Positions 1 to 64,000 are shown, numbered from the stretch's first letter. The stretch: 64,000 bases of DNA from a virus (IMGVR_UViG_3300043449_000987:1-64000); one strand, 5' to 3'. Numbers and translations: made by a program. Notes: generated from the sequence alone by a model not told the origin.

Positions 1-147
1 GTTAATGAGACAAACCGTTATCTTGCAGGGCAAAATAACATGAGTGAAGATCAGATTGAAGAGTATATTGCTCAAAGTCAAGAACAACTTAAGTTTATGA
101 ACGGTATTATCTATGATGCTCTAAAGCAAAATGGTGTTATAGTATAA
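1..147 (+). CDS. Hypothetical protein, 3' part (truncated by window edge)
   Basis: Frame 1 is open from base 1 to TAA at 145-147; the next gene starts at 150. Confidence 0.6.
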   Translation, partial: VNETNRYLAGQNNMSEDQIEEYIAQSQEQLKFMNGIIYDALKQNGVIV

Positions 148-149
148 AT

Positions 150-1376
150 ATGAAAGCAAATGAGATAAAGCCAACTCTAATCAAAAACATTTTAAGTGAA
201 GATGATTATGAGTATATATATAAAATTATAAATATTGCTTTATCTAAATCAAACAATAAGTACGAAAATTTTATAGTGCATGATAACGGAATGAAGAGAT
301 ATGTTTTTGGAGACAACTCCCCAGTTATTAAAAATTTAATAAAAACAGTAAAAGAGCACACTGGATATGATATTGAATCTGCTGGTGGATTTTTTGCTAG
401 ATACAATAAAGATGAAGGTGGCATTCCAAACCTACCACCACATTTTGACACATCTGGAAGCGGTTATGGATGTTTAACCTTTACAGCACAACTTGATTCA
501 AATATAGAATGGCCTATTTATATTTATGATGAAAAGGTTGAACTACAAAAAAATGAAGCAATAGTGTTTTCTGGTAACTCAAATATTCATTGGAGACCAG
601 ATATAGAGTTTAAAGAAGATTCATTCCTTGATATTTTTGTATGTCATTTCTTTTTGCCACCAACACAAGAAAACAAACTTGATCCAGACCATAATGAAAA
701 AATGCTTAAGCAAAGAATTGAGTATACGGAAAAATATAAAAAAGAATTTAATAAAACACAAAATTCAGACCTTGGTAAATACTATAAAGATTTCAAACCA
801 AGACTAATATCTAATATATTTACGCCAATAGAAATAGAGCAAATATATAAGGCAAGATTTGAAGATGCTATAAATAAAAAGATGCACGATGGCGGTTCAT
901 ATACATTTGCCGACCCATCTTGTGGTTATATAACATCAGTATATCCTTTACCAGAGAATATTAGAAAGAAACTTTTGCAGCACGTTCAAAATATTGCACT
1001 ATTTGTTGCAACAGAGGATGGAATTCATTGCCCTAGATATACTTTAGAATCTGGATCAAATCCACAACTAAAACCACACTATGATGTAGGTCTTAAAACT
1101 GCAGCACTAACGCTGAGTGTACAGTTAAAGCATACAAAGCCATGGAAGTTATATGTAAACGATGATGGATTTGACCTTAATTTTAATGAGGCTGTAATTT
1201 TTTCGGGAACACACCAAATTCATTGGCGACCTGATATAGAGTTCTCTAAAGACGACTATTATGATATTTTAGTATGTCAATACGTACCATTAGAAAGTCC
1301 GCTCCCTTTAACAGATGAGCATAGAGCGCATATGCAAAAGAAAGCGGACGACTATGTTAGAAAGTACTTTAATTAG
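150..1376 (+). CDS. Tandem two-domain 2OG-Fe(II) oxygenase (family A)
   Basis: Two internal repeats, each with RY..P.L.PH.D (HxD) and FSG...HWRP (distal His). Confidence 0.8.
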   Translation: MKANEIKPTLIKNILSEDDYEYIYKIINIALSKSNNKYENFIVHDNGMKRYVFGDNSPVIKNLIKTVKEHTGYDIESAGGFFARYNKDEGGIPNLPPHFDTSGSGYGCLTFTAQLDSNIEWPIYIYDEKVELQKNEAIVFSGNSNIHWRPDIEFKEDSFLDIFVCHFFLPPTQENKLDPDHNEKMLKQRIEYTEKYKKEFNKTQNSDLGKYYKDFKPRLISNIFTPIEIEQIYKARFEDAINKKMHDGGSYTFADPSCGYITSVYPLPENIRKKLLQHVQNIALFVATEDGIHCPRYTLESGSNPQLKPHYDVGLKTAALTLSVQLKHTKPWKLYVNDDGFDLNFNEAVIFSGTHQIHWRPDIEFSKDDYYDILVCQYVPLESPLPLTDEHRAHMQKKADDYVRKYFN

Positions 1377-1660
1377 TCTCTAACGACTGGGAACTTAACG
1401 TTTTCCAATGCCTCTACAAGAGGTGGATCAAGTTCAACAAACAACTTTGTAGTTGCTTCTCCAGTATTTGAGTTAATGTGAACGATCTTTGTTTCGAGCA
1501 AATCTGCTGTAGACTCAATTGTTTCAACATTATTTGCTAGTGTTTTTACGATAATAAGATAGTCGCAGAAATCCTTAAAAATAAAGTCCTTTGCCTTCTT
1601 GTTACCTTCTTGTGTTGTATACCAGTTTGTTTCTACAAACTGACCTTGTTCTAGTGCCAT
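1373..1660 (-). CDS. Hypothetical protein
   Basis: 95 aa ORF with AGGAG RBS. Confidence 0.6.
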   Translation of the reverse strand: MALEQGQFVETNWYTTQEGNKKAKDFIFKDFCDYLIIVKTLANNVETIESTADLLETKIVHINSNTGEATTKLFVELDPPLVEALENVKFPVVRD

Positions 1661-1718
1661 GAGATCTCCTATCTTTAGAACCTATTTAGTATAGCATAAA
1701 GTGTGATAAAATGGCTAT

Positions 1719-2405
1719 ATGAGTTCTCCAACACCAATAACACCATATGCAGAGTCCGATTTTTTCTCGGCGGAAGAGTACGACGCAATATATAAAACCA
1801 TTAATGACACAATGGAACTTGGAATTAAAGATTCTGGCGATAAGTGGCAACACTTTAAGAAAAATACCAATAACGGCTTTTGTGTCGTGTTTTTAAGTGA
1901 GCGCCGACAAGGTCCGCTTCCAGGATTACCTCAAAGTGTTGAAGATAGTATCCGAAATAAGTTCGAAAACGTCGCAGGAGGCCCTGTCGGACATATAGGC
2001 ATACTATGGGCTAGGTACACGCTTGAAAGCGGTGAATTGCCCACTTTAATGCCTCATCAGGACCGTTCTGAAACACATGTGGCATATATGTTTACAACAG
2101 AATTAGATTCAAACATCAAATGGGACTTTTATGTGGAAGATGAGAAGTTTGAGATGGCTAAAAACCAGGGTATTTGGTTTAGTGGTACTCACCAATCACA
2201 TTGGCGTCCAGATTATGATTTTAAAGAGGGGGATTACTATGATATTATCCTATGTCAAACACACCTATTATCAGATCCAAACCCTCTACCAGAAGAACAT
2301 TGGCTAGATGGCGATGATCATTCAAATGACGTATCAGAGAAGTATGCTGATGTATTAATGAATAGTCGTGCTAAGGCTGCTATGTTAAATGGTCCTTGTC
2401 AATAG
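1719..2405 (+). CDS. 2OG-Fe(II) oxygenase (family A)
   Basis: ARY..LPTLMPHQD and FSGTHQSHWRP motifs; TGATAAAAT just upstream of the ATG (leaderless). Confidence 0.8.
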   Translation: MSSPTPITPYAESDFFSAEEYDAIYKTINDTMELGIKDSGDKWQHFKKNTNNGFCVVFLSERRQGPLPGLPQSVEDSIRNKFENVAGGPVGHIGILWARYTLESGELPTLMPHQDRSETHVAYMFTTELDSNIKWDFYVEDEKFEMAKNQGIWFSGTHQSHWRPDYDFKEGDYYDIILCQTHLLSDPNPLPEEHWLDGDDHSNDVSEKYADVLMNSRAKAAMLNGPCQ

Positions 2406-2591
2406 TTAATCAGAGCAATTACAGCCATTACACTCACAAGATGAGGACATCTTTAGTTCCCCCGAAGTTTCTGGTCTTCCCAAATCCTCCCAAAACTTCT
2501 CTCTACCCATAGCATCTGTTTCTGCTATAGGCTTTGATTCAAATGAGAACTCCTCATCCCATGCATTTTCTAAATTGTCTAGTATTCCCAT
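2406..2591 (-). CDS. Hypothetical protein with Cys-rich C-terminus
   Basis: Start moved to MGILDNL, 7 nt after GGTATAAT; ends CECNGCNC. Confidence 0.55.
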   Translation of the reverse strand: MGILDNLENAWDEEFSFESKPIAETDAMGREKFWEDLGRPETSGELKMSSSCECNGCNCSD

Positions 2592-2744
2592 AGATTCATT
2601 ATACCGCAAAATCTGAAAAATTATAAAAATCCAATTTGGACAAAATCTGAATATTTTGTGTTTGTGTATGATACATGATTTGAATAGATCGTACTCAAAA
2701 ATATAGTGAGCACATGTTTTAGGGGACTACTACCTGCTCAGCGT

Positions 2745-2918
2745 TTATGCAACGCCTTGCAGATAACCATCTATTCCTAGCAGGTCGCATGTTATCTTAA
2801 CACGCTGATTTTTTAGTAATGTTGATTTATATAATTCAATAAAATCAAACACTTCCTGCTTATTGTTGAGATTGATATCTCTGGTGTTTCCTTGCATTGA
2901 TGTTATTCTTACTTTCAT
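2745..2918 (-). CDS. Small early protein, paralog of 5145-5327
   Basis: Hand translation MKVRITSMQGNTRDINLNNKQEVFDFIELYKSTLLKNQRVKITCDLLGIDGYLQGVA; not in the ORF track. Confidence 0.7.
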   Translation of the reverse strand: MKVRITSMQGNTRDINLNNKQEVFDFIELYKSTLLKNQRVKITCDLLGIDGYLQGVA

Positions 2919-3042
2919 TTTTTTCCTTTTCTAATTTGTCTTTGTACCATTGTGGATAGTGTGAGCGGTCATAGTTTTCTATAGTACCGCCATTGGCTAG
3001 GTGTGCCCTGCGCCTTTCTCTTTCGTTAATCAACGCACTCAC
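2860..3042 (-). CDS. Hypothetical small protein
   Basis: ORF track; overlaps both neighbours. Confidence 0.35.
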   Translation of the reverse strand: MSALINERERRRAHLANGGTIENYDRSHYPQWYKDKLEKEKNESKNNINARKHQRYQSQQ

Positions 3043-3136
3043 ATGGTTCTATTGAGTAATCATTGTTATCGCCAAAGAATACAACGCCATGACCTAAGCA
3101 TGTATCGCACTCTACTGAATAAACTGAGTTAATCAT
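3026..3136 (-). CDS. Small Cys-rich (CxxC..CxC) protein
   Basis: MINSVYSVECDTCLGHGVVFFGDNNDYSIEPCECVD with GAAAGGA RBS. Confidence 0.55.
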   Translation of the reverse strand: MINSVYSVECDTCLGHGVVFFGDNNDYSIEPCECVD

Positions 3137-3352
3137 TTATCTATCCTTTCTATTAGCAAAGACCCATTTACTTTCGTTAGGGCTTAGATACTTATGGGAT
3201 AGCAAACCCTTATCTGCTACCATATGGACATATGCCATGCGTGAGATATAGTTCCCATTAGCAAGGCGAAAGATATCGTTAGACTTAGTATTGCTACTAG
3301 CCATAGGGTGAGTAGGTTCTACTACTACTGTTATTTCATTTAGTGAAGTCAT
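3137..3352 (-). CDS. Hypothetical early protein
   Basis: GAAAGGAAG RBS with a promoter upstream. Confidence 0.65.
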   Translation of the reverse strand: MTSLNEITVVVEPTHPMASSNTKSNDIFRLANGNYISRMAYVHMVADKGLLSHKYLSPNESKWVFANRKDR

Positions 3353-3631
3353 TTTAACTTCCTTTCTTTTTTAACTGATAGGACTATCCTAGCAGAGGGG
3401 GCTGACATTTTGGCTACTTATTTGCTAAGGCTCACTGTGATTTATCTCACATTTATTTGCTTAGGCTCATTAGCCTCTTTGTCCTTTATTTAATTGTTAT
3501 AGTAGAATACTAGCAGATAAATCTCAAAAAGTCAAGTCCTAGCACGGCGTGTCGCATGTGATATATACCACAGGACATATAGGGCAAATCGGACATTGCC
3601 TCGGGATCTATGTGAGTTGGGTCACACACCC

Positions 3632-3748
3632 TTACCCTAAGATAAAGGCGGTGACTACTGCAATAGCGACACCTATAAATGCTCCAATAGGACCTGCTAC
3701 ATCTGCGTACATATCTAGCCAATCAATAAATGCTGTAAATGGGTTCAT
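3632..3748 (-). CDS. 38 aa single-TM membrane protein
   Basis: MNPFTAFIDWLDMYADVAGPIGAFIGVAIAVVTAFILG, GAAAGGT RBS, own TGCTATACT promoter. Confidence 0.65.
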   Translation of the reverse strand: MNPFTAFIDWLDMYADVAGPIGAFIGVAIAVVTAFILG

Positions 3749-4003
3749 GTTAGTTACCTTTCGTTTAGTAGTTATATCTTAACTATCTAATACTGGAAGT
3801 ATAGCAGGGGCTACTGACAAATGCAAGGCTATTTGATGTGGTGTTGCTCACATTTTTCTCGGGCAAAATGTGGTGTATCTCACAATCCCTTATGTACGGA
3901 ATGTCCGTTTTGTACCCCTGAATTTGTCAGTGGTCTATGTTAGACTTCTAGGTATAGAAGGTTGAGAAAGGTTCTTAACTACTAAAAAGAAAGGTGGTCT
4001 CAA

Positions 4004-4186
4004 ATGACTACACTAACAATTAACGAAGTATGTAAAACACATACACCTAATAAATCTGCTATCTCTATGGTAGGAGATGACCAATTCACATTCTGCGAAG
4101 TTTGTGAAAATAACATTGAGCGTTGGTATGATGATACTGACCCTGAGCGTCTACCTATGTGGACAAATTGGAAGGTGTCTAAATAA
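4004..4186 (+). CDS. Hypothetical zinc-binding early protein
   Basis: CxxH..CxxC; GAAAGGTGG RBS. Confidence 0.65.
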   Translation: MTTLTINEVCKTHTPNKSAISMVGDDQFTFCEVCENNIERWYDDTDPERLPMWTNWKVSK

Positions 4187-4359
4187 TGACTAATAGAATT
4201 TTTGAGCCTATGGCTACAGTAAATAATTATCCTAAAGGTATGATGAATACCTGCCCTTGTGGTCAGGTGGTCTTAGCACCTGCACAATACCACGAAGGTT
4301 TTCCTTGGTGGGAAAATCCTAATAAGTGTAAAGAATTATTTGAGGAGTTAAATAAATGA
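4186..4359 (+). CDS. Hypothetical small protein
   Basis: TAATG overlap with the previous gene; 57 aa with CPCG. Confidence 0.55.
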   Translation: MTNRIFEPMATVNNYPKGMMNTCPCGQVVLAPAQYHEGFPWWENPNKCKELFEELNK

Positions 4360-4617
4360 AAACACTTCAAGAAAAATTAGATGAGGCTGCAAAAGCCTTA
4401 GAACCAATTTTATGGGAAACACTAAAAGAAATTGAGGAAAACTAAAATGGAAAAAGATATTTTCGAATTTGAAAAAGCAATAAATTTAGATCATCTTAAT
4501 TTAGAACAACTAAAAGAATTAGAAAAACTTTTAGAAAAAATAAAGTGATTTAATTTTCAACTAAAAATGCTCGGGGCGTTTGTGGCGTAAATCACATTTA
4601 AGTTACGGCGTGTCGTC

Positions 4618-4646
4618 TTGACTTTTGGAACTTTGTATGCTAGACT
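4618..4646 (+). promoter_or_regulatory. Primary-sigma promoter TTGACT-17-TAGACT
   Basis: Consensus match, preceded by ACGGCGTGTCG and a CRP-type box. Confidence 0.65.
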
Positions 4647-4931
4647 TACGGAGTAAGAAAATAAAGAAAGGTGGTATCTAACTATGGGATACATTGAAAT
4701 TTTTAGACTTGACGAGCAGGGTGCTGGTTGGGTTGATTTATCTGAGGCTACCCCTCAAGAATTGCTAGACCTAGAAATAGGCTTGTTTCAAGAGGGTGCG
4801 TTGTGATTAACCTCACACCCCTTGAGCGTCTCACTTATTGAGATAATCTGGCTAGGATTTGATTTCTAGCCCCCAAAATGCTAAACTAGATACATAAAGA
4901 AAAAAGAAAGTCTCTTGAAAGGAGAACTTAA

Positions 4932-5132
4932 ATGTCAGCAAATGTCTATTCAATAGAAAGCCTACTTGTAGGAAAAACTTATAACTCAAAAACTCTAACA
5001 GGTGAAATTGTTTCAGCAGAGAAACACCCTCACGCAGTTTGGTATCAGGATTGCGAAAGTTATCTTGTAGAAATTCGCAAGCCTTTAGGTGGATACACTT
5101 ATCGCACTATCGCAGTAAAAGTTTCAGAATAA
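4932..5132 (+). CDS. Small beta-barrel (SH3/KOW-like) early protein
   Basis: GKTYNSKTLTGEIVS resembles 7951 and 8224; GAAAGGAG RBS. Confidence 0.6.
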   Translation: MSANVYSIESLLVGKTYNSKTLTGEIVSAEKHPHAVWYQDCESYLVEIRKPLGGYTYRTIAVKVSE

Positions 5133-5144
5133 GAAAGGAAAACT

Positions 5145-5327
5145 ATGTCATACACAATTCAACTAGAAACTTTTAGTGGAGACACTAAAAAAATTAACCT
5201 ACCTTCAAAAGGTGCGGTTGCTCAATTCATCTCAACTTATCCAACACAACTACCTGTTGGAATTTCTGTAAAAGTATCTTGCGACGCTTTAGGTGTTCGT
5301 GGAACTTTGCGAGGTGTTGCTAAATGA
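5145..5327 (+). CDS. Small early protein, paralog of 2745-2918
   Basis: Shared G.T..INL..K..V..FI..Y...VK..CD.LG..G.L.GVA. Confidence 0.7.
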   Translation: MSYTIQLETFSGDTKKINLPSKGAVAQFISTYPTQLPVGISVKVSCDALGVRGTLRGVAK

Positions 5328-5581
5328 TGACTCGTAAAGACTATATAGAAGTAGCAAAAATTATTTCTAAACATTCAAAAGGTGAGCACTGCCGTCTTGA
5401 TGTGCTAACTGATGATTTTGCTTTTTGGTTTGCAGAAGATAACCCACGATTTAATATGGAAAAATTTTTGGAGGCTTGTAATGAATAGATTTCTAACTTC
5501 ACTAGTGCAATTATTTTTGTGGTTGCCAATTCTTTTTATTATTCGTGAATTAATAAAAGAAAAATTCACTAAATAAAGTGA

Positions 5582-5609
5582 TCACCTAAGCAAGTGAATA
5601 AACTGCTTG
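5582..5609 (+). ncRNA. H-type pseudoknot motif, copy 1
   Basis: TCAC-CTAAGCAA-GTGA-ATAAAC-TGCTTG. Confidence 0.7.
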
Positions 5610-5637
5610 AAATTTCAACTAAAAATGGGCCGAGGCG

Positions 5638-5658
5638 TTTTCCACAGGTTGTGGATAA
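5638..5658. promoter_or_regulatory. Inverted pair of DnaA boxes
   Basis: TTTTCCACA (1 mismatch) and TGTGGATAA (perfect TTATCCACA on the minus strand). Confidence 0.55.
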
Positions 5659-6033
5659 CCTTACGTTAATGTGTTTAAGATCACAGAGATTTTTCTACTG
5701 AATTACGGCGTGTCGTTTGAGATTGTCAGCCTTATCTGATAGGCTTGATTTATCAAGACGAAAGGAAAACTATGAGAGACTACTACGATGAATTCTTTGA
5801 CGACTACTATGCAAGCGTTGAGCGTGTTAGCGTGTCTGATTGCTATTGCAAGATAAATAGTGTATGCTCATATTGTATGAAAGGATATAACTAATGGGAA
5901 ACTTTATTGAGGCTCTTTGTATTGACTGCAGAGAAAACTTGGAGATTGACGGCTTCCGTTGCTTTGAGTGTTCACTTGACCACGACTACTCAGATGAGTT
6001 AGACTTAGAACTTACACTAGATTGGACAGAATA

Positions 6034-6243
6034 ATGGAATATAACTACTCACTAACTATCTCCTATGACGGAGAATTGGTATCAACAACACGCACCGCAG
6101 ATATGCTTGAAATTGTATCTGCTTGGAATAAATGTGTAGACTTTGGAGATGCTAAAGAATACGCAACCTATAACTTGTCAGACCCTATTGGCAAAATGTA
6201 TACTAAGACCTTCTATCGCAACGGAAATGTGAGTGTGAAATAA
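6034..6243 (+). CDS. Hypothetical early protein
   Basis: ORF in a tightly packed operon. Confidence 0.6.
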   Translation: MEYNYSLTISYDGELVSTTRTADMLEIVSAWNKCVDFGDAKEYATYNLSDPIGKMYTKTFYRNGNVSVK

Positions 6244-6244
6244 T

Positions 6245-6535
6245 ATGGGAAGTGTAACAGCACTAGGAATTAAAGATGCAGTATTAGACCTAGAAACACA
6301 ATTACTTTATCACCTTAAGGGTAATCACTATCCTCCAGTCCCTGCAGAAATGGTAAAACCTTGTATTGAGGCTATTGACGCATACTATGACGAGGACTAT
6401 AATCGTATGATTGATATGCCAATGGTTGGTGACTTTCAGATTACCTATAAAGGAAATAAGCAAGCACCTGCACACGCTATCGTAGAGCAACACCACCTAG
6501 AATGGTTTATTGACCCAGTAGATGGAGAGGAATAA
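6245..6535 (+). CDS. Phage hypothetical protein
   Basis: HLKGNHYPPVP..CIEAI..HHL, possible metal ligands. Confidence 0.65.
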   Translation: MGSVTALGIKDAVLDLETQLLYHLKGNHYPPVPAEMVKPCIEAIDAYYDEDYNRMIDMPMVGDFQITYKGNKQAPAHAIVEQHHLEWFIDPVDGEE

Positions 6536-6536
6536 A

Positions 6537-6779
6537 ATGGGTGCTACAATGTTAAACATGGAATTTAAAAAGGTTGATGTACTTAATGTTGATCAATTAG
6601 AAATTGGTGACTATATTTCCATTCAAGATGAAATTGTTGAGGTAACAGGAATTACTCCTTTGCCTAATGGTTATGCAATAATGTTTCTTGACTCATATGA
6701 TGAGGAAGATTTAATTGAAGTTGATGACTATGCAACTTTTAAATGGTATGTCCTAGTTGAGGATAACCTAGAGCCTTAA
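6537..6779 (+). CDS. Hypothetical acidic protein (SH3-like)
   Basis: VDQLEIGDYI motif; GAGG RBS. Confidence 0.55.
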   Translation: MGATMLNMEFKKVDVLNVDQLEIGDYISIQDEIVEVTGITPLPNGYAIMFLDSYDEEDLIEVDDYATFKWYVLVEDNLEP

Positions 6780-7004
6780 AGGCCCCGAGCAATTTGTCCT
6801 AAATGTCCGTTTTAAGAGAGTTGACATTTTTCTTTAAGTCTGCTAGTATTATTATATGAGACAGCAAAAGACCCCTGAACAATTACGTAAACTAATGGAG
6901 TTACGTAGATCTAATGCTGCTACCCCACTAAAAAATAAGAAAAAATACAATAGACAAAGTGCTAAAAAAATGTTAAAATTAGATATAGTAGAAAGAGACC
7001 CCTC

Positions 7005-7724
7005 ATGAAACTAAAACGCTCAAATGATAGAAAGGTGGCTAACCTTGTCACAAAAAATGGAAAGCAAGCAGCAATCGCTAACACTTTCGGACTACCTGCT
7101 GGAAAAAATTTCTCGTGCCCTGGTGCCACTAGTGTTTGTGAGAGCGTTTGCTACGCAGGAAAACTTGAAAAGTTATTCAAAGGAGTAAAGGCCAATCTTC
7201 TTCACAATTGGGACCTGCTCAAGGATGAAGATATTCAAGGCATGTACACTTTACTTTCTGAGATGATAGCAGATTTTAAAGCAGACTGTATCAAGAAAGA
7301 CGCCCCTATGCTATTTCGCATTCACTGGGACGGTGACTTCTTTAACGATGACTACGCTAACGCATGGCGTATGGTTATTGAAGAACAACCTGATATTCAA
7401 TTCTGGGTATACACTCGTGTAAAGTCTGCAGCGCTTATCCTAAAAGACATTCCTAACTTGTCACTTTATTTTAGTACTGATAGCGAAAATGTTAAAACAG
7501 GTGTAGAACTAAAAAATAAAAATGGTGTTCGACTTGCATACCTTGCTAAGAATTTTGCTATTGGTCAAGCAGATATGAAAGAATTAATTGGCAAGCCTGG
7601 TGCTAAGTGTCCTGAGAACAATAAACAAATTCCGCTTATCTCTAGCAATGGGTCCGCTTGCGTTTCGTGCTCACTTTGTGTATACTCTAAAAGTGATATT
7701 GTATTTAGCGCTAGTAAAAAATAA
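7005..7724 (+). CDS. GP88-like Cys-rich (possible Fe-S) phage protein
   Basis: CPGATSVCESVCYA, FRIHWDGDF, FWVYTR, CPE..ACVSCSLC. Confidence 0.7.
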   Translation: MKLKRSNDRKVANLVTKNGKQAAIANTFGLPAGKNFSCPGATSVCESVCYAGKLEKLFKGVKANLLHNWDLLKDEDIQGMYTLLSEMIADFKADCIKKDAPMLFRIHWDGDFFNDDYANAWRMVIEEQPDIQFWVYTRVKSAALILKDIPNLSLYFSTDSENVKTGVELKNKNGVRLAYLAKNFAIGQADMKELIGKPGAKCPENNKQIPLISSNGSACVSCSLCVYSKSDIVFSASKK

Positions 7725-7950
7725 ATGAAAACGTTTTTGTTTATTTTACTTTGGTTATTTTATTTATTTTTGTTGCAGTAAATCCCCTGCGATCTGCTGA
7801 AAAATCTCGGGGGCAAAATCTTTGCTTTGTCAAGTTACGACACGCTGTTAAGATGTGGGGTTTATCACACTGGAAAATGTCATTTGGATTGGTATTTTTG
7901 ACATTTTTTCGCTATACTTAATACATACCCAAACGAAAGGAAAGACCCCT

Positions 7951-8121
7951 ATGACACTCCACGGATACACTTACCAAATTGGTGATTTATTCACAACAAG
8001 CAAGACAGGCGTTACAGGTCGTATCGCAGGTTTCACACCAATGTCTAATAAGGTTACCAGAGTTAGTCTAATCTTGGCAAATGGCTCACAACGCCTTGCT
8101 ATGGTAAAGACTTCTAAGTAA
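7951..8121 (+). CDS. Small SH3/KOW-like protein
   Basis: True start MTLHGY after GAAAGGA; YQIGD.FTT.KTGVTGRI. Confidence 0.7.
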   Translation: MTLHGYTYQIGDLFTTSKTGVTGRIAGFTPMSNKVTRVSLILANGSQRLAMVKTSK

Positions 8122-8152
8122 TCTCAAAATGTGAGAAATGTCAGAAATGGAT

Positions 8153-8182
8153 TTGACATTTTTCTCTCAAAAATGTTATACT
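8153..8182 (+). promoter_or_regulatory. Promoter TTGACA-18-TATACT with extended -10
   Basis: Consensus match; TCTCA-N5-TGAGA palindrome at 8122-8136. Confidence 0.7.
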
Positions 8183-8223
8183 AATAATGTAAGCAAAACC
8201 CCTAACAGAAAAGGAAAAACAAA

Positions 8224-8391
8224 ATGGCAGTAGCAACAGCAACATACAAGGTAGGAGATACCTACACAACACAAAAGTCAAAGATTACAGGAACAATTCT
8301 TGAAATCACACCTAACAAGACAGGCGACAGCGTTCGTGTTAAGTTAGATGTAAATGGCGCAACACGCTACACAACTTGGACAGCCAAGTAA
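8224..8391 (+). CDS. Small SH3/KOW-like protein, paralog of 7951-8121
   Basis: MAVATATYKVGDTYTTQKSKITGTILEITPNKTGDSVRVKLDVNGATRYTTWTAK; not in the ORF track. Confidence 0.75.
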   Translation: MAVATATYKVGDTYTTQKSKITGTILEITPNKTGDSVRVKLDVNGATRYTTWTAK

Positions 8392-8401
8392 ATTGACAAA
8401 A

Positions 8402-8433
8402 ATCTCCTGAGTATGAGATACTTAAACTGCTCA
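8402..8433 (+). ncRNA. H-type pseudoknot motif, copy 2
   Basis: ATCTC-CTGAGTAT-GAGAT-ACTTAAAC-TGCTCA. Confidence 0.75.
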
Positions 8434-8468
8434 CTCACCCCCAACTAATAGAAAAGGAAACAGACCCA

Positions 8469-8891
8469 ATGGCAAGAGGAAAAGCAATTAGCGTTAAAAT
8501 CGCTACACCTAAAGTAATCAAGGCACTAGAAACTCGTCTAGCACAACTAGAAAAAGACTATGCTACACAAGGCGAGAACGAAGCAAAGTATCAGAAGTCA
8601 GTAGAAAAGTGGCGTAAGGAAATTGGCAAGTGGGCTATTGACCACTTCTCAAAGGCTGAGAACCTTCGCACAAACTATCGTTCTTGGAACAAAACTCTCA
8701 ATGTAGATTTTGACATCATAGTCAATGAAAAGGATTTTCCAGCAGAGCCTGAAAAAGACTTTGAGACAATTCATCAGCACACCTACAATGAGATGAAAGA
8801 GGAAATGACGAACGCAATTCGTATCCTCAAGATGACAGATGAGGAAGTTGTAAATACTTCCACATACAATGCGGTGGCTCGTTATCTATAA
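8469..8891 (+). CDS. Hypothetical early protein (coiled coil)
   Basis: 140 aa with strong RBS. Confidence 0.75.
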   Translation: MARGKAISVKIATPKVIKALETRLAQLEKDYATQGENEAKYQKSVEKWRKEIGKWAIDHFSKAENLRTNYRSWNKTLNVDFDIIVNEKDFPAEPEKDFETIHQHTYNEMKEEMTNAIRILKMTDEEVVNTSTYNAVARYL

Positions 8892-8903
8892 TTAGATAAT
8901 AAA

Positions 8904-8931
8904 CGACCTGAGTATGTCGCTAAACTACTCA
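8904..8931 (+). ncRNA. H-type pseudoknot motif, copy 3
   Basis: CGAC-CTGAGTAT-GTCG-CTAAAC-TACTCA. Confidence 0.75.
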
Positions 8932-9045
8932 ACACGACCACAGAAATGCGTGTATAAATAAATAGAGTGGAAAATTCGCCAGGCTGATTAGGGCGATGAT
9001 AGAAATACTATAGAGCAAGGGTACTGCAGCCCTAAAGAAGCAGAC
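8932..9045 (+). ncRNA. Candidate structured ncRNA between pseudoknot copies 3 and 4
   Basis: Stems ACACG/CGTGT, TCGCC/GGCGA, ATAG-AAATA-CTAT and CTGC/GCAG; loop complementarity GGCTG/CAGCC. Confidence 0.45.
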
Positions 9046-9072
9046 ATCCTGAGCACGATCCAAAAAGGCTCA
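9046..9072 (+). ncRNA. H-type pseudoknot motif, copy 4
   Basis: ATC-CTGAGCAC-GAT-CCAAAAAG-GCTCA, followed by a CCC-TACG-GGG UNCG hairpin. Confidence 0.65.
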
Positions 9073-9085
9073 CCCTACGGGGTCC

Positions 9086-9115
9086 TTGACAAATGTCACT
9101 GGGCACCTGTACAAT
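9086..9115 (+). promoter_or_regulatory. Promoter TTGACA-18-TACAAT
   Basis: Consensus match upstream of 9148. Confidence 0.7.
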
Positions 9116-9147
9116 TAAATAAAACAAACTAACAGAAAGAGGCCCCC

Positions 9148-9555
9148 ATGGACCAAGTAATAAATGCAACACAGGAATTTTTAACAACACAGATTGCACA
9201 AAAGGATGAACGCATTCAGCAATTAGAAGAGCACATTCAAAAAGTAACACAGCGCTCATATGCAGATTCTGCAGATAAGAATCGTATGGTTGAAGCAATG
9301 CAAGAGTGGACCTTGGAGCAATTGGACGAGGGGTCTCTTACAGAATCGCAGGCTGAAGAGATTGCAGAAATCATGGGCTTTGAATTAACAAAAGAATTCG
9401 AAGTTGAAGCGACCGTCATGTATTCAATTACAGTCAATGCACGTAATGAAGAAGAAGCAATTAATGCAATTCATGATATCGATTTCGACACTGTCTCTTA
9501 TAACTCTGATAATATTTCTTGGTTATCAAGTTCTGTTGACAGAGTAGATATTTAG
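9148..9555 (+). CDS. Hypothetical acidic protein
   Basis: 135 aa; C-terminal V.A..EEEA motif shared with 12541. Confidence 0.7.
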   Translation: MDQVINATQEFLTTQIAQKDERIQQLEEHIQKVTQRSYADSADKNRMVEAMQEWTLEQLDEGSLTESQAEEIAEIMGFELTKEFEVEATVMYSITVNARNEEEAINAIHDIDFDTVSYNSDNISWLSSSVDRVDI

Positions 9556-9572
9556 TAGGGGGCTACTAATAC

Positions 9573-9599
9573 AGACCTGGGCATGTCTTTAAACGGCCC
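9573..9599 (+). ncRNA. H-type pseudoknot motif, copy 5
   Basis: AGAC-CTGGGCAT-GTCT-TTAAACG-GCCC (compensatory GG/CC). Confidence 0.7.
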
Positions 9600-9766
9600 C
9601 TCTTACATTCCCTCAAAAAAATCTCGGGGGGCGTGACCTAAATCACATGTGTTTAAGATCACCTTAAGAAAATGTCCGAATTGCCCCATGATTACGTACC
9701 CTATTTGACTTTGTCAGACCCAACTGCTAAAATTATATAAACAAACAACAAAAAGGAGAAAAACTC

Positions 9767-10783
9767 ATGGCACATGACCTAGAAGAACAAAACGGAAAGA
9801 CCTCATTTGCATCTTTTCGTGAGCCTGCATGGCATGGATTGGGTACCGTATTCACTGAAGAAAAAACAACTGCAGAAATGTTAGAGGCTGCAAACCTTAA
9901 CAACTGGAATGTTCGTTTAGAAGATATGGAAATCCCAACACATCTAACAAGCGACAAGGCATATCAATATGTTTTGCGTACTAACCCTACTGATAACTCT
10001 CAAACTGATGTTTTGGGTGTTGTTGGTGAGCGTTATGTTCCCCTACAAAATGAAGATTTATTTTCATTTGGTGACAATATCCTAGACGGCGGTGGTCGTT
10101 GGGAGACTGCTGGCTCAATTAAAGGTGGGCGTGTAGTATTTGGCTCTCTTGCTCTTGAGCGTGAGACTGTTCTAGACCCTAATGGTGTTGCAGATAAGGT
10201 AAAAACTTATTTGCTCATTAACACATCACATGATGGCTCAATCGCTATTCAAGCAAGCATAACACCTGTTCGTGTTGTGTGCGCTAATACTCTTAACCTT
10301 GCTCTTGGTAGCAAGAAAAAGAAGAATGGCATCAAGCAATCATTCAAAATTCGCCACACACAAACTGCTCAAGGTAAAGTGCAGATTGCTCGTGAGACTC
10401 TTGGTCTTGCTAATGCGTACATGGATGAATTCGATATCATGGCTAAGGCAATGATTGAAAAAACTGTTGATGCTAAAGCATTTAACGATATCATTCTTGC
10501 TGCATATCCAAAACCTGAAAAGGATGCTAAGGGTTCTCTCAAGAAGTGGGAAAACAAAATTGATATCATTAACGATATCTACACTGGCGAATTTAATGGT
10601 ATGATTGCTGGTAACGCATGGGGCGCATTTAACGCTCTTACTGAACGCCTTGATTGGTATCGCTCTGCTCGTGGTGGTAACAATGAAAGCATTCTTGCAT
10701 CTGCATCTGGTTTTGACCCTGCAATTAACGCAGAAAAAAATCGTTTGCTAAAAGTTGTACAAAATGTAATGCAACTCGCATAA
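9767..10783 (+). CDS. DUF932 / TIGR03299-like phage-plasmid protein
   Basis: PAWHGLG, LGVVG.RY.P.QN, ETAGS..GG, NTSHDGS, RVVCANT, IRHT motifs. Confidence 0.85.
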   Translation: MAHDLEEQNGKTSFASFREPAWHGLGTVFTEEKTTAEMLEAANLNNWNVRLEDMEIPTHLTSDKAYQYVLRTNPTDNSQTDVLGVVGERYVPLQNEDLFSFGDNILDGGGRWETAGSIKGGRVVFGSLALERETVLDPNGVADKVKTYLLINTSHDGSIAIQASITPVRVVCANTLNLALGSKKKKNGIKQSFKIRHTQTAQGKVQIARETLGLANAYMDEFDIMAKAMIEKTVDAKAFNDIILAAYPKPEKDAKGSLKKWENKIDIINDIYTGEFNGMIAGNAWGAFNALTERLDWYRSARGGNNESILASASGFDPAINAEKNRLLKVVQNVMQLA

Positions 10784-10787
10784 CAAA

Positions 10788-10816
10788 AAATCCTGAGCAT
10801 GATTTAAAACTGCTCA
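10788..10816 (+). ncRNA. H-type pseudoknot motif, copy 6
   Basis: AAATC-CTGAGCAT-GATTT-AAAAC-TGCTCA, ending 6 nt before tRNA-Asp. Confidence 0.75.
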
Positions 10817-10822
10817 CCATTT

Positions 10823-10896
10823 GGTCCGTTAGAATAGTTGGTTAGTTCGCTACCCTGTCACGGTAGAGGTCACGGGTTCAAGTCCCGTACGGATCG
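10823..10896 (+). tRNA. tRNA-Asp(GTC)
   Basis: Cloverleaf; anticodon arm CTACC-CTGTCAC-GGTAG; GGTTCAAGTCCC T-arm. Confidence 0.95.
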
Positions 10897-10974
10897 CAAA
10901 AAGGGGCCGAGTGAGATTTTCTCGGGTTTGTGATTAAGATCACATGACATTTTTCCCCAAACTACATTACGTAC

Positions 10975-11003
10975 TTGACATTATTTTCCTGGGGTTGTAA
11001 AAT
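10975..11003 (+). promoter_or_regulatory. Promoter TTGACA-17-TAAAAT
   Basis: Consensus match downstream of the perfect CRP box at 10929. Confidence 0.7.
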
Positions 11004-11321
11004 TAATACATGACCCAAAACTTCAAACCTTATACCGTACTTGAACTAGTTAATGAAATCTATGAGGATAACTATTCTCATTTGGAATTTGAGGAGAACA
11101 TGGGTGGAGACCCTTGTGACTGCCACATCTGCAACACCCTTAACACTATTGTAAAGTATTGGGGAGAATAATGCTAGGATATACACAAAGAGATTTAGCA
11201 GATATGACCTATGGTGTTGGTCAAGCAGATTTATTAATCAACGCTGATGAAAACCCTGCAATCCATAATTATCTAGTTATGGCAGAAGACTTCTTAAGAG
11301 GTTTATGGGCAGAGGGGTATT

Positions 11322-11603
11322 TTGACAATGTGGAATAAGTATACCTTTACATGTGATCCTGAAGAGTGTGATGCTCTTGTTGAGTTTACCGCCAGGGATG
11401 GCTTTGGCTTTCCTAATGGTATAGTTGAAATGACCTGTCCCTGCGGTAGGAAGTTAAATTATATTAGTTGTGAAGAAATCTCAGAGTCTGAGACTTTCCT
11501 GTGTTCCCGTTGTAATGAAACATTAGATAGAGAGTCAGAGCATTGTGACCACTACCTAACTGTCTGTAATTACTGTTGTAATTGTGGTTGCTCACAGATC
11601 TAA
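11322..11603 (+). CDS. Cys-rich zinc-finger protein
   Basis: Several CxxC/CxC motifs. Confidence 0.6.
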   Translation: MTMWNKYTFTCDPEECDALVEFTARDGFGFPNGIVEMTCPCGRKLNYISCEEISESETFLCSRCNETLDRESEHCDHYLTVCNYCCNCGCSQI

Positions 11604-11809
11604 TGTGATGCAACTCACACCGCCCCTACTTGATATTTAAAAGACAAAAAGATACAATTAATACATGGACCTAAATACATTCAAAGAATATATAAGACTA
11701 CACGCCATATCCCTTGAACAGGATTTGGAAAACGAGGACGGTGCTGATAGCATTGTTCCTTACCTTGAAGGCGCTATTGATGTATCCAAGCACTATTTGG
11801 AGGTACTCA

Positions 11810-12100
11810 ATGGATAGCATGACACTTGACCCATATCTAATGAAGCAAGTAGAAATGGGTATGGACGGAGCAGACATTCTGCATGGTCACCTTAAAACAC
11901 TTATGTATGAGGCTGAGCAAATTCTCAACGAGTGCATTAGAGTAGAAGAGGAAAATGACTACTCAGACGCAATGGAATCTATGGAGCGTACAGAAGCAAC
12001 AGGATATTTAGACGCCCTCTGCCATGTATATGCATTAACCTATGCTATTAGTTTTGCTAAGGAAGATATCAAAAATCGTAAGGAGGTCTTTGGTGAATAA
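11810..12100 (+). CDS. Hypothetical protein
   Basis: Start MDSMTL after GGAGG. Confidence 0.65.
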   Translation: MDSMTLDPYLMKQVEMGMDGADILHGHLKTLMYEAEQILNECIRVEEENDYSDAMESMERTEATGYLDALCHVYALTYAISFAKEDIKNRKEVFGE

Positions 12101-12548
12101 CTTTATTGAAATGGATTTTGATGAATGGTGTGAGACATATAAGCCAATCATAAACAATCTAGTTGAAAATGCCTCATTCCAAGATGAATCAGGTCAAGGC
12201 ATTATGTTTGAGACCTATGGGGATGAGGTAGACTTTGTAAAGGAGCAAGACCCTGCCTGTATTTGGACATACGGAGATGGTGATGATGGCGGTTCTTATA
12301 TCTGGAATGGCTGGCATTTTGTAAATAGACTAGGATACTTTATCACTGAGGTTCCGTGCCCTGCTGATACTACTATTCAGATTCAAGTTTCTGTACCTTG
12401 GTTCTATTGTGAAAACTGTGATGCTGAGTTTGAGGACCCTGATAATACTATTAGAGATGCTTTTGACGAACATGATTTGGAAAAATGTCCTAATTGTGCT
12501 ACACTTGAAGAGATGACCCTAGTAGGATTGGAGACCAAAAATGACTAA
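12093..12548 (+). CDS. Hypothetical protein with C-terminal zinc ribbon
   Basis: GTG start after AGGAGG; IWT..DGD, NRLGYFIT, CENC..CPNC. Confidence 0.65.
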   Translation: MNNFIEMDFDEWCETYKPIINNLVENASFQDESGQGIMFETYGDEVDFVKEQDPACIWTYGDGDDGGSYIWNGWHFVNRLGYFITEVPCPADTTIQIQVSVPWFYCENCDAEFEDPDNTIRDAFDEHDLEKCPNCATLEEMTLVGLETKND

Positions 12549-12723
12549 GTATGTAATTATAGCCAAACGAGAAACTATGTATGAGTTTCAAGTTGAGGCA
12601 GATAGTGAAAATGACGCTATCTCACAGGTAGAGCAAATTGAACTAACAGAGGACATAGAAAACTATGCCTATGATTGGTTCCCACTAGAAATTGAAGATG
12701 TTGAGGAAGAGGAAGAAGAATAA
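12541..12723 (+). CDS. Small acidic protein
   Basis: VEADSENDA motif and poly-Glu tail. Confidence 0.6.
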   Translation: MTKYVIIAKRETMYEFQVEADSENDAISQVEQIELTEDIENYAYDWFPLEIEDVEEEEEE

Positions 12724-13100
12724 TGGGAGCACGTATTAATTTTGTATTCAAGGATTCAGAGTCAGGCCCTAGTGTTGTTTTGTACAGCCATTGGGGCCAG
12801 ACTGAATGGCAGACTGACATTGCAGGCGCCCTGCAGCATGCCAAACCACGTTGGGGTGACTCATCGTATGGCACGAGGATGATGATTAGTTATCTTATTC
12901 AGAGTGACGTCCTTGGTGAAACTGGCTATGGTATTTATGCTATTGACAATGACTCATATGACCTAGGTGAGCAGACCGTCGTTATCGACTTTGTTAACAA
13001 GACTGTAACAGATAATGTGTCTGTAGCATGGGATAAATTTGTGGCAGCCTATGGTATGCCACTGATCAGCGAGGACACTGGGTCTCTCCTCGCTAACTAA
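12723..13100 (+). CDS. Phage hypothetical protein
   Basis: MGAR..LYSHWG..RWGDSSYGTR. Confidence 0.7.
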   Translation: MGARINFVFKDSESGPSVVLYSHWGQTEWQTDIAGALQHAKPRWGDSSYGTRMMISYLIQSDVLGETGYGIYAIDNDSYDLGEQTVVIDFVNKTVTDNVSVAWDKFVAAYGMPLISEDTGSLLAN

Positions 13101-13148
13101 AGAGAAGGGGCAGGTCAATTGGGTAGGCTTGCCCCTCTCTGCTTTTTC
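13101..13148 (+). terminator. Probable intrinsic terminator
   Basis: AGAGAAGGGGCAGG...CTTGCCCCTCTCT stem followed by a T-run. Confidence 0.5.
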
Positions 13149-13179
13149 TGATACAATGAACTAAGGACTGGAGAATAAA

Positions 13180-13389
13180 ATGAAATTTCGTATGACTGAT
13201 GAGGAAAAGGTTGCACTTAAATTGTCTGCACTTATTTCTGATTTGCGACTTGACATTGAAAAGGTTGGCGTGTATGTAGCAAGAGTTGGCGGTAATACAG
13301 TTAATCACAGACTAAATCTACTTACAGAAGTAGCACAACAAGAGCGAGAGGGCTATGACATCAGACAACACCAATACACCTTATTCTAA
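13180..13389 (+). CDS. Hypothetical protein
   Basis: GGAG RBS and TACAAT promoter. Confidence 0.6.
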   Translation: MKFRMTDEEKVALKLSALISDLRLDIEKVGVYVARVGGNTVNHRLNLLTEVAQQEREGYDIRQHQYTLF

Positions 13390-13645
13390 GAGAGTAGCAA
13401 TACTCTCAGAGTTTTGGTTAAACTATAGAGATGAAGATGGGTTTGAAGATTTTGTAGAATACAACGATATTGGTTTGCCACTATCTTTCATGATAGCAGA
13501 AGATATTGTTGCATCTACACCTGTTGCTGAGGCGTACATTAATGAATGTTGGGATTTGTTATGTGCAGCCTTAAAGATAGAATCTAAACAAAACTATGAT
13601 TCATTGGCTGATATGTTTTTAGATGCTGGAGTTCAGGAAGAGTAA
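13355..13645 (+). CDS. Hypothetical protein
   Basis: YNDIGLPL motif; in operon. Confidence 0.6.
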   Translation: MTSDNTNTPYSKRVAILSEFWLNYRDEDGFEDFVEYNDIGLPLSFMIAEDIVASTPVAEAYINECWDLLCAALKIESKQNYDSLADMFLDAGVQEE

Positions 13646-13746
13646 TTATCCTGGGCTACGGCCCGAGAGCCAAACAATTATACCAAACCTTATTACGAAA
13701 GTCAAGTAAATTTCCTGGAACTTTCAAACAATGGTATAATTCTTTT

Positions 13747-13929
13747 ATGGCCAGAGATCATTTTGCACAATATAAAAAACAAGATCCAAAAGACTATAAT
13801 ATGTTTTCAGATAATATGTGGAATGGTTTTGTATCTATTACTAAGGCTATTCCTATTATGGGAAGGTTTTTCTCTTTTACCCCCGACTACAGCAAGAATG
13901 ATAATACTATTACGAATGACGGGGAATAA
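13747..13929 (+). CDS. Hypothetical leaderless protein
   Basis: TGGTATAAT 6 nt upstream of the ATG. Confidence 0.5.
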   Translation: MARDHFAQYKKQDPKDYNMFSDNMWNGFVSITKAIPIMGRFFSFTPDYSKNDNTITNDGE

Positions 13930-14540
13930 TGCCAGACATTAAGATCTTCCCAAACTATGTATCAGAAGAAGATATCCAAACCTTAAAATCCTGGATAGAA
14001 GATAATTATCAAAATGAGGAATTGTTTAGACCTCAATTAGGTGCAGCACATGGATATGGATATGCATATAGATCTGTAGTTCCATTAGAAAAAGATGAAG
14101 AACTATATCCTTCAAACATCCTAGATATTATGTTTGGATATGGCAAGGGATTTTTGGAGGAAGTTAGAAAACACTTCAAACATGATGGTGAACTATATCT
14201 AGAAGGCTTCTCTTTTACTAGATTAGAAGAAGGAATTCAATTACGATTGCATGTTGACAAACATGGTATGAGTCCTACTAAGTATTCAGGTATGTTATAT
14301 TTGAATGATGACTTTGAAGATGGAGAAATAGTGTTTGTAGATGAACATACTCCTGTAACTGACTTTGATCTATACGTTGATGGCAATCCTGGTATTGTTC
14401 ATTCCCCCTCCCCTGGCGAAATGGTGATCTTCCGCTCCAGGCAGTGGCATGCCAGCCGAAAAGTTCGGGGGAATCCAAGATACGCCATAGTTATATGGGC
14501 TACTGATAGTAAGAGATTCGCCTTTAGATATACTCTTTGA
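13929..14540 (+). CDS. Prolyl-4-hydroxylase-like 2OG-Fe(II) oxygenase (family B)
   Basis: HVD, YLNDDFEDGE, H..R.V.G.PRY. Confidence 0.85.
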   Translation: MPDIKIFPNYVSEEDIQTLKSWIEDNYQNEELFRPQLGAAHGYGYAYRSVVPLEKDEELYPSNILDIMFGYGKGFLEEVRKHFKHDGELYLEGFSFTRLEEGIQLRLHVDKHGMSPTKYSGMLYLNDDFEDGEIVFVDEHTPVTDFDLYVDGNPGIVHSPSPGEMVIFRSRQWHASRKVRGNPRYAIVIWATDSKRFAFRYTL

Positions 14541-15173
14541 TTTTAAAACATTTTAAAACTTTTTCAAACAATTTTATTTATTTTTCTCTGATATTCGTAC
14601 AAATTCTGTCATTTTCAAACAAATTTATATTGGAAATATATATGTTTGGTAGTTGACAAACACTAATGTTTGGTATATAATGCATGGCCCATATGTTGGA
14701 TATGAAGGTTTGACAATTGTTTGGATATGTGGTATAAGGTTTGGGATTACGAAGGCGCTACGATAAAGATGCGCTATACTCCACTATCCTCCACTTCACT
14801 CCACTTCTAGACTATCTAAATAAATAAACAGTAAGATTTATATGTGGATAAACCTGTGGATAACTATCAAATCCAAGGTATTACAACACCTTAGCAAACA
14901 TAATTTTAAGGTGCTATAACCACTTAGTCTGTGGATAACTTATGTAGTATACTTAACCTATGTCAGAATATTCTATAAACAACATGGCTGTAGGAAAGAA
15001 TCCTTCATCATTTAAAAGAAGCCAAACCTATCTAGATAACTTTGACAAATTAGGCAATGATAAAAATAACATTAAGGTAATAAACAACTTTATCTCAGAC
15101 CAAGAGTGCGATGACATATTAAATCAAATAAAGGATATAGAACCTATCAACTCTGTGGATAACTTGTGGACTA
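14541..15173. other. Candidate replication origin (AT-rich tract, iteron-like repeats, DnaA boxes)
   Basis: TGTGGATAA at 14843, 14855, 14930 and 15154; CAAAC/GTTTG repeats; CTCCACT x3 at 10 bp period. Confidence 0.5.
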
Positions 15174-15550
15174 AGAAAAGGGTATTTCGATCTAGCCAAG
15201 TTCCATCAATACTCAAATATAGTTCAATAATTAAAGACAAGATAGAAGAACTATACTCAATAAATGTTGAACCAAATGGATCACCAACTGTAACTCAGTG
15301 GTTTGAGTCATGTAAAATGTCAACCCATGTAGATGATTTAGGGGTAGGTTCATTTCATATTGCATCTATCATATATCTTAACGATGACTACGTTGGTGGA
15401 CAAATATCTTTTCCAACTCACAATGTGTCTATAAAACCACAAAAGGCAGACCTATTGATATTTCCAGGAAACCTACACTATGCTCATGAGGTAGAAGAAG
15501 TTCTAAAAGGAAATAGATTTACGATACCTACTTGGTATAGTTTTGTATAA
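14960..15550 (+). CDS. P4H-like 2OG-Fe(II) oxygenase (family B)
   Basis: HVD, YLNDDYVGG, H.V..V..G.RF. Confidence 0.85.
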   Translation: MSEYSINNMAVGKNPSSFKRSQTYLDNFDKLGNDKNNIKVINNFISDQECDDILNQIKDIEPINSVDNLWTKKRVFRSSQVPSILKYSSIIKDKIEELYSINVEPNGSPTVTQWFESCKMSTHVDDLGVGSFHIASIIYLNDDYVGGQISFPTHNVSIKPQKADLLIFPGNLHYAHEVEEVLKGNRFTIPTWYSFV

Positions 15551-15637
15551 ATATGCTATACTCAGAAAATGAAGCGGTACCAACCAGAAGATTTCTATGC
15601 AGTTGGAGCAGCATTGGCTCTACTAGCCTTTGTTGGC

Positions 15638-15973
15638 CTAATGGCTATTTTTATCATTTACTGACTTAATTGCCTTATTGACCATACGTATCAAACCTCT
15701 CTTCGATACTTTCCTACTATCAAATGTCTCTGTGTATCCGTGTTGAGGCATATCCTCTTTAGACAGAAAAGATCCATGTTTATCTCTTAGTGTTTGTAGT
15801 ACTAGGGATTCTACGGCTTTTGCCTTATCCCGTTCGAAAAAGTGCCAATAGGATACAAGTAGCCAACCCTTCTGCCTATGGGCTGCAAACCTCTTACCTG
15901 ATATATCTGATATGCCTATTTTGACAGATTTGTACAATGGACTGTAGATTATGTACAAAATAGCCTCATTCAT
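15638..15973 (-). CDS. GIY-YIG/T5orf172-like protein
   Basis: LYIIY..VKIGIS..RF, GYTETF. Confidence 0.6.
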   Translation of the reverse strand: MNEAILYIIYSPLYKSVKIGISDISGKRFAAHRQKGWLLVSYWHFFERDKAKAVESLVLQTLRDKHGSFLSKEDMPQHGYTETFDSRKVSKRGLIRMVNKAIKSVNDKNSH

Positions 15974-16139
15974 GTATTTATTATATATGATATAATGCAA
16001 GTATGATTGAATCAAGAAACCCAGAAAAGTGTTATTACTGTGAATCAGAAGCAGAGTATAACCAATTAGTTGGCAAAGACCCAGATTGGTTTATGGGCGT
16101 TGTTTGTAAGAAACATCTTAAGATTGATTTTGTGTCCTA

Positions 16140-16649
16140 ATGAACCTTAATCTAATCGCTACCCCTGGCCCTGCCAAAACTATCCTGAATGCTAATATTG
16201 AACAACGCATTCAAATTAAGCATGTTCCTTTGAAGTTCAATAGTGAGACTGAGGATGTATCTATCATCTCTGTGATTGAAGATCCTATTACAGCCATCTC
16301 TCAAGTATCAGTTGATGGTTCAGACCTAGAATCATTAATAAAAGATTACGAAGCGACTTTAGAAAGTCTGGACAATGCCATTGCTATCTATAAGTCTAAA
16401 GATGTAGTTGAGGATTTAGAAAAGGTTATTGCCCATCTATTTCAAACATTGGCTTTAGATGATGATAACTATAGAACAAAGACTGGTGAGCCATCTCTAT
16501 GGGAAACTACTCTAAAGATTAAGGCACAGTATGAGGAGTTTGCCAAGTCTTCCAATATCGACTCAAACAAGGAAAAGTTAAGAGAAGTTAATCTAGAAAA
16601 GGCTTGGGAACTATACAATAAGGCGTTAGAGAAGGCTGTTAACCTATAG
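16140..16649 (+). CDS. Hypothetical protein, possibly a degenerate sulfotransferase fold
   Basis: N-terminal IATPGPAKT and SVIEDPITAIS resemble 23571 (SFPRTG..IIRDPKDTI). Confidence 0.4.
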   Translation: MNLNLIATPGPAKTILNANIEQRIQIKHVPLKFNSETEDVSIISVIEDPITAISQVSVDGSDLESLIKDYEATLESLDNAIAIYKSKDVVEDLEKVIAHLFQTLALDDDNYRTKTGEPSLWETTLKIKAQYEEFAKSSNIDSNKEKLREVNLEKAWELYNKALEKAVNL

Positions 16650-16702
16650 TGCTACGGTAGTAGCATATGTTGGTTTATTACCCCTCTATTTTCCGCCGAA
16701 CT

Positions 16703-17341
16703 TTAAAACTCAATTTTTCTTATATAAAGATCAGCGTACATTCTCTCATCCAACGCAAAGCCAATTACTTCCCAATCTTTATTGGCATGTAAGAACTTAT
16801 TCGCTGCCTCAACAACCCCGTATCGCTCCCCATGCTCGTCGGAAAAGACATAATCGTTAAAAGCAATTATGCCACTTGGCTTAAGCAATTTAACTGATGA
16901 ATCTAAATCATCGCAGACGTCGACAAACTTATGGCTTGCATCCAAATAGATCATATCAAATTTTCCTGGCATTTCTTCGGACAACTCTAAAAGATATTTT
17001 TGACTATTTGCCTTAACAACTTTTACTTCTGGATTATTTCTAAACCTATTAATCACATAGTCGTAGTTTTCACCTTCAACATATCTTCTTGGTTGTCCAG
17101 GTCGTGCAAGCATTGGATCTCCTTGGTCATAAACATCAACTAAGTATAAGTTATTTGGGTGTATGCTATTAATCATATGTGATGAAAAATCTCCAGATGC
17201 TACCCCAACCTCAATAATGTTTAAGTGGTTTGGCAGTGTCTTAATCCATTCCCAACGATTTGTATATATCTTAGCATTAATTAATTGATCTGGAGATATT
17301 GTCAAATTTTCTATATTAACATCTCTATAACTATTAAACAT
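16703..17341 (-). CDS. Class I SAM methyltransferase (Methyltransf_24-like)
   Basis: IEVGVASGDFS, FDMIYLDASH, GIIAFNDY. Confidence 0.85.
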   Translation of the reverse strand: MFNSYRDVNIENLTISPDQLINAKIYTNRWEWIKTLPNHLNIIEVGVASGDFSSHMINSIHPNNLYLVDVYDQGDPMLARPGQPRRYVEGENYDYVINRFRNNPEVKVVKANSQKYLLELSEEMPGKFDMIYLDASHKFVDVCDDLDSSVKLLKPSGIIAFNDYVFSDEHGERYGVVEAANKFLHANKDWEVIGFALDERMYADLYIRKIEF

Positions 17342-17374
17342 CCTTTTAGTATAGCATATGGTATGATTGTTGAT

Positions 17375-17800
17375 ATGAACTTCCAATCTGAATCTAAAAA
17401 ATCTGGTGATGACTTTGAGGCTATTGTTTTGGCTGACCTAAAGTCCCGTGGATTTACAGAAATTGAAAAGAATGTTCACATGCTTGGAACTGGGTGTGAG
17501 GTTGATTTTTTAGCAAGGGGACCACGTTGTGAATATGTTGAATGCAAAGGTGGACGTGAAGGGGATAAGAAGCGTCCTGGCGCTAAAAGAACAGACAATG
17601 TAAAAAAGGCTATTGCTAATGGATCTTTAATTAAAAAGATATATGAGACAGCATATTATGTTGTTTATTTTTCAGACACTCCTGAACCAGGCTCATACTC
17701 AGACGAAATGATACATTTAGCATTAAAGTATAAAATTATTGATGAGGTTAGATACCTTAAACAAACAGACATATATGCCACACAGTTGACTTTTGAATAG
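17375..17800 (+). CDS. PD-(D/E)xK endonuclease
   Basis: GDDFE..EVDF..YVECKGG; leaderless TGGTATGAT promoter. Confidence 0.7.
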   Translation: MNFQSESKKSGDDFEAIVLADLKSRGFTEIEKNVHMLGTGCEVDFLARGPRCEYVECKGGREGDKKRPGAKRTDNVKKAIANGSLIKKIYETAYYVVYFSDTPEPGSYSDEMIHLALKYKIIDEVRYLKQTDIYATQLTFE

Positions 17801-17820
17801 TCAAGTAGTACAATAGATAT

Positions 17821-18027
17821 ATGAACATGGAAATACCTGATCCCTTTACTCAGTTTCGCATGGACAAATATGCCAAACAAAAAGGTTCATTACGATATGA
17901 CTTCTTTAGCGGTGAATGGGATATGGAATGTGCTTGTTGTGGTGAGCCTTTAAATGCCCCAACTAAAAAGATTATGACAAAGATTCGTTTATATCATACA
18001 AGAAATGAGTGCCTAGGTGGATATTAA
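17821..18027 (+). CDS. Hypothetical zinc-binding protein
   Basis: CACC..H...C. Confidence 0.5.
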   Translation: MNMEIPDPFTQFRMDKYAKQKGSLRYDFFSGEWDMECACCGEPLNAPTKKIMTKIRLYHTRNECLGGY

Positions 18028-18649
18028 TTGCTGCACTGTTTCAAAAGATGATGATGCATTCTGGCATACACATCAGACTATGTCAGATGGCACTATTTGG
18101 TGTGTTACAAAGTCTATTGTAGATAGGGCTAAAGCACAAGTTAAAAGTCGTTATGGAAACAAAAGGAGACATAGGCAGTGAAAGAGCCAAAGATTGCTAA
18201 AATGGATTGGCGTAGCCTAGGCTATTGGCCTGTATACAAAGATGGAAAACTATCATGGGTTCCACAAAAAGAAAAGGATAAGTAATATGTTACATGCACT
18301 ATGGATGATTCCAGCATTTTTAACTGGATGGGTTGTTTGCTATATTCAAATGACTTACGGAGTTGATCAAAATGGTAGGTGGGTTGCAGATGAGGACGAC
18401 AGTGAATAAAGAATATACTATTAAAGGTAAATGGGTTCATGTTGGCTATAACTGGAAAGGCTTTGGATTGGGCTTTCGTATTGATCGCTATCAATTCAAT
18501 ATAGACTTTCTTTGGTTTTGGTTTAGTATTGAATACTAATGGCAAAAATAGTTATCTGCCCTGAATGCAAAAAAGAAATTGAAGTCAGATCTGATTTTGC
18601 ACATATGACTTTAAACAGACATTTAAAAGAACATAAAAAATAATAACAA

Positions 18650-18723
18650 ACACCAGTAGCCAAGTTGGTTAAGGCCCCGAACTCATAATTCGGTTATCGT
18701 AGGTTCAAGTCCTACCTGGTGTA
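18650..18723 (+). tRNA. tRNA-CAT (elongator Met or Ile2)
   Basis: CCGAA-CTCATAA-TTCGG; lacks the initiator GGG/CCC pairs. Confidence 0.9.
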
Positions 18724-18736
18724 CAATTAAATAATT

Positions 18737-18807
18737 GCGGATGTTGCATATTGGTAGTGCCTCTGCCTTCCAAGCAGAAGGGGTGAGTTCGATTCTCATC
18801 ATCCGCT
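18737..18807 (+). tRNA. tRNA-Gly(TCC)
   Basis: TCTGC-CTTCCAA-GCAGA; GCGGATG/CATCCGC acceptor stem. Confidence 0.95.
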
Positions 18808-18811
18808 CAAT

Positions 18812-18883
18812 GGCTCCATCGTCTATCGGTTAGGACTCCAGATTTTCAATCTGGCAAGACGGGTTCGACTCCCGTTGGGGCTA
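18812..18883 (+). tRNA. tRNA-Glu(TTC)
   Basis: CCAGA-TTTTCAA-TCTGG. Confidence 0.95.
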
Positions 18884-18884
18884 C

Positions 18885-18955
18885 TCTCTCATGGTGTAAT
18901 GGCAGCACAGAGGCCTTTGAAGCCTTTAGTTTTAGTTCGAGTCTAGATGAGAGAA
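18885..18955 (+). tRNA. tRNA-Gln(TTG)
   Basis: GAGGC-CTTTGAA-GCCTT; TCTCTCA/TGAGAGA acceptor stem. Confidence 0.9.
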
Positions 18956-18958
18956 CAT

Positions 18959-19031
18959 ACCTCTGTAGTTCAGTGGACAGAACGATGGACTTCTAAGCCA
19001 TGCGTCGCAGGTTCGATTCCTGCCAGGGGTA
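18959..19031 (+). tRNA. tRNA-Arg(TCT)
   Basis: ATGGA-CTTCTAA-GCCAT; GGTTCGATTCC T-arm. Confidence 0.95.
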
Positions 19032-19058
19032 CAAAAATGTTTTGGTATAATGATTAGT

Positions 19059-19814
19059 ATGACAGCACAATATCAAGATACCAGAAAAGGTACACCAAAA
19101 TTAAATGCATTATTTAAAAGCATCAATGTTCCAGTACCATATTTTTTTGAAAATGAACAGGATATTAAAACAGAAGATAATTTTACAAAGGTGTTTGGAA
19201 CTGGATTTAACAATATAAAGTATTGCGAAGACTTTCTGACCCAAGAAGAAGTTGATGAGTACATGTCATTTGTAAAAAAGTATCCAGAAATTGAGGGCAG
19301 AGAGCACTGCTATCCATTGCACCTTGCAGATCATTCTATAAATAATGATCCAGGCTACCTTGGGTTTTGTAAGCGTATGGGTACCAAGATGATTGAAAAA
19401 GCAAAACAAGAATGGCAAACGCCTATGTCAAACCTAGATAATCAGCATTGCATGGCAGTAGTGCATCCAACTGGAACATATCTTAATCCACATACAGATA
19501 TTTTAGATATTCATTACGAAAACAATGATCCAGACCATGATGATGGAATGTCATACGAAGATCAAAGAAAAACTTTTCCAAATCTTTGGAGCGGTCATCT
19601 TGCAATCCTTGCATATCCTAACGATGATTTTGAAGGCGGATACTTTTATTTCCCAGACTTTGACTATTACTTTAAACCAAAAGCAAGATCAATTCTGATG
19701 TTTCCTGGTGGATTACACTACATCCATGGGGTAACACCAATTACTAAAGGCACAAGATATACACTATCTCAATGGTGCTTATTTGATATATATAAAAATC
19801 CAGATGCTGTATAA
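19059..19814 (+). CDS. P4H-like 2OG-Fe(II) oxygenase (family B)
   Basis: PHTD, YPNDDFEGG, HGVTPITKGTRY. Confidence 0.85.
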   Translation: MTAQYQDTRKGTPKLNALFKSINVPVPYFFENEQDIKTEDNFTKVFGTGFNNIKYCEDFLTQEEVDEYMSFVKKYPEIEGREHCYPLHLADHSINNDPGYLGFCKRMGTKMIEKAKQEWQTPMSNLDNQHCMAVVHPTGTYLNPHTDILDIHYENNDPDHDDGMSYEDQRKTFPNLWSGHLAILAYPNDDFEGGYFYFPDFDYYFKPKARSILMFPGGLHYIHGVTPITKGTRYTLSQWCLFDIYKNPDAV

Positions 19815-19838
19815 TAGAAGTTAACGAAAGGCTATAAA

Positions 19839-20057
19839 ATGAAAATTGGCAATTTGGTTATGATTATTGACCACGCAGAACTAGAAGGAAAAGCAGCAGA
19901 AATTGTTGCTGTTAATGAATCAAACTATACAGTTAAACTACTTAAAACTGGAGAAACTGTTGAACTATTAGAGTCAAACATGAAACGAAAAAAGTTATGT
20001 GTTTGTGGAGAATCTCAGAGTCATCCATTTTGTGATGGATCACATGCTAAAGGATAG
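19839..20057 (+). CDS. KOW + CDGSH [2Fe-2S] protein
   Basis: LCVCGESQSHPFCDGSH. Confidence 0.85.
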   Translation: MKIGNLVMIIDHAELEGKAAEIVAVNESNYTVKLLKTGETVELLESNMKRKKLCVCGESQSHPFCDGSHAKG

Positions 20058-20221
20058 TCAATGACTTTGGAAAAAGGCATTAAAGATATCTTATTTAAAA
20101 TTGGACAAGATGTCAAATTGCATAAAATTGATGCTGAAAATATTATTTTAGAAATAGATTATGATCAATATACTGCAGAAATTATGTCACTATTTAAAGA
20201 CTATTTAGAAAATAGGTCCTA

Positions 20222-20917
20222 ATGCCAAAAAAACCAGTTCCAGGATTACAAAACGATCAAGTTAAACCCTTTGCAGATGATGAAATAGAAGACTCTCCAA
20301 AAATATCACAACAACAACTTAATGGTGCACGATTGTATTCATCTAGAGAAGAGTATGCTAAAAGCCTCAAACAAGGCATTAGATACCTTGAGGTAGGTGT
20401 TGCATGGGGATACTCAGCAGAACTCTTTGCAGGGGCCTCTAAAGCCTCTTCTGTGACCCTTTTGGACTGGTATAACCAAGACCTTAAGTGTTGGTCATGG
20501 AGGAAATTTGGTTCTTGCCAATGTCAAGGTTTTAAGCATGAACTTTTGTATACCCCAGAAACACACGAACAATATATTAAAGATAAGTTTAGCAATTATA
20601 ATTTAACAACAGTTAAAGGTGAGGCATCTGCAATGCTTCCAACAATTAATGGTGAGTATGATTTTATTTATATTGATATTAGCAATGATAGATACATCAC
20701 TCGCAAAGTTTTAAATCTAGCACAAAGATTAATACCAGTTGGTGGGATTATTGGATTAAATGATTATTTAATATATGATGGCATTATAGAAGATCAGCCA
20801 TATGGCACATTTCAAACAGTAAATCAATTCCTTGATGAAAATAAAAATTGGGTAGTAGATGGCTTGGCATTACACAATCTAGGCTTTTATGATATCTATA
20901 TAAGGAGAGAAAACTAA
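20222..20917 (+). CDS. Class I SAM methyltransferase (Methyltransf_24-like)
   Basis: LEVGVAWGYS, YDFIYID, GLNDY; paralog of 16703. Confidence 0.8.
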   Translation: MPKKPVPGLQNDQVKPFADDEIEDSPKISQQQLNGARLYSSREEYAKSLKQGIRYLEVGVAWGYSAELFAGASKASSVTLLDWYNQDLKCWSWRKFGSCQCQGFKHELLYTPETHEQYIKDKFSNYNLTTVKGEASAMLPTINGEYDFIYIDISNDRYITRKVLNLAQRLIPVGGIIGLNDYLIYDGIIEDQPYGTFQTVNQFLDENKNWVVDGLALHNLGFYDIYIRREN

Positions 20918-21924
20918 TGGCTTTTAATTTAAGAGGTGGAAAGATTGAGGCTCAGTCACAGGGATGGACAATTGATAGCAATGTTATTAAAGGTTTAGAA
21001 ATAGACAAGTTTGATCTAACATGGGCATATTCACCACCAGATGCAACACCAATCTCAGATAGAATGGATAAAGCAGATAGTCGTACACCAGTTGAAAATG
21101 GCTCACATATGAGAATTGATGAATTTTCTAAATATAACCATAGACTAATAGATGATTACCACATAGTAGACGTAGTTCCAGTTGACATAATTAGAGCAGA
21201 GTGCAAAGACTGGAAGGTAGAATATAAATATAATAGAGATTGGTTTAGATCTGATCATTTTAAAAAAGAGCACGATGGATTGCATATTGTTTTTTCTGGT
21301 TGCTCAAATACTGAGGGCATTGGTGCTGATATAGAAAATACTTGGTCTCATATGCTTTATACAGAAATATCCAAATCAGTAAAAACTTCTGGTTACTTTA
21401 ATCTTGCTAGGGCAGGTTCTGGATGGCACAGAATTATACAAAACTTTCATGCTTATGTCAATAACTATTCTGCACCAGACTACTTATTTATATTAATGCC
21501 AAACATATTGCGTAACTTTAAATGGTATTCTGGTGGTTGGCAGTATCAACAGTTTAATCCGTGGGCAGAGCCTGAAAAAAGACAAGAATATATTGATATG
21601 CATAGAAAAGAATTTCCAGTCTGGGCTTTGATGTGGAATGCTTTTCTTGATTATTGTACTGCTGTTGGCACAAAGGTTGTTTGGACAACATGGGATGAAT
21701 GGGAATTATCAAACATAGAAGCGATTGATCAATTTAAAGATACCTTCTTTACAATTGACCCACTTACTGAATCTGAAATTGCACAAAAATATTTACACCT
21801 ATTGGATAGAAAAGATGCTGCAAGAGTAAGAGATGGACATGATGGGTATATACAGCAAACACAATGGTTTGAAGGTTTTAAAGAACAAGTAAAAATAAGG
21901 GGTGTGCTAAATGAAACTAATTAA
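20917..21924 (+). CDS. SGNH/GDSL-like hydrolase-fold protein
   Basis: FSGCSNTEGIG, FNLARAGSG, C-terminal RDGHDG. Confidence 0.55.
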   Translation: MAFNLRGGKIEAQSQGWTIDSNVIKGLEIDKFDLTWAYSPPDATPISDRMDKADSRTPVENGSHMRIDEFSKYNHRLIDDYHIVDVVPVDIIRAECKDWKVEYKYNRDWFRSDHFKKEHDGLHIVFSGCSNTEGIGADIENTWSHMLYTEISKSVKTSGYFNLARAGSGWHRIIQNFHAYVNNYSAPDYLFILMPNILRNFKWYSGGWQYQQFNPWAEPEKRQEYIDMHRKEFPVWALMWNAFLDYCTAVGTKVVWTTWDEWELSNIEAIDQFKDTFFTIDPLTESEIAQKYLHLLDRKDAARVRDGHDGYIQQTQWFEGFKEQVKIRGVLNETN

Positions 21925-21996
21925 ACAACTAATTAAAAAGTATAAAATAAGAAGAATAGTTAAAAAGATAAATAAGCCCAGAAAGTATATCTATTA

Positions 21997-22773
21997 ATGC
22001 AGCCTGGAAAATTGTTTTTAGTGGGATTGCCTGTTGGCAACTGGGAAGATATGTCTGTTAGAGCATATAAATATATAAAAAATGCTAAGAATATTGTTAT
22101 TGAAAGAGAAGAAGCCTTTGAGAATATTTGGCCAGCACTTGGTATGGAAAAACCAAATGTAAACATTGTATCAATTGAGATGGATTCTAATGGCGGTGAA
22201 CCTGGAGTAGCATACGAATTAAAAAATATGCCTGTAATCATAGAGTTATTAAAGTCAGGGGAAGATGTGTACTTAATTTCAGATGATGGGATGCCTGGCG
22301 TTGCCGATCCTGGCGCACTGATTGTTAGCGAAGCAATTAAAGAAGGTATTGAGATTACCTCTACCCCTGGACCATCTGTTGCCATTGCTGCTGTTGCAGT
22401 AACTGGAACTATGCATAATTTTTCATTTGAATCCTTCCTGCCTTTTACTAAAACAGACAGAATAAAATTTTTAACTGAAAGAAAACATATGCTTTCTCCA
22501 ATGGTACTAGTATTACGAAATGTAAAAAGAAATGAAATTGATGGTTTGCCACCAGTTTTTCATGAAGAGATTCCAGATTTTTTATCTGAAGCAGTTGAAA
22601 TTTTTGGAGAACATAGACACGCTGCCCTTTGTTATAATCTTACAATGCCAACTGAAAAAATTGTTCGTGGTACATTAAGATATCTTAAAGAGTATTTTGA
22701 TATAACAGAAAGAAGTACACAAGATTTAATATCTATTATTATAGATAAGCCTCACGGCAATATGGCTATTTAG
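21997..22773 (+). CDS. RsmI-like tetrapyrrole-methylase-fold methyltransferase
   Basis: LFLVGLPVGNWEDMSVRA, ISDDGMPGVADPG, PGPS, FESFLP. Confidence 0.75.
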   Translation: MQPGKLFLVGLPVGNWEDMSVRAYKYIKNAKNIVIEREEAFENIWPALGMEKPNVNIVSIEMDSNGGEPGVAYELKNMPVIIELLKSGEDVYLISDDGMPGVADPGALIVSEAIKEGIEITSTPGPSVAIAAVAVTGTMHNFSFESFLPFTKTDRIKFLTERKHMLSPMVLVLRNVKRNEIDGLPPVFHEEIPDFLSEAVEIFGEHRHAALCYNLTMPTEKIVRGTLRYLKEYFDITERSTQDLISIIIDKPHGNMAI

Positions 22774-22900
22774 CCTTTTGTACTTTTGGTCTTGGGTATG
22801 GTTCTATTTTTGCTTTAATAGTTCCATCTTTGCGAAGTTTAACAACCCAACCATCTTTAATTTGAGTGTCGTTGAATGCCCATCGCTTCTTCTTTGGCAT

Positions 22901-23563
22901 TTATTCACCTAGTCTAACTATATTTCTTGTTGGCTTTGTATTTCTAAAATTAAAAAATGATTCACTAGTATCCTGTGATTTTTCTACTGGAACACAGTTA
23001 GGAACTGGTTTGCCGTCTTTACCTGGTTTCATTCCACGTTGTACATATCCATCCCAACATGGACTTGCTTTGCCAATTGATGAATCATACATTGCCATTT
23101 GAACCTCTGAATCAGATGAACTAAATTGCTCTTCAACAACATCTCTTTCAACCATAAGTGATTCAATTTTAATTAACATAGATTGTTTATGTCCAGAAAG
23201 AATCATTTCTTCTTCCCAAATGCCGTCTTCTTCTTCAAAATGTCTAACAAGAATTGCTGGATCATCTACTGATGCTTCAATTGCGTATTCAGATCCAGAC
23301 ATACCAAATGTTCCTTCTGTCATTACATATTCAACACGTCCAACCAGTGGTTCATCTTCGTATCCTTCTGGACACATCACAAAATCGCCTTCTAGTAATT
23401 TAGTCATTGATTTACCTATTTTACCTTCACTAATGTTAATTGCATATATTTGTGCTGCTGCTTCCGCTCTTGTTTTGTGGCAACCCATTACTTCTCCACC
23501 CTCTTTTACAGCAGGGTATCCTGAGCAACCGTAACTTCCTTTAGCACCGACTTTATATGGCAT
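22901..23563 (-). CDS. Phage hypothetical protein
   Basis: GCH.TRAEA.AQ..AI and PCWDGY..GMK..VPNCVP modules; leaderless. Confidence 0.7.
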   Translation of the reverse strand: MPYKVGAKGSYGCSGYPAVKEGGEVMGCHKTRAEAAAQIYAINISEGKIGKSMTKLLEGDFVMCPEGYEDEPLVGRVEYVMTEGTFGMSGSEYAIEASVDDPAILVRHFEEEDGIWEEEMILSGHKQSMLIKIESLMVERDVVEEQFSSSDSEVQMAMYDSSIGKASPCWDGYVQRGMKPGKDGKPVPNCVPVEKSQDTSESFFNFRNTKPTRNIVRLGE

Positions 23564-23570
23564 GCAATAA

Positions 23571-24173
23571 TTATACCACTATACTCAGAGCCTTTTGTCG
23601 CTTAGATACTGCGACAAGCAGGTCCTGATACATTTCTTCAATCACAGATAATATTTCTGGATCCTGAGCCTCATATTCTTCTTTAACCTTATCATAATTG
23701 GGGCTTAGTTTTGATGACTGCCTAATGCTTACTGGGGCACTTAGACCATCCTTCATTAGGTTATATTTAAAATCACGCATTTCTTTTTCGTCAGCATGTC
23801 CATAACTAAAAATCCTAGCAATCTCAAGCAAACAGGATATTGGATCTGATGATACCTGATCAAAAGTGAAAGGATACAAGTTTTTAATATTTACCAAAAC
23901 ATATTCATGCCATTCTAACCAGTTATCTATAGCATATGCCATAGTATCACCAGATTCTCCCTCAACTTCTTTTTTTAAAATTGCAAAAGATGGAATTGTG
24001 TCTTTAGGATCTCGAATGATAACAATTTGATTTGGCGTTGGCTTTTGAATCATTACAAAATCATGCATGGTGTCTGAGTTATATACCTGATTATCAACAT
24101 GCAAAAATCTGTTCAGGAAATTTAAAAGGTATCTGTTGCCAGTTCTTGGAAATGAGTTAATAAATAAAGACAT
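23571..24173 (-). CDS. Sulfotransferase-domain protein
   Basis: 5'-PSB-like SFPRTG and 3'-PB-like IIRDPKD..S. Confidence 0.65.
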   Translation of the reverse strand: MSLFINSFPRTGNRYLLNFLNRFLHVDNQVYNSDTMHDFVMIQKPTPNQIVIIRDPKDTIPSFAILKKEVEGESGDTMAYAIDNWLEWHEYVLVNIKNLYPFTFDQVSSDPISCLLEIARIFSYGHADEKEMRDFKYNLMKDGLSAPVSIRQSSKLSPNYDKVKEEYEAQDPEILSVIEEMYQDLLVAVSKRQKALSIVV

Positions 24174-24191
24174 GTTATTGATTATACCAGA

Positions 24192-24467
24192 CTATATCTC
24201 TTTTGCTATTAAACGATTGTGAGTCCTTACTCTGTGACAATTTGCACAAACAACCTCACATTTTTCAATTTCTTTTTTAATTGCTTTCCATGAAAATCCA
24301 TCATGAATCATTCTTGATACATTATATTTTTTGTCCCTTATGTGATCAAAATCTAACATTATATGGTTTGTAATCCCACAATCAACGCAGCCAGATGCTT
24401 CTTTTATTTCAGCAAGTTTTTGTTTAAACTGCTGCTTATTATAATGGGCCAACTCTTTGTCAGTCAT
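24192..24467 (-). CDS. HNH endonuclease
   Basis: CVDCG..DFDH..CEVVCANCH; leaderless start MTDKEL. Confidence 0.8.
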   Translation of the reverse strand: MTDKELAHYNKQQFKQKLAEIKEASGCVDCGITNHIMLDFDHIRDKKYNVSRMIHDGFSWKAIKKEIEKCEVVCANCHRVRTHNRLIAKEI

Positions 24468-24483
24468 TAATATTATTATACCG

Positions 24484-24613
24484 CTAAATATTAAGAGCCT
24501 CACGTAGGCGATTCAAGCACTATGGCCCAGGTCGTATATAGAATAGGTAACTAATCCATCCCAAGGTCCTACGTGAGGCATGCCAGGTATTTAGTGTCGC
24601 TGTCTCCCCCGAC
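24484..24613 (-). ncRNA. Candidate ~130 nt structured small RNA
   Basis: 12 bp GCCTCACGTAGG/CCTACGTGAGGC stem, 7 bp CTAAATA/TATTTAG stem, 5' GTCG/CGAC hairpin; TACAAT at 24620-24625. Confidence 0.6.
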
Positions 24614-24625
24614 AATTATATTGTA

Positions 24626-25039
24626 CTACCGAATTTCGATAGTTTTTGGCTTCTTATCTTCAGGAACAATGCGATCAATGCTGATATGTAGCATTCCATC
24701 CTTAAGATCTGCACCAGTTACTTCCATGTATTCACCAAGAGCAAAAGATCTTACAAACTTTCTGCTTGCAATTCCCTTGTGAACAACTTCAGCGTCTGTT
24801 ACTTCTACAATTTCACCCTTAATTACAAGTGTTCCATTGTCTACTGAGATATCAATATTATCTTTTGTAAACCCTGCAACTGCAAGTGAAAGTCTATATG
24901 TATCTTCATCTAATTTAAGAAGATCATATGGTGGGTATGATTGTGAGTTGATTTTATGTGCATTATTTAAACGGCCTAACTCTCTGTTAAAGCCAATAAA
25001 AAATGGATCATTAAATAGATCCAATAGTTGTGTTGTCAT
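24626..25039 (-). CDS. Small heat shock protein Hsp20
   Basis: YPPYD, LAVAGF, HKGIASRKF.RSF.L, DGML.I, PEDKKPKTIEI. Confidence 0.95.
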   Translation of the reverse strand: MTTQLLDLFNDPFFIGFNRELGRLNNAHKINSQSYPPYDLLKLDEDTYRLSLAVAGFTKDNIDISVDNGTLVIKGEIVEVTDAEVVHKGIASRKFVRSFALGEYMEVTGADLKDGMLHISIDRIVPEDKKPKTIEIR

Positions 25040-25141
25040 TTTATTCCCCTTTCAAGCGAATAAGTTAATTTACCCCCCTATTGGGCAGGCAATTTAATTA
25101 TACCATATTCTGGTATAATGATATAGAAAGATGGAGGCATA

Positions 25142-25846
25142 ATGGATCAGCAAAGACTGAACAACGCAGCACAAGGCTTTACAGAAAATGATAAGGGTGA
25201 GAGGTTTTATTTTGAATCACCAGTTCCTGGACTACATATTTATAATGATGTTTGGCCTGAATCAATGGACTTTTTCAATAGCCTATTAAAAAAAGAATTT
25301 TGGGAAGAAAACAAGGATAAGCCTGGATATAAGAAGTGGGTACGTGAAGACTTCTTTGATGACTTAGAATTTACAAAAGAAAATGGCAAGCAAGCAGATA
25401 CATGTTGGGTTTATTCATATCCAGATGCAAACAAAGCGTTTGCTGGACCTATTGATTCATACCTGTATCACTGGAACCTTGATCCAAAATCAAGAGAAAG
25501 TTTAAGAATTACAAGATACTCTAGTGGTGAGTTTTTTGGTTCGCACTCTGATGATACTTTTGCAACACCAAGAACAGTGTCTCTAGTTTATTATCCTAAT
25601 GATGATTATGTTGGTGGAGAATTAGAGTTTGTTCACTTTGGTGTTACGGTTAAGCCAAAAGCAAAACAACTTTTTGTTTTCCCATCTGCATACTCATATG
25701 AGCACAAGATTCATGAAATAGGTGAAGGAAATCCAAGATGGACAGTCGTATCCTTCTTATTTTTTGGAACTGATCAAGAAACTAAGATACGAAGAGACGG
25801 TTTAGAATTTCCATATAAACCAAAATTTGAATCATTATTTAAATAA
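25142..25846 (+). CDS. P4H-like 2OG-Fe(II) oxygenase (family B)
   Basis: HSD, YPNDDYVGGELEF, FPS..YEH. Confidence 0.85.
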   Translation: MDQQRLNNAAQGFTENDKGERFYFESPVPGLHIYNDVWPESMDFFNSLLKKEFWEENKDKPGYKKWVREDFFDDLEFTKENGKQADTCWVYSYPDANKAFAGPIDSYLYHWNLDPKSRESLRITRYSSGEFFGSHSDDTFATPRTVSLVYYPNDDYVGGELEFVHFGVTVKPKAKQLFVFPSAYSYEHKIHEIGEGNPRWTVVSFLFFGTDQETKIRRDGLEFPYKPKFESLFK

Positions 25847-25855
25847 TATAAAATA

Positions 25856-25892
25856 AAAAAGGGGAGTCAAATTAATGGCTCCCCTTTTCTTT
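25856..25892. terminator. Bidirectional intrinsic terminator
   Basis: AAAAAGGGGAGTC..GGCTCCCCTTTT between convergent genes. Confidence 0.75.
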
Positions 25893-25900
25893 ATACAGTT

Positions 25901-26167
25901 TTACTTCTTCTTTGCTGCAACCTTCTTAGCAGGAGCCTTCTTTGCAGGCGCCTTCTTGATTGCTTCTTCAACAACAGAAACTTCTGGCATCTTGCCAAAA
26001 GCAGTGTCGTTTGGATTAACAGCACGAAGTGCTACTGGAATTACAGCAGCAAGCAGTGAGTATGCAAGATCCTTTGGATCTGTTACTCCTGTCATATAAA
26101 GTGTTGCTGCACCTGCAAGGACTGATCGTCCATAAGATGCAAGCATTGCCTTAGTCTTATTATTCAT
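25901..26167 (-). CDS. Holin-like membrane protein with AKKAPAKK tail
   Basis: Two hydrophobic segments, NPND..FG, Lys/Ala-rich tail. Confidence 0.55.
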   Translation of the reverse strand: MNNKTKAMLASYGRSVLAGAATLYMTGVTDPKDLAYSLLAAVIPVALRAVNPNDTAFGKMPEVSVVEEAIKKAPAKKAPAKKVAAKKK

Positions 26168-26177
26168 ATTATTCCTC

Positions 26178-26336
26178 CTAGGATATAATCCGTATTAGTA
26201 TATCATAGCCTAGCCACAGACCAATAATACCTGCAACTCCTGCAAATACTGGTGGTGCTGGAACTGGCAATTTGAATGCAGCAAATACGATGCCACATCC
26301 AAAACCTGTTAGTGTTGACAATATCATGTCTTTCAT
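26178..26336 (-). CDS. XapX/DUF1427-like membrane protein
   Basis: Hand translation ..GIVFAAFKLPVPAPPVFAGVAGIIGLWLG. Confidence 0.75.
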   Translation of the reverse strand: MKDMILSTLTGFGCGIVFAAFKLPVPAPPVFAGVAGIIGLWLGYDILIRIIS

Positions 26337-26486
26337 AAAAATCTCTCTTTCGTTGCTTCTTCGTAGTGCTTATCACATAAATCTATCACACTTGTTTCTT
26401 TATCTGCCCAGATTTTTGTGCTTTCATCTTGGCAATCTGCTTCCCAACAAACGAAGTAAGCAGAATAATCTCTGTAGTCTTTTGGT

Positions 26487-26936
26487 TTAAACCTCATCTT
26501 TTATATGATCCTCTGGCAAAACCTTTATTAATTCTTCATAAGCAACAACAATTTTAGCAAAAAGATCATGCAGTGGTGTCCACATAACATCACTATAATT
26601 TTTATAATAATCTATGGATGGACCTGCATCATCTTTAAATTTTTTAATCGCTTCTTGAACATCTTCAATATATTTAAATGCCCATTCACGAGACTGACCT
26701 AAAAATTTTACAAATGCTTCTTCATGCGATGTCTCAGATAAACTGACAGTGCTAAGTTTATCAGACAAAGCCTTTTTGTCAATTTCAGATTGAACAATCA
26801 TTAATTTAAGTTTGTTATTTTCTATCTTTAATTTAGTTTTTGATACTAACAAATAAACAAACCCTATTATAAACATTGTAGACAAAATATAATCAAACAT
26901 CTGCCCCTCCTTCACGAACCAACAGAACAATTGCAC
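26487..26936 (-). CDS. Membrane-anchored hypothetical protein
   Basis: N-terminal TM; SREWAFKYIEDVQ; true start uncertain. Confidence 0.6.
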   Translation of the reverse strand: MQLFCWFVKEGQMFDYILSTMFIIGFVYLLVSKTKLKIENNKLKLMIVQSEIDKKALSDKLSTVSLSETSHEEAFVKFLGQSREWAFKYIEDVQEAIKKFKDDAGPSIDYYKNYSDVMWTPLHDLFAKIVVAYEELIKVLPEDHIKDEV

Positions 26937-27147
26937 CGTTATCTTCTAGTGCTTTTTTTACTCTGATCATATACTCAACAGCAATGATTTTTTCTTCTGA
27001 GTTTAATCTCATAAAGTCTTTTTCGCTTGCTTTTACAGTAAGAAAGTGCTCATTATCAATTAAAGAAACACGAAAATTTTTTGGTGCTCTAATTGAATGA
27101 AATGCCCTTCTCATCTGCTCAGTATACATTATAGTTTTCTTCCCCAA
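26893..27147 (-). CDS. Hypothetical protein
   Basis: ORF in operon; probably starts at MYTEQ. Confidence 0.6.
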   Translation of the reverse strand: MGKKTIMYTEQMRRAFHSIRAPKNFRVSLIDNEHFLTVKASEKDFMRLNSEEKIIAVEYMIRVKKALEDNGAIVLLVREGGADV

Positions 27148-27335
27148 CTAATCATATTCCAACCACGCTCATGTGCATAGTAAATAAAAATTTTAACTAC
27201 CGTCTCCCAAAATGCAATAGCGCCTGATAAGGTGGCGTTTCCTGTTAAAATATACGCAACAATAAATGAAGAAAGTGTCCCCCAAATACGATAACTCATT
27301 GCTTTGACAAAAGATCTAGCCCTTGTTACTGTCAT
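27129..27335 (-). CDS. DUF2061 membrane protein
   Basis: RSFVKAMSYR..YYAHERGW..I.WG. Confidence 0.85.
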   Translation of the reverse strand: MTVTRARSFVKAMSYRIWGTLSSFIVAYILTGNATLSGAIAFWETVVKIFIYYAHERGWNMISWGRKL

Positions 27336-27538
27336 TCTTTGCCCCAACCAACTGAGTTCCAAACTCTTTCATGATAATAATAAGCAACAAAATTAACTGC
27401 ATTTGTTATAACTGTTGCCATGGTAGCCATATTAATATCTTTACTTAAAGCATAAAGAGTCGCAAAGGTTGTTAGTAAAGCAATAACTCGCCATGTCATT
27501 GACTTCACAAATGATCTTTTTTTAGAGACCTTCATCAT
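27332..27538 (-). CDS. DUF2061 membrane protein
   Basis: RSFVKSMTWR..YYYHERVW..V.WG. Confidence 0.85.
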   Translation of the reverse strand: MMKVSKKRSFVKSMTWRVIALLTTFATLYALSKDINMATMATVITNAVNFVAYYYHERVWNSVGWGKE

Positions 27539-27609
27539 CTATCTCCTCTTGAAACCAATCTGAGTACAGTCGTGCTTCTGCATCTGCAATCTTATTATTC
27601 ATAAATAAA

Positions 27610-28371
27610 TCAAAGACCCATTTGCTTACGTTTTTCAGTAGCGCTAATAGCATGAATTTCTGCCCCCAAATCTACTTGTTCAATCTTATACCCAACATCA
27701 CGACCATAGACAATGTTTGTAATGTTAGGAAGTCTTAGTACTAATGCCCCATCCATAAACTCATCTTTAGCGATATAACCTTTAACTTCATCAAAAGTAA
27801 GTGGGTCCTTTTCGCTTGTATTGTATGTATTACGGACTCCTAGTAGTACTTGGTCTGTTCTCTTTCCTGCCTCTTTATAAAGGGCATGGTGGCCCTCATG
27901 CCATGGCTGGTACCTACCTAGCATAAGCGTCGTGGGCGCAGACCAATCATGAAGTTCAAATGTTTGAATAATCATGCTAGATTTTTCATCTGGATTTAAA
28001 TCATGATTTGAAAATTTAAAGTCATAACTATCTGGCTTTTCAAACATCTTATTAGTATCTTCAAATCTTCCTTCTTGAATTGTATCCATCCAAATAAGAA
28101 TGTCTGGCTTACCAAAGGCTGCACGAGTTAGATCAGTTGGACATACAAAATCAACAACTACTGGGGCAACGCCCTGCTTTGCAATAAGTCTGGCCATTTC
28201 TCCCATGCGTCGTGCTTGCTCAAGTCTATCTTCAGGGGTGAACCCAAGATCAGAATTTACTGTTGCACGAACCTCATCCGCATTAAGATGAATAGCGTTA
28301 ATGCGTTCTTTTAATGCCTTTGCTAATTCTGTTTTACCACTTCCTGGTAAACCAATAATTTGAATAATCAT
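27610..28371 (-). CDS. Adenylylsulfate kinase-like domain fused to HxGH nucleotidyltransferase
   Basis: GLPGSGKT, LNADEVR..NSDLGF..EDR (CysC-like); GRYQPWHEGH. Confidence 0.85.
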   Translation of the reverse strand: MIIQIIGLPGSGKTELAKALKERINAIHLNADEVRATVNSDLGFTPEDRLEQARRMGEMARLIAKQGVAPVVVDFVCPTDLTRAAFGKPDILIWMDTIQEGRFEDTNKMFEKPDSYDFKFSNHDLNPDEKSSMIIQTFELHDWSAPTTLMLGRYQPWHEGHHALYKEAGKRTDQVLLGVRNTYNTSEKDPLTFDEVKGYIAKDEFMDGALVLRLPNITNIVYGRDVGYKIEQVDLGAEIHAISATEKRKQMGL

Positions 28372-28589
28372 GATTCTTTCCTCCAATGTAAAAATGATTT
28401 AATATATACTGCTGCATATGCTAAAGCCATTGCTATAAAACCGTATTGGTTTGTTGCCAATGCGTATCCAATCCATAAACATTCATTAATACATAGGATT
28501 AACCAGCCCCAAATGGTTTTGCGACCAACTAAAAAAATTCCTGATACACCTATTGCTGCTAAAAGCCAAGACCAATATTGTTCATTCAT
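28368..28589 (-). CDS. PnuC-like 3-TM membrane protein
   Basis: WSW..GRK.IWGW..NE.LW..Y..QYG..W pattern. Confidence 0.55.
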   Translation of the reverse strand: MNEQYWSWLLAAIGVSGIFLVGRKTIWGWLILCINECLWIGYALATNQYGFIAMALAYAAVYIKSFLHWRKES

Positions 28590-28876
28590 TATTCATTGTC
28601 CGTTGTTAAGTATTGCCATGTTTGACCCCATTTTGTTTTGTCTTTATGCTTGTTGAATTCTCTTGAAATCTCTCCACCTTCAAGGTAAATCCCACCCCAT
28701 ACTCCCCATTCTTTTCCAGTTACACCAATTGCAAAACAGTTTTTGCTAATTGGACACTGAGAGCATAGTTCATCAATTGCTGGCCTGAGCAACTCATCTT
28801 CTTCATATTTTTCAAAGAACAAGTTTGTGTCATAATCTAGGCAGGCAGCCTCGTCTTTCCAAAGATGCTTTGCCAT
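28589..28876 (-). CDS. whiB: WhiB-family Fe-S transcription factor
   Basis: W..AAC..FF..C.QCP...C..GVWGG. Confidence 0.9.
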   Translation of the reverse strand: MAKHLWKDEAACLDYDTNLFFEKYEEDELLRPAIDELCSQCPISKNCFAIGVTGKEWGVWGGIYLEGGEISREFNKHKDKTKWGQTWQYLTTDNE

Positions 28877-28877
28877 A

Positions 28878-29120
28878 TCACTCTACAAACTTATTCGGAA
28901 TATCCCAACCTTGTCTAGACGGAATATAAACTTTTTGCATAACCCATCCACGATCAGTAAATGCACCGAACTTAGATGTTCTTGCTTTATCGGAAGGATA
29001 AGAATGAACCACATTCCATCCGTTCCAAGACAAAGACTTATTAGACTTTACAATTTTTTCCATATGTTCAAGCGTATTAATTATCATTATTACCTCAGTA
29101 TCTATAAATACCAACATCAA
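28878..29120 (-). CDS. Hypothetical protein
   Basis: L.WNGWNVV; true start probably near MIINTL. Confidence 0.55.
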   Translation of the reverse strand: MMLVFIDTEVIMIINTLEHMEKIVKSNKSLSWNGWNVVHSYPSDKARTSKFGAFTDRGWVMQKVYIPSRQGWDIPNKFVE

Positions 29121-29445
29121 TATTTTTGAGTTGGGCGGAACTTACTAACTTTGATACTGATTCTTTTGGTTTAGAAAAGTATGCAAAGTAGTTAATGCTT
29201 TCTAAATTTTCCTCAATCCAACTTGGAGGAACCTTGTAAGACTTTATTCTTTTACCACGAGACTTAAAGCCACGCTCTGATAAATTTGTAAATTCTGAAA
29301 GCATTGAGTTTATTCTTGCAGGTCCAGCACTGTAGATGTATAGACTTGTATCGTCTTCTGACATGCTGGACATAGCGACTCCCATCGCTCTTAGGAAAAC
29401 ATTGTAGTCATCAAAACTACTTGTTCCCTGAATCCCCACTATCAT
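29095..29445 (-). CDS. SLOG/YspA-like protein
   Basis: IVGIQGTSSFDDY. Confidence 0.45.
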   Translation of the reverse strand: MIVGIQGTSSFDDYNVFLRAMGVAMSSMSEDDTSLYIYSAGPARINSMLSEFTNLSERGFKSRGKRIKSYKVPPSWIEENLESINYFAYFSKPKESVSKLVSSAQLKNIDVGIYRY

Positions 29446-29839
29446 CTTTTTTACCTTCCCTTAATTGATCAACTATAAAAAGCACTTTATCTAATTGTAC
29501 CTTATCCATAGACATTGTGTCAACTACAGATGCTGTCTCTTTGTCTACACCGTTTGGTGTTATTTTCCCAGTATATAAAACATTATCCTTGATCCAATAA
29601 GCATCATCATCTACAATAATAACACGAAGATTGGTCTTTTCAAAATGCTTGATTGCCTGAGTTCTAATCCTTTTTTTGATTTTAGAGGTTGGTGGTAATA
29701 GCGGATGTACTAAATGATGTATATGGCTTTGACTATATCTATACATATTTTTTTCATTTTTAGGAACATTTCTAAAAATAATCTTAGAGGCAATAAACAT
29801 TGCTACAAGTGTCATCAAAGAACCAGCGATATATTTCAA
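29417..29839 (-). CDS. Membrane-anchored hypothetical protein
   Basis: N-terminal TM; AYWIKDN. Confidence 0.65.
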   Translation of the reverse strand: MKYIAGSLMTLVAMFIASKIIFRNVPKNEKNMYRYSQSHIHHLVHPLLPPTSKIKKRIRTQAIKHFEKTNLRVIIVDDDAYWIKDNVLYTGKITPNGVDKETASVVDTMSMDKVQLDKVLFIVDQLREGKKDDSGDSGNK

Positions 29840-29863
29840 TTGAAGCCTCCAAATATAAGTATA

Positions 29864-30193
29864 TCAGAGTTCTTCATTCAGTATTCTGATAATTTCCTTC
29901 AAGGTAGACTTTTGCTGTTTATCTAATGCACCTACATCCTCTAAATTTAATGCTTTATCAGTTAAAGTTACAACAGGATCGTCGCTACTAAGGTCAACAT
30001 CTACAAAGCCATGTTCCCATAATGTCATAACATCTGTATAAAAATATGTGAACATATCCTTATGAAGTTCTGGTGCTATATCCTTTAATTTATCTGTAAA
30101 TTTATACAATGGCTCATTATTATCCATATCAATTGCTGCAACTTCAAGTGCACCACTCAAGATTAAATGTTCCATAAACTCATCTTCATTCAA
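29864..30193 (-). CDS. Hypothetical protein (tandem paralog of 30186-30413)
   Basis: EHLIL.GA..EPLY..TDKL...AP. Confidence 0.7.
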   Translation of the reverse strand: MNEDEFMEHLILSGALEVAAIDMDNNEPLYKFTDKLKDIAPELHKDMFTYFYTDVMTLWEHGFVDVDLSSDDPVVTLTDKALNLEDVGALDKQQKSTLKEIIRILNEEL

Positions 30194-30413
30194 GATTAAT
30201 TCTCCATGTCATTATTTTAGGACCTTTATCGATCATCTTATACATATTTTCTCTAAAGGTTTTATTGATATCCTCATACATATCTGGAGCAACTTCCTGA
30301 AGTTTGTCTGTAATATCATACAACGTTTCTCCAGTTTTATTATCAAACCCAGATACCTGTATTGCACCCTGCAAAAGTAGATGCTCTAAAAGTGCTTGTG
30401 TTCTTAGGCTCAT
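30186..30413 (-). CDS. Hypothetical protein (tandem paralog of 29864-30193)
   Basis: EHLLLQGA..ETLY..TDKL..VAP. Confidence 0.65.
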   Translation of the reverse strand: MSLRTQALLEHLLLQGAIQVSGFDNKTGETLYDITDKLQEVAPDMYEDINKTFRENMYKMIDKGPKIMTWRINLE

Positions 30414-30661
30414 TAGTCACCCAAAAAATCAATCAATTCTGCTTTTGTTTTTGCACCGTTCATTCTATTAATTTCAGTCTTATCTTCAATTAAAATAAAT
30501 GTAGGTATGCTTTTAATGCCAAAAGCCTTTACCATTTCTACCTGAGAGTCTGCATCGATAATATTGAAATGATACCCTTCAGATATTAACTCTTGAACAT
30601 ATGGCATAGTTCTTTGACATGGATTACACCATTCTGCAGAAAAATAAAGAACATGTCTCAT
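30413..30661 (-). CDS. Thioredoxin-family protein
   Basis: FSAEWCNPC, IKSIPT. Confidence 0.9.
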   Translation of the reverse strand: MRHVLYFSAEWCNPCQRTMPYVQELISEGYHFNIIDADSQVEMVKAFGIKSIPTFILIEDKTEINRMNGAKTKAELIDFLGD

Positions 30662-31065
30662 TTGCCAGACTTCTTTCTTGCTTTAGCCAATGCATCAAAA
30701 TCCTTGATCTTTGTTTCTCCCATATAACCCCAAGCATATCCATCATTAATCATCTTATCATTCACAGATACCGTATCTCCATCTATATATACCCATCCAA
30801 GAATTCTGCCATATTTTTCTGTAGAGTCTGGAAGTTCTGTTTTAATTACAATACTTTTAGCATCAGAAATGCTATGCTTTAGATATTCTTTAGCCTCAAG
30901 GCCAAGGGCCTTCTCCATCTTGTCTGCAGTACGACTTTCAGGGGTATCAATACCTGCCAAACGGACTCTTTTGGTTAAAGAGATGTCAAACCCTAGATCA
31001 ATATCGACATCTATTGTATCTCCGTCTACAACCTTTAAAACCTTTTTTACATTATAATCGTACAT
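30658..31065 (-). CDS. Thermonuclease (SNase-like)
   Basis: VVDGDT, VRLAGIDTPE, KYGRIL. Confidence 0.9.
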   Translation of the reverse strand: MYDYNVKKVLKVVDGDTIDVDIDLGFDISLTKRVRLAGIDTPESRTADKMEKALGLEAKEYLKHSISDAKSIVIKTELPDSTEKYGRILGWVYIDGDTVSVNDKMINDGYAWGYMGETKIKDFDALAKARKKSGK

Positions 31066-31611
31066 TTACTGCCTCCAGTTGTTATCTTCTTTATATAAAA
31101 CCTTATGGGTTTTAAGTTTATCTATATAGGCATCGTACATTTGCTTTACTCTGCCCTCTATAGAGTCTTGTGTACTATCACCAGTAATACCAATTCTGAT
31201 ATCGTAGTCATTAACTTCTGGCTCTTCCCAATAGTCTAGTCGCTGCATCTCATCTTTGCTATGGTCATCTACATTGTGTACAACTCTTTCAAGATACCCA
31301 GGAATTTTATCAAACTGATCGTGTGGAATTGTATCAACATATACAGAAAAATCTGGAACAACTCTACCAGGCTCAATCCTATACTGCTCCCTTGATTCTG
31401 CTGTAGCAAAATATCCACTTGTCACAATATGACCACGATTATTTCTATCATATGCTTTAGCAATTACACGTAGCCACCTTGCCTGTTGTGGTTGTAGGTG
31501 ACCCATTGGAAGATCTCTACTATCTAAATACCAAGCATCGATCTTGTTTGCAAATGCACGACCAATTTTTTCTCTTGTGTCTACATCCATTCCCATCATC
31601 TGTATAATCAT
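31066..31611 (-). CDS. Degenerate APS-kinase-like protein (P-loop lost)
   Basis: MIIQMMG..A..I.A..L aligns with the 27610 N-terminus, but GSGKT is replaced. Confidence 0.5.
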   Translation of the reverse strand: MIIQMMGMDVDTREKIGRAFANKIDAWYLDSRDLPMGHLQPQQARWLRVIAKAYDRNNRGHIVTSGYFATAESREQYRIEPGRVVPDFSVYVDTIPHDQFDKIPGYLERVVHNVDDHSKDEMQRLDYWEEPEVNDYDIRIGITGDSTQDSIEGRVKQMYDAYIDKLKTHKVLYKEDNNWRQ

Positions 31612-32192
31612 TTATTTTCTCCTTTTGTTAAAAACTCATTTGGAATTATATCAATTACTAAATGAATTCGTTCAAGATTGCTATTGTTTTTAACAGAGTG
31701 TGTTCTTGAATTATTAATTTCCCAACACTCACCCTGCTTCATATTTATTGTGCTTGCATCAACAGTAAAAAATACATTTGGATTTGTGACCAATGGTATA
31801 TGGCATCGTCTTGCTGTAATTAAATATTCACCACGATCTTCATGTGGCGGTATTAAACCATCGTCTTTTAGTTTTAAAACAATTGCTCTGCCCACTCTGC
31901 CGTCATGTTTTTGCTCTAAATCTTTTATGATAGGGTTAAGCACATCTAAAACTCTTTGATCTGTTGTTTTATATTCTGCAACATATCCCTGAGATGCTGT
32001 CCAGTTTAATGGAAAATCAACATAAATATATGATTGTGTATATTTATGAGTTGGGATTGTTTCTTGTCTACTTGTATCAATTAGCCATTCGTTATCATAG
32101 GACAGCACAATATCTTTTAGTTTTGATACATCGTATTCTCCCCAAAACTTAAAGTTAAACTCTTCTTTAGTTTTTACTGTCCAATTTCTCAT
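31608..32192 (-). CDS. Aspartyl/asparaginyl beta-hydroxylase-like oxygenase
   Basis: IPPHED, RCHIPL.TN, G.CWEINN...HSV.N....RIHLVID. Confidence 0.85.
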   Translation of the reverse strand: MRNWTVKTKEEFNFKFWGEYDVSKLKDIVLSYDNEWLIDTSRQETIPTHKYTQSYIYVDFPLNWTASQGYVAEYKTTDQRVLDVLNPIIKDLEQKHDGRVGRAIVLKLKDDGLIPPHEDRGEYLITARRCHIPLVTNPNVFFTVDASTINMKQGECWEINNSRTHSVKNNSNLERIHLVIDIIPNEFLTKGENK

Positions 32193-32444
32193 TTAATCTT
32201 CCTCGTAAACTTCAGGCTGTGGCAATAACTTATCTCTTTCATCTAAAATAGTTATTGCAAACTTCATCATTTTATCATATCCTACCGCATTGTCCATCAC
32301 ATTATTGTAATGATGCCCACAAAACATAAGTTCTCCAGATAACCCAGTTACTCTAACTAAAGCCTCTGCGCTGCATCTATCGCATCTATCTTGAGCCGTT
32401 AAAATCCATTGTGCAGCAGGCTTAGTTTCTATCATAGTACTCAT
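32193..32444 (-). CDS. Actinobacterial-type zinc-finger protein
   Basis: LTAQDRCDRC.A.A....GELMFCGHH. Confidence 0.7.
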   Translation of the reverse strand: MSTMIETKPAAQWILTAQDRCDRCSAEALVRVTGLSGELMFCGHHYNNVMDNAVGYDKMMKFAITILDERDKLLPQPEVYEED

Positions 32445-32514
32445 ATTATACCCTCTTCTAATAAAATACGGATGACCATCAGCCGTAGGGTGTGCATTTT
32501 TATTTTTAAGTGTG

Positions 32515-32700
32515 TTATTTTTTTCTATTATCTGTAGAATAAAATCCACTGCCATTAAATAATGCACCTACATTAGAGTATACACGATTTAGTGGTACAT
32601 TGCAAGTGTCACACATGTAGCCAGGATCATTTTCAGTTATTGATCTGACCTTAACAAAATCTTCCTTGCATTCAGGACAATTATATTCGTATACTGCCAC
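32515..32700 (-). CDS. FmdB-family zinc ribbon
   Basis: YEY.C..C...C..C...F.GSGFYSTD. Confidence 0.85.
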   Translation of the reverse strand: MAVYEYNCPECKEDFVKVRSITENDPGYMCDTCNVPLNRVYSNVGALFNGSGFYSTDNRKK

Positions 32701-32806
32701 TACTTCTTTTTCTTTTCTTTAACATACCAAACAGGTAGTTTCAGTTCATCCCCAGACCATTCATACCCAAGTGCCTTAACAACAAACTTAATAATCTTGA
32801 TTCTCA

Positions 32807-33007
32807 TTATTTAATACCCTTTCCAAACTTAGCCCAAACTCTTTCATGTAGAAAATATCCAAGGGCTTCCCAAGCAATATACAGAAGAGCACCAAGACTT
32901 GCATACTCCCATTCGCCAGTAAATAAATAAATTACACCAGCAACACCAACTAGGTGGAATGTTTCCCAACTAAATGTTTTAAGTAATGTTCTTCTTGTTG
33001 ATTCCAT
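32807..33007 (-). CDS. DUF2061 membrane protein
   Basis: RTLLKTFSW..YFLHERVW. Confidence 0.75.
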   Translation of the reverse strand: MESTRRTLLKTFSWETFHLVGVAGVIYLFTGEWEYASLGALLYIAWEALGYFLHERVWAKFGKGIK

Positions 33008-33795
33008 TATGCACCCAACACTTTCTTGTATGTTGTAATATCTACCACACCATTAACTGGTAACTTGTTTTTCTTTTGAAAATCTTTAACAGCCTTATCT
33101 GTTGCTGGACCAAATTCTCCATCTGCTGCTAATCCTAATGCCTCTTGGATCTTCTTTACCGATGATCCCTTAGCACCAATCTTAAATGGCTTAAACTCTT
33201 TCTTTGCTGCAGGTGCAGCAGGAGCAGGCTTTGCTGGTGCATCAGATGATCCAACCTTAGACAATAGTGGAACATTTTCTTCACCAACATAAACTGGACG
33301 ACCCCAACCAACAATTGCATTCATCAACTTTGGCTTATTATTCTTTACATATGCACGAGTTTTCTCTACACACATGCCACCATTGCGCTGGTCTCCCTTT
33401 GCAGTTCCTGAAGTATTTCCTTCAATAACTTGAATTGTTCCGTCTCCATTATTCTTAATGCAAAGACCAACATGTGAAATTCTATTGACACCATCATCTG
33501 GAAAATCAAAATAGATCCAGTCTCCAGGAGTTGGATCATCATTACGAGCATCTGCCCAACGATCATTCTTCTTAAACCAGTCAGAGGCTGCTATTGTTGC
33601 TGCGCTCTTTGGATACTTCTTTGGATCTAGCCCTGCAGTAAATGCACACCATGAAACAAACGACTGGCACCATGGAAGAAAGTTTGCTCCTGTCCACTTA
33701 CCATACTTTGTCTCGTTATCTTTTGGACCTTCAATAGTTCCAACTTCTTTCTTTGCAACCTCAATGATTGCTTCTACCGAACCTTTTATTGCCAC
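33007..33795 (-). CDS. Endolysin: CHAP domain + peptidoglycan-binding domain
   Basis: PWCQSFVSW, PGD, HVG, IEGNT; C-terminal VK.IQ.ALG..ADG.FG..T..AV..FQ. Confidence 0.9.
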   Translation of the reverse strand: MAIKGSVEAIIEVAKKEVGTIEGPKDNETKYGKWTGANFLPWCQSFVSWCAFTAGLDPKKYPKSAATIAASDWFKKNDRWADARNDDPTPGDWIYFDFPDDGVNRISHVGLCIKNNGDGTIQVIEGNTSGTAKGDQRNGGMCVEKTRAYVKNNKPKLMNAIVGWGRPVYVGEENVPLLSKVGSSDAPAKPAPAAPAAKKEFKPFKIGAKGSSVKKIQEALGLAADGEFGPATDKAVKDFQKKNKLPVNGVVDITTYKKVLGA

Positions 33796-33831
33796 GTTAT
33801 CCTCCTATGGATTTATATATATTATACCACT

Positions 33832-35265
33832 TTAACGTATAATTGTAAAGTTATATGTTTTTTCCCACTCTACAATGTCATTTTCGTCATTTAGCAGTGG
33901 CTGCCCTTTAATATTTAAACTGGTATTCAATAGGACTGGAACTCCAGTTTCTAAATAGAACTTATTTAATACCCTCCATAAGCCACGATGTTGATCTCTA
34001 TTGACTGTCTGTACTCTTGATGTGCCATCAGCATGGACGACAGATGGAATTTTATCTGGCTGCAAACATTTAACCGTGTATTGCATATATGGTGAAGCAA
34101 AGTTCATGTCAAACCACTTTGATGCATGCTCCTCCATGACTACTGGAGCAAATGGCCTAAACAATTCTCTCTTTTTAATTAGATTTACTTTATCCTTAAT
34201 GTTTGGATCTCTTGGATCTGCTAAAATACTTCTATTGCCCAATGCTCTTGGACCATATTCTGCCCTACCTGTTGCTACTGCTACCACTTTATCTTTGTTA
34301 ATTCCTTCAATGATTTTGTCTACTGGGTATTCTCCACCAAGGTCGTATCCAAGATATGGGGTTTCCCATTTTATATGTTGACCATAAAGTGCTGCTGCTG
34401 CCCCTAAAGAACTTCCAGCGTCTCCAGGATTTGGCATAATCCATACATCTTTAAATAATTTCCAGAGCATTGTGTTTGCAGATGAGTTTAATGCACATCC
34501 ACCCATAAACACTAGATTTCTTTTTCCTGTTAGTGTTTTTGCTGAGTTCATAAATTCTGCCAAACGCAGTTCATAGACAAACTGTACTGCAGCAGCAATA
34601 TCAAAACGTGATTGTTCATCTAGGACTTCATCCCAGTCATGAATACCTCTATGAAAGTTATATTTTTGTTTAGTTATATTTGGAAAATAATCATTTACTT
34701 TTCTATAGTATCTATCTTTATCTCCATATGCAGCCATACCCATCATAATATATTCTTCTTGGTTTGGCATAAGACCAATTAGTTGTGTGAAAGCAGAATA
34801 AAACAGTCCGAAACTAAACGGATAGTTTTGTTTTTGAATAAGTTTAATATTATTATCTACGCCTGTCCAAATTGTTGAAGTATTAAATTCACCTATGGCA
34901 TCAAGAACAACAATAACTGCGTTATCAAACGGGCTTGTATAGTACCCTGCTGCTGCATGAGAATAATGATGTCCAAAGTTTGTTCTTGGAATGCGATCTA
35001 AATCTGTACTTTCAAACCATGGCCTATCACCACCAAAACCACCCCTTGTTTTTACTCTTAACCTTTTTAATAATGGTTTTTCGTAATAAGCAATTTTATC
35101 TGGAGTGCCGTACTGTAATGCATCTTTAATTAATTCGTGATTAGTAAACCAGTCATTCTTTTCTTTGCTATATCTTTCAGCATGTCCAGCAAAAAGAATT
35201 CGACCATTCTCAATTAACGATACGGACGCATCGTGTGTTGTTTCGTTAATTCCGAGTATTCTCAT
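33832..35265 (-). CDS. NodU/CmcH-family carbamoyltransferase
   Basis: HDAS, ERYS..KND, HH.SHAA, GGCALN, GDAG, EYGPRALGNRS, FRPFAP, LLNTSLN. Confidence 0.95.
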   Translation of the reverse strand: MRILGINETTHDASVSLIENGRILFAGHAERYSKEKNDWFTNHELIKDALQYGTPDKIAYYEKPLLKRLRVKTRGGFGGDRPWFESTDLDRIPRTNFGHHYSHAAAGYYTSPFDNAVIVVLDAIGEFNTSTIWTGVDNNIKLIQKQNYPFSFGLFYSAFTQLIGLMPNQEEYIMMGMAAYGDKDRYYRKVNDYFPNITKQKYNFHRGIHDWDEVLDEQSRFDIAAAVQFVYELRLAEFMNSAKTLTGKRNLVFMGGCALNSSANTMLWKLFKDVWIMPNPGDAGSSLGAAAALYGQHIKWETPYLGYDLGGEYPVDKIIEGINKDKVVAVATGRAEYGPRALGNRSILADPRDPNIKDKVNLIKKRELFRPFAPVVMEEHASKWFDMNFASPYMQYTVKCLQPDKIPSVVHADGTSRVQTVNRDQHRGLWRVLNKFYLETGVPVLLNTSLNIKGQPLLNDENDIVEWEKTYNFTIIR

Positions 35266-35268
35266 TGC

Positions 35269-35931
35269 TTACTCTTCGCCCGTTGAATTTCTCATATCTT
35301 GTAATGGAATATTGTGATACCAGTTTGGCAAAGCATATCTTGGTCCCTTTGTAACTGGAGCAACTTCATGCACATATAAAAAGTTTGATGGGAAAAACAA
35401 TACGCTTCCTGGTTCTGGCTTTAAGGTAATGTTTGATTGTCTAAAAGTAATTTCTCCACCCTCATAATCATCATTGAGGTATAGCAATACAGATAAAACA
35501 CGACTACTAACACCCTGATCTTGATGTGCTGGCAAATATCCAGCCTTATCATATCGAAGAAGATGCATGGTGTGTTCTCTTGATTTAATATTATTTTCCG
35601 CAAAAGGATACAATTCTTTAGTGTAGTGACTTAATGTTAGGTCTAATGCACCAAACAATTCAGAAGAAATAAACCGTTGCTCATTATAGTAGATATCATG
35701 GTTACTTATATGTTTTACCTGTGGAATAAACTTTTGTAAGCAGAACAATTCTTTATTTCCGCTTTCATTTTTCCACTCAATCCATGGCTTTACACTTGTT
35801 TGCCATTCTGCTGGCTTATCTAGTTGATATCTATCTTCTAAATCTTCAATAGCCTTAATTAATTTATCTGGTTCTTGAACAATATTTTTATAATAAACAA
35901 GTCCCAGATCTAATATTTCATAATTAATCAC
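35269..35931 (-). CDS. P4H-like 2OG-Fe(II) oxygenase (family B)
   Basis: HQD, YLNDDYEGGE, HEV.PV..G.RY. Confidence 0.9.
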   Translation of the reverse strand: MINYEILDLGLVYYKNIVQEPDKLIKAIEDLEDRYQLDKPAEWQTSVKPWIEWKNESGNKELFCLQKFIPQVKHISNHDIYYNEQRFISSELFGALDLTLSHYTKELYPFAENNIKSREHTMHLLRYDKAGYLPAHQDQGVSSRVLSVLLYLNDDYEGGEITFRQSNITLKPEPGSVLFFPSNFLYVHEVAPVTKGPRYALPNWYHNIPLQDMRNSTGEE

Positions 35932-36517
35932 GATTTAAGTAATAGTCCTTTGCTTTCCACTTATTAAGACCAGGGTGAAAATCTGGATCTGCATGTTGTG
36001 GAATACTTGTATGCATAAACAATCCAGTATACCTATCACCACGAGTAACTCTTGTTATTCCATGTATATATTCTGTACCTGCGCCAGGGAAAAATACAGC
36101 AGAGTATTGCTTTGGTTGATATTCAAATTCTTGATTTGGGAAAAAGATTTTACCACCATCATATTCTGATTCATGGTTGAGATACATAATTGTGCTAAAC
36201 TCAATCCACGGCTCTGGTCCTTGTGCGTCAATGTGTAGGTCTCCCTTTGTGCCCGTTGCCCAATGAGACCCAAATGCTTTAAAGACATATATATCATTTT
36301 TAAAACCGTTTAATGCACGATGCATCTCATTAGACTTATGACCGTATCTATTTAAAATTTCTAAAACTCTTTTATTATATGGTAAAGATGTTCCACCATA
36401 TCTGTCTTTATAGTATGATGGATATGGGTTTACTTCGGATGGGTTGTGTTGCTCATCTATGAGAATTGCTGCATCTTCTGGTGTTATAAAGTTTTCTACT
36501 ACTGTTATTCTGTGCAT
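35924..36517 (-). CDS. P4H-like 2OG-Fe(II) oxygenase (family B)
   Basis: HID, YLN...DGG, HGIT.V..GDRY. Confidence 0.85.
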   Translation of the reverse strand: MHRITVVENFITPEDAAILIDEQHNPSEVNPYPSYYKDRYGGTSLPYNKRVLEILNRYGHKSNEMHRALNGFKNDIYVFKAFGSHWATGTKGDLHIDAQGPEPWIEFSTIMYLNHESEYDGGKIFFPNQEFEYQPKQYSAVFFPGAGTEYIHGITRVTRGDRYTGLFMHTSIPQHADPDFHPGLNKWKAKDYYLNRD

Positions 36518-36541
36518 ATTTCCTCCTTATTAATTATACCA

Positions 36542-37411
36542 CTAACTAATTTCTCGTGTTCTATCGATAAATCTACGTGCATCAATTTTGTTCATTTTTA
36601 GACTTTCTGGATCGTAAAGAACATCATTAGAAGGATAAGGCAACTTCTTTAATTGTTTCAGATTTATATTGTGAAAAGCAATGAAGTCTTCAAGGGTTCT
36701 GGCCTGCTCTAATGCAGAAAAATATCTATTTTTACCATACTCTAATAAATCAACAACCTCATTATAGTTATGATTTTTAGAAAATGGAACATATAGGGTT
36801 TTAATACTATTTTCACCAACAACTCTATATGATCCAGTTGGCATACCATATATGTCAATACCCCTGACAAACCAACTTAAAGAAAGGTGTTCTTCTTCTC
36901 CATTGTATTTTAAATATACTGGATATTTTACAATTTTTAAATGATCTCTTTTAGCAAAAATAAGTGCTCTATCAACATAATTGTTTAATGTAAACGTATC
37001 AGAGTCAGAATAAACCTTTTTTAAATAAAAAATATTTTCAAACTCTAATGATATTTTACCCTGTCCAGATACAACACAATTATTTTTTTCAACAAAATCT
37101 ACTAGTGTAATGTCCCAGTTTTTTTCTAACAAAACGTTATCTTCAAGAAACAGTATGTAATCTGATTTTGACCTGTTTAAAAATGAATATTTTTGTTGAC
37201 ATTGATTTGTTAGCCAATCCCAAAATACATGCTGATAGTAAACATTTGGCATATTACGAAAAGTCTCAGACCTATCTAATGGATGCTGATCAATTACTGC
37301 TATATTAATATAACTGCTTTGGCTCTTATTAATAATTAAATTTTCAACAGTTTCTTTTAGATTTTTACCCTTGTACGAATAAATTAAAACATCAATCTTG
37401 TTCATCGTCAT
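36542..37411 (-). CDS. GT-A fold glycosyltransferase-like protein
   Basis: V.I.SYK..L.ETV, IDQ, YILFLED...WD, GEE..LS. Confidence 0.55.
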   Translation of the reverse strand: MTMNKIDVLIYSYKGKNLKETVENLIINKSQSSYINIAVIDQHPLDRSETFRNMPNVYYQHVFWDWLTNQCQQKYSFLNRSKSDYILFLEDNVLLEKNWDITLVDFVEKNNCVVSGQGKISLEFENIFYLKKVYSDSDTFTLNNYVDRALIFAKRDHLKIVKYPVYLKYNGEEEHLSLSWFVRGIDIYGMPTGSYRVVGENSIKTLYVPFSKNHNYNEVVDLLEYGKNRYFSALEQARTLEDFIAFHNINLKQLKKLPYPSNDVLYDPESLKMNKIDARRFIDRTREIS

Positions 37412-38168
37412 GGTTTACCTGTCTAATATCTTTATTCTTTACACCAAAAATTTTTCTTCTCCATGCAGTTTGTTTGTAATACCCATACAGCCTAGATCTT
37501 CTATTCTCTGCCATCAATTCATGCCTATCTAATGCCTCATCGGTTTCTTCAACTTCTAGTTGCCACTCATCTCTTTTAAAAGGAATTATTTGAAAAATTG
37601 GAGTACCTTTGGGGATAATCCCCTGAAAATCTTTTTGCAGAAAAAACGCTGTAAAAACTGGTAAACCCCAAATATCAGACTCAACTATTCCAGACATAGT
37701 ATAAAAAGGAAGATCGTACCTATTCATTGGGTGTGTAATTAAAACAGAATAACCAGGTGGTGTTTCATAATACCAGTTCATTCTCCACCCGTAATGAATT
37801 GGGTGACAGTTATTTGGTACTGGCAACTCAATTGTTGGTCTCTTGTCAACAAGCATTACATCACCACCCCATGATAATTTTGGCTTACCAAACTCATCTA
37901 ATTCAACCAATATGTCTTCTTCAAGTACATAATGGTATCCCCCAGTAAGGGCATCAAAAAATGGCATGCACATTTTGGTTGCTACCATTGCGCCATCTGC
38001 TCCTAGATTATTTTTTACACCCAGAGTAATATCATCATTTGATTTGTCAAATCTTGCAAGACTCCTATACCATTCTGGTACCGTTGAAACGGCAGGAACT
38101 GGTGGTGTTAATCTACCATCATGTCCAACAAATCCTGGTGTAAATTTTATATCTAATGGTTTACTCAC
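37392..38168 (-). CDS. DUF6065-like protein (dUTPase-like beta fold)
   Basis: P.PA...PEWY, K.CMPFFD, TPPGYS, GIVESD, KGTP..QIIPFKR. Confidence 0.6.
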   Translation of the reverse strand: MSKPLDIKFTPGFVGHDGRLTPPVPAVSTVPEWYRSLARFDKSNDDITLGVKNNLGADGAMVATKMCMPFFDALTGGYHYVLEEDILVELDEFGKPKLSWGGDVMLVDKRPTIELPVPNNCHPIHYGWRMNWYYETPPGYSVLITHPMNRYDLPFYTMSGIVESDIWGLPVFTAFFLQKDFQGIIPKGTPIFQIIPFKRDEWQLEVEETDEALDRHELMAENRRSRLYGYYKQTAWRRKIFGVKNKDIRQVNHDDEQD

Positions 38169-38887
38169 TTATATTCTTTCTTTGATCTGGATTTAATCTT
38201 GTATCCATTTACAAAGGTGCTTCGTACATTAAGTCTTTGTTTGGTAAACCGTTTAGATGCAATTTCGTTTGGAACAATTTCCATCTTCCAGTCTTCTCTT
38301 TTAATAGGAACTACCTGAACTAATGGTGTGCCCTGTTTAACAACACCCTTAAAACCTTTTTCAACCCAAAAGGATAGGTGACCATCTGAAATAAACTTAT
38401 CAGTGTCAACAAAAGCACTTACAGCCTGAAACGGTGTAGGGTCTTTGTGTACTGGATTCATAAATAGTGTGCTATATCCCTCTGGTGTTTCAACTGCCCA
38501 AAAAGGCATGATTCTAAATAAATCTTTGTGAAACTTATCTTTATCATATGGCATTTCACTATATTGTTCACGTCCATGCTTTGCAAACATGTCACCCTCA
38601 AATTGTTTTAGTGGCATGGGTATAGAGAATGTAATTTTTTCTGGATCAGTAGAATCTATATAAATATCGCAAGGGCTTAGAATTAAATATCCACTAGTCA
38701 TAAGATCAAAGAATGGCATACAGCGCTTTACGGTTGAAGTAGCAAATCCCTGTTTAATTGTTTGCTCATCATCAATTGATCCTGGCTGTCTTTTATACCA
38801 CTCTGGAACCATTTTAGATGCTGGAACTGGTTCTGGTGTAAAACTTTGTGTTTTTTCACTAAACGGGTAAAACTTAATGTTGTTCAT
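38165..38887 (-). CDS. DUF6065-like protein, tandem paralog
   Basis: Same motifs (KRCMPFFD, TPEGYS, GTPLVQVVP.KR). Confidence 0.6.
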   Translation of the reverse strand: MNNIKFYPFSEKTQSFTPEPVPASKMVPEWYKRQPGSIDDEQTIKQGFATSTVKRCMPFFDLMTSGYLILSPCDIYIDSTDPEKITFSIPMPLKQFEGDMFAKHGREQYSEMPYDKDKFHKDLFRIMPFWAVETPEGYSTLFMNPVHKDPTPFQAVSAFVDTDKFISDGHLSFWVEKGFKGVVKQGTPLVQVVPIKREDWKMEIVPNEIASKRFTKQRLNVRSTFVNGYKIKSRSKKEYK

Positions 38888-39524
38888 AAAAGTCCTTTAC
38901 TCTTTCTACTATTGTACCACTTCCTTCAAAAACAATATCAAACAGTGGGGTATTTAGTTTTATTTTACCAAATTTATCACTCACCATGTGAGGGCCAACC
39001 CTTTTAAATTTAAAAGACACAAAATCTGGTTCTAAAATAGACTGATCTATCATCATCTTTTCTCTTTGCACACTTGTTTCATATATAAAAAACGGAGAAT
39101 CTTCTTGTGGCTGCTCTATTGATATTTTAACATTTTCATCAATAACCCATGGTGTATAAAACTTATAGGTCGGATCAAAGCATCCGTCAACCTTTTCTGG
39201 ATGCTCTTTAGTTTGATAGTATTGTCGCATCCAAGGTCTATCTAAATTAAAAAATTGATTGTGTCTTTTTTCTAAAAGAAAAAATTCTGCGTGATTATAC
39301 TGTCTAAGTCTAATAATATTATCTGATATATCTATTAATTTTGGTTTTGGATATAAAACTTCAACATACCTATTAATTGGCTTTATGATTGTAGTCTTAT
39401 AAACTAAACTTTTGTTTTCCTCAAAAGAATACCATTTAATGGGTATGCGTGAATTCCTAGATATCTCAGAAAAAACTGGATCGTAGGTTTCATACCATAG
39501 ATTAAAATTATAATTTTCAGACAT
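38874..39524 (-). CDS. Hypothetical protein
   Basis: 216 aa at the head of the operon. Confidence 0.6.
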   Translation of the reverse strand: MSENYNFNLWYETYDPVFSEISRNSRIPIKWYSFEENKSLVYKTTIIKPINRYVEVLYPKPKLIDISDNIIRLRQYNHAEFFLLEKRHNQFFNLDRPWMRQYYQTKEHPEKVDGCFDPTYKFYTPWVIDENVKISIEQPQEDSPFFIYETSVQREKMMIDQSILEPDFVSFKFKRVGPHMVSDKFGKIKLNTPLFDIVFEGSGTIVERVKDFYEQH

Positions 39525-39533
39525 AATATTTTG

Positions 39534-39607
39534 CTGGCCTGGTAGGACTCGAACCTACAACCTGTCGATTAACAGTCGACTGCAACTGCCAGTTGTGCTA
39601 CAGGCCA
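39534..39607 (-). tRNA. tRNA-Asn(GTT)
   Basis: GTCGA-CTGTTAA-TCGAC; TGGCCTG/CAGGCCA acceptor stem. Confidence 0.95.
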
Positions 39608-39610
39608 ATG

Positions 39611-41071
39611 CTACTTCCTTTCTACCTTAATAACATCTCCAAAGGCACCAGCCTCTATAACAGTTATCTTAATATTATTATATACTATATAGTCATTTAG
39701 TTTTAGCACTGAGTTTGATCCCTCAAATAGTGTGCTTCTTGTAGACCTATTTGATGGATTAAGCAACATCATTCCATCATTGTGGTCTGTTACAGTTTCG
39801 TCAATTAAATAAACTAAGGCGCCATGTGCTTCTTTCCCTAGTTTAAAGTTAAACCCATATGGCCTAATTGATTCAATACCAATTGCTTTATTATTGCCTA
39901 GCGGTATCATAACAAGTTTAGTCTTACTTGATTTAACTGTTGACGGAACAACCCAACTAACCGATGTTGATGTTGGCGATTGACACTTAATTTGATCATT
40001 TGCATAAAATCCAAGTAACCATTTGTGCCAACCAAGCAAATCAGTCGTTGATCTCCCCATAATACCCCAATGCCCCATCGTTTGTGTTGGACCATCTGCT
40101 GTATCTGCAAGACCTAACCCAGTATGCCACATCTCATGTAGCCACCATGCTGGGTGTTTTAAACCATAAAACATGTATCTTTTATTCTCAAAATTTGGAG
40201 CAGCCATAGCATCAACAATAATATTTCCTTCATTAGTATTAACTCTATCAAGACCTGACTGCTCAAATATTGACTCAGGTGTTCCAGAAGGTACTAAGAC
40301 AAGCGCCATATTAGCGCCAGCAAAATTAATAGAATTATCTACCTGAGAAATTAAAGCAGAAAGAAAGGTTGCTGCCTGCTCATTTGTTCTTAGGTGAGTT
40401 ACATTATAATTTGACAATTTACCATTAAACTTAATATAGTTATCTGGAACCCTAAACTCTACGCTTGATGGCACATCTGAGTTATATTCAAGATATTTTT
40501 TAACATAGTTAAAATATGCTGAGTAATCTTGCACAGGTGTATTGCCAGTTAATGGGGCATCTTCAGAGTAGATTGGAATAATTTGAAAAACTGTTTTTGG
40601 TGATGGATGTCTACTAGCAAAAAACCAATTGTCAGATCCGAAACCATTTGTACCTAGGTGTGATCTACTATCTTGAATCATGCAACTATCTATAGGCATT
40701 AAGGCATCACTAGTGATTGTTGTTGGTGTTTCAGAGACTAAAGATGATTCAACAATGCGATATGGACTACTGCATCCACCCAAACTTCTATACCAAGAAT
40801 CAAATGCAAGCCACTCTTTTGGAGTTAATGGATCGACGTCGCATACACCAATTTCTGGTTTAGAAATTTCAGTCTTGGGAACTTCTTGAGTTTTGGTTGT
40901 AGCAGGCTTTGGTAATTCTGTCCATCTATAAACATATCCTATTTTTTTACAAATTAACCCATTTTTAATTTTATCTACTTGTTTATATGAACAAACCTTG
41001 GTTGTTGCTGCTTCTGCTGAAAATGTTGGAAATACTAGCGCTAAACTAATTAATACAACAAGTTTCTTCAT
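39611..41071 (-). CDS. Secreted zinc metallopeptidase (M6-like)
   Basis: Signal peptide (AEA), HEMWHTGLGL.D, WGIMG. Confidence 0.7.
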   Translation of the reverse strand: MKKLVVLISLALVFPTFSAEAATTKVCSYKQVDKIKNGLICKKIGYVYRWTELPKPATTKTQEVPKTEISKPEIGVCDVDPLTPKEWLAFDSWYRSLGGCSSPYRIVESSLVSETPTTITSDALMPIDSCMIQDSRSHLGTNGFGSDNWFFASRHPSPKTVFQIIPIYSEDAPLTGNTPVQDYSAYFNYVKKYLEYNSDVPSSVEFRVPDNYIKFNGKLSNYNVTHLRTNEQAATFLSALISQVDNSINFAGANMALVLVPSGTPESIFEQSGLDRVNTNEGNIIVDAMAAPNFENKRYMFYGLKHPAWWLHEMWHTGLGLADTADGPTQTMGHWGIMGRSTTDLLGWHKWLLGFYANDQIKCQSPTSTSVSWVVPSTVKSSKTKLVMIPLGNNKAIGIESIRPYGFNFKLGKEAHGALVYLIDETVTDHNDGMMLLNPSNRSTRSTLFEGSNSVLKLNDYIVYNNIKITVIEAGAFGDVIKVERK

Positions 41072-41274
41072 TAAATCATAATCCTAACTACATGACAACA
41101 TGGGTCGCCTCCTGCTTCCCATTCTTCTAATTCTTCTTCCCCCATAAACTCATATCCACCATCATGAGTGTTACAGTATGGATCGGATACCCAGCCACGT
41201 TCAATACCGTTTGAAAGCCAAATACCAAATTCTTGTTCTTCTTGTGATAAGTCTTCACTATGTGTATGATTCAT
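41071..41274 (-). CDS. Phage hypothetical protein
   Basis: W...GIERGW...C.THDG..DPC; leaderless. Confidence 0.7.
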   Translation of the reverse strand: MNHTHSEDLSQEEQEFGIWLSNGIERGWVSDPYCNTHDGGYEFMGEEELEEWEAGGDPCCHVVRIMI

Positions 41275-41289
41275 ATAATAAGTATACCG

Positions 41290-41814
41290 CTAAACACTTA
41301 CTACGTCAACTGGACCCATGCATGATGGACTAAACTTAATTGCTGCATTAACAGCAGATACTACACGATTTCTTGCATTTTTTTGTTTGTCGGTTGCATA
41401 TAAAACACCATAGGCATATTCTGCGCCAGAACCCATTGCAAGATATGGAAGTGTGTATTTAGATAAAGACATATCTGCAGAACTGTGCTCATAGATTTCT
41501 CCACGAACACAAATAATTAATCCAAGATCTCCATCTTTAGATGTATCAACCCAAAACTCATTATAAAATTCTTTAAGTTCTTTAATAAATTTAGTTTGCA
41601 TAAACTTATCTGTATCTTTTATATTTGGTGCACTTGGTTTAAAGTTGTATCGAATTCTTTCACCATCCATTGCACCTGCATAGCCAATTAGATATGGACC
41701 AATCTTCCAAACTTTTGGTGCATCGAGTGCTAAAATTGTTCCATCATCAGATGCACCACGATCACCAGCCATATAAACTTTATCGTCTTGTTTTACTACA
41801 GCAATACAGGTCAT
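41290..41814 (-). CDS. Proteasome-beta/HslV-like Ntn hydrolase
   Basis: N-terminal MTC, AGDR, PKV, AMGSG..YA.G. Confidence 0.8.
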   Translation of the reverse strand: MTCIAVVKQDDKVYMAGDRGASDDGTILALDAPKVWKIGPYLIGYAGAMDGERIRYNFKPSAPNIKDTDKFMQTKFIKELKEFYNEFWVDTSKDGDLGLIICVRGEIYEHSSADMSLSKYTLPYLAMGSGAEYAYGVLYATDKQKNARNRVVSAVNAAIKFSPSCMGPVDVVSV

Positions 41815-41889
41815 GACAAACCCCTTCTAACAGTTAGAGTTATAAGTATACCATCTGTTGAAGGGGTGGGTCAAGCAAGCAAAATATGA

Positions 41890-42174
41890 TTAATTAGCCT
41901 TTTTATCTACAGTTTTAAACGCATCATTGATTTCTGTCAATGTGAGTTTTCCATCGTCCAAAAAAGCCCTTGCAAGCCTTTCAACGACCGTTGCTACGCC
42001 TAGTAAACCTGCAAGCATTACTGCCTGTATTGTATCAATTCCTACTACCGCTCCAGCACCAAGTACTGATAAACCAGAAGCAGCAAACACTGCTACAATA
42101 CGCATTAATATATTTGTCAAAGCCTTTTGTGGGTGTTCTTTTTTAGTAGCCTCTACTATTTTTTTAGTTGCCAT
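41890..42174 (-). CDS. Membrane protein (holin-like)
   Basis: Two TMs; DDGKLT..EI. Confidence 0.55.
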   Translation of the reverse strand: MATKKIVEATKKEHPQKALTNILMRIVAVFAASGLSVLGAGAVVGIDTIQAVMLAGLLGVATVVERLARAFLDDGKLTLTEINDAFKTVDKKAN

Positions 42175-42175
42175 T

Positions 42176-42403
42176 TTAGTCCTCCTTATCCTTATTATTT
42201 GCCTTTGCTCCAAAGTATCCACCAATAATACCAATGAGACCTCCAAGAGCAGTTTGTACTAATGTCATTACTTCTGCAGATACTTCTACTGGTTCCCCAG
42301 TTTTTTGTGTTTCAAGTGCTGCCGTTACGTAATCGCCAACAATTGCTGTAATGATTGCTAAACCAACCATTATTGATAATGTATAAATTACTTTATCTTT
42401 CAT
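42176..42403 (-). CDS. Two-TM membrane protein
   Basis: Hydrophobic; GIIGGYFG. Confidence 0.6.
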   Translation of the reverse strand: MKDKVIYTLSIMVGLAIITAIVGDYVTAALETQKTGEPVEVSAEVMTLVQTALGGLIGIIGGYFGAKANNKDKED

Positions 42404-42609
42404 TAGTCTTCCTTTCTTAACGGAATTGTGATTAGCCAAATTATTGTTGTTGCAACTACAGCAATACCAACAATGTCTCTTGCTGATCCCGTCAAAGTTA
42501 GCCATGCGATGAAGAAGCCAAGGAGAGTAAAGGCCTGTGCAATTACTTCCACCCCTGCATCTTTAAGCCATGTGAAGAATCCTTTCACAACTTTTTTGAT
42601 TATTTTCAT
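42403..42609 (-). CDS. Two-TM membrane protein
   Basis: Hydrophobic; TLTGSARD. Confidence 0.65.
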   Translation of the reverse strand: MKIIKKVVKGFFTWLKDAGVEVIAQAFTLLGFFIAWLTLTGSARDIVGIAVVATTIIWLITIPLRKED

Positions 42610-42610
42610 A

Positions 42611-44620
42611 TTACCTCCTCATCCCAATTATTGTGCTTGCTATTTGTGAAACAATTACAACTGGTATAACTACCTCTTGGGCCTTTTCCCTCTGATCGTC
42701 TGTCATATCGCTACCCAACTCAGAGAAATTAGATAGTAATTCTAGTGGGTCCACATTAAATAATGCTCCAAGTGGATCTGCCAAGAATGCTTCTGTTTGT
42801 ACCTCTGTTACTGCATCTGCTAATGTAAATGGCATTGGGGTATCTCCTGCATCCTTTGCTCTTTCTGAGAACTCAACAAATGCTGATGCAAGTGTTGGAT
42901 TAGACTTCATCTGGTCTGCAATCTTTGCAACTTCTCCTGCAGAAATACCAAGATTTCCAGCAATTTCTGCCTTTGCTTCTTGTGTTAAAGCCTTAAGTGT
43001 TTGACTAACTGCAGCAACTTGTTCTGGTGATAGTTTAACTAATTTGTTATCTTTGCTTGTAAGGTTAGCAATAACTCCAGATAAATCTTCTGTTGTTCCT
43101 GTTCCCTTTTCAGGAATTAATGCTGCCAATTCTTTATCTTGTATGATAGGATTATCTTGTGGTTCTTCAGAAGGTTCGGCAGGAGTTGGCTCTGGTTCAG
43201 GAGTTGGCTCTTGATCTATATCCGTTGACTGAGGTGAAGGCTCTGGTTCTGGCTCTTGAGAGGTCTCAGGCTCAGGGGTTGGCTCTGGAGTCGCCTCATG
43301 TGTGGTTTCAGGGGTTGGCTCTGGAGTGGGATCGACTTGTTGTGTTTGCTCAGGAGATGGTTCAATAGTAGGCTGATTTGCTGCAGCGTTTGCTGCTGCC
43401 TGTGCTATTGCAATTTGAATTTCTCTTTCTTTTTGTTCTTTATAATAGTCCCATGCATCATCAATAGAGTTGTTTAGGTTTACTAAAGACTGCTCATATG
43501 CTAATTCTGCAGCATTCTTGGCTGATAGAGAAGTTGTTAGATTTGTTTGAGCAGTTGTTAGGTTTTGTTCTGCAGTTGTTAGGTTTGTTTGTGCTGTTGT
43601 TAGGTTTTGAACTTCTTGATTGTATATAGATAGTTTGTCATTATAAACTTCTTGTGCTGATTGTTGTGCTGCAACTGCATTATTATATGCAGAAATTTGT
43701 GTTGCTGTTGGTCCAGATCCAGAAGAAAATGTATTTAAATTACAACTAAACCCTACTCCCCACCCACCAGTATAATCACAACCAGCACCAGTCCATCCGC
43801 CAGGGATTGCCCATCCAAGATGATAAGATCCTGGACCTCCACCGTTATACCACCATATTTCTACATCTAAAGTTTTATCTTGACTAACATCATATACTGG
43901 AGAATATGCACTCCATCTAACTCCTTGCTCTACCCAGTTGTTAATAGCAAGTTGTCCATTAACGTACATTTTAAAACCATCATCTGTATAGCCTGCAAAA
44001 TAAGTTGATGTCCAATGTGAAGGAACTGTAATAGTTCCAGTAAACTTTACAACAATATTTTCATATCTGTTTCCACAAACTGGCAATTGCATTGAATTTG
44101 AATTCCAAGTTCCAGAACAAATAACAGAATCTGGTGTTGCTATACTTGGCCATGTTCTTACTAAATTATAAACAGTATAAGAAAGTCCTTGTCCACTGGC
44201 TGATTGCATGTTTGCCTGTGTTGTTTGAACATTTAGGTTTGCAATATCTAACGCATCCTGAGCATTATTTTTATTAGTTAGGGCTGTGGCTACCGTAATA
44301 GTTTGTCCATCTACTGTTGATTGTGCTAAGGTCTTTGCTTCAACTGCCGTGGCTTCTGCCTCAACTGCATTATTATAGGCTGCTGTAGCACTATCTTGTG
44401 CTATTTTTGCTGAGTAAGCAATATCATATTTATCCTCTGCGACCTCAATTAGCCCATTAAACTCATCCTTATAGTTAAGGTCATCAGCACTGTCTTTAAG
44501 GTCTTGTATTTCTTGGGCAGCAACTGCTAGTGGATCATCAGAATGTGCGTCTGTAGGGGCTATTAGGAGCCACCCAAAGGCTAATATAGTGGCTGTTGCT
44601 ATGCGGAATAATCGCTTTAT
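42611..44620 (-). CDS. Surface protein: signal peptide, coiled coil, PA14 domain, PEPT repeats, C-terminal anchor (probable ATA start)
   Basis: Frame stays open 137 codons upstream of ATG 44209; GGAGG RBS before ATA 44620; TDDG..YVNG..W and YN.GG PA14 motifs. Confidence 0.75.
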   Translation of the reverse strand: MKRLFRIATATILAFGWLLIAPTDAHSDDPLAVAAQEIQDLKDSADDLNYKDEFNGLIEVAEDKYDIAYSAKIAQDSATAAYNNAVEAEATAVEAKTLAQSTVDGQTITVATALTNKNNAQDALDIANLNVQTTQANMQSASGQGLSYTVYNLVRTWPSIATPDSVICSGTWNSNSMQLPVCGNRYENIVVKFTGTITVPSHWTSTYFAGYTDDGFKMYVNGQLAINNWVEQGVRWSAYSPVYDVSQDKTLDVEIWWYNGGGPGSYHLGWAIPGGWTGAGCDYTGGWGVGFSCNLNTFSSGSGPTATQISAYNNAVAAQQSAQEVYNDKLSIYNQEVQNLTTAQTNLTTAEQNLTTAQTNLTTSLSAKNAAELAYEQSLVNLNNSIDDAWDYYKEQKEREIQIAIAQAAANAAANQPTIEPSPEQTQQVDPTPEPTPETTHEATPEPTPEPETSQEPEPEPSPQSTDIDQEPTPEPEPTPAEPSEEPQDNPIIQDKELAALIPEKGTGTTEDLSGVIANLTSKDNKLVKLSPEQVAAVSQTLKALTQEAKAEIAGNLGISAGEVAKIADQMKSNPTLASAFVEFSERAKDAGDTPMPFTLADAVTEVQTEAFLADPLGALFNVDPLELLSNFSELGSDMTDDQREKAQEVVIPVVIVSQIASTIIGMRR
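43160..43612 (-). repeat. Intragenic repeats: PEPT/PEPS tract and 21 bp NLTTA(Q/E) heptads
   Basis: Translation NLTTAQT NLTTAEQ NLTTAQT NLTTS; repeated PTPEP. Confidence 0.8.
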
Positions 44621-44678
44621 TTGCCTTCCTCCTCGCAGACTAGATGTCTGATAGGATGATTATACCATTTTATTGCAT

Positions 44679-44710
44679 AAAAAAGAGGGCCAGTGTATAA
44701 CTGACCCTCT
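44679..44710 (-). terminator. Intrinsic terminator
   Basis: AGAGGGTCAGT..ACTGGCCCTCT + TTTTT on the minus strand, after the gene ending at 44725. Confidence 0.75.
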
Positions 44711-44724
44711 AATTTATAAGTTAA

Positions 44725-45807
44725 TTACTTAACTAGTGTAACCTTTGACTTTGGATTAGCCTTGTTCCACTTTGTAGCAAGTGCATTGAATGCTTTCTTA
44801 ATTGCAGCAAGTGCAGCAGCATTATCTGCCTTTAACTTTGCAATTTCTGCATCCTTAGCAGCGATTGTTGCTGTTGCAGAGTCTGTTGCAGACTTTAGAT
44901 CTGCTGCAGCCTTAGTTGCTGCTGCTGCTGCGTTAGCATTTGCGGTTGCAAGAGCAGCATCTGCTACAGCCTTGGCAGCAACTGCTGCATCTGCAATAGC
45001 CTTTTGTGCTGCAAGTTCAGAAAGAAGATCACGAACTGTGATTGTCTTTACTACGCTTGAGGTTACTGTGTTGAATCCTGCTACTGCAGTTGCAACATCA
45101 GATGCGTTGGTAACAGAAACAACAAGTGTTGAAGAACCTGTTGCTGGAAGTGTTACCTTAAATTCTGCTTGACCAAAATTGGTTAGAGTTGAACCAGTTG
45201 TAGCAGTAGTTGTATCAAGGGTTCCGCCAACAACAAGTGCTGTTAGGCCCTTACCTGATACCTTATTTCCAAATACGTCTGTTGCTGTTACTGTTGCAGT
45301 TACAACGCTTGAAGTTGTTCCGCCATCGGCAGCAGAAACTGATACGGTATTAATCTTACCTGCAGTTCCTTGTACGTAATATGTAAGTGTTGTTCCGCCA
45401 TTTGTAATTGCAACTGTTCCAATTGCGGTTGTCTTTGTATAGACATAAAATGTTGCGGTTGTTCCTGTACCAGTTGCAATTGTCAAGGATGATGATCCTG
45501 ATGATGCAGATACTGGTGCAGCAGATGTGTGTAGTGCAGACACGATTGTTGCATTAGTAGTTACTACAGAAACATTTGTTCCTGTATCAACTGTTGCGAC
45601 GAACTTTAGTGCGTCAGCAGCATCAACTGTATTGTCTGCAGGGACTGGCAATGCAGCAGGAGTAGCAATTGCGGAAGCGGTTGTATTAGCCGTTCCGTCA
45701 AGAGATACAGCGACTGTCATTACAGCAGCACTTGCAGGTGATGCCACGATTGTTGCGGTAGTCATGGCTGCAACCACGGCTAGAGCGATTTTCTTAAATG
45801 ACTTCAT
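44725..45807 (-). CDS. Secreted Ala/Thr-rich Ig-like protein with C-terminal coiled coil
   Basis: Signal peptide (PASA), TATDVFGN Ig-like motif, Ala/Lys helix. Confidence 0.7.
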   Translation of the reverse strand: MKSFKKIALAVVAAMTTATIVASPASAAVMTVAVSLDGTANTTASAIATPAALPVPADNTVDAADALKFVATVDTGTNVSVVTTNATIVSALHTSAAPVSASSGSSSLTIATGTGTTATFYVYTKTTAIGTVAITNGGTTLTYYVQGTAGKINTVSVSAADGGTTSSVVTATVTATDVFGNKVSGKGLTALVVGGTLDTTTATTGSTLTNFGQAEFKVTLPATGSSTLVVSVTNASDVATAVAGFNTVTSSVVKTITVRDLLSELAAQKAIADAAVAAKAVADAALATANANAAAAATKAAADLKSATDSATATIAAKDAEIAKLKADNAAALAAIKKAFNALATKWNKANPKSKVTLVK

Positions 45808-45825
45808 TTAATTTATTCCTTTTCT

Positions 45826-47601
45826 TTATATTAGATTGAACCTATCCAGATAATCTTTTACATCATCAGGCATAGGTTTATATTGTATCACGTTCTCTGG
45901 TAGTGGGTCAAGTTTCTGCCTAGATCTATCTCTAAATGTGTGAATCTCGACCTCCTCATCCGTATTTTTTGGCGTATTTGCTATAGCACCAAAAATTGCA
46001 CCACACACGGCATCTGCTAAGTCTTTAGAAGATTTACGTGGATGGTCAACTCTATTATTTTTCATTATTTTTAACTCTGTTAATTCTTCGAACAAAAGTT
46101 CGATTGCTGGCATCACTAGTCTTTCTTCATAAACAAGCATAGCCATATCTTCATAATGCTTTTTAGCAACAGAAACAGTATCAGTTCTCATTCCAACCTG
46201 CTTTAATTCATTTTGAATATCAAATGATTGCCAACGGTCAAATGTGACAAGGCCAATATCAAAACCGTATCTTCTTAGATTTTGAATCCACAACTTGACT
46301 TCTGATAAATTAACTGGACCTTCTATTTTTGGTTCCCAATATACTACTGCATCTACCACTACAACTGGTGCAACTTGTTGATAATCTTTAATTACCTGAA
46401 TATTTACCCACTTTTCTACGTGAGCAATTGCAACGGCGCACTTGTCATGTTTTTGTGCAAGGTCAGCATGCACATAATATTTTTTATTTGGATCAGGCTT
46501 AAATGTTTCATCAAATCGTTTATGGGCGTCAATCGGATTTCGTATTGTCATACAAGCACGTACTTTATCAACCTGCTTAAAAAATGCATCTGTTGAGTAT
46601 GTTGGCACACATGCAAAACGTTGCATAGCATCACCTAGGTCTGTCATAAATGCAATTTTAAAGTCATTAATTTTTCTTGTTGGATTTACTTCCCATGTTG
46701 GTCTTTTTAATGCAAACACACCAGGATATTTATATGAAACAATTGTATCTTCATCCCATTCAATATCGAAAGAATTTCCTTCCATATCTGCAGGAAGTTC
46801 TTCATTAATAATAAAAGTATGTTTTTTGTGTACAACTTCTTTTTCTAAAATTACTTTATCATATTGAGTTGAAATAAAGTCTCCTGGATAACGAGGAAAT
46901 GAAAGCAGTGCTACCTTGCCAAGATCTGGAAAACGAGAATCTACCGAAGCACGAAAGGCTTTGTATATGTTGTCAGCAGTTTTACCTTGATCATTACCAG
47001 TACCAACCTCACTTGCAAAGCCAGAAATCTCGTCGAGTACTGCAAGCAATAAGTTCAAACCCTCATGCGACTCTCTTTCTGAGTGACCAGAATAAACTGT
47101 GATTGATTTATTAAACTCAATGCTTTCTGCTTTGGCATAAAACTTTCCTGCAAACCAAGGAGATTTTTCAATCTTGGTTTTAAAACCTTTAAAGAAAACG
47201 TTTTTGGCTTGTTGAGCGTTAATAGCAACGTTAATAATATCTATGGCATCTCCACTGGGCTTACCAAAATATCTTGCTGGGTCCTTAAGGCATAGTAACT
47301 TATACACAATGTAAGCACAAGCAACAGTAGAAGTAAAATCTTTTCCACTACCCTTGCCAAGTTGGAGGATAATTTCATTTTTAGTATATTTCTTATAATA
47401 TCTTGCACCTTCTTCTTCACCCATAAGATCTACAAGATCTTCTTTTTTATAAATTTGGCTCATTGCTTCAATAATGTCATACTGGGTTTGTGATAGTGGT
47501 GGTTGGGCCAAATACTCTTCACCCTCAACAAACGTACGGGCATCTACTGGAGTTTCCTCAAAGTTGTTATTTTTTAAAGCCTCTAAAAATTCATCAAACA
47601 T
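45826..47601 (-). CDS. terL: Terminase large subunit
   Basis: GKGSGKD Walker A, VLDE Walker B, HADLA and KDLADA nuclease motifs. Confidence 0.9.
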   Translation of the reverse strand: MFDEFLEALKNNNFEETPVDARTFVEGEEYLAQPPLSQTQYDIIEAMSQIYKKEDLVDLMGEEEGARYYKKYTKNEIILQLGKGSGKDFTSTVACAYIVYKLLCLKDPARYFGKPSGDAIDIINVAINAQQAKNVFFKGFKTKIEKSPWFAGKFYAKAESIEFNKSITVYSGHSERESHEGLNLLLAVLDEISGFASEVGTGNDQGKTADNIYKAFRASVDSRFPDLGKVALLSFPRYPGDFISTQYDKVILEKEVVHKKHTFIINEELPADMEGNSFDIEWDEDTIVSYKYPGVFALKRPTWEVNPTRKINDFKIAFMTDLGDAMQRFACVPTYSTDAFFKQVDKVRACMTIRNPIDAHKRFDETFKPDPNKKYYVHADLAQKHDKCAVAIAHVEKWVNIQVIKDYQQVAPVVVVDAVVYWEPKIEGPVNLSEVKLWIQNLRRYGFDIGLVTFDRWQSFDIQNELKQVGMRTDTVSVAKKHYEDMAMLVYEERLVMPAIELLFEELTELKIMKNNRVDHPRKSSKDLADAVCGAIFGAIANTPKNTDEEVEIHTFRDRSRQKLDPLPENVIQYKPMPDDVKDYLDRFNLI

Positions 47602-48127
47602 CGTGGACTACCGTAATTACTTCATCCTTTTTTGAAATTGCAGAAAGTCTTTTCATAATTTCATCACGCACTTGTGGGTATTCAGAGGCAATGTCTCTTA
47701 GAATACTCATAAGCACTTGCTGTCTATTTTCAATTTCAACCATTTCTTCTGCTAACTCTTTATTTTCTAGTAAGCCAGCCTTTTGAAGCATGTCAATTCT
47801 TTTTGATTCAATGTCCATTACAAGTTTAATTGCAGCAGTTTTTGCACTAAGATTATTAGTCATGGATGCCTCATCAATGACCTCGTAAGATCTAGATATT
47901 AGTTTGCCGTAATGAGCATCTGCTGCAGCAAGCGCTTCTTTTGCACGAGCACGAATAGCATCATTGGCAGAAGCCATTACCTTCCATTCGTTAATTAACT
48001 GTACAACACGAGTTCTTGGAATGCTTAATTCTTTGGAAATAACTGTTGGGTCATTACCCTTTAGGTATTCTTCTACAACGTTATTAACTTCATCTAAATG
48101 CTTTACAAGATCATCTTCAGTTGACAT
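47594..48127 (-). CDS. Probable terminase small subunit
   Basis: N-terminal HTH, helical, immediately upstream of terL. Confidence 0.6.
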   Translation of the reverse strand: MSTEDDLVKHLDEVNNVVEEYLKGNDPTVISKELSIPRTRVVQLINEWKVMASANDAIRARAKEALAAADAHYGKLISRSYEVIDEASMTNNLSAKTAAIKLVMDIESKRIDMLQKAGLLENKELAEEMVEIENRQQVLMSILRDIASEYPQVRDEIMKRLSAISKKDEVITVVHDV

Positions 48128-48389
48128 TATTTAGTTCCCTTGCAATTTTTAATAAAATTAAATAACCAATCAAATCATCAATGTCATTATCGCCAATAAA
48201 TGACCCACCTCTAGTAATTCTAGATAGTTTGTCATCAATTCTTACATGTAGTTGCTCAACATTATCTGCTGTTGCAAAAATTCTAACTGGATTTAGTGCT
48301 GAATCACCATAAGATTTATTTTTTGCAATTAGCATTGCCTTAATTTCGTCACAGACTTGTGCAATAGTAAACTGTGTCTCTTCACTCAT
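48117..48389 (-). CDS. DUF1599 / nucleotide-modification-associated domain protein
   Basis: KN..YGDS..RIDDKL.R..DL.GY. Confidence 0.7.
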   Translation of the reverse strand: MSEETQFTIAQVCDEIKAMLIAKNKSYGDSALNPVRIFATADNVEQLHVRIDDKLSRITRGGSFIGDNDIDDLIGYLILLKIARELNNVN

Positions 48390-48512
48390 CGTTTTCATCC
48401 TCATCCATGTCCCATTCAAAAGCGTCAGGAAGACCACGCAATGTGAAGAGCGCATAACTTATGCCTACTGCACCAACAATGGTTGCAACAAGCAAAGACT
48501 TTTTTATTTTAT

Positions 48513-48668
48513 TCATCGTTTTGACTTCCTAAGATTAAATTTTGCAAGGTAAACGTATATAGTTTCAACACTAGTTCCGCACTCCTTTGCAATTTCTTGT
48601 GGAGTCTTTTTATCCATAACAAAACGTTTACGAAGCCAAGACTCACTAGTATATAGTTTAGCACCCAT
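48513..48668 (-). CDS. Small HTH protein
   Basis: WL.K....KT..EIAKECG.S..TI. Confidence 0.65.
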   Translation of the reverse strand: MGAKLYTSESWLRKRFVMDKKTPQEIAKECGTSVETIYVYLAKFNLRKSKR

Positions 48669-48672
48669 CAGA

Positions 48673-49269
48673 CTATTTGTCAACTCCAATCGCCTTACCC
48701 CAATTATTGATAGCCCAATGACCAATACCACAGGCATCTGCAACATCGTGATCCGTTATATTTCTATCATAATAAACATTTATTAGTTTTATTGTTCTTT
48801 CTTTTCTAAAGTTACGCTCAAATGTTTTATACCAGGAATCTGTTTTGCCAGGATTACTAAATCTGATAGCAAGTTGTTCATCTTTATTTAATTTTTTATT
48901 TCCAATGTAATTTTGCCATGTTATTGGAGCCACCTTTCCAATAATTTTTGTTCCAGATTGGCCAGCAGCACCCAAAATTGCACCTTGAACTAAAGCAAGA
49001 TCTGCAGCAGTTTTGGGACTATTCATAAATACTGTATGCTCAATCACTATAGCCTCAAATCCACCATAATACTCAAAGAAGGCCCTTACCTTTTTACCAG
49101 CATCCATAACCTTCTCGTAAGTATCATTACCAGAAAAATTAATCTTTCCAACAGTGCCCAACGCTTTTTGTTGGGTATCAAACAAAGCAAAAGCAAGGCT
49201 GTTAGTACTGGCATCAATAGAACATATTGTAGATGGCATGGCCTCTAAACCCCATTTATTTTTTACCAT
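48673..49269 (-). CDS. RuvC-like Holliday junction resolvase
   Basis: SIDAS, IVIE, DVADA. Confidence 0.8.
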   Translation of the reverse strand: MVKNKWGLEAMPSTICSIDASTNSLAFALFDTQQKALGTVGKINFSGNDTYEKVMDAGKKVRAFFEYYGGFEAIVIEHTVFMNSPKTAADLALVQGAILGAAGQSGTKIIGKVAPITWQNYIGNKKLNKDEQLAIRFSNPGKTDSWYKTFERNFRKERTIKLINVYYDRNITDHDVADACGIGHWAINNWGKAIGVDK

Positions 49270-49543
49270 TTGACAAACCCTTAATCTGCTTTAACACTTT
49301 TTTAACATCCACTGGATTTATACTACACTGATTGCACAGTGGATCATCATTATATATAGATAAATCTTCTCCACAGGACTTGCACTTTCGCACCTTGTTT
49401 TTTCTTTTTTGTCTTCTTGTTATTAAATAACGTGCTGCAATTTTTTCTTTTGTAGCAGAGTCTCTACACTCTACTGAACAGTAGATCTGATAACTTACTT
49501 CTGTAGTAAATTCGGCATCACACCATCGACAGTGTTTCATCAA
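49256..49543 (-). CDS. Zinc-finger protein
   Basis: Four Cys pairs. Confidence 0.65.
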   Translation of the reverse strand: MMKHCRWCDAEFTTEVSYQIYCSVECRDSATKEKIAARYLITRRQKRKNKVRKCKSCGEDLSIYNDDPLCNQCSINPVDVKKVLKQIKGLSNGKK

Positions 49544-50321
49544 TTGGCTCCAGAGATTTCAACTTTATTGTTCCATCTCCAGCAGCAGCACAAGCCTTTT
49601 GAACTGGACAAGTTTTGCATATTTTAGAGTTGGATCTATAGTTTTTACTAGGCAAAGTTCTATCAACCCATGCCTTACGAACTTCTCTCATCCAATCAAA
49701 TGCTTGGTCTACCCACCGAACATAATAATCATTTACTTCTACAGGAAGAATTAATAACTCGTGATTATTTTTATTTTCATAAATAAACACTGCATTCTTC
49801 TTCTTAAGAATTTTCATATAAATAAGCAACTGAATTAAATGCCCAGTCTTTGGCTTACCAGATGCTTTTCTATATTCAAAAGCCTCACTCATCATTGTTT
49901 TAATTTCACCAAGTAATGGCTCTCCCTGCCAATTTAACATTACATCCCCATAACCAAAAATTGGTGGATCGACGTATGTTATTTTAAATTCATCTTCAAT
50001 TAATATTCCAGCATCACGCATTGCCTTTTGAATTCTTCCATGAGACAGTGTTCCAGATGTCATATTAGCAACACCGTATGCATCAGAATTATCTTCAAAA
50101 TCTGCACCATCAAATGCTATATACCAATATCTTGCACATTCTCCATGCGAGTATGCAAGTGTAGAAGGAGCAAAAGTTTTCTTTGTAGTAAACTTAGTTC
50201 CTCTTTCTGCAATATACCCGTGCTGAATTGCCTTAACTAGCCCATCTGGGTCAATTGCGTTTTCCTTTTTATCTTTAGGTACACCCTTAAGCATAACCTG
50301 TTGTAATAAACTTTTTGTCAT
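49518..50321 (-). CDS. Cas4-like PD-(D/E)xK exonuclease
   Basis: C.R, G...H, D, EIK, Q..IY, C..CP...C. Confidence 0.85.
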   Translation of the reverse strand: MTKSLLQQVMLKGVPKDKKENAIDPDGLVKAIQHGYIAERGTKFTTKKTFAPSTLAYSHGECARYWYIAFDGADFEDNSDAYGVANMTSGTLSHGRIQKAMRDAGILIEDEFKITYVDPPIFGYGDVMLNWQGEPLLGEIKTMMSEAFEYRKASGKPKTGHLIQLLIYMKILKKKNAVFIYENKNNHELLILPVEVNDYYVRWVDQAFDWMREVRKAWVDRTLPSKNYRSNSKICKTCPVQKACAAAGDGTIKLKSLEPIDETLSMV

Positions 50322-50355
50322 TTTAACTCTTCTCTATTCATATAAGTATAGCAGA

Positions 50356-50661
50356 TTACCTTGTAATATACTTTAGTGCCGAAACCAAATTATTAATTGA
50401 TTCGGCTGCTGTGTAGTAAAGATTCTTTTTAGCACGATCACCCTTATCAACATTTGCCATCCAAGTTGCCTTTAAAGACATTTTGGCTGCGATTGCCTGA
50501 AGCCTGACTATCTCAATTGTAACAACATTAAGAGGCACATCAGGTTTTAAAATTACCTTTGCAATGAAGGTAAGTGCTGTATTCAGTTCTTCATCTTGCA
50601 TGTAGTCAGCAATTTCTGATAAACCACTGATCATATCTATTGTTGGTTGTGTTTGTTCCAT
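50356..50661 (-). CDS. Hypothetical helical protein
   Basis: LVSALKY C-terminus; in the core block. Confidence 0.65.
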   Translation of the reverse strand: MEQTQPTIDMISGLSEIADYMQDEELNTALTFIAKVILKPDVPLNVVTIEIVRLQAIAAKMSLKATWMANVDKGDRAKKNLYYTAAESINNLVSALKYITR

Positions 50662-50663
50662 TA

Positions 50664-51470
50664 TTATCCCATCGACCTTATATCAATACCATCTTTAACC
50701 CCGTCGTCATTCCACAACTTAAAGGCAGCCATCATATCATCTCTAGACTGTAGTTCGTCCAAATACTGTTTTCTTCTCTCTGGAAAATGTTCTGGATCTA
50801 TTGGATTTAATTCTCCAGTAAACCTATAACTATTGGTTCTACAATAGTCCATACTAATAATCTCGCAAAACTCGCCCTCTGCAAATTTACGTTTTGGTCT
50901 CCAATGTATTTGATTTACAGCACTAAACACAATTGTCTGACCTGCTCCAAGAGAATACTTTGTAAAATTTTTAGTATCATTCCAATTACTTACATACAAA
51001 TCCCATTCAATATTTGTATCTAAACAATAATTTATTGTAACTAAATTTTCATCAGCATCCAGATGAGGTGGGAGGGCAGGAGAATTATCTCCATAGCCAT
51101 GCTTGATATTATAATCAATGTAGTTCCAATGACATAGTGCTATATCATCATTGTATAGTGGCTTTGCTATTGCATCTAATTTATCTTCAAGGTGTTTTGG
51201 CATGTCGAACTCAATTAAAGTACGAGACATGTTCTTTGCAATTTTAGGCTGATACCTACTACGAAACTCTGAGTTACGAATATAGCCATCCTCAACTCTG
51301 TCGCCAATAATAAAAGGCTCAATAAGTCTATTTGTTTCGATGATTTCTCTTAATTGATTTCTATCTTCTTCTGAAAATAAATTGTCAATATAAAAAGGCA
51401 AGGGCCTAGAGTAATTATCAAATCCAGTTAAGTATTTGTGCAGCCCAGGGATGTTAGTCTGATGCGTCAT
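50664..51470 (-). CDS. 2OG-Fe(II) oxygenase (family A)
   Basis: PALPPHLD, TN.EW, FSAVNQIHWRP. Confidence 0.8.
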   Translation of the reverse strand: MTHQTNIPGLHKYLTGFDNYSRPLPFYIDNLFSEEDRNQLREIIETNRLIEPFIIGDRVEDGYIRNSEFRSRYQPKIAKNMSRTLIEFDMPKHLEDKLDAIAKPLYNDDIALCHWNYIDYNIKHGYGDNSPALPPHLDADENLVTINYCLDTNIEWDLYVSNWNDTKNFTKYSLGAGQTIVFSAVNQIHWRPKRKFAEGEFCEIISMDYCRTNSYRFTGELNPIDPEHFPERRKQYLDELQSRDDMMAAFKLWNDDGVKDGIDIRSMG

Positions 51471-52071
51471 TCGTAAATCCCCCATTAGCAAAAAATACCT
51501 TCTTGTATTCACTTGCCTTTGCGTTCATTATTGAATTTACTTCTTCACCCTTTGGTGCAGCACCTGGTTCTGAAAAATGGAAAAACACCATTTCTACAAA
51601 CTGGTCGTCTGCAAAATCTTGTGGCTTTCTCCAATGTATTTGATGTGTGCCACTAAATGTAACAGCCTCATTATTTTTTAGTGTAAATTCTTTATCTGGT
51701 TCAACAATTAATGGCCAATCAATATTGCCATTGATCTGGTAATCAAAAGTAAATCTTGGCTCTTTAAATGTTTCATCATAATGAGGAAACAGTGAAGGCT
51801 TGTAGTGATATTTTCCACAATTGCTTGTGACGTTATTATATCTAGCATGACAATATTCTGTGACTTCAATCTTGTCATTACCGCTTAACTCTCTGGCAAT
51901 TTTAGTTACCTTATCAATAATGTTTTGTGGCAACGAAATAAAGGTGTTTGCTTGTGCGTGAACCTTAACAAAGTCTCCACCAGAATTATTTTGTACAGCC
52001 TTATAGATTTCATTAATCTCATCTCTTGTAAATACATCTTTAACAATTGTATTTATTTCATCGTATTTCAT
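51454..52071 (-). CDS. 2OG-Fe(II) oxygenase (family A)
   Basis: ARY..LFPHYD, NEAVTFSGTHQIHWR. Confidence 0.8.
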   Translation of the reverse strand: MKYDEINTIVKDVFTRDEINEIYKAVQNNSGGDFVKVHAQANTFISLPQNIIDKVTKIARELSGNDKIEVTEYCHARYNNVTSNCGKYHYKPSLFPHYDETFKEPRFTFDYQINGNIDWPLIVEPDKEFTLKNNEAVTFSGTHQIHWRKPQDFADDQFVEMVFFHFSEPGAAPKGEEVNSIMNAKASEYKKVFFANGGFTNDASD

Positions 52072-52092
52072 AGTATTACTCCTTTATATATA

Positions 52093-52758
52093 TTATACAC
52101 TATACTTCTGAACACCATTATTAATGCCTGTGTGATCCATTAAAAACCTTGAACGCTCTTCCAAAACCTCTTTTTGGCCTGGGTCAAGTGGGGTTGGATC
52201 GACATACTGTAAATGACAAAAAATCATATCGATCTTTGTATTTGGTTGTAGTTTTTTATTTTCTCTCCAATGTATTTGCTGTGTTCCAGCAAAAATTAAT
52301 GCTTCATTATTATTTAAATAATATGTATTATTTTCGACAACAATACCCCATGGTTCATCTGCATTTAATTGAATATCAAAGGTTATGCGTTGGGTTTCTC
52401 TAGTATCATAATGTGGAAATAACTTACACTCAAATCCATACTCTGGGGTGTATCTTGCAAAAGAATAATCACCGTCTAATTTAATATGATTGCCAAGTAT
52501 TGATTGTGCAGACCTGGTTATTGCATCCTCAATCTCTTTAGAAAATTTGATGTCCCATGCTCTATGACCTGCCCACTCTTGAAGTCTTGTACTATCAAGA
52601 CTAGTGCTATTTACTTTTTCATAAATTTCATCAATTTGCGCTTTTGTAAAAATATTAGTAGCCCTTTTTACTTCAAAATCTTGATTGCTTATTGGTTGTT
52701 GGGTAGCCCTTAAAGAGTTGTAATCATTAATATAGTTCATGGTTTTATTATACACCAT
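52093..52758 (-). CDS. 2OG-Fe(II) oxygenase (family A)
   Basis: ARY..LFPHYD, NEALIFAGTQQIHWR. Confidence 0.8.
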   Translation of the reverse strand: MVYNKTMNYINDYNSLRATQQPISNQDFEVKRATNIFTKAQIDEIYEKVNSTSLDSTRLQEWAGHRAWDIKFSKEIEDAITRSAQSILGNHIKLDGDYSFARYTPEYGFECKLFPHYDTRETQRITFDIQLNADEPWGIVVENNTYYLNNNEALIFAGTQQIHWRENKKLQPNTKIDMIFCHLQYVDPTPLDPGQKEVLEERSRFLMDHTGINNGVQKYSV

Positions 52759-53032
52759 CTACCAATTGCTCTAATATCGACATTTCAATAATTGCAAGGC
52801 GAACCTTTGTGTTTCCATCGCCAATTACAACAATAATTGCTGGATCATTTCCATTTCTAATGGCATCAGTTGTGGCCTTGGCCCAAACCTCTTTGTTTAA
52901 TGTAAAAGATTTACCAACCTCTTTAAAGTCTACCGTAAAGTTTTCCCACGAAGCATCTCCTTTGTGTGTTCCTCTGCCAGAATTTTTATGCTGTTTAGCA
53001 CCTATTCTCTTTGATTCACTCGTTTCCGTCAA
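52748..53032 (-). CDS. Hjc-like PD-(D/E)xK resolvase
   Basis: NSG....KGD....DFK. Confidence 0.65.
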   Translation of the reverse strand: MTETSESKRIGAKQHKNSGRGTHKGDASWENFTVDFKEVGKSFTLNKEVWAKATTDAIRNGNDPAIIVVIGDGNTKVRLAIIEMSILEQLVDGV

Positions 53033-53184
53033 AATCCTTCTTCTTTCTTTTGCCTAAATATACAGTAGTCAAATGTTTTTCTTTACACATCCAAGTAAGC
53101 ATTTTTGTTTCCGCATAACATCTCAATGTTGGAACAATTGCCTTACAAGTATGGCAAACCCACTGACCACTATAAACAGTATAA

Positions 53185-54192
53185 CTAGCCATTTAATTGC
53201 GACTTGATAGATTCTTGCAAGTCAAGATCCTCTCTGACACGATTAACAAATGCTTCTTTACCCTGAACCTTTGTGCCATCTGGAAGAATATACCATGCCC
53301 CAGTTCTTTCTACAATACCATTAAGTTCTGCTGTAGTTACAAGGTCACCAATTACATCGAGACCAACTTCATCGCCTCTAAAATAAAAATCATATTCGCC
53401 AGATTGAAACCCTGGAGATGTTTTTGAAAATTGCAATTCCCATCTTACGGTTCTTCCAACTTTTTCTTCAATTAACTTATCTCCAACTTTAATCTTGCCT
53501 TTAATTGCCTGATTATCTGATTCAGAACTAAAAAGTTTAATTACACATGAAGAATAAAACTTAGTAGCCTGCCCACCAGAAGGTTGCTGACTGGTATACA
53601 TGGCATTAATATTGTTGCGAGACTGACTAATAAGAACAAGTAGCGTAGGCTTAACCTTATTGTTAGCATAGTTAAGCATTTTCCATGCATTACTAAAATC
53701 TCTAGACTCTGCACCAATCTGCTTTGTATTTTCCAAAGCCTTCATTTCATCAGTGTCCTTTTCAAAATAAATTGCAGGAAGCATTGATGTAATAGAATCC
53801 ACCACAATTAAATCTACGCCAGCGTTCATCAGTGCAACGCCAACGTCAACCATGTCGCTAATTGTCCTTGCTTGTGAGTAAATTAGTTTTGTTGGATCTA
53901 CTCCAAGTTGTCTTGCCCAATCTTCAGAATAGGACATTTCTGAGTCTATCCATGCACAAACCTTGCCCTCTTTTTGTGCCATACCAATCATTTGTAAACA
54001 CATAGAAGACTTTGCTGATGACTTACTGCCCCAAATCAATACCTGTCGACCATAGGGTAGTCCACCACCTAGTGCACGATTTAAACCAAAACTAGGTGTG
54101 GGTTGATACTCAAAAGTCACACCTTCGCCAGTTCCTAACTTTTTACGCAACTTGGGGTCAAGTTGTGCCATTACCTCTTCTACGCTAAGCAT
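53185..54192 (-). CDS. recA: RecA/UvsX-like recombinase
   Basis: GGGLP.GR, GSKSSAKS (variant Walker A), IDSE, VVDS, GG.A.KFY, GAWY. Confidence 0.9.
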   Translation of the reverse strand: MLSVEEVMAQLDPKLRKKLGTGEGVTFEYQPTPSFGLNRALGGGLPYGRQVLIWGSKSSAKSSMCLQMIGMAQKEGKVCAWIDSEMSYSEDWARQLGVDPTKLIYSQARTISDMVDVGVALMNAGVDLIVVDSITSMLPAIYFEKDTDEMKALENTKQIGAESRDFSNAWKMLNYANNKVKPTLLVLISQSRNNINAMYTSQQPSGGQATKFYSSCVIKLFSSESDNQAIKGKIKVGDKLIEEKVGRTVRWELQFSKTSPGFQSGEYDFYFRGDEVGLDVIGDLVTTAELNGIVERTGAWYILPDGTKVQGKEAFVNRVREDLDLQESIKSQLNG

Positions 54193-57100
54193 TTATATCC
54201 TCCAATATAACTGTTCCATCTTTTGTTTTACCAAGTTCAAATTTATATGCATGACCCTCTTCAATTTTCATATATGCCTTTGCAAATGCTGTTGGGAATA
54301 CAGTAATTGAGTGAAGATCTCTAGCCGTATCTGCAACAGTTAATGATGCCATCTTTTTACCAGCCTTTGTAATTCTTGGCTTAAATGAAACAACAAACAT
54401 TTCATCATCTTTATATGGCAACTGTTTATAATTTAAAAATTTCACAACACCTGCACTAGATGTTTTGATTGAATCTACAGGCACAGCAGAAAGAATCCGA
54501 TTATCATTAGCAAGAATGATATACGATACGCCTGCTTCAATAGTTGTTTGTTCGTCATCAAAAATACCTACACTTCCTGTTTTATCTAGCACTTCTACTC
54601 TTGACCAACCTTTTGCTCTCTTAATAGATTTTACCATACCCATTAAAATAAAGGAACCCTTTTCTTCATAATCTTCAATTGGACTTATAAAGGCATGATA
54701 GTGTGATGGTACGGTAATATTAAATTCTGGAAGATTTAAATATTCATATAAATTTTCTTTAATTTCTTGTTCATTTCTTGGATTGTCTGCAAAAGTTGCT
54801 GCACCAATAACTCTCAATGCTTGAAGTGCACGAGAATTTACTCCGTTTCCTTTTGTAAAGGTGAACTCTTCAAGTTCTTTATACGAATTGAACGGTCTAG
54901 CAGATATGTATCTTTCACCAACTTTGTCAGATATGAACTTGATAGCACTGAGTCCAAACCGAATGCCCTTACCCTCAATCTTAAAATCAATATCCGAATC
55001 GTTAATGTGAGGTAGTTTAATGCTAATCCCCATTCTTTTTGCTTCAATAAGATATTCAGTTCTTGCATCTTTGTCCTTTTCATTTTTTAATAGTGAATAC
55101 ATAAACTCAAGTGGGTAATGATACTTTAGCCATGCCGTCCAATACGAGAGCGTAGAGTAAGCAACCGCATGAGACTTGTTGAACGAGTAGCCTGCATGCG
55201 CCTCAAAGTCATGCCAAAGATCACGAGCCGTATTGGGACTAATATAGGCAGAAGCACCTTTAATGAATTGTTCTTGGTATACGTCAAACTCTTTAGCATC
55301 TTTTTTCTTACCAATGATTTTTCTAACTTTATCTGCTTCCGACATGGACATACCTCCAAGGTATACGCATGCTTGCATAACTTGTTCCTGGTAAAGAATG
55401 CAGCCATATGTGTCCTCCGTAAATTCTTTTAGTATTTGATGAGTATACCCAATATTTTGACGACCATGCTTACGTTCAATATAATCTTTACCAATTGTAT
55501 TCATTGCGCCTGGGCGAACTAGAGCATTTGAAGCAGCCAGTTCAGATAAATTCTTTACACCCATTTTAACAAGAAGGTTGGTATACGGTGCTGCTTCACA
55601 CTGAAACACTCCCTTTGTATAGCCATCAGACAGCATCTGATAAACATTTGCATCGTCCATTGGAATGCTAAGTGGATCAATAGTTTTACCATCTCGTTCT
55701 TTAATAATATCTAATGCATCTTTAACAACACTTAGTGTTTTAAGTCCAAGTGCGTCGATCTTGATAAGACCAATCTTTTCAGCCTCTTCCATGTCCACCG
55801 CAACAACAGGAATACGCTCATCACTGCCAGTAGCAGAACGTGTCTCCATTGGTGCGTACCTAAAAATAGGATCTTTACTAGTGACAACACCAGCAGCATG
55901 AATGCCAGTACCTCTAATACGACCACGTAATTGTTCGCCATAAATTTCTACCTCTGGATATTTCTCACGGAATTCCCGTGTTGTCTTAGATGTGCAAAAC
56001 TCATCCCACGTATCCACAAGTTTAAGCACCTTGTTTACATCTGTGAGTGGAATATTTAATACTCGTGCAACATCTCTTACTACGCCCTTATCTTTAAAAG
56101 AAAGGAATGTAGCAATAGATGCAACATGTCTATATTGTCTAACAAGATAATCTTTAACTTCTTCACGACGAGAGTCTTGAATATCTGTATCAATATCAGG
56201 AAAGTCATTGCGCTCTGGATTAATAAATCTAAAGAAAAGCAGTTTATGCTTAATCGGATCAATGTCTGTGATTTTTAGTGCATAACATAATAAAGATCCA
56301 GCAGCAGAACCACGACCTGGACCTACCATGATTCCTTCTTTTTTTGCCCATGTGATCATATTACGCACAACAAGAAAGTATGGACCAAACTTTTTATCTT
56401 TAATTACTTTAAGTTCTTCATCAAGTCTGTCTAAGTATTCTTGATTATCTGCAAGGCCTCGCTCCTTTAATCCCTCAAGTGCGAGTTCCTTAAGTTCTTT
56501 ATCTGGATGCTTATATTGTACTGGCAGTAAATCAAGACCTTCTTGAATTCCATAGTCCATAACTTTTTCAGCAATGGAAAGAGTATTGGAATAAATGTCT
56601 GGTCTATCAATACCCTGTGCTTCCATTGCAGACTTCATCTCTTCGTATGAAAGAAGATGAATGTCAAACTCATTAAATGTAATTTGGCGATCATGTCCGT
56701 ATAGGTAATCCAAGCGATCCATCATATTGTCAAACTTCTTTGACTTTTCAAATGTATGCTCTTTGTCTATTTTGACATGTGTATTTAACAGAAGTTTAAA
56801 CTCTTGGATTTCTTTCTGATCAACAGAACTATGGTGGCAGTCAGGGGTAACAACAACCTGAACTCCAAACTCGTCTGCCAATTGAATTAACTGCTTATTA
56901 ATTTCTGCCTGATTGTGTGGCATCACCTCAATATAGTAGTCATCATTAAATACTCGCTTAAACCATTCAATGTGCTTCTTTGCTACTGCAAATTCATTAT
57001 TCTCAAGAGCCTTTACAAGTACGCTACTTGGGCATGCAGAAGTAACAATAATACCCTCTGAATATTTCTCAAGAATCTCAAAGTCAAACCTTGGCTTCTT

Positions 57101-57457
57101 GAAGTAACCTTCTGTCCATGCAATCTCATTAATTTTGTTAAGGTTCTCTAGACCAATTTGGTTCTTGGCGAGAAGAACTATATGGTTGTAGACTAGATCT
57201 AGATCTCCATCTCTTTCAGACTTATCTCTAGTATCAAATCTATCTTGACACATATAGCCTTCTACACCAAGTATAGGCTTAATACCCTTCGCTTTTGCAA
57301 TACGGTGCAGTTCCCTATGCCCAGATAAAGTACCGTGGTCAGTGATGGCAATTGCTGGCATCCCCAACGCAACTGCACGGTCGATGTATTCTTCTGGAGT
57401 AGCGATCCCGTCAAACAGGGAATAGTGGGTATGTACGTGTAAGCCTACGTAAGACAT
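54185..57457 (-). CDS. dnaE: DNA polymerase III alpha subunit
   Basis: PHP HVHT.YS.DG and TDHG; GRGSAAGS; PDIDTD; FNKSH; OB folds. Confidence 0.97.
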   Translation of the reverse strand: MSYVGLHVHTHYSLFDGIATPEEYIDRAVALGMPAIAITDHGTLSGHRELHRIAKAKGIKPILGVEGYMCQDRFDTRDKSERDGDLDLVYNHIVLLAKNQIGLENLNKINEIAWTEGYFKKPRFDFEILEKYSEGIIVTSACPSSVLVKALENNEFAVAKKHIEWFKRVFNDDYYIEVMPHNQAEINKQLIQLADEFGVQVVVTPDCHHSSVDQKEIQEFKLLLNTHVKIDKEHTFEKSKKFDNMMDRLDYLYGHDRQITFNEFDIHLLSYEEMKSAMEAQGIDRPDIYSNTLSIAEKVMDYGIQEGLDLLPVQYKHPDKELKELALEGLKERGLADNQEYLDRLDEELKVIKDKKFGPYFLVVRNMITWAKKEGIMVGPGRGSAAGSLLCYALKITDIDPIKHKLLFFRFINPERNDFPDIDTDIQDSRREEVKDYLVRQYRHVASIATFLSFKDKGVVRDVARVLNIPLTDVNKVLKLVDTWDEFCTSKTTREFREKYPEVEIYGEQLRGRIRGTGIHAAGVVTSKDPIFRYAPMETRSATGSDERIPVVAVDMEEAEKIGLIKIDALGLKTLSVVKDALDIIKERDGKTIDPLSIPMDDANVYQMLSDGYTKGVFQCEAAPYTNLLVKMGVKNLSELAASNALVRPGAMNTIGKDYIERKHGRQNIGYTHQILKEFTEDTYGCILYQEQVMQACVYLGGMSMSEADKVRKIIGKKKDAKEFDVYQEQFIKGASAYISPNTARDLWHDFEAHAGYSFNKSHAVAYSTLSYWTAWLKYHYPLEFMYSLLKNEKDKDARTEYLIEAKRMGISIKLPHINDSDIDFKIEGKGIRFGLSAIKFISDKVGERYISARPFNSYKELEEFTFTKGNGVNSRALQALRVIGAATFADNPRNEQEIKENLYEYLNLPEFNITVPSHYHAFISPIEDYEEKGSFILMGMVKSIKRAKGWSRVEVLDKTGSVGIFDDEQTTIEAGVSYIILANDNRILSAVPVDSIKTSSAGVVKFLNYKQLPYKDDEMFVVSFKPRITKAGKKMASLTVADTARDLHSITVFPTAFAKAYMKIEEGHAYKFELGKTKDGTVILEDINA

Positions 57458-57460
57458 CTA

Positions 57461-58114
57461 TTACCAGTCAATATTTGTGCTGGTAACAGAAGGTGTGTCA
57501 AATCCAAAGTAGAATGCTTCTTGCTCTGGATATGGAACCTCACGAACAACCTTTTCTAGGTTGAATGATTCAAATCCATCCCACTTAAATGGTTCTGAAT
57601 CTGGCTTTGATGGCAGAAGTGTGTAATTAGTTTCAGTTCCCTGACCATTACGCTTTAACTTCCACTCAAGATTTGAGATGCTACCTGTATCAAGTGCATA
57701 CTCACGGATATTATTAAATGCTGATTGCTTGCTGATGCCTTGTGACCAAACAGCAATGTATGGATCTTCTAGTCCATCATCAACAAGAACGTTGCAATAG
57801 AAACGAAGTCTTGCTCTCCAACCAGACTTTGGCTCCTTACGTGCCATCTCACAACCAAAACAGCGTCCTTCTGATTCCATTGTGCAAGCAGCCTTGCGCT
57901 TATAATCTTTTGGATTTGTGTGTTCTGATACTACAACAGATAGTCCACGACTTTCTGCATAGTTTGCTGAGTCAGAATCTAGTTCTTCAACAAAACGAAC
58001 CTTTGCTGACTGACCATCCGCTAGTTTGACCCAGCGAACCTTTTGTCCTGTACTTTCATATTTTGGCTTTTCGAGTAGGGCGTTTATATCTTTTAATCCC
58101 TTAATTACACTCAT
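57461..58114 (-). CDS. Single-stranded DNA-binding protein (gp32-like, zinc)
   Basis: H..C..C.GC, KRNG.GT.T.Y, acidic/aromatic tail; between primase and polymerase. Confidence 0.7.
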   Translation of the reverse strand: MSVIKGLKDINALLEKPKYESTGQKVRWVKLADGQSAKVRFVEELDSDSANYAESRGLSVVVSEHTNPKDYKRKAACTMESEGRCFGCEMARKEPKSGWRARLRFYCNVLVDDGLEDPYIAVWSQGISKQSAFNNIREYALDTGSISNLEWKLKRNGQGTETNYTLLPSKPDSEPFKWDGFESFNLEKVVREVPYPEQEAFYFGFDTPSVTSTNIDW

Positions 58115-58138
58115 TGTTTCTCCTTTATGTTGTTTATA

Positions 58139-59083
58139 TTATTTTAGCATAGACTGTATTGATTTGTCAAATTGGAATTCAAGTGCTTTGATAGACTCGT
58201 CATCCATATCTCCAATGTCTTTATATTGCTTATTCAATTGTATCACAGAGACACGAGAGCCAAGTTTTTCAATTATCTTATCTTTCATGTTTCCGCCTGC
58301 CTCATCATTATCGGCAATAACAATTATGTTATTGAAATATTTTTGAAGCAATTCTATTTGTGTATTAGATACATTAGATCCAAGTGTTGCAACTGCTGGA
58401 AAACCAACCTGATCCAGTCTAATTGCATCAAATGACGATTCCACTACATACACCCTATCTGCTGTTTTTACTCTATTTAAATTAAACAGTGTTTTGGCTT
58501 TTGGAAGCCCTGGAGTATTCTTGAACTCTTTTCCTTCTACAGATCTTCCTACAAATCCAACTGGCATTCCATCTGGACTATGAACTGGAACAGTAACCAT
58601 ATCTTGTTTTTCAGAATACCCTAAAGAAAATTTTGCCCATGAAAGAGTATTAATCTTTCTATAATTAAAATAATTTTTTGCACGTTCTGATATAAGTAAA
58701 TTATTATATAAACGCTTTAATATTAATTCGTCAAACTGGACAAACTCTGGCTTTTGTACTAACTTCTGATTAATGTCACGCTCTAGGTCCTGCTCTGTTT
58801 CTTTGCTTTTAATAAATCTAATTGATTCAAAATATGTTCTGCCAGTCATATGCATTACAAACTCGATAAGATCAGCAATTTTGTGACAAGCAAAACAAAA
58901 AAATGTTCCATTTGTTTTATCAATTTCGCCTGCTGGCGTTCTGTTATTATTGTGAAATGGACAAAAGATTATATAGTCGGAGTCTACCTCAGACTCAACT
59001 GTTACACCTGCTCCTGAGAGTACTCTTTTGATTTGCTCTTTTGTATATAGATTGGCTTGTTTACGTCTATCCCTAAGATCCAT
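58139..59083 (-). CDS. dnaG: DNA primase (CHC2 zinc finger + TOPRIM)
   Basis: CPFH, CFAC, VVES.FD, DND.AG. Confidence 0.92.
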   Translation of the reverse strand: MDLRDRRKQANLYTKEQIKRVLSGAGVTVESEVDSDYIIFCPFHNNNRTPAGEIDKTNGTFFCFACHKIADLIEFVMHMTGRTYFESIRFIKSKETEQDLERDINQKLVQKPEFVQFDELILKRLYNNLLISERAKNYFNYRKINTLSWAKFSLGYSEKQDMVTVPVHSPDGMPVGFVGRSVEGKEFKNTPGLPKAKTLFNLNRVKTADRVYVVESSFDAIRLDQVGFPAVATLGSNVSNTQIELLQKYFNNIIVIADNDEAGGNMKDKIIEKLGSRVSVIQLNKQYKDIGDMDDESIKALEFQFDKSIQSMLK

Positions 59084-59328
59084 TCACTTTTCCTCTTCCC
59101 TGCGTATACTCCATGTACTGATATTTCAAACTCAAAATACTGCTTCTTTTCATTATAGTCTATCGTAAAATCTGGGTCAATGTCAATTCTTGGCACATAT
59201 CCACAATTCCGCATTTCTGAAATGAGTAGGCGTGTATACTCATTTTTGAGTCTACCAAGCGCAGATTCATCATGTATTACCCCGTCCAAACGGAATATCT
59301 TAATGGGCTTGTGGTGAAAATTTTCCAT
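59002..59328 (-). CDS. Hypothetical protein
   Basis: GYVP..D.D; leaderless TATAAT promoter. Confidence 0.65.
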   Translation of the reverse strand: MENFHHKPIKIFRLDGVIHDESALGRLKNEYTRLLISEMRNCGYVPRIDIDPDFTIDYNEKKQYFEFEISVHGVYAGKRKSEWILGIDVNKPIYIQKSKSKEYSQEQV

Positions 59329-59340
59329 GCCATATTATAA

Positions 59341-60561
59341 CTACTTATCTTCAAAGTCTTTATAACGGTAATAACCCTTGTCAAAATCAACCTGAACTAA
59401 AAAATCACCCATAAACCCGTTACGGTTTTTTCTAAAAGCACACTCAATAACATCACTATTCTGGCTTCGTCCAAGAGCAATAACCCAGTCTGCATCGTAG
59501 GCAATTTGTCTAGACCAAGCAGTTTGCCCTAATGTTGGAACAGTAGACAGATCATTAACATCATCAGGTGTTGCAGATGAAATTGCAATAATTGGCACTT
59601 CTTCACCAATAGCCATAAGTTTAAGTTCTCGTGAAAGGTTCTTCATTCGTACCGTTTCATTATCTGACTTTTGATTAGGAGCCATTAACTGCAAGTAGTC
59701 AACGATTACAAAGTCTGGCTTATATTGGTCAATCTTTCCACGAAGAACTGATGGGTTAATTTCTCCACCCTGATCATTAGATATAATATGAAACTCTGGT
59801 TTTCCTGCAAGATGCTTGGCATGCCACATTTTCAAAGTATCTAATTCAACTTCACCATTAGATAATTTTCTATGTGACCATAGACCCTCACCCATAATTG
59901 TAAAGACACGATTTCTAACTTCTGTTTCAGACATTTCTAATGAAATAATTAATGGCGACTTTCCCTGCTTCCATGCTTGAACAGCAAAATAAAGCGCCAT
60001 CCAAGACTTACCAATTCCAGGATATGCAAGGAAGACTCCAAGTTGTCCTGGCATAATTCCTGCTGGTAAGTAATTATCAAACCCTGGTAGGTTTGTTTTA
60101 ATTCCAACTTTGCCAAGTGCCTGTTGTTCTTTTACTGACTCAAAGTAGGCAACTGCAGACTCTAAGTCTGTTACATCAATATCCCTGATTGCAGAAGTAT
60201 TCTTTTTTAATTCAGATGTTTGTGTGATTAAAACTTCTAGCGCTTGGTTTCCATTGCCCTGTTGTACTTCTGTAGCAGCAGATCTAAGAATATCCTTTAA
60301 ACTGTCTGTTAAATATTCTGTCTGCAATTCTTCTAGATGGTGCTTTGTTGCTCCAATACCATCAATAGGCTGAAAGTCTCTAAACTTTTCAACAACCAAT
60401 GATGTTGGTGGAACTGAACTATTGTGCTCAAAATAATTTCTAATAAATTGCCACACGTCATTATGGGTTCTTAATAAATTATCGACGTTAGCCTGAAGAA
60501 GTACATGAACCTGCTTGTCTGTTAGTACGGCAGAAATTAGTTTTGCTTCTGTGTTATTCAC
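59341..60561 (-). CDS. dnaB: DnaB-like replicative helicase
   Basis: PGIGKS, SLEM, VDYLQL, DAD, KNRNG. Confidence 0.95.
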   Translation of the reverse strand: MNNTEAKLISAVLTDKQVHVLLQANVDNLLRTHNDVWQFIRNYFEHNSSVPPTSLVVEKFRDFQPIDGIGATKHHLEELQTEYLTDSLKDILRSAATEVQQGNGNQALEVLITQTSELKKNTSAIRDIDVTDLESAVAYFESVKEQQALGKVGIKTNLPGFDNYLPAGIMPGQLGVFLAYPGIGKSWMALYFAVQAWKQGKSPLIISLEMSETEVRNRVFTIMGEGLWSHRKLSNGEVELDTLKMWHAKHLAGKPEFHIISNDQGGEINPSVLRGKIDQYKPDFVIVDYLQLMAPNQKSDNETVRMKNLSRELKLMAIGEEVPIIAISSATPDDVNDLSTVPTLGQTAWSRQIAYDADWVIALGRSQNSDVIECAFRKNRNGFMGDFLVQVDFDKGYYRYKDFEDK

Positions 60562-60862
60562 TTAGCCACTTCCTTGCCATTTTTCTTCTTTCTGCTCTTT
60601 CAGAGTCGTCTTTTTCTTTTTCTAATTTTGCTTGTAATATTTTTTCTGTATTGTACGCAAAGTAATTCCAACTAGGAGACTGAGCGACATTAAAATAATA
60701 ACTAAGTAGATCATAGCAAACTCCTATTCCATACGATTCAATGAGTGCATCTGCTGCCCATTGTTCTACGTTTAAGTTTAAAGATGGCTTAATCTCATAC
60801 TTACTAGTATGGTGCTTGCTATAACGACTGAGCAAAGCCATTCGGTCTTTGCGTTCTGCCAT
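60554..60862 (-). CDS. Hypothetical protein in the replication block
   Basis: Translationally coupled to dnaB. Confidence 0.65.
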   Translation of the reverse strand: MAERKDRMALLSRYSKHHTSKYEIKPSLNLNVEQWAADALIESYGIGVCYDLLSYYFNVAQSPSWNYFAYNTEKILQAKLEKEKDDSERAERRKMARKWLSE

Positions 60863-61071
60863 TATCCTTCTGCAGCCTCCGCTTGAGCCTCTTTAATCTT
60901 TTCCGTTAGTTTATCTTCAACAAACTTATAAACACGCTCAAAAGCCTGGTCAGTGTTTTCGCCATCTCTCTTGTTGTCTACAACACCAAGGTCTAGTCTA
61001 AGAGATTGGAAATTTCCAAGATTAAGCGTATAGCCTAAAGTAACAGATACTTTAGTTTCTTCCATGTTCAT
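60862..61071 (-). CDS. Phage hypothetical protein
   Basis: GYTLNLGNFQSLR.D. Confidence 0.7.
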   Translation of the reverse strand: MNMEETKVSVTLGYTLNLGNFQSLRLDLGVVDNKRDGENTDQAFERVYKFVEDKLTEKIKEAQAEAAEG

Positions 61072-61080
61072 ACCCCTTTG

Positions 61081-61623
61081 TTATATAGATTCGTTCCAAA
61101 TTGGAACAAACCGTCCATCTTCTGTCTTCGTATATGTAAGTATACCATCACCCATACGACGTGTCAACTCAGCCTTTGTGGGTGTAATATCATTTGTTAT
61201 TAAATTATCTTTTCTTGGTCTACCAATATGGTATGTAGCAAGTATATCACGAATCTCTCTTACTTGCGACTCAGAGTAGTATGATCTTACTTGAAAACCT
61301 CTAGCCCCACCCTTTTGCGATCCTGTGGGAAATGGAATGACTCCTCGTTTCATTAATGATGGCATATACTTTTTATGTCTATTCACTAATTCCGCAGTTT
61401 CTCCAACAGTGTATGCACGTTCTCTTTTATTTTTAAAATCACTAATTAAACAACTTTCAATTCTATCTTGAGTAATATTATAAACAGACATTATGCCATT
61501 TGATTTATTAAAGTGATGAACTCTAACTAAATCATTATTCAAAAACCAAACCTTTTTATTTCCAGGAATTACAGGTTTGAGATTGTAGCCTTCGCTCTCT
61601 GTTGTTCCTTTTTTAGTAGCCAT
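61081..61623 (-). CDS. MerR-like HTH regulator
   Basis: YTVGETA.L......GVIP....R.YYS. Confidence 0.7.
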   Translation of the reverse strand: MATKKGTTESEGYNLKPVIPGNKKVWFLNNDLVRVHHFNKSNGIMSVYNITQDRIESCLISDFKNKRERAYTVGETAELVNRHKKYMPSLMKRGVIPFPTGSQKGGARGFQVRSYYSESQVREIRDILATYHIGRPRKDNLITNDITPTKAELTRRMGDGILTYTKTEDGRFVPIWNESI

Positions 61624-61763
61624 AGTCCCTCTTGTGAGTCTTGCGGTGGATGAAAGAATCTTCTTGATCCACAATAAAGGCAATATGCCTCAAGATGATC
61701 TGGTTTTGTATATTGCCGATCAACAAACATTCTTCGTGTACATTTTAAACAATTTATTGTCAA
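61569..61763 (-). CDS. Zinc-ribbon protein
   Basis: CLKC..CLYCG. Confidence 0.6.
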   Translation of the reverse strand: MTINCLKCTRRMFVDRQYTKPDHLEAYCLYCGSRRFFHPPQDSQEGLWLLKKEQQRAKATISNL

Positions 61764-62203
61764 TTAGGTATTCCAATTACGATTATGTTAACTGCTACAG
61801 AAAGATCTCCAGTAGAATTAAATCTTACAACTCCTTCAACTTTTGAAGTAGTAACAGTTTTTAAAATAACAGAAACATTTTTACCTGCGTCTGTACCACC
61901 AACGTTAATAGGTGTAACTGTTGCAATTGGGGCATACTTAAAATCTGTTGGAAAGTCATAAGAGAAAGACACTTCATTGCCAGCACTCTTAGTTGCACTA
62001 TTTACTACATCAATATATCCGCCAAGAATTCTGGCTTCAGATGCCTTAACACTTTGCTTTCCTGTATTTGGCGTATCAATAGTAACATATTTATAGTTTG
62101 ATGGTGAAACTTGCGACGCAAGGTCATTTAAAGCCTTTGCTAGTTGAGAAATATAGGACACATCTAGGGGTTGTCCTCTGTCGGGTAGTGGTACTTTAGC
62201 CAT
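61760..62203 (-). CDS. Tail-fibre-associated protein (gp53-like C-terminus)
   Basis: F...F...P.....V..I.IG pattern. Confidence 0.55.
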   Translation of the reverse strand: MAKVPLPDRGQPLDVSYISQLAKALNDLASQVSPSNYKYVTIDTPNTGKQSVKASEARILGGYIDVVNSATKSAGNEVSFSYDFPTDFKYAPIATVTPINVGGTDAGKNVSVILKTVTTSKVEGVVRFNSTGDLSVAVNIIVIGIPN

Positions 62204-62218
62204 ATATCAATTATACCA

Positions 62219-62647
62219 TTAAACGTTCGTAAGTGGGATCTCAAATAAGGTGGCGCCAGCAAATCTCTGTTTAGGAAATGTTGGTACCTGAACGGCAACT
62301 TGAATATGGTCATGTCCAGTTGTTAACGCTGCATATGATGTAGTTGCAACCGTTGTTATATAATTCCATGCTGCATTATCCCATTTGACATAAATATCAT
62401 ATTCTGTAACATCTTTAACATTTTCCCATACAACTGTTGCAGTGTGATGAGGATTATCAACATTGATTGAATAGTTAATTGGTGCTTGAGATGCAGCAGA
62501 AAGTTTGTATTGTGGTGACCAGTGAGATGTTCTATTTTTATCTTCTGACACAATTCTATATCTGACAATATATTTTTGTTCTGTACCAAAATATGATGGC
62601 AAAGATGCTTTTGGTATAATTACCTTTTGAATTCCAGCATCTGCCAT
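62219..62647 (-). CDS. FN3-like structural protein
   Basis: VRYRIVS...RTSHWSP; W....YDIY. Confidence 0.55.
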   Translation of the reverse strand: MADAGIQKVIIPKASLPSYFGTEQKYIVRYRIVSEDKNRTSHWSPQYKLSAASQAPINYSINVDNPHHTATVVWENVKDVTEYDIYVKWDNAAWNYITTVATTSYAALTTGHDHIQVAVQVPTFPKQRFAGATLFEIPLTNV

Positions 62648-63768
62648 TACTGCACATCCATAGCAAATCTAAATTCAATATAGTTTGTTGTGTTTGCTGG
62701 CTTAACAATTGTTTCAGCATTATGACTTTTAATTACCGAATACCCAGTCATTCCATACAAAGGACTTGATGTTCCTTTATTTTCAAATCTGATTGCATCT
62801 AAACAAACATAAAAATCTTCTGAAGGAACTCCATTATTAATAACAGACGCATAAATTTTAACAACGTCAATACTCTTCCAAGTAAATCCACTACTTTTAA
62901 TTAATTCTTGAAGTTGTTTTGTTTCAACAAAATATCGATTTGTAGAAAAATTATAATCTTCTGCATTTAAGATAACCTCAAATTTTGCATACTCTCCAGT
63001 ATTAACAAGATCAGTAGAGGCAAACTCAAGAAGAATTCTTACCTCGTCTGGAGTTGCGCTAGACCCACCATCTTTGTTGGCAATGGAAAATGCAAACTTT
63101 AACTCATCTATTGCAGAATTTTTATTAAAATCTAGGGTGGCTCCAGTTAAATGTATATGCTCTGAATTCGCACCAACCTCTAAATGATTTGATCCATCTA
63201 GAGTTAAGTTAGCAGAATTGCCAGCAAGCATAACGGTATTGTTAAAAAACCTACATCTTTCATATCTGACAAGTCTGTTTGTATTAGTAAAAATTCTATT
63301 ATCAGCATTTGTTTGAAAAACAGAATATGGCTGATCTATCACATTGTCATCGAGTTCGCTGTCAAGCGGTGTATATATGATTGGAATTGCAGTAGCAACT
63401 GTTGATGTGTGGTGTTCCCAATTTTCATCTTGTGTAAAAGCATACAGTGTTTTGCTGTCATACGCCCCTGCTGCTGGATTTGATCCTGCTGAATAAATAC
63501 CAATTTCTGAAATCTCGTACCGCTCTTCTGATGGCAATTCTGCTGTCAAAACAATTTTTGAAACATTGTTTTCCTTAACATACCCACGAGAAGTAATTGG
63601 TACACGAAACATCTCAAAATCCAAACTATCCTTCAGAGAATAATCTCCAAGCACAGAGTCAGTATTTACTGGCTTTGCACCGCAACCAACGGCAATATAT
63701 GACGCATAGGCTGGTGCTTGACCAATTAAATATTTTGCAAGTATATTTTTTCCATCATTAGTTATCAT
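62647..63768 (-). CDS. Tail/baseplate structural protein
   Basis: MITN.GK..LAKYL...IAVG.G, I.EIG.Y. Confidence 0.65.
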   Translation of the reverse strand: MITNDGKNILAKYLIGQAPAYASYIAVGCGAKPVNTDSVLGDYSLKDSLDFEMFRVPITSRGYVKENNVSKIVLTAELPSEERYEISEIGIYSAGSNPAAGAYDSKTLYAFTQDENWEHHTSTVATAIPIIYTPLDSELDDNVIDQPYSVFQTNADNRIFTNTNRLVRYERCRFFNNTVMLAGNSANLTLDGSNHLEVGANSEHIHLTGATLDFNKNSAIDELKFAFSIANKDGGSSATPDEVRILLEFASTDLVNTGEYAKFEVILNAEDYNFSTNRYFVETKQLQELIKSSGFTWKSIDVVKIYASVINNGVPSEDFYVCLDAIRFENKGTSSPLYGMTGYSVIKSHNAETIVKPANTTNYIEFRFAMDVQ

Positions 63769-64000
63769 TAATTTTCCACCTCATATATTGTATCATTAAA
63801 AATAGATCCACCATTAAGAATTTCTACTTCAACTTGCTCATCATCAGCAAGATTAATAACATTAATAATGATATTTCCAGTATCAGTATCTATATAAACA
63901 ATCTCACCAAATGGTCCAGTTCCCTCAGTTGGGATTTTATCCTCCAACTTTATAGGAAACTTTTTAAAATATTCATTTGATGTATTCTGTAGTCCTAAAA
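63768..64000 (-). CDS. Structural protein, 3' part (truncated)
   Basis: Open frame ending in a TAA that overlaps the next ATG. Confidence 0.5.
   Translation of the reverse strand, partial: LGLQNTSNEYFKKFPIKLEDKIPTEGTGPFGEIVYIDTDTGNIIINVINLADDEQVEVEILNGGSIFNDTIYEVEN

Follow-up and report, generated by a model that had tools for sequence, protein, structure and literature searches.

What are the short, similar elements that recur between positions 5582 and 10816 of a 64,000-nt stretch of viral DNA (hereafter, the window), and what might they do there? A first-pass annotation had listed six of them as covarying RNA pseudoknots. Sequence reading and structure scans recovered these six plus-strand copies, and no more, all of them built from P1, an 8-nt loop starting with C, P1', an A-rich linker and P2' (covariance model scores are given in parentheses). 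PK1 (5582-5609; 37.6 bits) has P1 TCAC/GTGA, loop CTAAGCAA, linker ATAAAC and P2' TGCTTG, while PK2 (8402-8433; 24.7 bits) combines P1 ATCTC/GAGAT and loop CTGAGTAT with linker ACTTAAAC, which carries a 3-nt insertion at its 5' end, and P2' TGCTCA. PK3 (8904-8931; 41.9 bits) consists of P1 CGAC/GTCG, loop CTGAGTAT, linker CTAAAC and P2' TACTCA, and PK4 (9046-9072; 37.4 bits) of P1 ATC/GAT, loop CTGAGCAC, the AAAAA-G variant linker CCAAAAAG and P2' GCTCA. In PK5 (9573-9600; 39.5 bits), P1 AGAC/GTCT, loop CTGGGCAT and linker TTAAAC are joined to a P2 of only four G-C pairs (GGGC/GCCC), and in PK6 (10788-10816; 45.4 bits), P1 AAATC/GATTT and loop CTGAGCAT are followed by linker AAAAC and P2' TGCTCA. 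The model was seeded with five copies, PK2 being left out, and the whole window was scanned with filters off. The seed copies scored 37 to 45 bits and PK2 was recovered independently (E = 0.0014), thus confirming all six, while the next-best match reached 12.4 bits. A degenerate seventh copy had been suggested at 2707-2744 on the minus strand, but this site offers only a TGAGCA...TGCTCA pairing with no P1, and the model misses it.

As the annotation had stated, five copies lie within about 20 nt of a stop codon, the gaps between stop and P1 being 5 (PK1), 10 (PK2), 12 (PK3), 17 (PK5) and 4 nt (PK6). The TAA stops of a 54-aa ORF before PK1 and of the DUF932 gene before PK6 are both at offset -11 from CC; PK3 and PK5 come after genes of 140 and 135 aa, and PK2 is intergenic, with the next start (8469) about 36 nt downstream. 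PK6 indeed adjoins a tRNA-Asp gene (10823-10897, plus strand), its 3' end being 6 nt upstream, and PK4 indeed has no ORF upstream. Immediately 3' of PK4 stands a plus-strand hairpin, CCC(UACG)GGG (9073-9082), which reads CCC(GCAA)GGG in PK4 orthologues and is followed in the window by a TTGACA promoter-like site. The same region is crowded with other DNA motifs, namely, CRP-like palindromes and promoters. The genes neighboring the window copies are DUF932, GP88 and unknowns.

All copies are compact H-type RNA pseudoknots of the classical kind, with the consensus GWC CUGAGCAW GWC N-AAAC-U GCUC. P1 comprises 3 to 5 bp with an invariant C-G closing pair (C8-G17, in 97 and in 88 distinct copies) and a preference for G-W-C arms, but its sequence otherwise varies freely while pairing is kept. 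A 1-nt L1, which is C, leads into a P2 of 5 to 6 Watson-Crick pairs, a 1-nt junction (A or U) and a 5-nt A-rich L3 ending in AAAC, with a linker that varies in length only at its 5' end. These loop lengths suit a classical H-type knot, as one nucleotide is enough to bridge the deep groove of a 6-bp helix. The loop reads C...A-W in essentially all copies, its last base being C in about 8 to 15%, with an invariant U at position 2 and G at position 3. Across phyla, C8-G17, C9, U10, A15 and AAAC-U (A24-A26, C27 and U28) are near-invariant, which is more than the helices alone require.

Both helices covary. In the family alignment, 91.6% of cells were paired, compared with 78.3% in shuffles, and P1 pairs 6-19 and 7-18, represented by 4 and 2 pair types, respectively, were never unpaired. 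Among 88 distinct copies from unrelated phages, the corresponding values were 90.9% and 76.0%, with a covariation score of 0.449, while shuffles gave 0.170 and slid registers did not exceed 0.097. When P2 position 13 or 12 was mutated, the partner was complementary in 120/122 and 118/120 copies, respectively, that is, in 238 of 242 phage copies overall. G-U pairs are tolerated in the helices, including those in P2 to which the annotation had pointed, and across 81 related loci 322 copies lie on the plus strand relative to gene direction and 1 on the minus strand. Because of this strand bias, the tolerated G-U pairs and the covariation of both helices, we conclude that the element acts at the RNA level and is strand specific, as had been argued against a DNA operator. 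Either helix by itself has little stability (-0.8 to -5.4 kcal/mol), and any resistance of the fold would therefore depend on putative tertiary contacts. Rfam 15 yielded no match to any of the copies, whether the whole window was scanned at gathering score or 5300-11100 with E values up to 10.

The element was found in hundreds of unrelated viral contigs, in cultured phages of cyanobacteria, actinobacteria and proteobacteria and in bacterial genomes of many phyla. A mitovirus-like RNA virus contig (L213) harbors the Watson-Crick form in its 3' UTR, after the RdRp ORF. It is frequent in mobile elements, beside ArdA, DUF3768 and DUF2958 genes, and tandem arrays exist, such as one of three copies with different P2 (L374). 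Copies are preceded by genes for capsid, ribonucleotide reductase, HSP20 and DUF932 and also occur upstream of scaffold or primase genes and of tRNAs; the proposed restriction to early genes thus does not hold, and no gene family was consistently linked to the element among the neighbors of the copies. In one bacterial class, the UGA stop of a conserved 20-aa ORF (M-K-R-F-M-x-P-R-x-[AS]-H-C-x-x-G-C-x-x-x-S) lies inside the knot loop. One bacterial class has a terminator downstream of the knot.

Stop codons upstream of the knot, located by their first base relative to CC, peaked at -11/-12 in each of three independent sets and were nearly absent from -10 to -1. Many copies lie 15 to 60 nt past the stop. 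Apart from the stop codon, no information was found upstream of the knot, neither a slippery heptamer nor a conserved sequence, and positions -8 to -5 showed no sequence constraint. When the stop occupies the A site, the first P1 pair would come to about +11/+12 counted from the P site, close to the ribosomal helicase, and the knot is therefore held just outside the terminating ribosome; the strict 11-nt spacing can be read as an in vivo readout of the reach of that ribosome. Reading frames close within a few codons past the stop, codirectional genes begin within 10 to 40 nt, and the next start codon peaks 20 to 40 nt downstream.

On the 3' side, tRNA-Asp follows within 2 to 8 nt in 79 family copies, and in unrelated phages 16/303 copies are 0 to 12 nt upstream of a tRNA, 14 of these 16 tRNAs being given an identity by aragorn (eight types). 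Several loci are ordered as ORF stop at -11, knot, 2 to 5 nt and tRNA, and often no further element separates the knot from a following tRNA or convergent gene. The reverse order is rare: 1/16 upstream tRNAs lay within 12 nt of the knot in unrelated phages, and none did in the family and bacterial sets. Terminator-like hairpins are depleted after the knot compared to other gene ends (2.4% versus 6.0% and 0.6% versus 2.8%). The 3' flank is G-poor with a T frequency of only 0.4 to 0.5, and outside this phage family it shows no conserved NCCA or other motif. The suggestion of an unusual terminator was therefore dropped: there is no U-tract, codirectional genes follow, and no plus-strand terminator was called at any of the six copies.

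Among the roles that the annotation had listed, the placement data agree best with a 3' cap or processing signal. We favor, with a confidence that stays a little short of even, the reading that the element would be a folded decay and processing boundary, a mechanical barrier fixing the ends of stable RNA segments. The knot would fold in the ribosome-free gap past the gene, and RNase P, if a tRNA comes next, or else an endonuclease would cut the transcript on the downstream side. Since the knot can stand 0 to 12 nt before a tRNA, RNase P cleavage would leave the knot with a tail of a few nucleotides. Exonucleases degrading 3' to 5' would then trim to the knot and stall, yielding a translatable message with its stop codon intact, and the same fold may halt 5'-to-3' decay entering the downstream segment, as coremin-type exonuclease-resistant RNAs (xrRNAs) do. 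Copies before scaffold or primase genes would suit protection of the downstream segment instead. Points for a barrier are the tandem arrays, the rarity of downstream terminators and the likeness to coremin; points against it are the low stability of the single helices, the lack of the second hairpin required by coremin and the reported failure of ordinary frameshift knots to stop Xrn1. We also count against it that we know of no 5'-to-3' exonuclease in hosts such as Vibrio and Erwinia. Where a terminator follows the knot, a 3' cap would be redundant.

Could the ribosome itself be the target? A knot at the leading edge of the terminating ribosome might block sliding, readthrough or unwanted coupling or insulate downstream RNA structures such as tRNA. 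The sharp -11 limit and the pile-up of stops define a spacing that only a ribosome "knows," scanning ribosomes stall in vitro at coremin, which also stimulates -1 frameshifting there, and the 20-aa ORF ending on the loop UGA ties translation to the fold in one bacterial class. However, any functional fold that has to stay clear of the ribosome would explain the limit equally well, insulation could be had just as well from a plain spacer, and the copies far past a stop or, like PK4, lacking an upstream ORF do not fit, nor do the absence of a slippery heptamer or conserved upstream sequence and the rapid closing of the frames; we thus regard this reading as unlikely. Less probable again is a binding site, decoy or aptamer, in which a protein, RNA or small molecule reads the near-invariant letters (as a host-factor sponge, an antidefense decoy or a riboswitch-like sensor). 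Letters conserved across phyla beyond the needs of the helices, tandem arrays, the mobile-element neighborhoods and a preQ1-I-like topology would suit it, but the conserved letters are those that coremin mutagenesis requires for a protein-free fold (PMC6546385). Moreover, the copies are found downstream of genes and not in 5' leaders, they have no consistent partner gene family, a 1-nt L2 leaves little room for a preQ1-I-type ligand pocket, Rfam gave no match, and no ToxN-type gene was seen beside the copies in a nonsystematic look at neighbors.

Three further readings can be given only small weight. That the nascent knot alters elongation by RNA polymerase (put-like antitermination or antibacktracking) or keeps Rho off the untranslated gap appears improbable. 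Like put RNAs, the knot must stay folded and untranslated; it recurs along terminator-less operons with a G-poor 3' flank, and polymerase, as a universal partner, would explain conservation across hosts, yet the knot does not resemble put or nut sequences, coremin works without polymerase, a tRNA or convergent gene often comes next after the knot, and no bacterial RNA polymerase transcribes the mitovirus-like RNA that carries it in its 3' UTR. We see a slighter chance still that the element is its own processing site, either a small self-cleaving ribozyme or a tRNA-like substrate of RNase P or RNase Z. Small ribozymes are common in the intergenic gaps of phages, where this element lies too, its 0- to 8-nt distance to a following tRNA resembles tRNA-to-tRNA spacing, and coaxial P2 and P1 would form an 11-bp minihelix; against this, the knot accounts for almost all conserved letters, no 3' flank such as NCCA is conserved outside this phage family, copies rarely occur within or directly after tRNA arrays, and no Rfam ribozyme matched. 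A DNA-level site, be it an operator or a single-stranded DNA hairpin, is effectively refuted by the strand and covariation data. Although CRP-like palindromes and promoters crowd the same region, the strand bias of 322 to 1, the G-U pairs, which are A-C mismatches on the other strand, the fixed spacing to stop codons and the presence in an RNA virus all speak against it.

If the decay barrier is real, bacteria and their DNA viruses would have their first described xrRNA-like element, one that would rank among the most abundant small structured RNAs of phage genomes although it is in no catalogue. It would then provide a simple rule by which phages set the ends and lifetimes of gene-sized transcript pieces without terminators, including the boundary between message and tRNA, and its 30-nt size would make it a handy, portable RNA stabilizer. 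The coremin motif of plant viruses, for which no structure has yet been solved, would also gain a large natural alignment in which Watson-Crick pairs covary cleanly, and this should help in working out its fold.

Among known systems, luteovirus-type -1 frameshift knots (BWYV) share with the element the compact H-type fold, a short C-containing L1, a one-base junction, an A-rich L3 in the P1 minor groove and a similar distance to the A-site codon (4 to 8 nt at the mode). In contrast, the phage element follows a stop, its downstream frames are closed, and its spacing is often longer than frameshifting allows. We rejected a -1 frameshift stimulator, since no slippery heptamer lies 5 to 9 nt upstream and the copies follow stop codons. 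In topology, the preQ1-I riboswitch (RF00522) agrees with the element: P1 has 5 bp, the A-rich tail ends in ...AAAACU, and P2 forms between loop and tail. However, the phage P2 is long and canonical and L2 is 1 nt rather than 4 to 6, so that there is no preQ1-I-like pocket, and the element comes after genes, in several copies and with no link to queuosine genes. The preQ1-like aptamer considered in the annotation was rejected on the L2 length, the lack of an Rfam match and the lack of a consistent gene association, and the ToxI-like decoy (type III antitoxin) because the copies are dispersed, with different P1, and that look at their neighbors showed no ToxN-type gene. REP elements and the RNase III hairpins of T7 early mRNAs are likewise dispersed extragenic structures just past stops or between cistrons, proposed to protect the upstream segment without halting transcription, but the phage element is a pseudoknot with conserved loop letters rather than a long hairpin and is kept across phyla and RNA viruses rather than within one genome.

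The coremin motif (xrRNA-C) of beny-, cucumo- and other plant and fungal RNA viruses, with its Watson-Crick variant xrRNA-WCC, acts in vitro as a block to Xrn1 and to scanning ribosomes and as a stimulator of -1 frameshifting; ordinary frameshift pseudoknots, in contrast, are reported not to stop Xrn1, and coremin needs a second hairpin, hp2, for its Xrn1 resistance (Dilweg et al.; PMC6546385, PMC10520033, PMC10321173). It requires a C-G (or U-A) loop-closing pair on a short 5' hairpin of 3 to 5 bp and an essential AAA-C-U spacer tolerating insertions at its 5' end (PMC6546385), and the G position in its loop must be kept (PMC10520033). By sequence, the phage element closely resembles coremin in stem, loop ends and AAACU spacer; the family, which the annotation could not place, is thus not without a recognizable counterpart. 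Shared are the short hp1 with G-W-C arms and the C-G closing pair, a pyrimidine at the loop start and A-D at its end (YGAD/YGNNAD), the spacer with its insertion-tolerant 5' end (as in PK2), an H-type knot formed by loop-spacer pairing, tandem copies and sites in 3' UTRs and intergenic gaps. The phage loop differs in having 8 nt and U instead of G at position 2, and its P2 has 5 to 6 canonical pairs instead of a noncanonical or 3-bp contact. The hosts are bacteria, which to our knowledge lack Xrn1. Except after PK4 and its orthologues, where the hairpin is positioned like hp2, the second hairpin is missing: one of at least 4 bp starting 0 to 3 nt past P2' was present in 6 to 14% of copies compared to 7 to 12% of shuffled flanks. 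By analogy, it is conceivable, if rather doubtful, that the phage element represents the canonical Watson-Crick coremin fold, a protein-independent roadblock common to DNA phages, bacteria and RNA viruses that would stop bacterial exonucleases and/or ribosomes as xrRNAs stop Xrn1 and that, in some bacteria, would serve as a translation-gated switch, the ribosome on the 20-aa ORF having to melt the knot to reach the UGA in its loop.

All six copies of the pseudoknot (PK1 to PK6) that the first-pass annotation had reported on the plus strand were recovered by reading positions 5400-11000 and by structure scans of the window, which covers positions 1 to 64,000 of a viral record of 100,367 bp. PK2 was also found independently by a covariance model, R1, which was built from the five other copies with only the first helix, P1, entered as pairs. 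Run over the whole window with filters off, R1 scored its five model copies at 37-45 bits and PK2 at 24.7 bits, and the best score beyond these six was 12.4 bits. A seventh copy, proposed at 2707-2744 on the minus strand, did not hold up, since its TGAGCA/TGCTCA hairpin is present but P1 is absent and R1 gave no match. PK1 (5582-5609), PK2 (8402-8433), PK3 (8904-8931), PK5 (9573-9600) and PK6 (10788-10816) start at distances of 5, 10, 12, 17 and 4 nt from the preceding stop codon, in agreement with the claim that five copies lie within about 20 nt of one, and PK6, said to abut tRNA-Asp, ends 6 nt before it. PK4 (9046-9072) lacks an upstream ORF, and a C(UACG)G hairpin adjoins its 3' end. In every window copy, a 3-5 bp P1 encloses a loop of 8 nt (CUGAGCAW or nearly so); the 3' arm, P1', leads into a linker with AAAC at its end (AAAAA-G in PK4) and then into the complement of loop bases 2-7, which forms the second helix, P2.

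With the DUF932 protein encoded directly upstream of PK6 as the query, we gathered 80 related viral loci (the phage family), in which R1 gave 397 matches; an independent scan of the related loci counted 322 copies on the gene strand versus 1 on the other. Among 97 distinct family copies, pairs 6-19 (AU, UA, GC or CG) and 7-18 (UA or AU) were never broken, and 91.6% of the cells were paired, compared to 78.3% in shuffles and 29-35% in slid registers. From the matches listed in unrelated contigs, 88 distinct copies were aligned; they were 90.9% paired and had a covariation score of 0.449, versus 0.170 for shuffles and at most 0.097 for slid registers. PK4 (9060-9068) and 4 of these 88 copies carry AAAA-G instead of AAAC-U, with loss of the A15 partner; this linked linker change hints at a joint role for C27 and U28 in the fold. 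Since P2 is absent from the R1 pairs, it was tested separately by scanning the viral collection for copies with one non-consensus P2 base. Among the viral matches listed, a changed position 13 had a complementary partner in 120 of 122 copies (A-U in 102, U-A in 10 and C-G in 8) and a changed position 12 in 118 of 120, and P1 was formed in nearly all of these variant copies. The earlier claim that both helices covary was thus borne out by the two alignments and by the P2 variant scan. The dimensions of the knot (L1 and junction of 1 nt each, L3 of 5 nt, P2 of 5-6 bp and P1 of 4-5 bp) are classical for a tight H-type knot. Either helix alone is weak (-0.8 to -5.4 kcal/mol), so the fold would have to rely on both helices together with putative tertiary contacts.

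The consensus pattern was found in at least 119 stretches of bacterial and archaeal genomes, whose named hosts span many phyla. Spacing was canonical in 86 of them, 80 of which have P1; matches with other spacings mostly lack P1, consistent with chance. Single clear copies occur in cultured phages such as cyanophage S-RIM4 (record position 45609), Mycobacterium phage Labelle (56437), Erwinia phage Berlingot (4708) and Lentibacter phage ICBM1 (14302). An annotated gene lies 9-16 nt upstream of the copy in all four but Berlingot, where the copy falls within a stretch without an annotated gene. A further copy occurs in the 1.76-kb contig L213, which has a single long ORF, placed by the protein atlas alone with mitovirus RdRps (Lenarviricota; score 0.97). 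This knot, GUC/CUGAACAA/GAC...CUAAAC/UGUUCA, lies in the 3' UTR (1450-1495), 17 nt past the stop codon, and is a Watson-Crick form with the GUC/GAC stem of coremin, an Xrn1-resistant plant-virus RNA motif. Its presence in this mitovirus-like contig indicates that the element spans DNA phages and RNA viruses. On another contig, one protein encoded upstream of a knot copy matched RdRP_1. The novelty of the element stood up to comparison with Rfam, which gave no match at the copies either at the gathering score or at E values up to 10. A phage megablast with the knot region of the window gave no match, and literature on the sequence, on phage pseudoknots after stop codons and on phage exonuclease-resistant RNAs yielded no description of the knot.

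For upstream ORFs of 60 aa or more, stop-codon offsets, from the first base of the stop to the first C of CCU, were measured separately in three sets: the phage family, unrelated phages and bacterial genomes. In all three sets the offsets peaked at -11 and -12, with falling counts at longer distances, and -10 to -1 was nearly empty. Positions -8 to -5 carry zero sequence information, so the limit at -11 is a positional and not a sequence constraint. With the stop in the A site at offset -11, the first P1 pair falls about +11/+12 from the P-site codon, which is where the ribosomal helicase is located. The knot would thus be held just outside the terminating ribosome, at the closest possible spacing. 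Next start codons peak 20-40 nt downstream, and the 3' flank is G-poor over about 9 nt and otherwise unconserved. A boxA-like UGCUCUUU was rejected, since most copies lack it. Past the knot, terminator-like hairpins (counted within 90 nt) were rarer than at other gene ends of the same loci (0.6% versus 2.8%, and 2.4% versus 6.0%). A tRNA-Asp lies 2-8 nt downstream in 79 family copies, and 16 of 303 copies in unrelated phages have a tRNA 0-12 nt downstream, for 14 of which aragorn assigned an identity (eight types). Several unrelated-phage copies show the complete order of stop at -11, knot, 2-5 nt and tRNA. Of the 16 tRNAs located upstream of a knot in unrelated phages, one lay within 12 nt of it, and no upstream tRNA was this near in the family or bacterial sets.

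The genes beside knots are diverse. DUF932 (11 of 120), HSP20, HTH_39, capsid proteins and ribonucleotide reductase recur upstream, and scaffold proteins, primase-helicase and others are found downstream. In the window, Pfam families were assigned to a GP88 gene (7005-7724, 239 aa) and to the DUF932 gene just before PK6 (9767-10783, 338 aa), whose protein has its closest cultured relatives in Streptomyces phages (about 54% identity). The order DUF932 gene, knot, tRNA-Asp also occurs in more distant phages (contigs L223, L253 and L404). Tandem arrays exist, with P2 differing per unit: at L374:199-310, three knots about 42 nt apart (P2 GAGC, GAGU and GGGC) lie about 25 nt upstream of a T7-type primase-helicase gene. 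The non-coding gap between PK3 and PK4 (8932-9045), which has 35 matches among the related loci, contains a conserved CGCCAGG...TAGGGCG hairpin module. In relatives the module recurs together with PK4, a CCC-tetraloop-GGG hairpin and a TTGACA promoter, and the stretch may represent a small RNA with a knot on either side. Separate features of the knot region are CRP-like palindromes (GTGTTTAAGATCAC and GTGATTAAGATCAC; 5672-5685, 9650-9663 and 10930-10943), upstream of promoter-like sites, and a recurrent AAATCTCGGGG or CCGAG...CTCGG hairpin (7803, 9620 and 10905-10935).

About 20 of the 80 bacterial copies share an arrangement in which the loop UGA is the in-frame stop of a conserved ORF of about 20 aa, M-K-R-F-M-x-P-R-x-[AS]-H-C-x-x-G-C-x-x-x-S (L091:109-168; L163:2745-2804, minus strand; L144:1996-2055; L149:7520-7579, minus strand; L101:6059-6136; and about 15 more bacterial loci). 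The ORF comes with a promoter and a Shine-Dalgarno sequence of its own, and the knot is in many cases followed by an intrinsic terminator. Synonymous variation is seen at the Cys and Gly codons of the ORF, the genes downstream differ, and no Pfam or NCBIfam family was matched. The arrangement resembles a form of the knot that is gated by translation.

The knot is thus a conserved sense-strand structure, clear of ribosomes, at gene ends and message-tRNA boundaries, usually without a terminator after it. We infer, at somewhat less than an even chance, that it is a decay and processing boundary. After RNase P cleavage at a following tRNA, the upstream message would end in the knot plus a few bases, and these few bases are a shorter tail than PNPase or RNase R needs to engage. 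The knot-before-tRNA cases argue for such a 3'-cap role, and copies ahead of scaffold and primase genes, together with the precedent of coremin, leave a 5'-to-3' barrier as a further candidate.

Rivals to this barrier reading are an element directed at the ribosome, a binding site or decoy, an action on polymerase or Rho, a ribozyme or tRNA-like substrate, and a DNA site. A frameshift or readthrough signal was rejected because a slippery site is absent and the frames close quickly. The unusual terminator suggested by the first-pass annotation was not upheld: the knot lacks a U-tract, and downstream of it terminator-like hairpins are scarcer than at other gene ends. A tRNA-like acceptor mimic with a 3' NCCA was likewise discarded, since ACCA past P2' is common only in the phage family and absent in bacterial and other viral copies. 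As to a DNA site, G-U pairs occur in the knot on the sense strand only.

Among known elements, the comparison we draw is with coremin, which consists of GUC/CGAA/GAC/GUUAAACUAC and a second hairpin, requires a C-G (or U-A) loop-closing pair, a YGAD or YGNNAD loop and the spacer A15-A17, C18 and U19, and occurs in tandem; its proposed fold is an H-type knot, and its effects are to block Xrn1, to stall ribosomes during scanning and to promote -1 frameshifting (PMC6546385, PMC10520033, PMC10321173). One of these papers (PMC10520033) makes no mention of phages or bacteria. The phage knot, with the consensus GWC/CUGAGCAW/GWC/N-AAAC-U/GCUC, resembles coremin in its stem, at the first and the last two positions of the loop, and in AAACU. 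However, it has a longer loop that engages in 5-6 canonical pairs, its second loop base is U where coremin has G, and the second hairpin, which coremin requires, is absent except past PK4 and its orthologues and is not enriched past phage knots. From these shared features and three differences, we conclude that the knot is a variant of the coremin kind that stands outside coremin membership.
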